From an archaeon (GTDB lineage: Archaea > Iainarchaeota > Iainarchaeia > Iainarchaeales > CSSED10-239), in NCBI GenBank assembly GCA_035387745.1, contig DAOOON010000004.1, forward strand, positions 37,997 to 43,907: a stretch of DNA of 5,911 bases. Reading direction: 5' to 3'. This document shows, piece after piece, positions 1-5,911 of this stretch. Both the position numbers and the translations under genes were made by a program. The notes under the pieces were generated by a model. The model was not told the DNA's origin. It was given only the letters and a program-made list of their open reading frames with translations, and ran no database searches. Each line of letters starts with the position of its first letter. Within the stretch, counting starts at the first letter, position 1.

Positions 1-261
1 TATAAGCCAGACTATATTGGCATACACTCTGGAATTGACATGCAGCACATGGGAATTAAACCTCTTAAAACCCTTATTGATTTATCAAAGATTATGGATA
101 GTAAAAAAATCGCAATTGCTGGCGGAATTAATCTTGAAACTATAGAAAGCATAGCAAAATACAAGCCAGGAATCATTATTGTTGGTGGAGCAATAACAAA
201 TGCTAAAGATCCAGTTTCTGTTGCCAAGAAAATGAAAGAAATAATGAAAAAATATGAGTAA
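1..261 (+). CDS. hps: 3-hexulose-6-phosphate synthase (HPS; OMP-decarboxylase-like ribulose-phosphate-binding barrel), C-terminal fragment; the 5' end lies outside the window
   Basis: Frame 1 is open from base 1 (YKPDYIGIHSGIDMQHMG...), so the ATG at 40 is internal. The translation ...IAIAGGINLETIESIAKYKPGIIIVGGAITNAKDPVSVAKKMKE shows the terminal beta-alpha units with AGGI and VGGAIT phosphate-binding loops typical of HPS and the related KGPDC enzymes. HPS is favoured over KGPDC because the gene overlaps a clear PHI gene by 8 nt. Stop TAA at 259-261. Confidence 0.75.
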   Translation, partial: YKPDYIGIHSGIDMQHMGIKPLKTLIDLSKIMDSKKIAIAGGINLETIESIAKYKPGIIIVGGAITNAKDPVSVAKKMKEIMKKYE

Positions 262-820
262 AGACATTGACGATATTCTTGAAAGAATAGTAAATGAAAT
301 AAAAATTTCTTTAAAGGACATTAGTGAAATTAAAACTAGCAGGTTTGTAAAAGAAATCCTAACTTCAAAGAAAGTGTTTGTTACTGGTCAAGGCAGAAGT
401 GGGCTAATCGCAGAAAGCTTTGCAATGAGGCTTATGCAAATGGGAATAAAAACATACCATATCGGAGACAGCACAACTCCTGCCATCTCTAAAAACGATT
501 TGCTTGTTGCAATCTCTGGCTCTGGTAAAACAGAAATCACAAATATGATTATTAAAGAAGCAGATAAAGCAAAAGCAAAAGTAATACTTATAACAAATAA
601 GAAAACAACAAAAGAAAAAAAAAGAATCAGAAACACAGACTTGATAATTGAGATTAATGCGAAAGCAAAGACTGACAAGAAAAAAAAATCAATTGAACCA
701 CTTGGAACATTATTTGAACAAGCAAGCCTAGTATACCTTGATGCAGTTATTGTCTTACTTATGGAAAGACAGAATGTTAAAGAAAAAGATCTTGGCAAAA
801 GACATGCAAACTTAGAATAA
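254..820 (+). CDS. phi: 6-phospho-3-hexuloisomerase (PHI), SIS-domain sugar-phosphate isomerase
   Basis: The 188-aa ORF has the SIS-domain core VFVTGQGRSGLIAESFAMRLMQMGIKTYHIGDSTTPAISKNDLLVAISGSGKTEIT. The C-terminal string SIEPLGTLFEQASLVYLDAVIVLLMERQNV...GKRHANLE matches what I recall of HxlB/PHI-type proteins. ATG 254 overlaps the upstream stop (ATGAGTAA). Stop TAA at 818-820. Confidence 0.85.
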   Translation: MSKDIDDILERIVNEIKISLKDISEIKTSRFVKEILTSKKVFVTGQGRSGLIAESFAMRLMQMGIKTYHIGDSTTPAISKNDLLVAISGSGKTEITNMIIKEADKAKAKVILITNKKTTKEKKRIRNTDLIIEINAKAKTDKKKKSIEPLGTLFEQASLVYLDAVIVLLMERQNVKEKDLGKRHANLE

Positions 821-870
821 AACCATATAATTATAAGGGTTTTGATAGTTAATATAAAATATATTTTAGA
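821..870 (+). promoter_or_regulatory. Candidate promoter region in the only sizeable intergenic gap (TATA-like / -10-like AT-rich boxes)
   Basis: TATAAT lies at 826-831 and TTAATATAAAATATAT at about 849-864, upstream of the GH130 gene. TTGATA at 842-847 resembles a -35 box but has no well-spaced -10. In DNA this AT-rich such matches are expected by chance, so this is only a candidate. Confidence 0.25.
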
Positions 871-873
871 TTT

Positions 874-877
874 GGAG
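874..877 (+). promoter_or_regulatory. Shine-Dalgarno-like GGAG, 5 nt upstream of ATG 883
   Basis: The sequence reads tttGGAGcagaaATG. Spacing and motif are canonical, which supports the long form of the GH130 ORF that includes the N-terminal extension. Confidence 0.6.
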
Positions 878-882
878 CAGAA

Positions 883-1320
883 ATGAAAACTTACGTTAAA
901 AAAGGAAAAGTATCTATAGATGAAACCACACCAGAAGAGATACTTAATCCGGCTACTTTTACGAACACTATTAAAAAAACCGCTCTTCTTAAAAAAATAA
1001 ATTACGATTTAGAAAAGAGAGAAACTAAACCTATAGACATAAAAAAGACAATTGTTCCTGAAAAAAAAGAAACAATAGACATTAAAGAAAATATAACTAG
1101 AGAAATAAAAAAGATAATTATAGATAATACAGAAAAACAGATTATTAAAAAAACTTATCCAAATACAGAACTTAAACACATACCTCTAGATAAATCCTAT
1201 TCTGAAAAGAAAGAAATAGAAGACTATAATCTAAAAAATGAAAAAATTAATAAAAAATTAAACACTGGTCTTTCTGATAGATTAAAACCAAAATTAAAGA
1301 AAATACATAGAAACCCAGAA
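883..1320 (+). other. 146-aa Lys/Glu/Ile/Thr-rich low-complexity N-terminal extension preceding the GH130 domain
   Basis: MKTYVKKGKVSIDETTPEE...KPKLKKIHRNPE has no hydrophobic stretch and no motif I recognise. By eye it contains degenerate 13-16-residue repeats at about nt 1021-1194: ETKPIDIKKTIVPEKK / ETIDIKENITREIKK / IIIDNTEKQIIKK / TYPNTELKHIPLDK. No in-frame ATG, GTG or TTG lies close to the domain start at 1321, so the extension appears to be translated. Confidence 0.6.
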
Positions 1321-2322
1321 CTTACTTTTTATAAGTCTATTGACAATCCAATAATTTGTCCAAAACCAGAAAATGGCTGGGAGTCTTGGCAAACTTTTAA
1401 TCCTGCAGCGATCTTGATTGATGATAAGGTTCATTTTTTGTACAGAGCTATTGGAGACGACGGCATGTCCAGATTTGGTTATGCAATGTCTGAGGACGGT
1501 TTTGTAATTAGAGAAAGACTTTCTTATCCAGCTTATGTTCATGAAATTGTTAAAGGGCCTTATGTTTTTTTATCCTCGCCATCTGGCGGAAGCTGGGGTG
1601 GCTGTGAGGACCCACGGCTTGTTAGAGTTGAAAATGAGGATAGAATCTATGTTACTTATACTGCTTGTGATGGGGGCTTAAGAGTTGGCTTAACCTCAAT
1701 AAAAGTTTCTGATTTTATAAACAAAAGATGGAACTGGAAAAAACCAAAGATAATTTCTCCACCAGGCGAGTGTAATAAAAACTGGTTAATCTTTCCTGAA
1801 AAGATAAACGGTAAATATGCAATCTTACATAGCATTAATTCAGGGAAAATACTAATTGATTACCTTGATAATCTTGATTTTAAAGACGGAAAATTCATAA
1901 AAAGCAAATATCTTCTAACAGAAGTCAGAGCTGACCGCTGGGATAAAAAAGTTAGAGCTGCTGGCCCTCCACCAATAAGAACCAAGTATGGCTGGTTATT
2001 GTTCTATCATGCTGAAGATAAAGACGATCCTGGAAAATACAAACTTGGAGCAATGTTACTAGATATTAATAATCCAACAAAGATATTATATCGCTGTAAA
2101 CAACCAGTACTTGAACCAAAGGAATATTATGAATGTGAAGGATATAAAGGTGGAATTGTTTATGCACTTGGCTCTGTGATTAAAGACGGAAAGCTAATTA
2201 TTTATTATGGCAGTGCAGACAATTTTGTTTGTGTTGCCTATACTGAATTTGAGCCATTCCTTGAAGCCCTAATCAGAGGAGAGAAAAAGCCTCTTAAGCT
2301 TAAGATTCTTAAAAAGAAATAA
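883..2322 (+). CDS. GH130-family glycoside phosphorylase-like protein (beta-mannoside phosphorylase/glycosidase-related, DUF377) with a Lys-rich N-terminal extension
   Basis: The ORF is 479 aa. Residues 147-479 carry the GH130 hallmark string: NPIICPKPENGWESWQTFNPAAILIDDKVHFLYRA, FGYAMSEDG, GCEDPR (nt 1600-1617), IYVTYTA, FPEKINGKY, PPIRTKYGWLLFYHA, LGAMLLDINNPTKIL, IIYYGSADN. There is no hydrophobic N-terminal segment, so the protein is predicted cytoplasmic. Stop TAA at 2320-2322. Confidence 0.85.
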   Translation: MKTYVKKGKVSIDETTPEEILNPATFTNTIKKTALLKKINYDLEKRETKPIDIKKTIVPEKKETIDIKENITREIKKIIIDNTEKQIIKKTYPNTELKHIPLDKSYSEKKEIEDYNLKNEKINKKLNTGLSDRLKPKLKKIHRNPELTFYKSIDNPIICPKPENGWESWQTFNPAAILIDDKVHFLYRAIGDDGMSRFGYAMSEDGFVIRERLSYPAYVHEIVKGPYVFLSSPSGGSWGGCEDPRLVRVENEDRIYVTYTACDGGLRVGLTSIKVSDFINKRWNWKKPKIISPPGECNKNWLIFPEKINGKYAILHSINSGKILIDYLDNLDFKDGKFIKSKYLLTEVRADRWDKKVRAAGPPPIRTKYGWLLFYHAEDKDDPGKYKLGAMLLDINNPTKILYRCKQPVLEPKEYYECEGYKGGIVYALGSVIKDGKLIIYYGSADNFVCVAYTEFEPFLEALIRGEKKPLKLKILKKK

Positions 2323-2334
2323 ATCTGATTTATT

Positions 2335-3291
2335 ATGATTATTAAAAGATATGATAAAAATCCAATTCTAAAACCAAATAAAAATAGCTGCTGGGAGTCT
2401 CATTCTACTTTCAATGGCTGTGCAATTAAAAAAAAATATGAGACATTTTTATTTTATAGAGCAATGTCATGTAATGATTTCCATCCGGTTAATGAGCAGA
2501 AGATGGAGATGTCTTGTATTGGTGTTTCTAGAAGCTTTGATGGATTAAATTTTAAAAATAGAAAAGTGTTTATTTATCCTGAAGAAAGCTTTGATAAATT
2601 TGGCTGTGAGGATCCAAGAATCACAAAGCTTCAAGACAAGTATTATATTTTCTATACTGCTCTTTCAGAATATCCATTTAGAGCAAGCGGAATAAAAGTT
2701 GCTGTTGCTATAACTAAAGATCTTGAAAAGATTGAAGAACGGCATCTTGTTACGCCATTTAATGCTAAAGCAATGACTATGTTTCCTGAAAAAATAAATA
2801 ACAAGATTTGGTGCATGTTTACATATCACAGTGACTCTCCACCAGCACAGGTTTGCTTTGCAATATTTGATAAAGAAGAAGATATGTGGTCAAGGGATTT
2901 CTGGCAGAAATGGTATAATAATCATAACAAGTTTGTTTTACCACTACAGAGAAGAGAAAAAGACCAGGTAGAGATTGGTGCACCGCCTATTAAGACAAAA
3001 CACGGCTGGCTATTATTCTATTCTTATATCTATGATTATTTTTCTTCAAACAAAGTATTTAGTATTGAAGCAGTTCTTCTGGACCTTAAAGACCCAACAA
3101 AGATTATTGCAAGAACCAAAGGGCCATTACTAACTACAGAAGAATATTATGAAAAATATGGAATGGTTAATGATATTGTTTTTCCATCAGGAGCAACAAT
3201 AAATGGAAATTACATAAATCTTTATTATGGGGCAGCAGACACCACTTGCTGTGTTGCTTTTGTTGATACCAAGTGTTTGTTTGAACAGATG
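2335..3291 (+). other. GH130 module A of the fusion (divergent paralog)
   Basis: Module A reads IKRYDKNPILKPNKNSCWESHSTFNGCAI...FYRAMS...FGCEDPRITKLQDKYYIFYTA...MFPEKINNKIW...APPIKTKHGWLLFYSY...LLDLKDPTKIIART...LYYGAADT. It lacks the (V/I)S(D/K)DFI..W.W.KP.(I/L)ISPPG insert shared by the other two modules. Confidence 0.7.
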
Positions 3292-4239
3292 CTTCCAAAC
3301 ACTCTAAATAATATTTCATTTATTAGATCAGAGAAAAACCCAATAATTAAACCTAACAAAAAGAATAAATGGGAAGCGCGCTCAACTTTTAATCCTGCAG
3401 CAATATATCTTGATGACAAAGTGCATATTGTTTATAGAGCAGTATCAGATAATAATGTCTCAACAATGGGCTATGCAACTTCTAAGGACGGAATAACTAT
3501 TGACTATAGGTCACCAGAACCAATCTATAAGCCAAGAGCAGAATTTGAAAGCTCTGGTTGTGAGGACCCAAGGCTTACGCAGATTGGAGATAACGTCTAT
3601 ATGCTTTATACTGCTTATGATGTTAGAACAGCGCCACGTGTTGCTTTAACAAAGATCTCTGTTAAGGATTTTATTGCTAACAACTGGGACAACTGGTCAA
3701 AGCCAATCTTAATATCTCCACCAGGAATAAGCGATAAAGATGCTTGCTTTTTCCCAGAAAAGATTAATGGCAAATATTATGTTTTACATAGACTTGAAAA
3801 CGAAATAGATCTTTGCGCAATTGATGATCTTGAGTTTAAAGGCAAGAATAAATATCTAGAAGAAAACAACTGGATGGCACCAAGAAAGGGCTGGTGGGAT
3901 TATAGAAAAGTTGGAGCTGCAACTCCGCCTATAAAAACAAAAGAAGGCTGGATATTATTATATCACGGCATTGCTGAAGACCACTCTTATAGTGTTGGAG
4001 CTGCTTTACTTGATCTTAATGATCCTACAAAGATACTTGCAAGAACTGATGAGCCGATCTTTAAGCCAGAAAAAGATTATGAAAAATCCGGGGATGTTCC
4101 AAATGTTGTGTTTCCTTGCGGGGCCATTGTTAAAGACAACAAAATATATATTTACTATGGTGGTGGAGACTCTGTTACTGGTGTTGCAAGCATGGAAATT
4201 GAGTTGCTACTAAAAAAATTAAAACTTTGCAGGTGCTAA
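2335..4239 (+). CDS. Two-module GH130 fusion protein (tandem Glyco_hydro_130/DUF377 domains)
   Basis: The 634-aa ORF starts 12 nt after the upstream stop, with no SD visible. Two complete copies of the GH130 motif series are present, with GCEDPR at nt 2602-2619 and 3556-3573. Each copy runs from KNPI(L/I)KPNK...W(E)..STFN through FPEKIN, PPIKTK.GW.L.Y and LLDL.DPTKI.ART to YYG..D. The copies are joined by a short linker EQMLPNTLNN (about nt 3283-3312). Stop TAA at 4237-4239. Confidence 0.85.
   Translation: MIIKRYDKNPILKPNKNSCWESHSTFNGCAIKKKYETFLFYRAMSCNDFHPVNEQKMEMSCIGVSRSFDGLNFKNRKVFIYPEESFDKFGCEDPRITKLQDKYYIFYTALSEYPFRASGIKVAVAITKDLEKIEERHLVTPFNAKAMTMFPEKINNKIWCMFTYHSDSPPAQVCFAIFDKEEDMWSRDFWQKWYNNHNKFVLPLQRREKDQVEIGAPPIKTKHGWLLFYSYIYDYFSSNKVFSIEAVLLDLKDPTKIIARTKGPLLTTEEYYEKYGMVNDIVFPSGATINGNYINLYYGAADTTCCVAFVDTKCLFEQMLPNTLNNISFIRSEKNPIIKPNKKNKWEARSTFNPAAIYLDDKVHIVYRAVSDNNVSTMGYATSKDGITIDYRSPEPIYKPRAEFESSGCEDPRLTQIGDNVYMLYTAYDVRTAPRVALTKISVKDFIANNWDNWSKPILISPPGISDKDACFFPEKINGKYYVLHRLENEIDLCAIDDLEFKGKNKYLEENNWMAPRKGWWDYRKVGAATPPIKTKEGWILLYHGIAEDHSYSVGAALLDLNDPTKILARTDEPIFKPEKDYEKSGDVPNVVFPCGAIVKDNKIYIYYGGGDSVTGVASMEIELLLKKLKLCRC
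3313..4236 (+). other. GH130 module B of the fusion (closest to the upstream single-module gene; most canonical motif set)
   Basis: Module B reads ISFIRSEKNPIIKPNKKNKWEARSTFNPAAIYLDDKVHIVYRAVS...MGYATSKDG...SGCEDPRLTQIGDNVYMLYTAYD...FFPEKINGKYYVLHR...TPPIKTKEGWILLYHG...LLDLNDPTKILART...VPNVVFPCGAIV...IYYGGGDS. Confidence 0.75.
4231..4235 (+). promoter_or_regulatory. Shine-Dalgarno-like AGGTG, 7 nt upstream of ATG 4243, embedded in the last codons of the GH130 fusion gene
   Basis: The sequence reads gcAGGTGctaatatATG, and AGGTG is complementary to the usual 16S 3' tail. Confidence 0.45.
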
Positions 4240-4242
4240 TAT

Positions 4243-4575
4243 ATGAAAGAAACAAAAAGGCCTTGGGGTAAATTTCTAACCTTTGCAAAAAACCAAAAAT
4301 GCACAGTTAAGATTCTTGAGGTTAATCCTGGAGAATCCCTAAGCCTACAAAAACACAAGCTTAGAGAAGAGCATTGGTATTTTCTAGACCCTGGTATTGT
4401 TCAGATTGGTAATTCTAAGAAAAAGATTGCTGCAGGAAAAGAAGTAATAATTAAGAAAAACAAAGAACACAGGCTTGTTGCAGGAAAGAACAAAACAAGA
4501 GTTTTAGAAATTTCTTTTGGTAATTTTTCAGAAAAAGACGAAGTAAGGTTAGAAGATAAATATGCAAGAAGATAA
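4243..4575 (+). CDS. Stand-alone type-II phosphomannose isomerase cupin domain (MannoseP_isomer-like), putative mannose-6-phosphate isomerase
   Basis: The 110-aa ORF aligns by eye along its full length to the C-terminal PMI domain of bifunctional ManC-type enzymes: KRPWGKF...VKILEVNPGESLSLQKHKLREEHWYFL..G......(I)..G..V.I.....HRL.....K..VLEISFG.F.E.DEVRLEDKYARR. The cupin ligand pattern G-x5-Q-x-H-x4-E (G30, Q36, H38, E43) and the motif-2 His (H76) are present. Stop TAA at 4573-4575. Confidence 0.7.
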   Translation: MKETKRPWGKFLTFAKNQKCTVKILEVNPGESLSLQKHKLREEHWYFLDPGIVQIGNSKKKIAAGKEVIIKKNKEHRLVAGKNKTRVLEISFGNFSEKDEVRLEDKYARR

Positions 4576-5890
4576 GGCATTTAAAACAAATGACATAAGA
4601 GGAATATACCCCAAAGAAATAAACGAAAGCCTTGCTTATTTAATTGGAAAAGCAATAGTCTATAAGTTTAAGCCAAAAGTTGTTGTTATTGGAAGAGACG
4701 CAAGAGCTTCTTCTCCTTTGCTTTTTTCTAGTGTTGTTAAAGGCGTTCTTGAAAGTGGCTGTGATGTTATTGATATTGGTCTAACTAATACTCCTTTGTT
4801 TTATTATTCTGTTGGAGAACTAAAAGCAGATTTTGGAATAATGATTACTGCTTCGCATAACCCTGGACAATATAATGGCTTTAAGCTTGTTAAAAAGGGT
4901 GTTGTTCCAACAACCGCAAAAGAAATACAAGATATAAAAAATATAATTCTTGAAAAAAAAGCAATATCTTCAAAGCCTAAAAAGCTTGGTAAAATAATCA
5001 GAAAAGAGATTTCTGAAAAATATCTTAAAAAGCTATTGTCTTACTCAAAAATTAAAAAGAAACTAAAAGTTGTTGTTGACACTGGTAACGGCATGGCTGC
5101 ACCAATTGTTTCTAAGGCCTTTTCTAATTTGCCAATTTCTGTGATTTATATTAATAAAAAAATGGACATGATTAAACCTAAACACGAGGCAAACCCATTA
5201 AAGATAGAAACCTTAAAGGAATTACAAAAAGAGGTTAAGAAAAACAAAGCAGATATTGGTATTGCCTTTGACGGCGATGGCGACAGGGTTGGCTTTGTTG
5301 ACGATAAGGGTGAAATAATCCCTATGGATTTTATTACTGCTTTACTTGCTAAATATTTCTTAGAGAAAAAACCAAAATCTAAGATAATTTATGACATTAG
5401 AAGCAGCAACATTGTTAAAGAAACGGTTCTTGCAAGTGTCGGAATTCCTGTAGAATACAAGGTTGGCCATTCTCTTATTAAAAAAAAGATGAGAGAGATT
5501 AATGCTGTGTTTGCTGGAGAGATTAGTGGGCACTATTATCTTCCTGAGTTTTATTATTGTGAAGCTCCAATCTTTATTTCCATAATCTTAATGAACTATT
5601 TAGAGAGAGAAAAGCTATCAAAAATGATTTTGCCATTTAGAAAATACTATAAAAGCCCAGAGATCAATTACAAAATAAAGAATCCAGAAAAGAAGATAAA
5701 AGAACTAAGAAATAAATATTCTTCAGGAAAGATAAAAACCCTTGATGGACTAAAGATCGAATATCCTGACTGGTGGTTTAATGTCAGAGGTAGCCACACA
5801 GAACCACTTCTTCGCCTTAACCTTGAAGCCAACACTAAAGAGCTTATGGTAAAGAAGCTAAAAGAAATCGAAGATATAATAAAAAAATAA
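4562..5890 (+). CDS. Phosphomannomutase/phosphoglucomutase (alpha-D-phosphohexomutase superfamily, ManB/AlgC-like)
   Basis: The 442-aa ORF carries all four signature loops. These are the phosphoserine loop TASHNPGQYNGFK (Ser codon 4853-4855), the Mg loop DGDGDR (5270-5287), the sugar loop GEISGH (5516-5533) and the phosphate loop RGSHTEP (5786-5806). The N-terminus has FKTNDIRG. The start overlaps the cupin gene by 14 nt. Stop TAA at 5888-5890. Substrate preference (Man vs Glc vs GlcN) cannot be fixed from motifs; the context favours mannose. Confidence 0.9.
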   Translation: MQEDKAFKTNDIRGIYPKEINESLAYLIGKAIVYKFKPKVVVIGRDARASSPLLFSSVVKGVLESGCDVIDIGLTNTPLFYYSVGELKADFGIMITASHNPGQYNGFKLVKKGVVPTTAKEIQDIKNIILEKKAISSKPKKLGKIIRKEISEKYLKKLLSYSKIKKKLKVVVDTGNGMAAPIVSKAFSNLPISVIYINKKMDMIKPKHEANPLKIETLKELQKEVKKNKADIGIAFDGDGDRVGFVDDKGEIIPMDFITALLAKYFLEKKPKSKIIYDIRSSNIVKETVLASVGIPVEYKVGHSLIKKKMREINAVFAGEISGHYYLPEFYYCEAPIFISIILMNYLEREKLSKMILPFRKYYKSPEINYKIKNPEKKIKELRNKYSSGKIKTLDGLKIEYPDWWFNVRGSHTEPLLRLNLEANTKELMVKKLKEIEDIIKK

Positions 5891-5911
5891 GCTCCAGACG
5901 CGCTCTTACCC

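Follow-up and report, generated by a model that had tools for sequence, protein, structure and literature searches.

A conserved archaeal gene cluster that may lead from a cytoplasmic beta-1,2-mannoside to PRPP

The reverse RuMP route is an established source of Rib-5-P in archaea, according to PMC12628685, which cites Orita 2006. As that paper presents the work of Orita 2005/2006, the Hps-Phi of Thermococcus kodakarensis and Pyrococcus horikoshii is assumed to convert Fru-6-P into Ru-5-P and formaldehyde, providing Rib-5-P for nucleotides. A survey found HxlA/HxlB in Altiarchaeota only among the DPANN phyla, and transketolase/transaldolase in 22-42% of DPANN genomes (PMC8407392). Breakdown of beta-1,2-mannosides by GH130 enzymes is described in Thermoanaerobacter sp. 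X-514, where the adjacent paralogues Teth514_1788 (oligomannan phosphorylase) and Teth514_1789 (mannobiose phosphorylase) divide the labour on cytoplasmic beta-1,2-oligomannan and release alpha-Man-1-P. Their cluster also holds an ABC importer, a GH5, a Man-1-P guanylyltransferase and a GT4, and GDP-mannose is the proposed end product (PMC4264767). In Leishmania, beta-1,2-mannan (mannogen) is a proven reserve (PMC10913872, PMC4264767).

We analysed a stretch of 5,911 nt (the window) from an archaeon of GTDB Iainarchaeota / CSSED10-239. The ORF listing gave six genes, all on the plus strand: the C-terminus of HPS, whose gene is cut at the window start, PHI, a single GH130, a two-module GH130 (2335-4239), a cupin PMI and a PMM/PGM (Table 1). 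Their junctions are overlaps of 8 and 14 nt and gaps of 62, 12 and 3 nt, exactly as the initial annotation had described. It had also noted that no regulator, transporter or secretion signal is interleaved, and this was borne out: no regulator or transporter gene lies among the six, and inspection of the window's proteins revealed no hydrophobic N-terminus or transmembrane-like segment. Minus-strand ORFs are at most 136 aa long and nested within the six genes, and the window contains no tRNA genes or Rfam matches.

Table 1. Features of the window, with the evidence for each.
Feature	Position	Strand	Evidence
3-Hexulose-6-phosphate synthase (HPS/HxlA), C-terminal 86 codons	1..261	+	TIGR03128
6-Phospho-3-hexuloisomerase (PHI/HxlB), 188 aa	254..820	+	TIGR03127; SIS domain PF01380
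62-nt spacer, PHI to first GH130 gene	821..882	+	AT-rich block 840-867; GGAG 874-877
Single-module GH130, 479 aa	883..2322	+	PF04041, E = 9.3e-38
N-terminal GH130 module of 634-aa double protein	2335..3300	+	alignment to 9fj8 and 9erh
C-terminal GH130 module of double protein	3325..4239	+	alignment to Teth514_1788, E = 4.7e-65
Cupin, type II mannose-6-phosphate isomerase family (PMI), 110 aa	4243..4575	+	PF01050
Alpha-D-phosphohexomutase (PMM/PGM type), 442 aa	4562..5890	+	all four PGM_PMM domains

A profile search of the six proteins recovered the HPS, PHI, GH130, PMI and PGM_PMM families named earlier (TIGR03128, TIGR03127, PF04041, PF01050). The HPS fragment matched profile positions 127-205 of 205 (E = 1.4e-22), and a full-length orthologue (L006:7293-7925), 97% identical across the shared part, scored 216 bits (cut-off 200). 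PHI, whose start overlaps HPS by 8 nt, scored 187 bits (cut-off 160). PMI scored 63 bits (cut-off 23.6) and has the motifs SLQKHxxREEHW and EHRL. The mutase, which overlaps PMI by 14 nt, has the motifs TASHNP96, DGDGDR237, GEISGH319 and RGSHTEP409, and scores too low for either NCBIfam model, archaeal GlmM (378, cut-off 439) or PMM/PGM (362, cut-off 618). From about position 4800 onward an identity drop marks its gene as a diverged allele.

In a 97%-identical relative, Prs and RpiB lie immediately 5' of HPS with 4-nt overlaps, and Prs, RpiB and full-length HPS are all above the NCBIfam cut-offs. The full unit Prs-RpiB-HPS-PHI-GH130-GH130x2-PMI-PMM occurs in every relative with a long-enough contig, in nine lineages of one archaeal clade; six have all eight genes, and three keep the same order, interrupted by contig ends only. 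The proteins diverge congruently across these lineages, down to a per-protein identity of 54-70%, and in L107 the cluster sits amid the archaeal core genes Rpb6, S17e, Pelota, primase large subunit and PCNA. The adjacency on which the initial annotation had built its link therefore holds in relatives, with HPS/PHI and the mannose genes together in all that have a PHI identity of at least 60%. Because independent assemblies and nine diverged lineages all show this order, we reject a chance arrangement; confinement to one clade means that a single ancestral fusion and vertical descent explain part of the conservation. Since Prs and RpiB stand directly upstream of HPS in relatives, the path would reach PRPP, which likely fixes HPS/PHI in the biosynthetic direction. 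We think that the window is probably the 3'-terminal three-quarters of an archaeal operon of eight genes with the function proposed below.

The three GH130 modules differ in their active sites. We judged them by residue criteria from PMC7660257 and PMC12814180, namely the published beta-1,2 pair (Glu/Lys) and the Arg/His phosphate pair. The beta-1,2 pair is found in all three modules, and the sequences point to beta-1,2 specificity, not to plant-type beta-1,4-mannan. The initial annotation had taken all three for phosphorylases; three PF04041 modules are indeed there, one in the 479-aa and two in the 634-aa protein (462 bits on NF052550, cut-off 450), but of these only the double protein's C-terminal module has both the Arg and the His of the phosphate pair. 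That module has the full beta-1,2-mannoside phosphorylase signature (R368, E410, D411, K468, D469, R486, K525, H544, D612), with the phosphate Arg in 77 and the His in 75 of the 77 species of a census, and its AF2 model (pLDDT 92.8, pTM 0.86) had 9gph/9fj8 as top Foldseek match (target TM-score 0.9, 40% identity). The single GH130, whose best solved structure match is Teth514_1788 (PDB 9fj8), has the key residues R188, E242, D243, K299, N300, H376 and D446 and lacks the phosphate Arg, which is replaced by S317, with R358 shifted by one position; this three-contact pattern is kept in 48 of 63 species in the residue census. Its residues 1 to about 150, ahead of the module at about 153-461, form a Lys/Ile/Thr/Glu-rich low-complexity extension that is missing or shorter in the single GH130 of relatives (374-411 aa). 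The N-terminal module of the double protein still has its catalytic Asp together with the beta-1,2 pair (R42, E92, D93, K145, D302) and has lost the phosphate site (A146, S166, Q211, S230), with it both members of the Arg/His pair: among 77 species the phosphate Arg occurs in none and Ser replaces the His in 74, and the module's own carboxylates D167, D210 and E213 are present in all. These two modules, the single GH130 and the N-terminal one, are conserved paralogues with altered phosphate sites and probably act on the same glycan at other stages, for example in short-chain/primer handling, hydrolysis or synthesis.

Taken together, these data make it reasonably probable that the enzymes of the operon turn a beta-1,2-linked mannoside in the cytoplasm into PRPP. 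Judged from family membership, the double protein's C-terminal GH130 module would phosphorolyse beta-1,2-oligomannan to alpha-Man-1-P without ATP, PMM would convert this to Man-6-P, and the cupin PMI would yield Fru-6-P. PHI and HPS, working in the biosynthetic (reverse RuMP) direction, would then give Ru-5-P and formaldehyde, RpiB would convert Ru-5-P to Rib-5-P, and Prs would form PRPP. The direction of flux, the mannoside source and co-transcription we infer. The chain from beta-mannoside through Man-1-P, Man-6-P and Fru-6-P to reverse RuMP had been proposed from the sequence before; conserved gene linkage, Prs/RpiB upstream and alternative Fru-6-P feeders strengthen it, but not its three phosphorylases. 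Having one canonical phosphorylase among three modules counts against the mannoside-to-PRPP proposal, as do the lack of a transporter gene in the operon and the fact that we know of no natural beta-1,2-mannoside source for these habitats.

More distant relatives (PHI 49-61% identity) retain Prs-Rpi-HPS-PHI with different genes downstream. After PHI, five loci (L109, L111, L113, L116, L117) have a cupin PGI and a ROK kinase, with or without a GH15/trehalase-like hydrolase, and one (L114) has GH130, ROK and GlcN-6-P deaminase (NagB). Because the kinase step is irreversible, these enzymes can only deliver Fru-6-P, and the varied genes in this slot are therefore interchangeable feeders of Fru-6-P, supporting the catabolic reading. 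As part of the mannoside-to-PRPP proposal, and with the same better-than-even confidence, we regard the four upstream genes as a conserved core and the genes 3' of PHI as an exchangeable Fru-6-P-supplying module; such relatives would have the same core operon with a glucose-feeding module in place of the mannoside one. If true, a small reduced-genome archaeon would carry in one operon a path from a beta-1,2-mannose chain to the nucleotides' ribose donor, PRPP.

The pair of single and double GH130 extends beyond this clade: it is conserved across two domains at 55-60% identity, with at least 594 reduced CPR/DPANN genomes carrying it. It often adjoins PMI (25 of 80 species-level loci), a HAD-type PMM unrelated to the window's PMM (10 of 80) or an RfaE-domain-II-like sugar-1-P nucleotidyltransferase (13 CPR loci, three with a fusion to HAD PMM). 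The PMI/PMM neighbours would link the pair independently to Man-1-P/Man-6-P/Fru-6-P, and the nucleotidyltransferase points in the opposite direction, to NDP-mannose synthesis. Such neighbours, the fusions included, fit a storage cycle like that of Leishmania mannogen, which we consider unlikely, though well worth weighing. Here the three modules would build and break an endogenous cytoplasmic beta-1,2-mannan reserve, the altered ones synthesising (from NDP-mannose or Man-1-P) or trimming and the C-terminal one phosphorolysing, with PMI and PMM bidirectional, so that the operon couples a mannan buffer to Fru-6-P and PRPP. This would refine the mannoside-to-PRPP reading, not exclude it, by specifying the mannoside as endogenous. 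GH130 beta-1,2 phosphorylases are reversible with weak GDP-Man transferase activity, and enzymes with three rather than four phosphate contacts, exactly the pattern of the single GH130, act as transferases (PMC12814180); the persistence of the pair in reduced genomes and the lack of a transporter or signal peptide in the window's genes also agree. However, the archaeal operon has no nucleotidyltransferase or glycosyltransferase, residue patterns are suggestive only, there are no reports of beta-1,2-mannan from CPR or DPANN cells, and the authors of PMC12814180 themselves judge that the transferase activity of GH130 may be a side reaction of no physiological relevance.

The opposite direction of flux had also been raised in the initial annotation. 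Fru-6-P from elsewhere would have two exits encoded together, one through PHI/HPS/Rpi/Prs to PRPP and one through PMI/PMM to Man-1-P, from which reverse phosphorolysis would build a beta-mannoside destined for a glycan or a polymer of the cell surface. Reverse phosphorolysis by Teth514_1788 is efficient (PMC4264767, PMC12814180), and the nucleotidyltransferase-PMM neighbours in CPR genomes are compatible with it. We nevertheless find this anabolic branch point improbable: the slot in related operons holds catabolic feeders (ROK kinases, GH15/trehalase-like hydrolase, cupin PGI, GlcN-6-P deaminase), glycosyltransferase, flippase and export genes are all absent from the operon, and the products would stay cytoplasmic.

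The 62-nt spacer that follows PHI bears on whether the cluster is one unit. Its AT-rich block (TTTTGAT...ATATAAAATATATTTT) is kept in the alignment of L006, L011 and L013, and with GGAG may form an internal archaeal TATA-type promoter plus ribosome-binding site; the GH130-PMM half may thus own a separate promoter, which counts against a single operon. The spacer contains no terminator-like site; L094 has a shorter version of about 36 nt, and L107 one of 20 nt. A last reading denies the adjacency any meaning for a pathway: a GH130-PMI-PMM cassette would have joined a pre-existing Prs-Rpi-HPS-PHI operon in one ancestor and then been inherited, or HPS/PHI would run forward in formaldehyde fixation/detoxification. 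This agrees with the conserved block, with the restriction of the eight-gene order to one clade and with Aenigmarchaeota, Woesearchaeota and CPR genomes that carry the GH130 pair without HPS/PHI, but seems to us a poor prospect, because synteny persists to 54-70% identity with junctions overlapping or 3-36 nt, one and the same position has repeatedly taken up different Fru-6-P feeders in independent events, and Prs and Rpi in one unit with HPS/PHI favour the biosynthetic direction.

Compared with known systems, the modules resemble Leishmania GT108 MTP1-7 in being paralogous five-bladed beta-propeller enzymes that differ at a phosphate-pocket Arg; there, synthesis and phosphorolysis of cytoplasmic beta-1,2-mannan are split among paralogues in an organism with a host-dependent lifestyle (PMC10913872). 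MTP1-7 belong to another CAZy family and are eukaryotic, and the reserve role proven there is a hypothesis here; among PDB sequence matches of the modules at E <= 0.001 there was no GT108 structure. The GH130_3 beta-1,2-mannosidases BT3780 and BACOVA_03624, like the N-terminal module, have the catalytic Asp and also the beta-1,2 Lys but no basic phosphate residues, with a carboxylate pair in the former phosphate pocket (PMC4599007). They differ in being periplasmic or secreted and are distant from that module (E 1e-12 to 1e-17 versus 5e-42 for Teth514_1788), whose carboxylates appear to occupy neighbouring, non-homologous positions. GH130 catabolism of mannan and N-glycans in Bacteroides/Ruminococcus, as summarised in PMC4264767, shares the logic of an ATP-sparing phosphorolysis whose product is carried on to Fru-6-P by PMM and PMI; in that summary the linkages are beta-1,4, with Tyr/Arg in the +1 subsite instead of the Glu/Lys pair, and secreted glycanases and importers lead to glycolysis, with no wiring to PRPP synthesis. 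HPS and PHI are equivalog-level matches to the Thermococcus/Pyrococcus Hps-Phi but are two separate genes, without fusion, in a DPANN-type lineage, set between Prs/RpiB and a sugar-feeding module. The Thermoanaerobacter X-514 cluster likewise has adjacent GH130 paralogues without signal peptides and the product predicted here; the archaeal locus differs in that it has no importer, two of its three modules have altered phosphate sites, two are fused, and PMM and PMI lead toward Fru-6-P, joined to HPS/PHI/Rpi/Prs.

Profile searches upheld all six family assignments made by the initial annotation, and the six plus-strand genes meet as it had described, with overlaps of 8 and 14 nt and gaps of 62, 12 and 3 nt (Table). 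A hydropathy scan of every protein in the window found no hydrophobic N-terminus and no transmembrane-like stretch. For both GH130 proteins the 19-residue hydropathy maximum was at most 1.03, and by this simple scan, used rather than SignalP, they would be cytoplasmic. A tRNA scan of the window gave no gene, and an Rfam scan of the window and of the homologous locus in a 97%-identical relative (L006) gave no family.

Table. Genes and regions of the window and of homologous loci in related genomes and metagenomes (L-handles)
Locus	Feature	Position (nt)	Strand	Evidence or content
Window	HPS fragment	1-261	+	TIGR03128, E = 1.4e-22; gene broken off at window start
Window	PHI	254-820	+	TIGR03127, 187 bits against a cut-off of 160
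Window	Single GH130, 479 aa	883-2322	+	PF04041, one module
Window	Double GH130, 634 aa	2335-4239	+	PF04041, two modules
Window	PMI, 110-aa cupin	4243-4575	+	PF01050, 63 bits against a cut-off of 23.6
Window	PMM/PGM, four-domain alpha-D-phosphohexomutase	4562-5890	+	PF02878, PF02879, PF02880 and PF00408 all match
L006	Membrane protein, 412 aa	4642-5880	-	Divergent from Prs
L001	Region 3' of PMM	6308-7567		AAA_14/DUF4143 ATPase side
L002	Region 3' of PMM	5969-9414		AAA_14/DUF4143 ATPase side
L006	Region 3' of PMM	13561-14820		AAA_14/DUF4143 ATPase side
L107	Region 3' of PMM	15457-16611		AAA_14/DUF4143 ATPase side
L030	Fusion gene	12218-13501		RfaE-domain-II-like nucleotidyltransferase + HAD-IIB PMM
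L031	Fusion gene	12224-13498		RfaE-domain-II-like nucleotidyltransferase + HAD-IIB PMM
L049	Fusion gene	12184-13515		RfaE-domain-II-like nucleotidyltransferase + HAD-IIB PMM
L109/L110, L113	Genes after PHI			Cupin glucose-6-P isomerase, GH15/trehalase-like hydrolase, ROK kinase
L117	Genes after PHI			GH15-like hydrolase, ROK
L111/L112	Genes after PHI			Cupin PGI, ROK
L114	Variant operon	5218-11666		Divergent PMI-type cupin, then Prs-RpiA-HPS-PHI; after PHI a divergent GH130 (407 aa), ROK, GlcN-6-P deaminase
L115	Genes after PHI			None
L116	Genes after PHI			PGI, hydrolase, ROK; upstream genes absent

The operon proved to be larger than the window. On the 117-kb contig of L006, RpiB and PRPP synthase (Prs) precede HPS on the same strand with 4-nt overlaps, and Prs, RpiB and the full-length HPS all pass their NCBIfam cut-offs. 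The full unit is Prs-RpiB-HPS-PHI-GH130-GH130x2-PMI-PMM. We sought relatives by searching the double GH130 against one genome per species and PHI against metagenomes, took in the contigs of the PHI homologues, and annotated the loci by phmmer and BLAST using the eight operon proteins. The sequence covered extended 10 kb to either side of the cluster. The PHI metagenome scan gave 16 loci, including weak, irrelevant SIS matches (L104-L106). Wherever PHI identity was at least 60%, the gene order was identical throughout, up to the contig ends; the adjacency of HPS/PHI with GH130-PMI-PMM, on which the initial annotation had made its proposal depend, is thus kept in relatives. All eight genes were found in six lineages (L006, L091, L011/L092/L093, L094, L013 and L107), and three further lineages are incomplete solely through contig ends. 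Identity per protein falls to 54-70%, and the divergence is congruent over the eight genes.

L107 shares 58-70% identity with the window, and its cluster is surrounded by genes for archaeal Rpb6, S17e, Pelota, the primase large subunit and PCNA. NCBI records label proteins identical or nearly identical to those of the window as 'archaeon' or 'Candidatus Diapherotrites archaeon', and on these grounds we take the organism to be presumably a DPANN-type archaeon. Contigs with the cluster occur in digester and wastewater samples. In lineages down to 58% identity, PMM is followed by a convergent AAA_14/DUF4143 ATPase gene; in the strain L002 an acetyltransferase gene and a radical-SAM gene lie between the two. 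A ResIII helicase and an N6/N4 methylase further downstream give the region the look of a defence island. That these downstream genes mark the cluster as part of a mobile element was rejected, because the operons of L107, L109 and L111 sit amid archaeal informational genes. The membrane protein upstream of Prs in L006 has weak similarity to DASS/ArsB/CitMHS anion transporters and is the sole transporter-like gene near the cluster. The window equals a complete metagenome contig of 5,911 bp, broken off inside HPS, and several assemblies begin in this gene (window position 1; L002-L005): two independent ones start at the same base and two others 228 nt further on, and the contigs of 32 kb and 34 kb also start there. 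These starts suggest strain heterogeneity or an upstream repeat at which assemblies break.

The spacer between PHI and the single GH130 (821-882, 62 nt) holds a block, TTTTGAT...ATATAAAATATATTTT (840-867), that is kept even in a 62%-identity relative, with GGAG on its 3' side (874-877). It may act as an internal promoter of the TATA type. The same spacer is about 36 nt in L094 and 20 nt in L107, and these short forms argue for coupling. A scan for sigma-70 promoters and intrinsic terminators found no more sites than shuffled sequence did, and such a scan is uninformative for an archaeon.

Relatives with a PHI identity of 46-61% retain Prs-Rpi(A or B)-HPS-PHI, and the genes after PHI differ (Table). 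These alternative modules would deliver only fructose-6-phosphate (Fru-6-P), because the sugar kinase is irreversible, and by analogy GH130-PMI-PMM is best read as a Fru-6-P feeder. In L114, the GH130 is 27-29% identical to the window's GH130 proteins, GT4 and PIG-L genes follow the GlcN-6-P deaminase, and this variant may be a Man-GlcNAc-type feeder. The presence of Prs and Rpi in the operon suggests that the upstream half is biosynthetic and runs in the reverse-RuMP direction, which is established for HPS/PHI in Thermococcales (PMC12628685). This comparison of the feeder slot offers the strongest support, by analogy between lineages, for the mannoside-to-pentose route that the initial annotation had proposed. 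We consider it reasonably probable that the operon of the window is a mannoside-to-PRPP path, in which the C-terminal GH130 module, PMM and PMI would feed Fru-6-P, and reverse RuMP, RpiB and Prs would carry on to PRPP.

The individual enzymes were also examined. The predicted isomerase matches the type II PMI profile and carries SLQKHKLREEHW and EHRL motifs, which we take to be metal ligands from their likeness to AlgA-type PMIs. The putative PMM contains TASHNP96, DGDGDR237, GEISGH319 and RGSHTEP409 and has all four signature loops (catalytic Ser, Mg, sugar and phosphate), as expected of an alpha-D-phosphohexomutase of the PMM/PGM subgroup. Its NCBIfam scores lie under both cut-offs (archaeal GlmM, 378 of 439; PMM/PGM, 362 of 618), and its adjacency to PMI and GH130 favours mannose-phosphate specificity. 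Nucleotide identity between the window and L006 is 0.89-0.93 over 1-4800 and 0.75-0.81 over 4800-5890, inside PMM; the window PMM is 73-79% identical to those of L006, L091 and L011, whose mutual identity is 81-90%. The gene looks like a mosaic allele with an internal recombination breakpoint. Full-length HPS scored 216 bits in L006 and 210 bits in L013 against an equivalog cut-off of 200, and the HPS fragment of the window is 97% identical to the L006 protein. HPS and PHI both match at equivalog level, with their genes side by side and overlapping by 8 nt, as expected of HxlA and HxlB. A survey that found transketolase and transaldolase of bacterial type in 22-42% of the DPANN genomes reported HxlA/HxlB among DPANN phyla from Altiarchaeota only (PMC8407392), so the clade of the window is unusual in having HPS/PHI.

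The initial annotation had taken all three GH130 modules to be phosphorylases. We aligned them to the characterised enzymes Teth514_1788 and Uhgb_MS and judged them by the catalytic Asp, the Arg/His phosphate pair and the +1-subsite Arg-Glu-Lys-Asp (PMC7660257 Table 2, PMC12814180), with a residue census over about 77 species (63 for the single GH130). The proton-donor Asp (UhgbMP D104, Uhgb_MS D137; PMC7660257, PMC12814180) is present in every module, as D243 in the single GH130 (63/63 species), D93 in the N-terminal module of the double GH130 (76/77) and D411 in the C-terminal module (77/77). At the +1 subsite, Arg/Glu/Lys/Asp marks beta-1,2 and Tyr/Arg beta-1,4 enzymes (PMC7660257, PMC12814180). 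The beta-1,2 pattern was found in the single GH130 (R188, E242, K299, D446), the N-terminal module (R42, E92, K145, D302) and the C-terminal module (R368, E410, K468, D612), and these residues are essentially invariant between species. They predict a beta-1,2-linked substrate, not plant beta-1,4-mannan. We know of no environmental source of this rare beta-1,2-mannoside.

The Arg/His phosphate pair (UhgbMP R168/H231, Uhgb_MS R202/H261, the His261 equivalence being our own count from the alignment; PMC7660257, PMC12814180) is present in the C-terminal module only, as R486 (77/77 species) and H544 (75/77), and this module alone has the complete phosphate set K468, R486, K525 and H544. It matched a long-chain 1,2-beta-oligomannan phosphorylase with E = 4.7e-65, and when the structures were aligned the identity was 40%. 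A confident AF2 model of the full-length double GH130 (pLDDT 92.8, pTM 0.86) superposed on this phosphorylase with a target TM-score of about 0.9. In the single GH130, S317 stands at the Arg position (Ser in 48/63 species, Arg in only 5/63), H376 preserves the His, and R358, the third basic residue, is shifted by one position. Ser for Arg leaves the three-contact phosphate pattern that goes with transferases of weak phosphorylase activity (PMC12814180). The N-terminal module has Ser/Thr at the Arg position (Arg in 0/77 species), Ser for His in 74/77 species, and Gln or His as the third basic residue. Against the expectation of no carboxylate base, it also carries D167, D210 and E213, which are module-specific and invariant (77/77 species). 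These recall the Glu227/Glu268 pair that converts GH130 phosphorylases into hydrolases (PMC4599007), a likeness in the presence of carboxylates rather than in positions aligned to BT3780. On sequence grounds, the claim of three phosphorylases is thus one-third demonstrable: it stands for the C-terminal module, with its full signature, but not for the single GH130 and the N-terminal module, whose phosphate sites are altered.

Codons 1-150 of the single GH130 (883-1332) form a Lys/Ile/Thr/Glu-rich low-complexity extension with G+C down to 0.25. The extension is about 105-150 aa long in the closest lineages, and shorter in L011/L093 (411-aa protein); L013, L094, L107 and every CPR homologue (about 374-390 aa) lack it. 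We rejected a role as signal or anchor, because hydrophobic stretches are missing from it and lineages differ in its length.

The single GH130 gene lies directly upstream of the double GH130 gene in essentially all of the 80 loci retained (at least 594 species-level genomes match). Genomes with the pair are mostly CPR/Patescibacteria and some are DPANN, with 50-62% identity outside the window's own clade. Recurrent same-strand neighbours were the PMI cupin (25 of the 80 loci) and an RfaE-domain-II-like sugar-1-P nucleotidyltransferase (13); a HAD-IIB 'eukaryotic-type' PMM lies beside the pair in 10/80 loci and is fused to the nucleotidyltransferase in three. Two unrelated PMM families beside the pair thus provide an independent tie to Man-1-P/Man-6-P metabolism. 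The fusion genes, which sit directly 3' of the pair in CPR genomes, encode candidate bifunctional enzymes leading from Man-6-P to NDP-mannose, of a kind not known to have been described. Shadow ORFs antisense to the conserved GH130 genes dominated the neighbour clustering and were discarded. Genes for ABC ATPase/permease, MacB/FtsX, HlyD and P-type ATPase occurred in a minority of loci, in varying orientation, and were not counted as partners. The upstream GH130 gene itself encodes about 610-660 aa in about 16 loci, which belong to Moraniibacteria and to bins labelled 'Bdellovibrionales'. For bins that bear the labels Methanobacterium, Bathyarchaeota, Gammaproteobacteria and Dehalococcoidales, the nearest neighbours are CPR-like, suggesting mis-binning or transfer.

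The nucleotidyltransferase beside the pair hints at NDP-mannose formation, and this leaves a low probability to a purely anabolic reading of GH130-PMI-PMM beside the reading as a Fru-6-P feeder. The same hint is compatible with an endogenous cycle of synthesis and breakdown. Such a cycle belongs to a bolder and, in our view, unlikely proposal, that CPR and DPANN hold a cytoplasmic beta-1,2-mannan reserve, the prokaryotic counterpart of Leishmania mannogen. The reserve would be run by a synthase-like single GH130, a hydrolase-like N-terminal module and a phosphorylase C-terminal module, and in the window's DPANN clade it would be hard-wired via PMM, PMI and reverse RuMP to PRPP. If true, stored mannan would be spent specifically on nucleotide synthesis once host supply fails. 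Mannogen is an endogenous beta-1,2-mannan that is built and degraded (PMC10913872). The three modules fall outside GT108: as queries against PDB sequences they gave 18 hits, all GH130 and no MTP, and the best 35 Foldseek hits of the double GH130 model were all GH130. The resemblance to the GT108 MTPs of Leishmania is functional only.

DPANN and CPR organisms are considered host-dependent for nucleotides and for the majority of building blocks. On the mannoside-to-PRPP reading, one clade of DPANN type carries a hexose-to-PRPP operon that is compact and conserved and whose entry module is swapped by lineage (mannoside, glucoside with glucose kinase, or an amino-sugar variant). This would give a concrete, testable picture of how reduced genomes may obtain the ribose of their nucleotides. 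The locus further draws attention to a GH130 triple-module system of CPR and DPANN that is very widespread, strongly conserved and uncharacterised. Its three apparently differentiated sites would be natural test cases for the phosphorylase/transferase/hydrolase switch currently studied in GH130 and GT108.

The enzyme families of the operon are all known already. What is new is the joining of a mannoside-phosphorolysis/PMM/PMI module to a Prs-Rpi-HPS-PHI operon, the modular replacement of the Fru-6-P feeder between related lineages, and a triple-module GH130 set, conserved across CPR and DPANN, with three active sites that appear differentiated; none of these is described in the papers searched. 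Our literature searches gave no paper on a Prs/Rpi/HPS/PHI gene cluster and none linking GH130 with DPANN taxa, and for GH130 with CPR only a paper that notes, in passing, that a Microgenomates genome has two GH130 genes (PMC7143001). Among characterised systems, the Thermoanaerobacter X-514 cluster comes closest: it likewise has two adjacent beta-1,2 GH130 phosphorylases but differs in including an ABC importer and in leading to GDP-mannose (PMC4264767).

Follow-up and report, generated by a model that had tools for sequence, protein, structure and literature searches.

Three differentiated GH130 modules, two of them fused, form a putative cytoplasmic beta-1,2-mannoside system in CPR and DPANN organisms

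Introduction

The closest described relatives of the proteins considered here are Teth514_1788 and Teth514_1789 of Thermoanaerobacter sp. X-514, GH130_6 enzymes acting as phosphorylases of 1,2-beta-oligomannan and of beta-1,2-mannobiose. They are cytoplasmic, single-module homodimers, encoded by adjacent paralogous genes in a cluster shared with an ABC transporter, a guanylyltransferase and enzymes of GH5 and GT4; the two enzymes split their work by chain length, and the cluster has been read as a salvage system (PMC4264767). Within GH130, an Arg/His pair is taken as the mark of phosphorylases and a Glu/Lys pair as the beta-1,2 mark (Li et al., 2020, PMC7660257), and when the corresponding Arg of Uhgb_MS is mutated (R202A), phosphorylase activity falls by a factor of 16 (PMC12814180). 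BT3780 and BACOVA_03624 from Bacteroides (PDB 5a7v and 3qc2) are GH130_3 beta-1,2-mannosidases, stand-alone enzymes of yeast-mannan utilisation loci that act on Candida mannan; the candidates for the base of these mannosidases are Glu227 and Glu268, and E268Q causes a 200-fold drop in activity (PMC4599007).

A different CAZy family, GT108, comprises the Leishmania mannogen MTPs, cytoplasmic paralogous five-bladed propellers for beta-1,2-mannan with a reversible link to Man-1-P, which are separate single-module proteins encoded in a tandem array, with no fusions. A phosphate-pocket difference, Arg150 in MTP4 versus His161 in MTP2, tracks phosphorylase versus transferase activity; however, this Arg alone does not set activity, and active-site residues alone cannot decide between phosphorylase and transferase in GT108 (Franceus et al., 2024, PMC10913872). 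As for GH130 proteins with more than one module, CAZy in November 2018 held four GH130-GH130 proteins among 1,592 sequences, and multimodular proteins were found mainly in meta-nodes C3 and UC4, both modules sharing a meta-node (Li et al., 2020, PMC7660257).

Here I analyse a 5,911-nucleotide stretch of archaeal DNA (Iainarchaeota, assembly GCA_035387745.1, contig DAOOON010000004.1, positions 37,997–43,907; hereafter the window), in which an earlier note had recognized three GH130 modules in two adjacent genes.

Results

The first gene, ORF1 (883–2322, + strand), encodes a 479-residue class-A protein consisting of an N-terminal extension (aa 1–150; 883–1332) and one GH130 module, module A (aa 151–479; 1333–2319). 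The extension is rich in lysine (32 Lys in 150 residues) and has no Pfam match; one of comparable length (∼140–200 residues) is found in 5 of the 120 listed ORF1 orthologues, mostly close relatives of the window, the median N-terminal extension among A-type orthologues being 44 residues. The ∼120 listed orthologues are 59–94% identical to ORF1 and belong to CPR/DPANN organisms. Twelve nucleotides downstream, ORF2 (2335–4239, + strand) encodes 634 residues, in which module B (aa 1–322; 2335–3300) is covalently fused to module C (∼aa 327–634; 3313–4236), a canonical beta-1,2-type phosphorylase module. In all six frames, GCEDPR is encoded only at 1600–1617, 2602–2619 and 3556–3573, exactly as the earlier note had it, and the lengths it gave for the two proteins are likewise exact.

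Both proteins match PF04041 (Glyco_hydro_130), ORF1 over aa 168–461 (E = 9.3e-38) and ORF2 in two stretches (E = 9.5e-109). For every module, the best PDB sequence matches are Teth514_1788 (9fj8) and Teth514_1789 (7fip), at 4.1e-43 for A, 4.9e-42 for B and 4.7e-65 for C. An AlphaFold2 model of ORF2 (pLDDT 95.1, pTM 0.90) matches Teth514_1788 with a TM score of 0.89–0.91 and an rmsd of 1.9–2.0 Å in Foldseek, where the best 35 matches are all GH130. These matches support the earlier note's assignment to GH130 rather than GH43 or GH32, and the Thermoanaerobacter pair are the nearest characterised relatives. Module C shares 46% identity and an identical, full set of phosphate ligands with the Teth514 enzymes. 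Module B is only ∼30% identical to the GH130_3 hydrolases and does not cluster with them, branching instead with GH130_6-like modules. The W120 block of Teth514_1789 and the GH130_4 lid, both marks of disaccharide specialists, are absent from all three modules.

In the ORF2 model, DSSP puts the end of module B's last helix around aa 319 and module C's first strand at aa 330–331. The intervening linker (∼aa 320–329; 3292–3321) is short and ordered (pLDDT 91–93), its alignment columns vary across homologues, and the two modules are predicted to pack rigidly. It has next to no probability that ORF2 is a frameshift or assembly join of two genes, or a five-bladed propeller of GH43/GH32 type: weak partial Pfam matches to GH32N (E = 3.7e-07, with no stretch passing alone) and to DUF1861 stand against the uniformly GH130 structural matches, and the identical single ORF is present in independent ENA, Logan, JGI and NCBI assemblies. 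In addition, at least 2,921 distinct clusters (90% identity) match ORF2 over its full length, and the best 120 homologues comprise 118 B-C and two A-B-C proteins. The two-gene reading is refuted by these assemblies and full-length clusters, together with the ordered linker in the model, and the fusion proposed earlier stands.

The B-C fusion is found across many Patescibacteria/CPR bacterial and DPANN-type archaeal lineages, and thousands of these ultra-small organisms share the gene pair. An A-type gene lies immediately upstream of the B-C gene in all 18 genome loci, a few proteins (P0009, P0043 and P0242) carry A, B and C in one chain, and stand-alone B proteins of ∼320–334 residues also exist. 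The number of full-length clusters and this wide spread make the tandem architecture a common one, contrary to the rarity implied by the earlier note; indeed a few GH130-GH130 proteins were already in CAZy by 2018. The architecture nonetheless appears to have no characterised member: the literature that could be searched yielded no such study. The CAZy entries, none of them characterised, resemble ORF2 in having two GH130 modules per polypeptide, but B and C are clearly different classes (38% identity), and unlike those four sequences the B-C family is large in metagenomes.

Active-site residues were compared across 123 class-A modules and 121 modules each of classes B and C. In Teth514_1788 numbering, N28, E91, D92 and D281 are near-invariant in all three classes, as are the Arg of the YRA motif and the beta-1,2 Lys, and all three modules of the window keep the proton-donor Asp, the Asn and Asp of the −1 subsite and the beta-1,2 Glu/Lys pair. 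The claim that the GH130 motif series is complete in each module is thus true of the residues for sugar binding and proton donation, but not of the phosphate-binding residues, of which only module C has the complete set. At the position of UhgbMP R168, class C has Arg in 121/121, whereas Arg is missing from 122 of the 123 class-A modules (Ser in 120), and class B has Thr (115/121) or Ser (5/121). At the H231 position, His is found in all 121 class-C modules and in 109 class-A modules (Gln in the other 14), but 117 of the 121 class-B modules have Ser; the Tyr position is Phe in 120/121 class-B modules. Overall, at least 117 of the 121 class-B modules lack the Arg, the His and the Tyr. Conversely, the column of BT3780 E268 is Glu in 120/121 class-B modules, and Gly or Ala in A, C and Teth514.

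In the window, module A has E242/D243 (in GCEDPR), K299, H376 and Y386, but Ser317 (1831–1833) in place of the phosphate-binding Arg. Module C has N353, R368, E410/D411 (in GCEDPR), K468, Y552 and D612, and retains all phosphate ligands, including the pair R486 (3790–3792) and H544 (3964–3966). Module B keeps N27, R42, E92/D93 (in GCEDPR), K145 and D302, while T163 (2821–2823), S230 (3022–3024) and F242 (3058–3060) replace the Arg, His and Tyr, and it carries a class-specific pair of glutamates, E213 (2971–2973) and E245 (3067–3069). E213 falls in the BT3780 E268 column in the MAFFT alignment, a result reproduced by HHalign profile-profile alignment. Module B thereby resembles the Bacteroides mannosidases, which also lack the basic phosphate ligands but retain the proton-donor Asp and the Lys of the beta-1,2 pair, and its Glu aligns with the more important of their two candidate bases; since B branches with GH130_6-like modules, it would have acquired this Glu independently. 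For BT3780 E227, no clear counterpart was found in module B, which has its own E245.

ORF2 is followed after 3 nt by a 110-residue cupin gene of the mannose-6-phosphate isomerase C-terminal type (4243–4575, + strand; PF01050, E = 3.6e-17), which overlaps by 14 nt an alpha-D-phosphohexomutase gene (PMM/PGM/GlmM type; 4562–5890, + strand), bearing out the linkage to PMM/PMI that had been noted before. Upstream of ORF1 are the 3′ end of hxlA (40–261) and the gene for 6-phospho-3-hexuloisomerase HxlB (254–820, + strand; TIGR03127, 187 bits versus a cut-off of 160), and in a 97%-identical relative the gene order is PRPP synthase-RpiB-HxlA-HxlB-A-BC-PMI-PMM. PMM adjoins the A and B-C genes only in archaeal loci; the cupin adjoins B-C in only some CPR loci, and similar cupins occur near the B-C gene at loci L008, L014, L018, L021 and L033. 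In contrast to the Teth514 cluster, the archaeal neighbours are PMI, PMM and RuMP genes, and most CPR loci contain no sugar genes at all. No transporter, binding protein or secreted glycosidase was found beside the pair in the CPR loci inspected, nor any mannose-1-phosphate guanylyltransferase, hexokinase or primer-forming enzyme in the loci inspected. A heuristic scan found no N-terminal hydrophobic or transmembrane segment in ORF1 or ORF2, so the proteins should be cytoplasmic, in agreement with the intracellular substrate suggested previously.

Discussion

I infer the following substrate and physiological role, which I consider somewhat more probable than its opposite: the A and B-C proteins would form a cytoplasmic beta-1,2-mannoside system, with C as phosphorylase, B hydrolase-like and A lacking the phosphate-binding Arg, that passes Man-1-P to the adjacent mutase and isomerase. 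Module activities are here read from the residue patterns of enzymes only 30–46% identical. Module C would phosphorolyse beta-1,2-mannosides reversibly: (Man)n + Pi <-> (Man)n-1 + alpha-Man-1-P. Ahead of C and predicted to pack against it, module B may use water instead of phosphate, on a linkage or at a chain end that is closed to C. Module A may have phosphorylase activity that is weak or altered, perhaps with a bias to synthesis or to another donor, a call that is weak in light of the GT108 result of Franceus et al. (2024). The adjacency of the genes in 18/18 loci, and the occasional A-B-C chain, suggest that the A protein is in complex with B-C. In this archaeon, the co-transcribed phosphomannomutase and cupin isomerase would convert Man-1-P to fructose-6-P, which could be routed to pentose phosphates by the upstream HxlB/HxlA, RpiB and PRPP synthase. 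As the phosphorylase step is reversible, the same genes might also serve to build a beta-1,2-mannan reserve from fructose-6-P. A mannogen-like storage cycle, the other model of the earlier note, is a possible one.

Several points count against this reading. The energetic logic of fusing a hydrolase to a phosphorylase is not obvious, and beta-1,2-mannan is not known from CPR or DPANN organisms. The missing E227 counterpart of module B, and its separation from the GH130_3 hydrolases, also count against it, as do the lack of a guanylyltransferase, hexokinase or primer-forming enzyme in the loci inspected, the restriction of adjacent PMM to archaeal loci and the presence of the cupin beside the pair in only part of the CPR loci.

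The three modules could instead be ordinary phosphorylases differing in chain-length preference, forming a relay that leads from polymer by way of disaccharide to Man-1-P and in which the fusion channels intermediates, as the earlier note had proposed. The Teth514 pair, nearest to all modules, does divide labour by chain length, the proton donor and sugar-binding residues are present throughout, and PMM/PMI lie downstream. I nevertheless consider this quite improbable, because none of the phosphorylase groups of Li et al. (2020, PMC7660257) is without the Arg/His pair, while class A almost always has Ser for the Arg, class B lacks Arg, His and Tyr and has a Glu at the hydrolase base position, and no module has the features of a disaccharide specialist. 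It is also improbable, if a little less so, that B is a non-catalytic pseudo-enzyme or carbohydrate-binding propeller, standing in for a homodimer subunit and positioning the chain for C. Teth514_1788 and Uhgb_MS are dimers, loop L2 from both subunits shapes the Uhgb_MS site (PMC12814180), B has lost every phosphate ligand, and its predicted packing against C is rigid (pTM 0.90). However, in the 121 class-B modules the proton-donor Asp, adjacent Glu and −1 Asn and Asp vary hardly or not at all (Asn in 120/121), and conservation of the replacement residues (Thr, Ser, Phe and two Glu) is 95–99%, a pattern more in keeping with remodelling of the active site than with its decay; the existence of stand-alone B proteins also counts against a non-catalytic role.

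A more serious alternative, albeit one I hold to be rather unlikely, is pure salvage of host or environmental beta-mannosides (e.g., O-antigen, fungal or archaeal glycans), with no endogenous polymer. Most CPR/DPANN organisms live as episymbionts and have reduced biosynthesis, the Thermoanaerobacter cluster has been read in this way (PMC4264767), and for the archaeal operon a catabolic direction, to fructose-6-P and pentoses, is the natural reading. Yet, unlike in the Teth514 cluster, no transporter, binding protein or secreted glycosidase flanks the pair in the loci examined, and beta-1,2-mannosides are naturally rare, while a great many minimal genomes, whose presumed hosts are diverse, retain the system. 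As substrate of the proposed beta-1,2-mannoside system, I would favour something endogenous, an oligomer or polymer, over a scavenged glycan.

The proposed system invites comparison with the Leishmania MTPs, from which the modules described here differ in family (PF04041) and in the fusion of B to C. Both would be sets of cytoplasmic propellers for beta-1,2-mannan reversibly linked to Man-1-P, and both vary in the phosphate pocket, although in A and B the Arg gives way to Ser or Thr, whereas its MTP2 counterpart is His. Characterised GH130 phosphorylases are, as the earlier note had stated, single-module proteins (PMC7660257), and the Teth514 enzymes have the Arg/His pair; the present set has three differentiated modules, of which two are joined in one chain and two lack the Arg. 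That the modules of the A and B-C set differ from one another is newly seen, and since only one of the three has normal phosphorylase residues, the set would be an uncharacterised, internally specialised sugar-processing machine.

Gene content and surroundings of the GH130 genes

ORF calling places six open reading frames in the window, all on one strand. The 3' end of hxlA (40–261) is followed by hxlB (254–820; TIGR03127, 187 bits against a cut-off of 160), ORF1 (883–2322, 479 amino acids), ORF2 (2335–4239, 634 amino acids), a cupin of 110 amino acids (4243–4575) that matches the PMI C-terminal domain, and a phosphohexomutase (4562–5890) with all four PGM/PMM domains. The GCEDPR motif is encoded only at 1600–1617, 2602–2619 and 3556–3573, once in module A (ORF1 residues 151–479), once in module B (ORF2 residues 1–322) and once in module C (ORF2 residues ∼327–634). 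ORF1 and ORF2 are separated by 12 nucleotides, with two in-frame stops, and ORF2 and the cupin gene by 3 nucleotides, while the cupin and mutase genes share 14 nucleotides. The spacing from ORF1 to the mutase fits a single transcription unit, and the link to PMM and PMI proposed earlier is supported.

In a 97%-identical relative (locus L001), the gene order is PRPP synthase, RpiB, HxlA, HxlB, A, B-C, cupin and mutase, with the PRPP synthase and RpiB genes preceding hxlA/hxlB on the same strand (L001 5966–8484). This places the mannoside genes within a hexose-phosphate-to-pentose/PRPP cluster. In the same relative, the minus strand 4 kb upstream of the cluster (L001 2294–4609) encodes a 771-amino acid protein of the NosD/right-handed beta-helix type, with three CHB_HEX_C_1 and three Fn3_assoc repeats, for which a role at the archaeal cell surface or in adhesion is possible.

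In CPR genomes, the GH130 pair mostly lies amid housekeeping genes, and its surroundings in the loci examined contain neither a transporter nor a binding protein or secreted glycosidase. A cupin isomerase is close to the pair in part of these loci. On one 521-kb CPR contig (L033 9931–11075), a gene for a HAD Hydrolase_3-type phosphatase comes after the B-C gene, with that of a 122-amino acid PMI-type cupin next in line, and a sugar-phosphate phosphatase may belong to the pathway in some lineages.

ORF1 begins with an N-terminal extension of 150 residues (883–1332), 32 of them Lys, which gives no family match and may be disordered. Extensions of ∼140–200 residues occur in five of the 120 listed ORF1 orthologues, mostly close relatives of the window; the A-type median elsewhere is 44 residues.

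Family membership and predicted fold

The Pfam family PF04041 (Glyco_hydro_130, cut-off 26 bits) matches ORF1 once (E = 9.3e-38, 130.4 bits) and ORF2 in two stretches (E = 9.5e-109, 363.6 bits), and is the only Pfam family matched in the GH130 modules. Searched alone, module B retrieves GH130 structures at 4.9e-42. The best solved relatives of A, B and C, each taken singly, are Teth514_1788 (9fj8) and Teth514_1789 (7fip), the β-1,2-mannoside phosphorylases of Thermoanaerobacter sp. X-514.

ORF2 was modelled with AlphaFold2 from an alignment of 52 sequences; the mean pLDDT is 95.1 and the pTM 0.90, and no linker is disordered. Since this pTM applies to a two-domain chain, the relative position of the B and C propellers is predicted with confidence to be fixed, in a rigid packing. 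In a Foldseek search of the PDB, the model proved to consist of five-bladed beta-propellers that superpose on Teth514_1788 (target TM 0.89–0.91, rmsd 1.9–2.0 Å); this enzyme is the first match, and the top 35 are all GH130. No PDB match covers more than 43% of the model, and a two-propeller GH130 structure has therefore not yet been solved.

Two other explanations of these proteins were considered. Membership of GH43 or GH32 would make the modules propellers of another family, but the corresponding Pfam matches are partial and sub-threshold, and every strong structural match is to GH130. A frameshift or assembly artefact could have produced ORF2 from two genes; it is ruled out by the AlphaFold2 model and by conservation of the fusion in at least 2,921 clusters (90% identity). 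The earlier note had claimed three GH130 modules in two genes, two of them fused; the three modules, their exact motif and ORF coordinates, their family and the fusion all stand.

The NCBIfam model NF052550 is an equivalog for β-1,2-mannobiose phosphorylase, with a cut-off of 450 bits. ORF1 scores 179 bits, below this value. The 462 bits of ORF2 arise from adding up its two modules, neither of which attains 450. Annotation pipelines may thus give the whole protein that enzyme name, one for which two of the three modules offer no support. Current automatic names for these proteins are 'hypothetical protein', 'glycosidase' and 'β-1,2-mannobiose phosphorylase', the last being used by JGI for several ORF2 homologues.

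Hydropathy gives no indication of a signal peptide (maximum 10-residue Kyte–Doolittle value of 0.22 in the first 35 residues, maximum 19-residue value of ∼1.0). Judged by this hydropathy heuristic only, the GH130 proteins would lack a secretion signal and be cytoplasmic, in agreement with the intracellular location proposed earlier.

Distribution of the B-C fusion

The top 120 relatives of ORF2 cover at least 98% of its length. They are 628–661 amino acids long and 56–97% identical to ORF2, save two A-B-C chains (996 and 1110 amino acids) with 47 and 49% identity; typing with class models likewise gave 118 B-C and 2 A-B-C proteins. Their sources are Aenigmarchaeota and, among the Patescibacteria, Colwell-, Levy-, Jorgensen-, Harrison- and Zambryskibacteria. 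The cluster count was obtained at E ≤ 1e-200 against ORF2, a cut-off out of reach for a single module unless nearly identical, and is a lower bound, among 8,000 candidates scored. A scan of species-representative genomes with single-sequence patterns, which yielded 21 fusion loci and is no measure of prevalence per genome, adds Wolfe-, Staskawicz-, Campbell-, Peregrini- and Saccharibacteria, Microgenomates, Minisyncoccia and Paceibacterota; its two best matches to ORF2, at 89% and 87%, lie in MAGs labelled 'archaeon'. These labels, together with a gene context of archaeal type, assign the window to an uncultured DPANN-type archaeon.

Proteins with two GH130 modules account for four of 1,592 CAZy entries, and all characterised or predicted GH130 phosphorylases are single-module (Li et al., 2020, PMC7660257). 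Full-text literature searches found no paper describing or characterising the tandem GH130 proteins of CPR/DPANN organisms. On GH130 in Patescibacteria, DPANN and CPR, and on prokaryotic mannogen or β-1,2-mannan storage, they returned one passing mention only, of a Microgenomates genome with 'two enzymes of family GH130', without signal peptides (PMC7143001). The tandem architecture, presented as novel in the earlier note, is thus not rare in CPR/DPANN, but the literature searched holds no characterisation of it: it appears to be common yet uncharacterised.

Conservation of the A-type gene with the fusion

In all 18 genome loci compared, an A-type GH130 gene lies directly upstream of the B-C gene on the same strand, and it frequently abuts or overlaps it. 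The A-type orthologues (120 listed) are 59–94% identical, typically 350–390 amino acids long, and come from the same taxa as B-C; they include the neighbour of the B-C gene in Aenigmarchaeota ex4484_52. The three modules are also found in natural single A-B-C chains, namely the database proteins P0009 (1110 amino acids), P0043 (996 amino acids) and P0242 (971 amino acids).

Rarer architectures were observed as well, in the group P0244, P0241, P0252 and P0257. These include stand-alone B-type proteins of ∼320–334 amino acids, a permuted C-B protein of 645 amino acids (P0244), and a B-C protein of 1029 amino acids in total with an unannotated C-terminal extension of ∼400 (P0241). The B-C fusion is therefore dominant, not obligatory. 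The A-type gene of some CPR lineages (Microgenomates, Minisyncoccia) encodes 607–610 amino acids (L019 4044–5867, L020 948–2777, L021 4165–5985), with an extra N-terminal region of ∼250 residues that matches GH130 weakly; the L019 protein has two PF04041 stretches. Such 'X-A' proteins number 17 among the 150 best representatives, and loci with the 607–610-amino acid gene would be four-module systems.

The archaeal versions of both genes (window, Aenigmarchaeota, Nanoarchaeota) are 56–65% identical to those of Patescibacteria, with gene order kept. This likeness suggests gene transfer from one ultra-small-cell radiation to the other, or a very strong constraint acting on both.

Neighbour-joining was applied to the three classes, with few reference sequences and the Bacteroides GH130_3 β-1,2-mannosidase BT3780 as outgroup. 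In the resulting tree each class forms a separate clade; those of A and C are sister groups, to which the Teth514 pair attaches, and B diverges at a deeper node. Mean identities are 46% between A and C, 33% between A and B, 38% between B and C, and 30% between B and BT3780. By tree position and by identity to the Teth514 enzymes (C 46%, A 40%, B 38%), all three classes neighbour GH130_6. BT3780 lies outside the clade formed by B, the Teth514 pair, A and C, and module B is therefore not grouped with GH130_3.

Sugar-binding residues

Residues were typed in a MAFFT alignment of 123 A, 121 B and 121 C modules with Teth514_1788, Teth514_1789 and BT3780, whose sequences were taken from PDB alignments and whose numbering was checked against published residues. 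All three classes have, without exception, the proton-donor Asp (Teth514_1788 D92, UhgbMP D104), the −1 subsite Asp (Teth514_1788 D281) and the +1 subsite Arg; the −1 subsite Asn (Teth514_1788 N28) is present in all A and C modules and in 120 of the 121 B modules. β-1,2 specificity is recognized by a Glu/Lys pair (PMC7660257, PMC4599007). The Glu (UhgbMP Y103 position, Teth514_1788 E91) is invariant in A, B and C, and the Lys of the NKD motif (UhgbMP R150 position) is found in 122/123 A, 121/121 B and 121/121 C modules. These residues show that all three modules have sites of the β-1,2 type, which, with the Teth514 pair as their best solved relatives, supports the β-1,2-like character assigned to them earlier.

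Class A has an insertion just before the catalytic GCEDPR (in the window VFLSSPSGGSW, at 1555–1599, ORF1 residues ∼225–239), and the YRA Arg and EDPR lie 50 residues apart in A versus 45–46 in B and C. The insertion may affect acceptor length, because GH130_4 enzymes carry an active-site lid in that region. Neither the W120 block of Teth514_1789 nor a GH130_4-type lid was found in A, B or C, and chain-length specificity is not readable from these features.

Remodelling of the phosphate pocket

GH130 phosphorylases are called by an Arg/His pair that binds phosphate, R168 and H231 in UhgbMP (Li et al., 2020, Table 2, PMC7660257). Module C has both the Arg and the His in 121 of 121 sequences (R486 and H544 in the window). 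Module A has Ser for the Arg in 120 of 123 sequences, and its second position holds His in 109 and Gln in 14 (S317 and H376 in the window). In module B, the Arg position is occupied by Thr in 115 and Ser in 5 of 121 sequences (T163 in the window), the His position by Ser in 117 (S230), and the pocket Tyr is replaced by Phe in 120. By this pair, C alone would be called a phosphorylase, and A and B would not.

Phosphorylases are also expected to lack a carboxylate base in the phosphate pocket, which is the case for A and C and not for B. At the position of BT3780 E268, 120 of 121 B modules have Glu; Ala or Gly is found there in A and C and in both Teth514 enzymes. E268 is one of two candidates for the catalytic base of BT3780, the other being E227; an E268Q substitution causes a 200-fold activity loss, and carboxylates replacing the basic phosphate ligands were concluded to turn phosphorylases into hydrolases (PMC4599007). 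Module B has two class-specific Glu residues, E213 and E245 in the window. E213 aligns on E268 both by MAFFT and by HHalign profile–profile comparison (probability 99.85). The segment at the E227 position, whose alignment by MAFFT and HHalign is unreliable, has no Glu at adjacent columns; a conserved Asp follows a few residues later (TD/SD-x-PP), and E245 is a different class-specific Glu.

Module C alone is thus shown by its residues to have a canonical phosphate pocket, and the claim of three complete phosphorylases fails on the Arg/His pair and on the carboxylate of B. For module A, a comparison is offered by Uhgb_MS, where R202A, a substitution of the Arg that module A lacks, lowers phosphorylase activity 16-fold; enzymes with just three phosphate contacts have been proposed to lean to transferase activity (PMC12814180). 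In the family GT108, the pocket Arg alone does not set phosphorylase activity (Franceus et al., 2024, PMC10913872), and function calls made from such residues are uncertain for this reason.

Inferred activities and metabolic role

From these residues, module C is likely a reversible β-1,2-mannoside phosphorylase, and module A an impaired or altered phosphorylase, possibly biased to synthesis. Module B may use water instead of phosphate and be hydrolase-like. It shares the E268-type Glu with the GH130_3 mannosidases, but its low identity to BT3780, its position outside their group and the want of a clear E227 equivalent make a hydrolase assignment uncertain. A is probably physically associated with B-C.

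The archaeal gene context supports a route in which mannose-1-phosphate would be converted by the mutase and the cupin isomerase to fructose-6-phosphate. A reverse ribulose-monophosphate route to pentose phosphates is known in archaea, and the gene order suggests that fructose-6-phosphate could continue along these reactions. The Thermoanaerobacter salvage cluster includes an ABC transporter and a GH5 enzyme (PMC4264767), whereas in the CPR loci examined nothing of the kind, and no binding protein or secreted glycosidase, adjoins the pair; the evidence thus leans toward an endogenous rather than an external substrate.

One such substrate could be an intracellular β-1,2-mannan reserve, built and used in CPR/DPANN organisms by a three-propeller A:B-C complex. 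Here the Arg-less A would prime or extend chains, C would equilibrate the polymer with mannose-1-phosphate according to the phosphate level, and the hydrolase-like B would trim or release chains. Phosphorolysis can run in both directions, so PMI and PMM together with the GH130 modules would suffice for an ATP-free cycle between fructose-6-phosphate and β-1,2-mannan, and so for a carbon buffer serving glycolysis and pentose and nucleotide synthesis. Mannogen turnover in Leishmania (PMC10913872) is an analogous storage cycle; the likeness is one of function.

I consider this reserve rather unlikely. To my knowledge, no β-1,2-mannan polymer is known in CPR/DPANN organisms, and it is therefore put forward as a possibility, not as the conclusion. 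If true, it would explain why the pair is kept in many reduced genomes and shared across two domains.

Significance

GH130 is a well-studied family, in which, as far as the searchable literature goes, the characterised phosphorylases are single-module and have one invariant phosphate pocket. The present modules represent a large branch, as yet uncharacterised, whose three differentiated modules are always found together, two of them covalently fused. Of greater interest is that the phosphate pocket has been remodelled in a class-specific manner, in A (Arg to Ser) and in B (Arg/His/Tyr to Thr/Ser/Phe, with two Glu), giving variants not described for characterised GH130 enzymes; the strict linkage of A to B-C across two domains adds to this interest. 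If the residue calls hold, ORF2 would join a hydrolase-like module to a phosphorylase in a natural fusion, and module B would be the second case in which a GH130 phosphorylase pocket has independently become a carboxylate pocket, useful for understanding or engineering the switch between phosphorylase, hydrolase and transferase.

The carbon and nucleotide economy of Patescibacteria and DPANN lineages is poorly understood. Few carbohydrate-active systems are kept across many of these lineages; the A and B-C set is among them, and it makes β-mannan storage in ultra-small prokaryotes a directly testable question.
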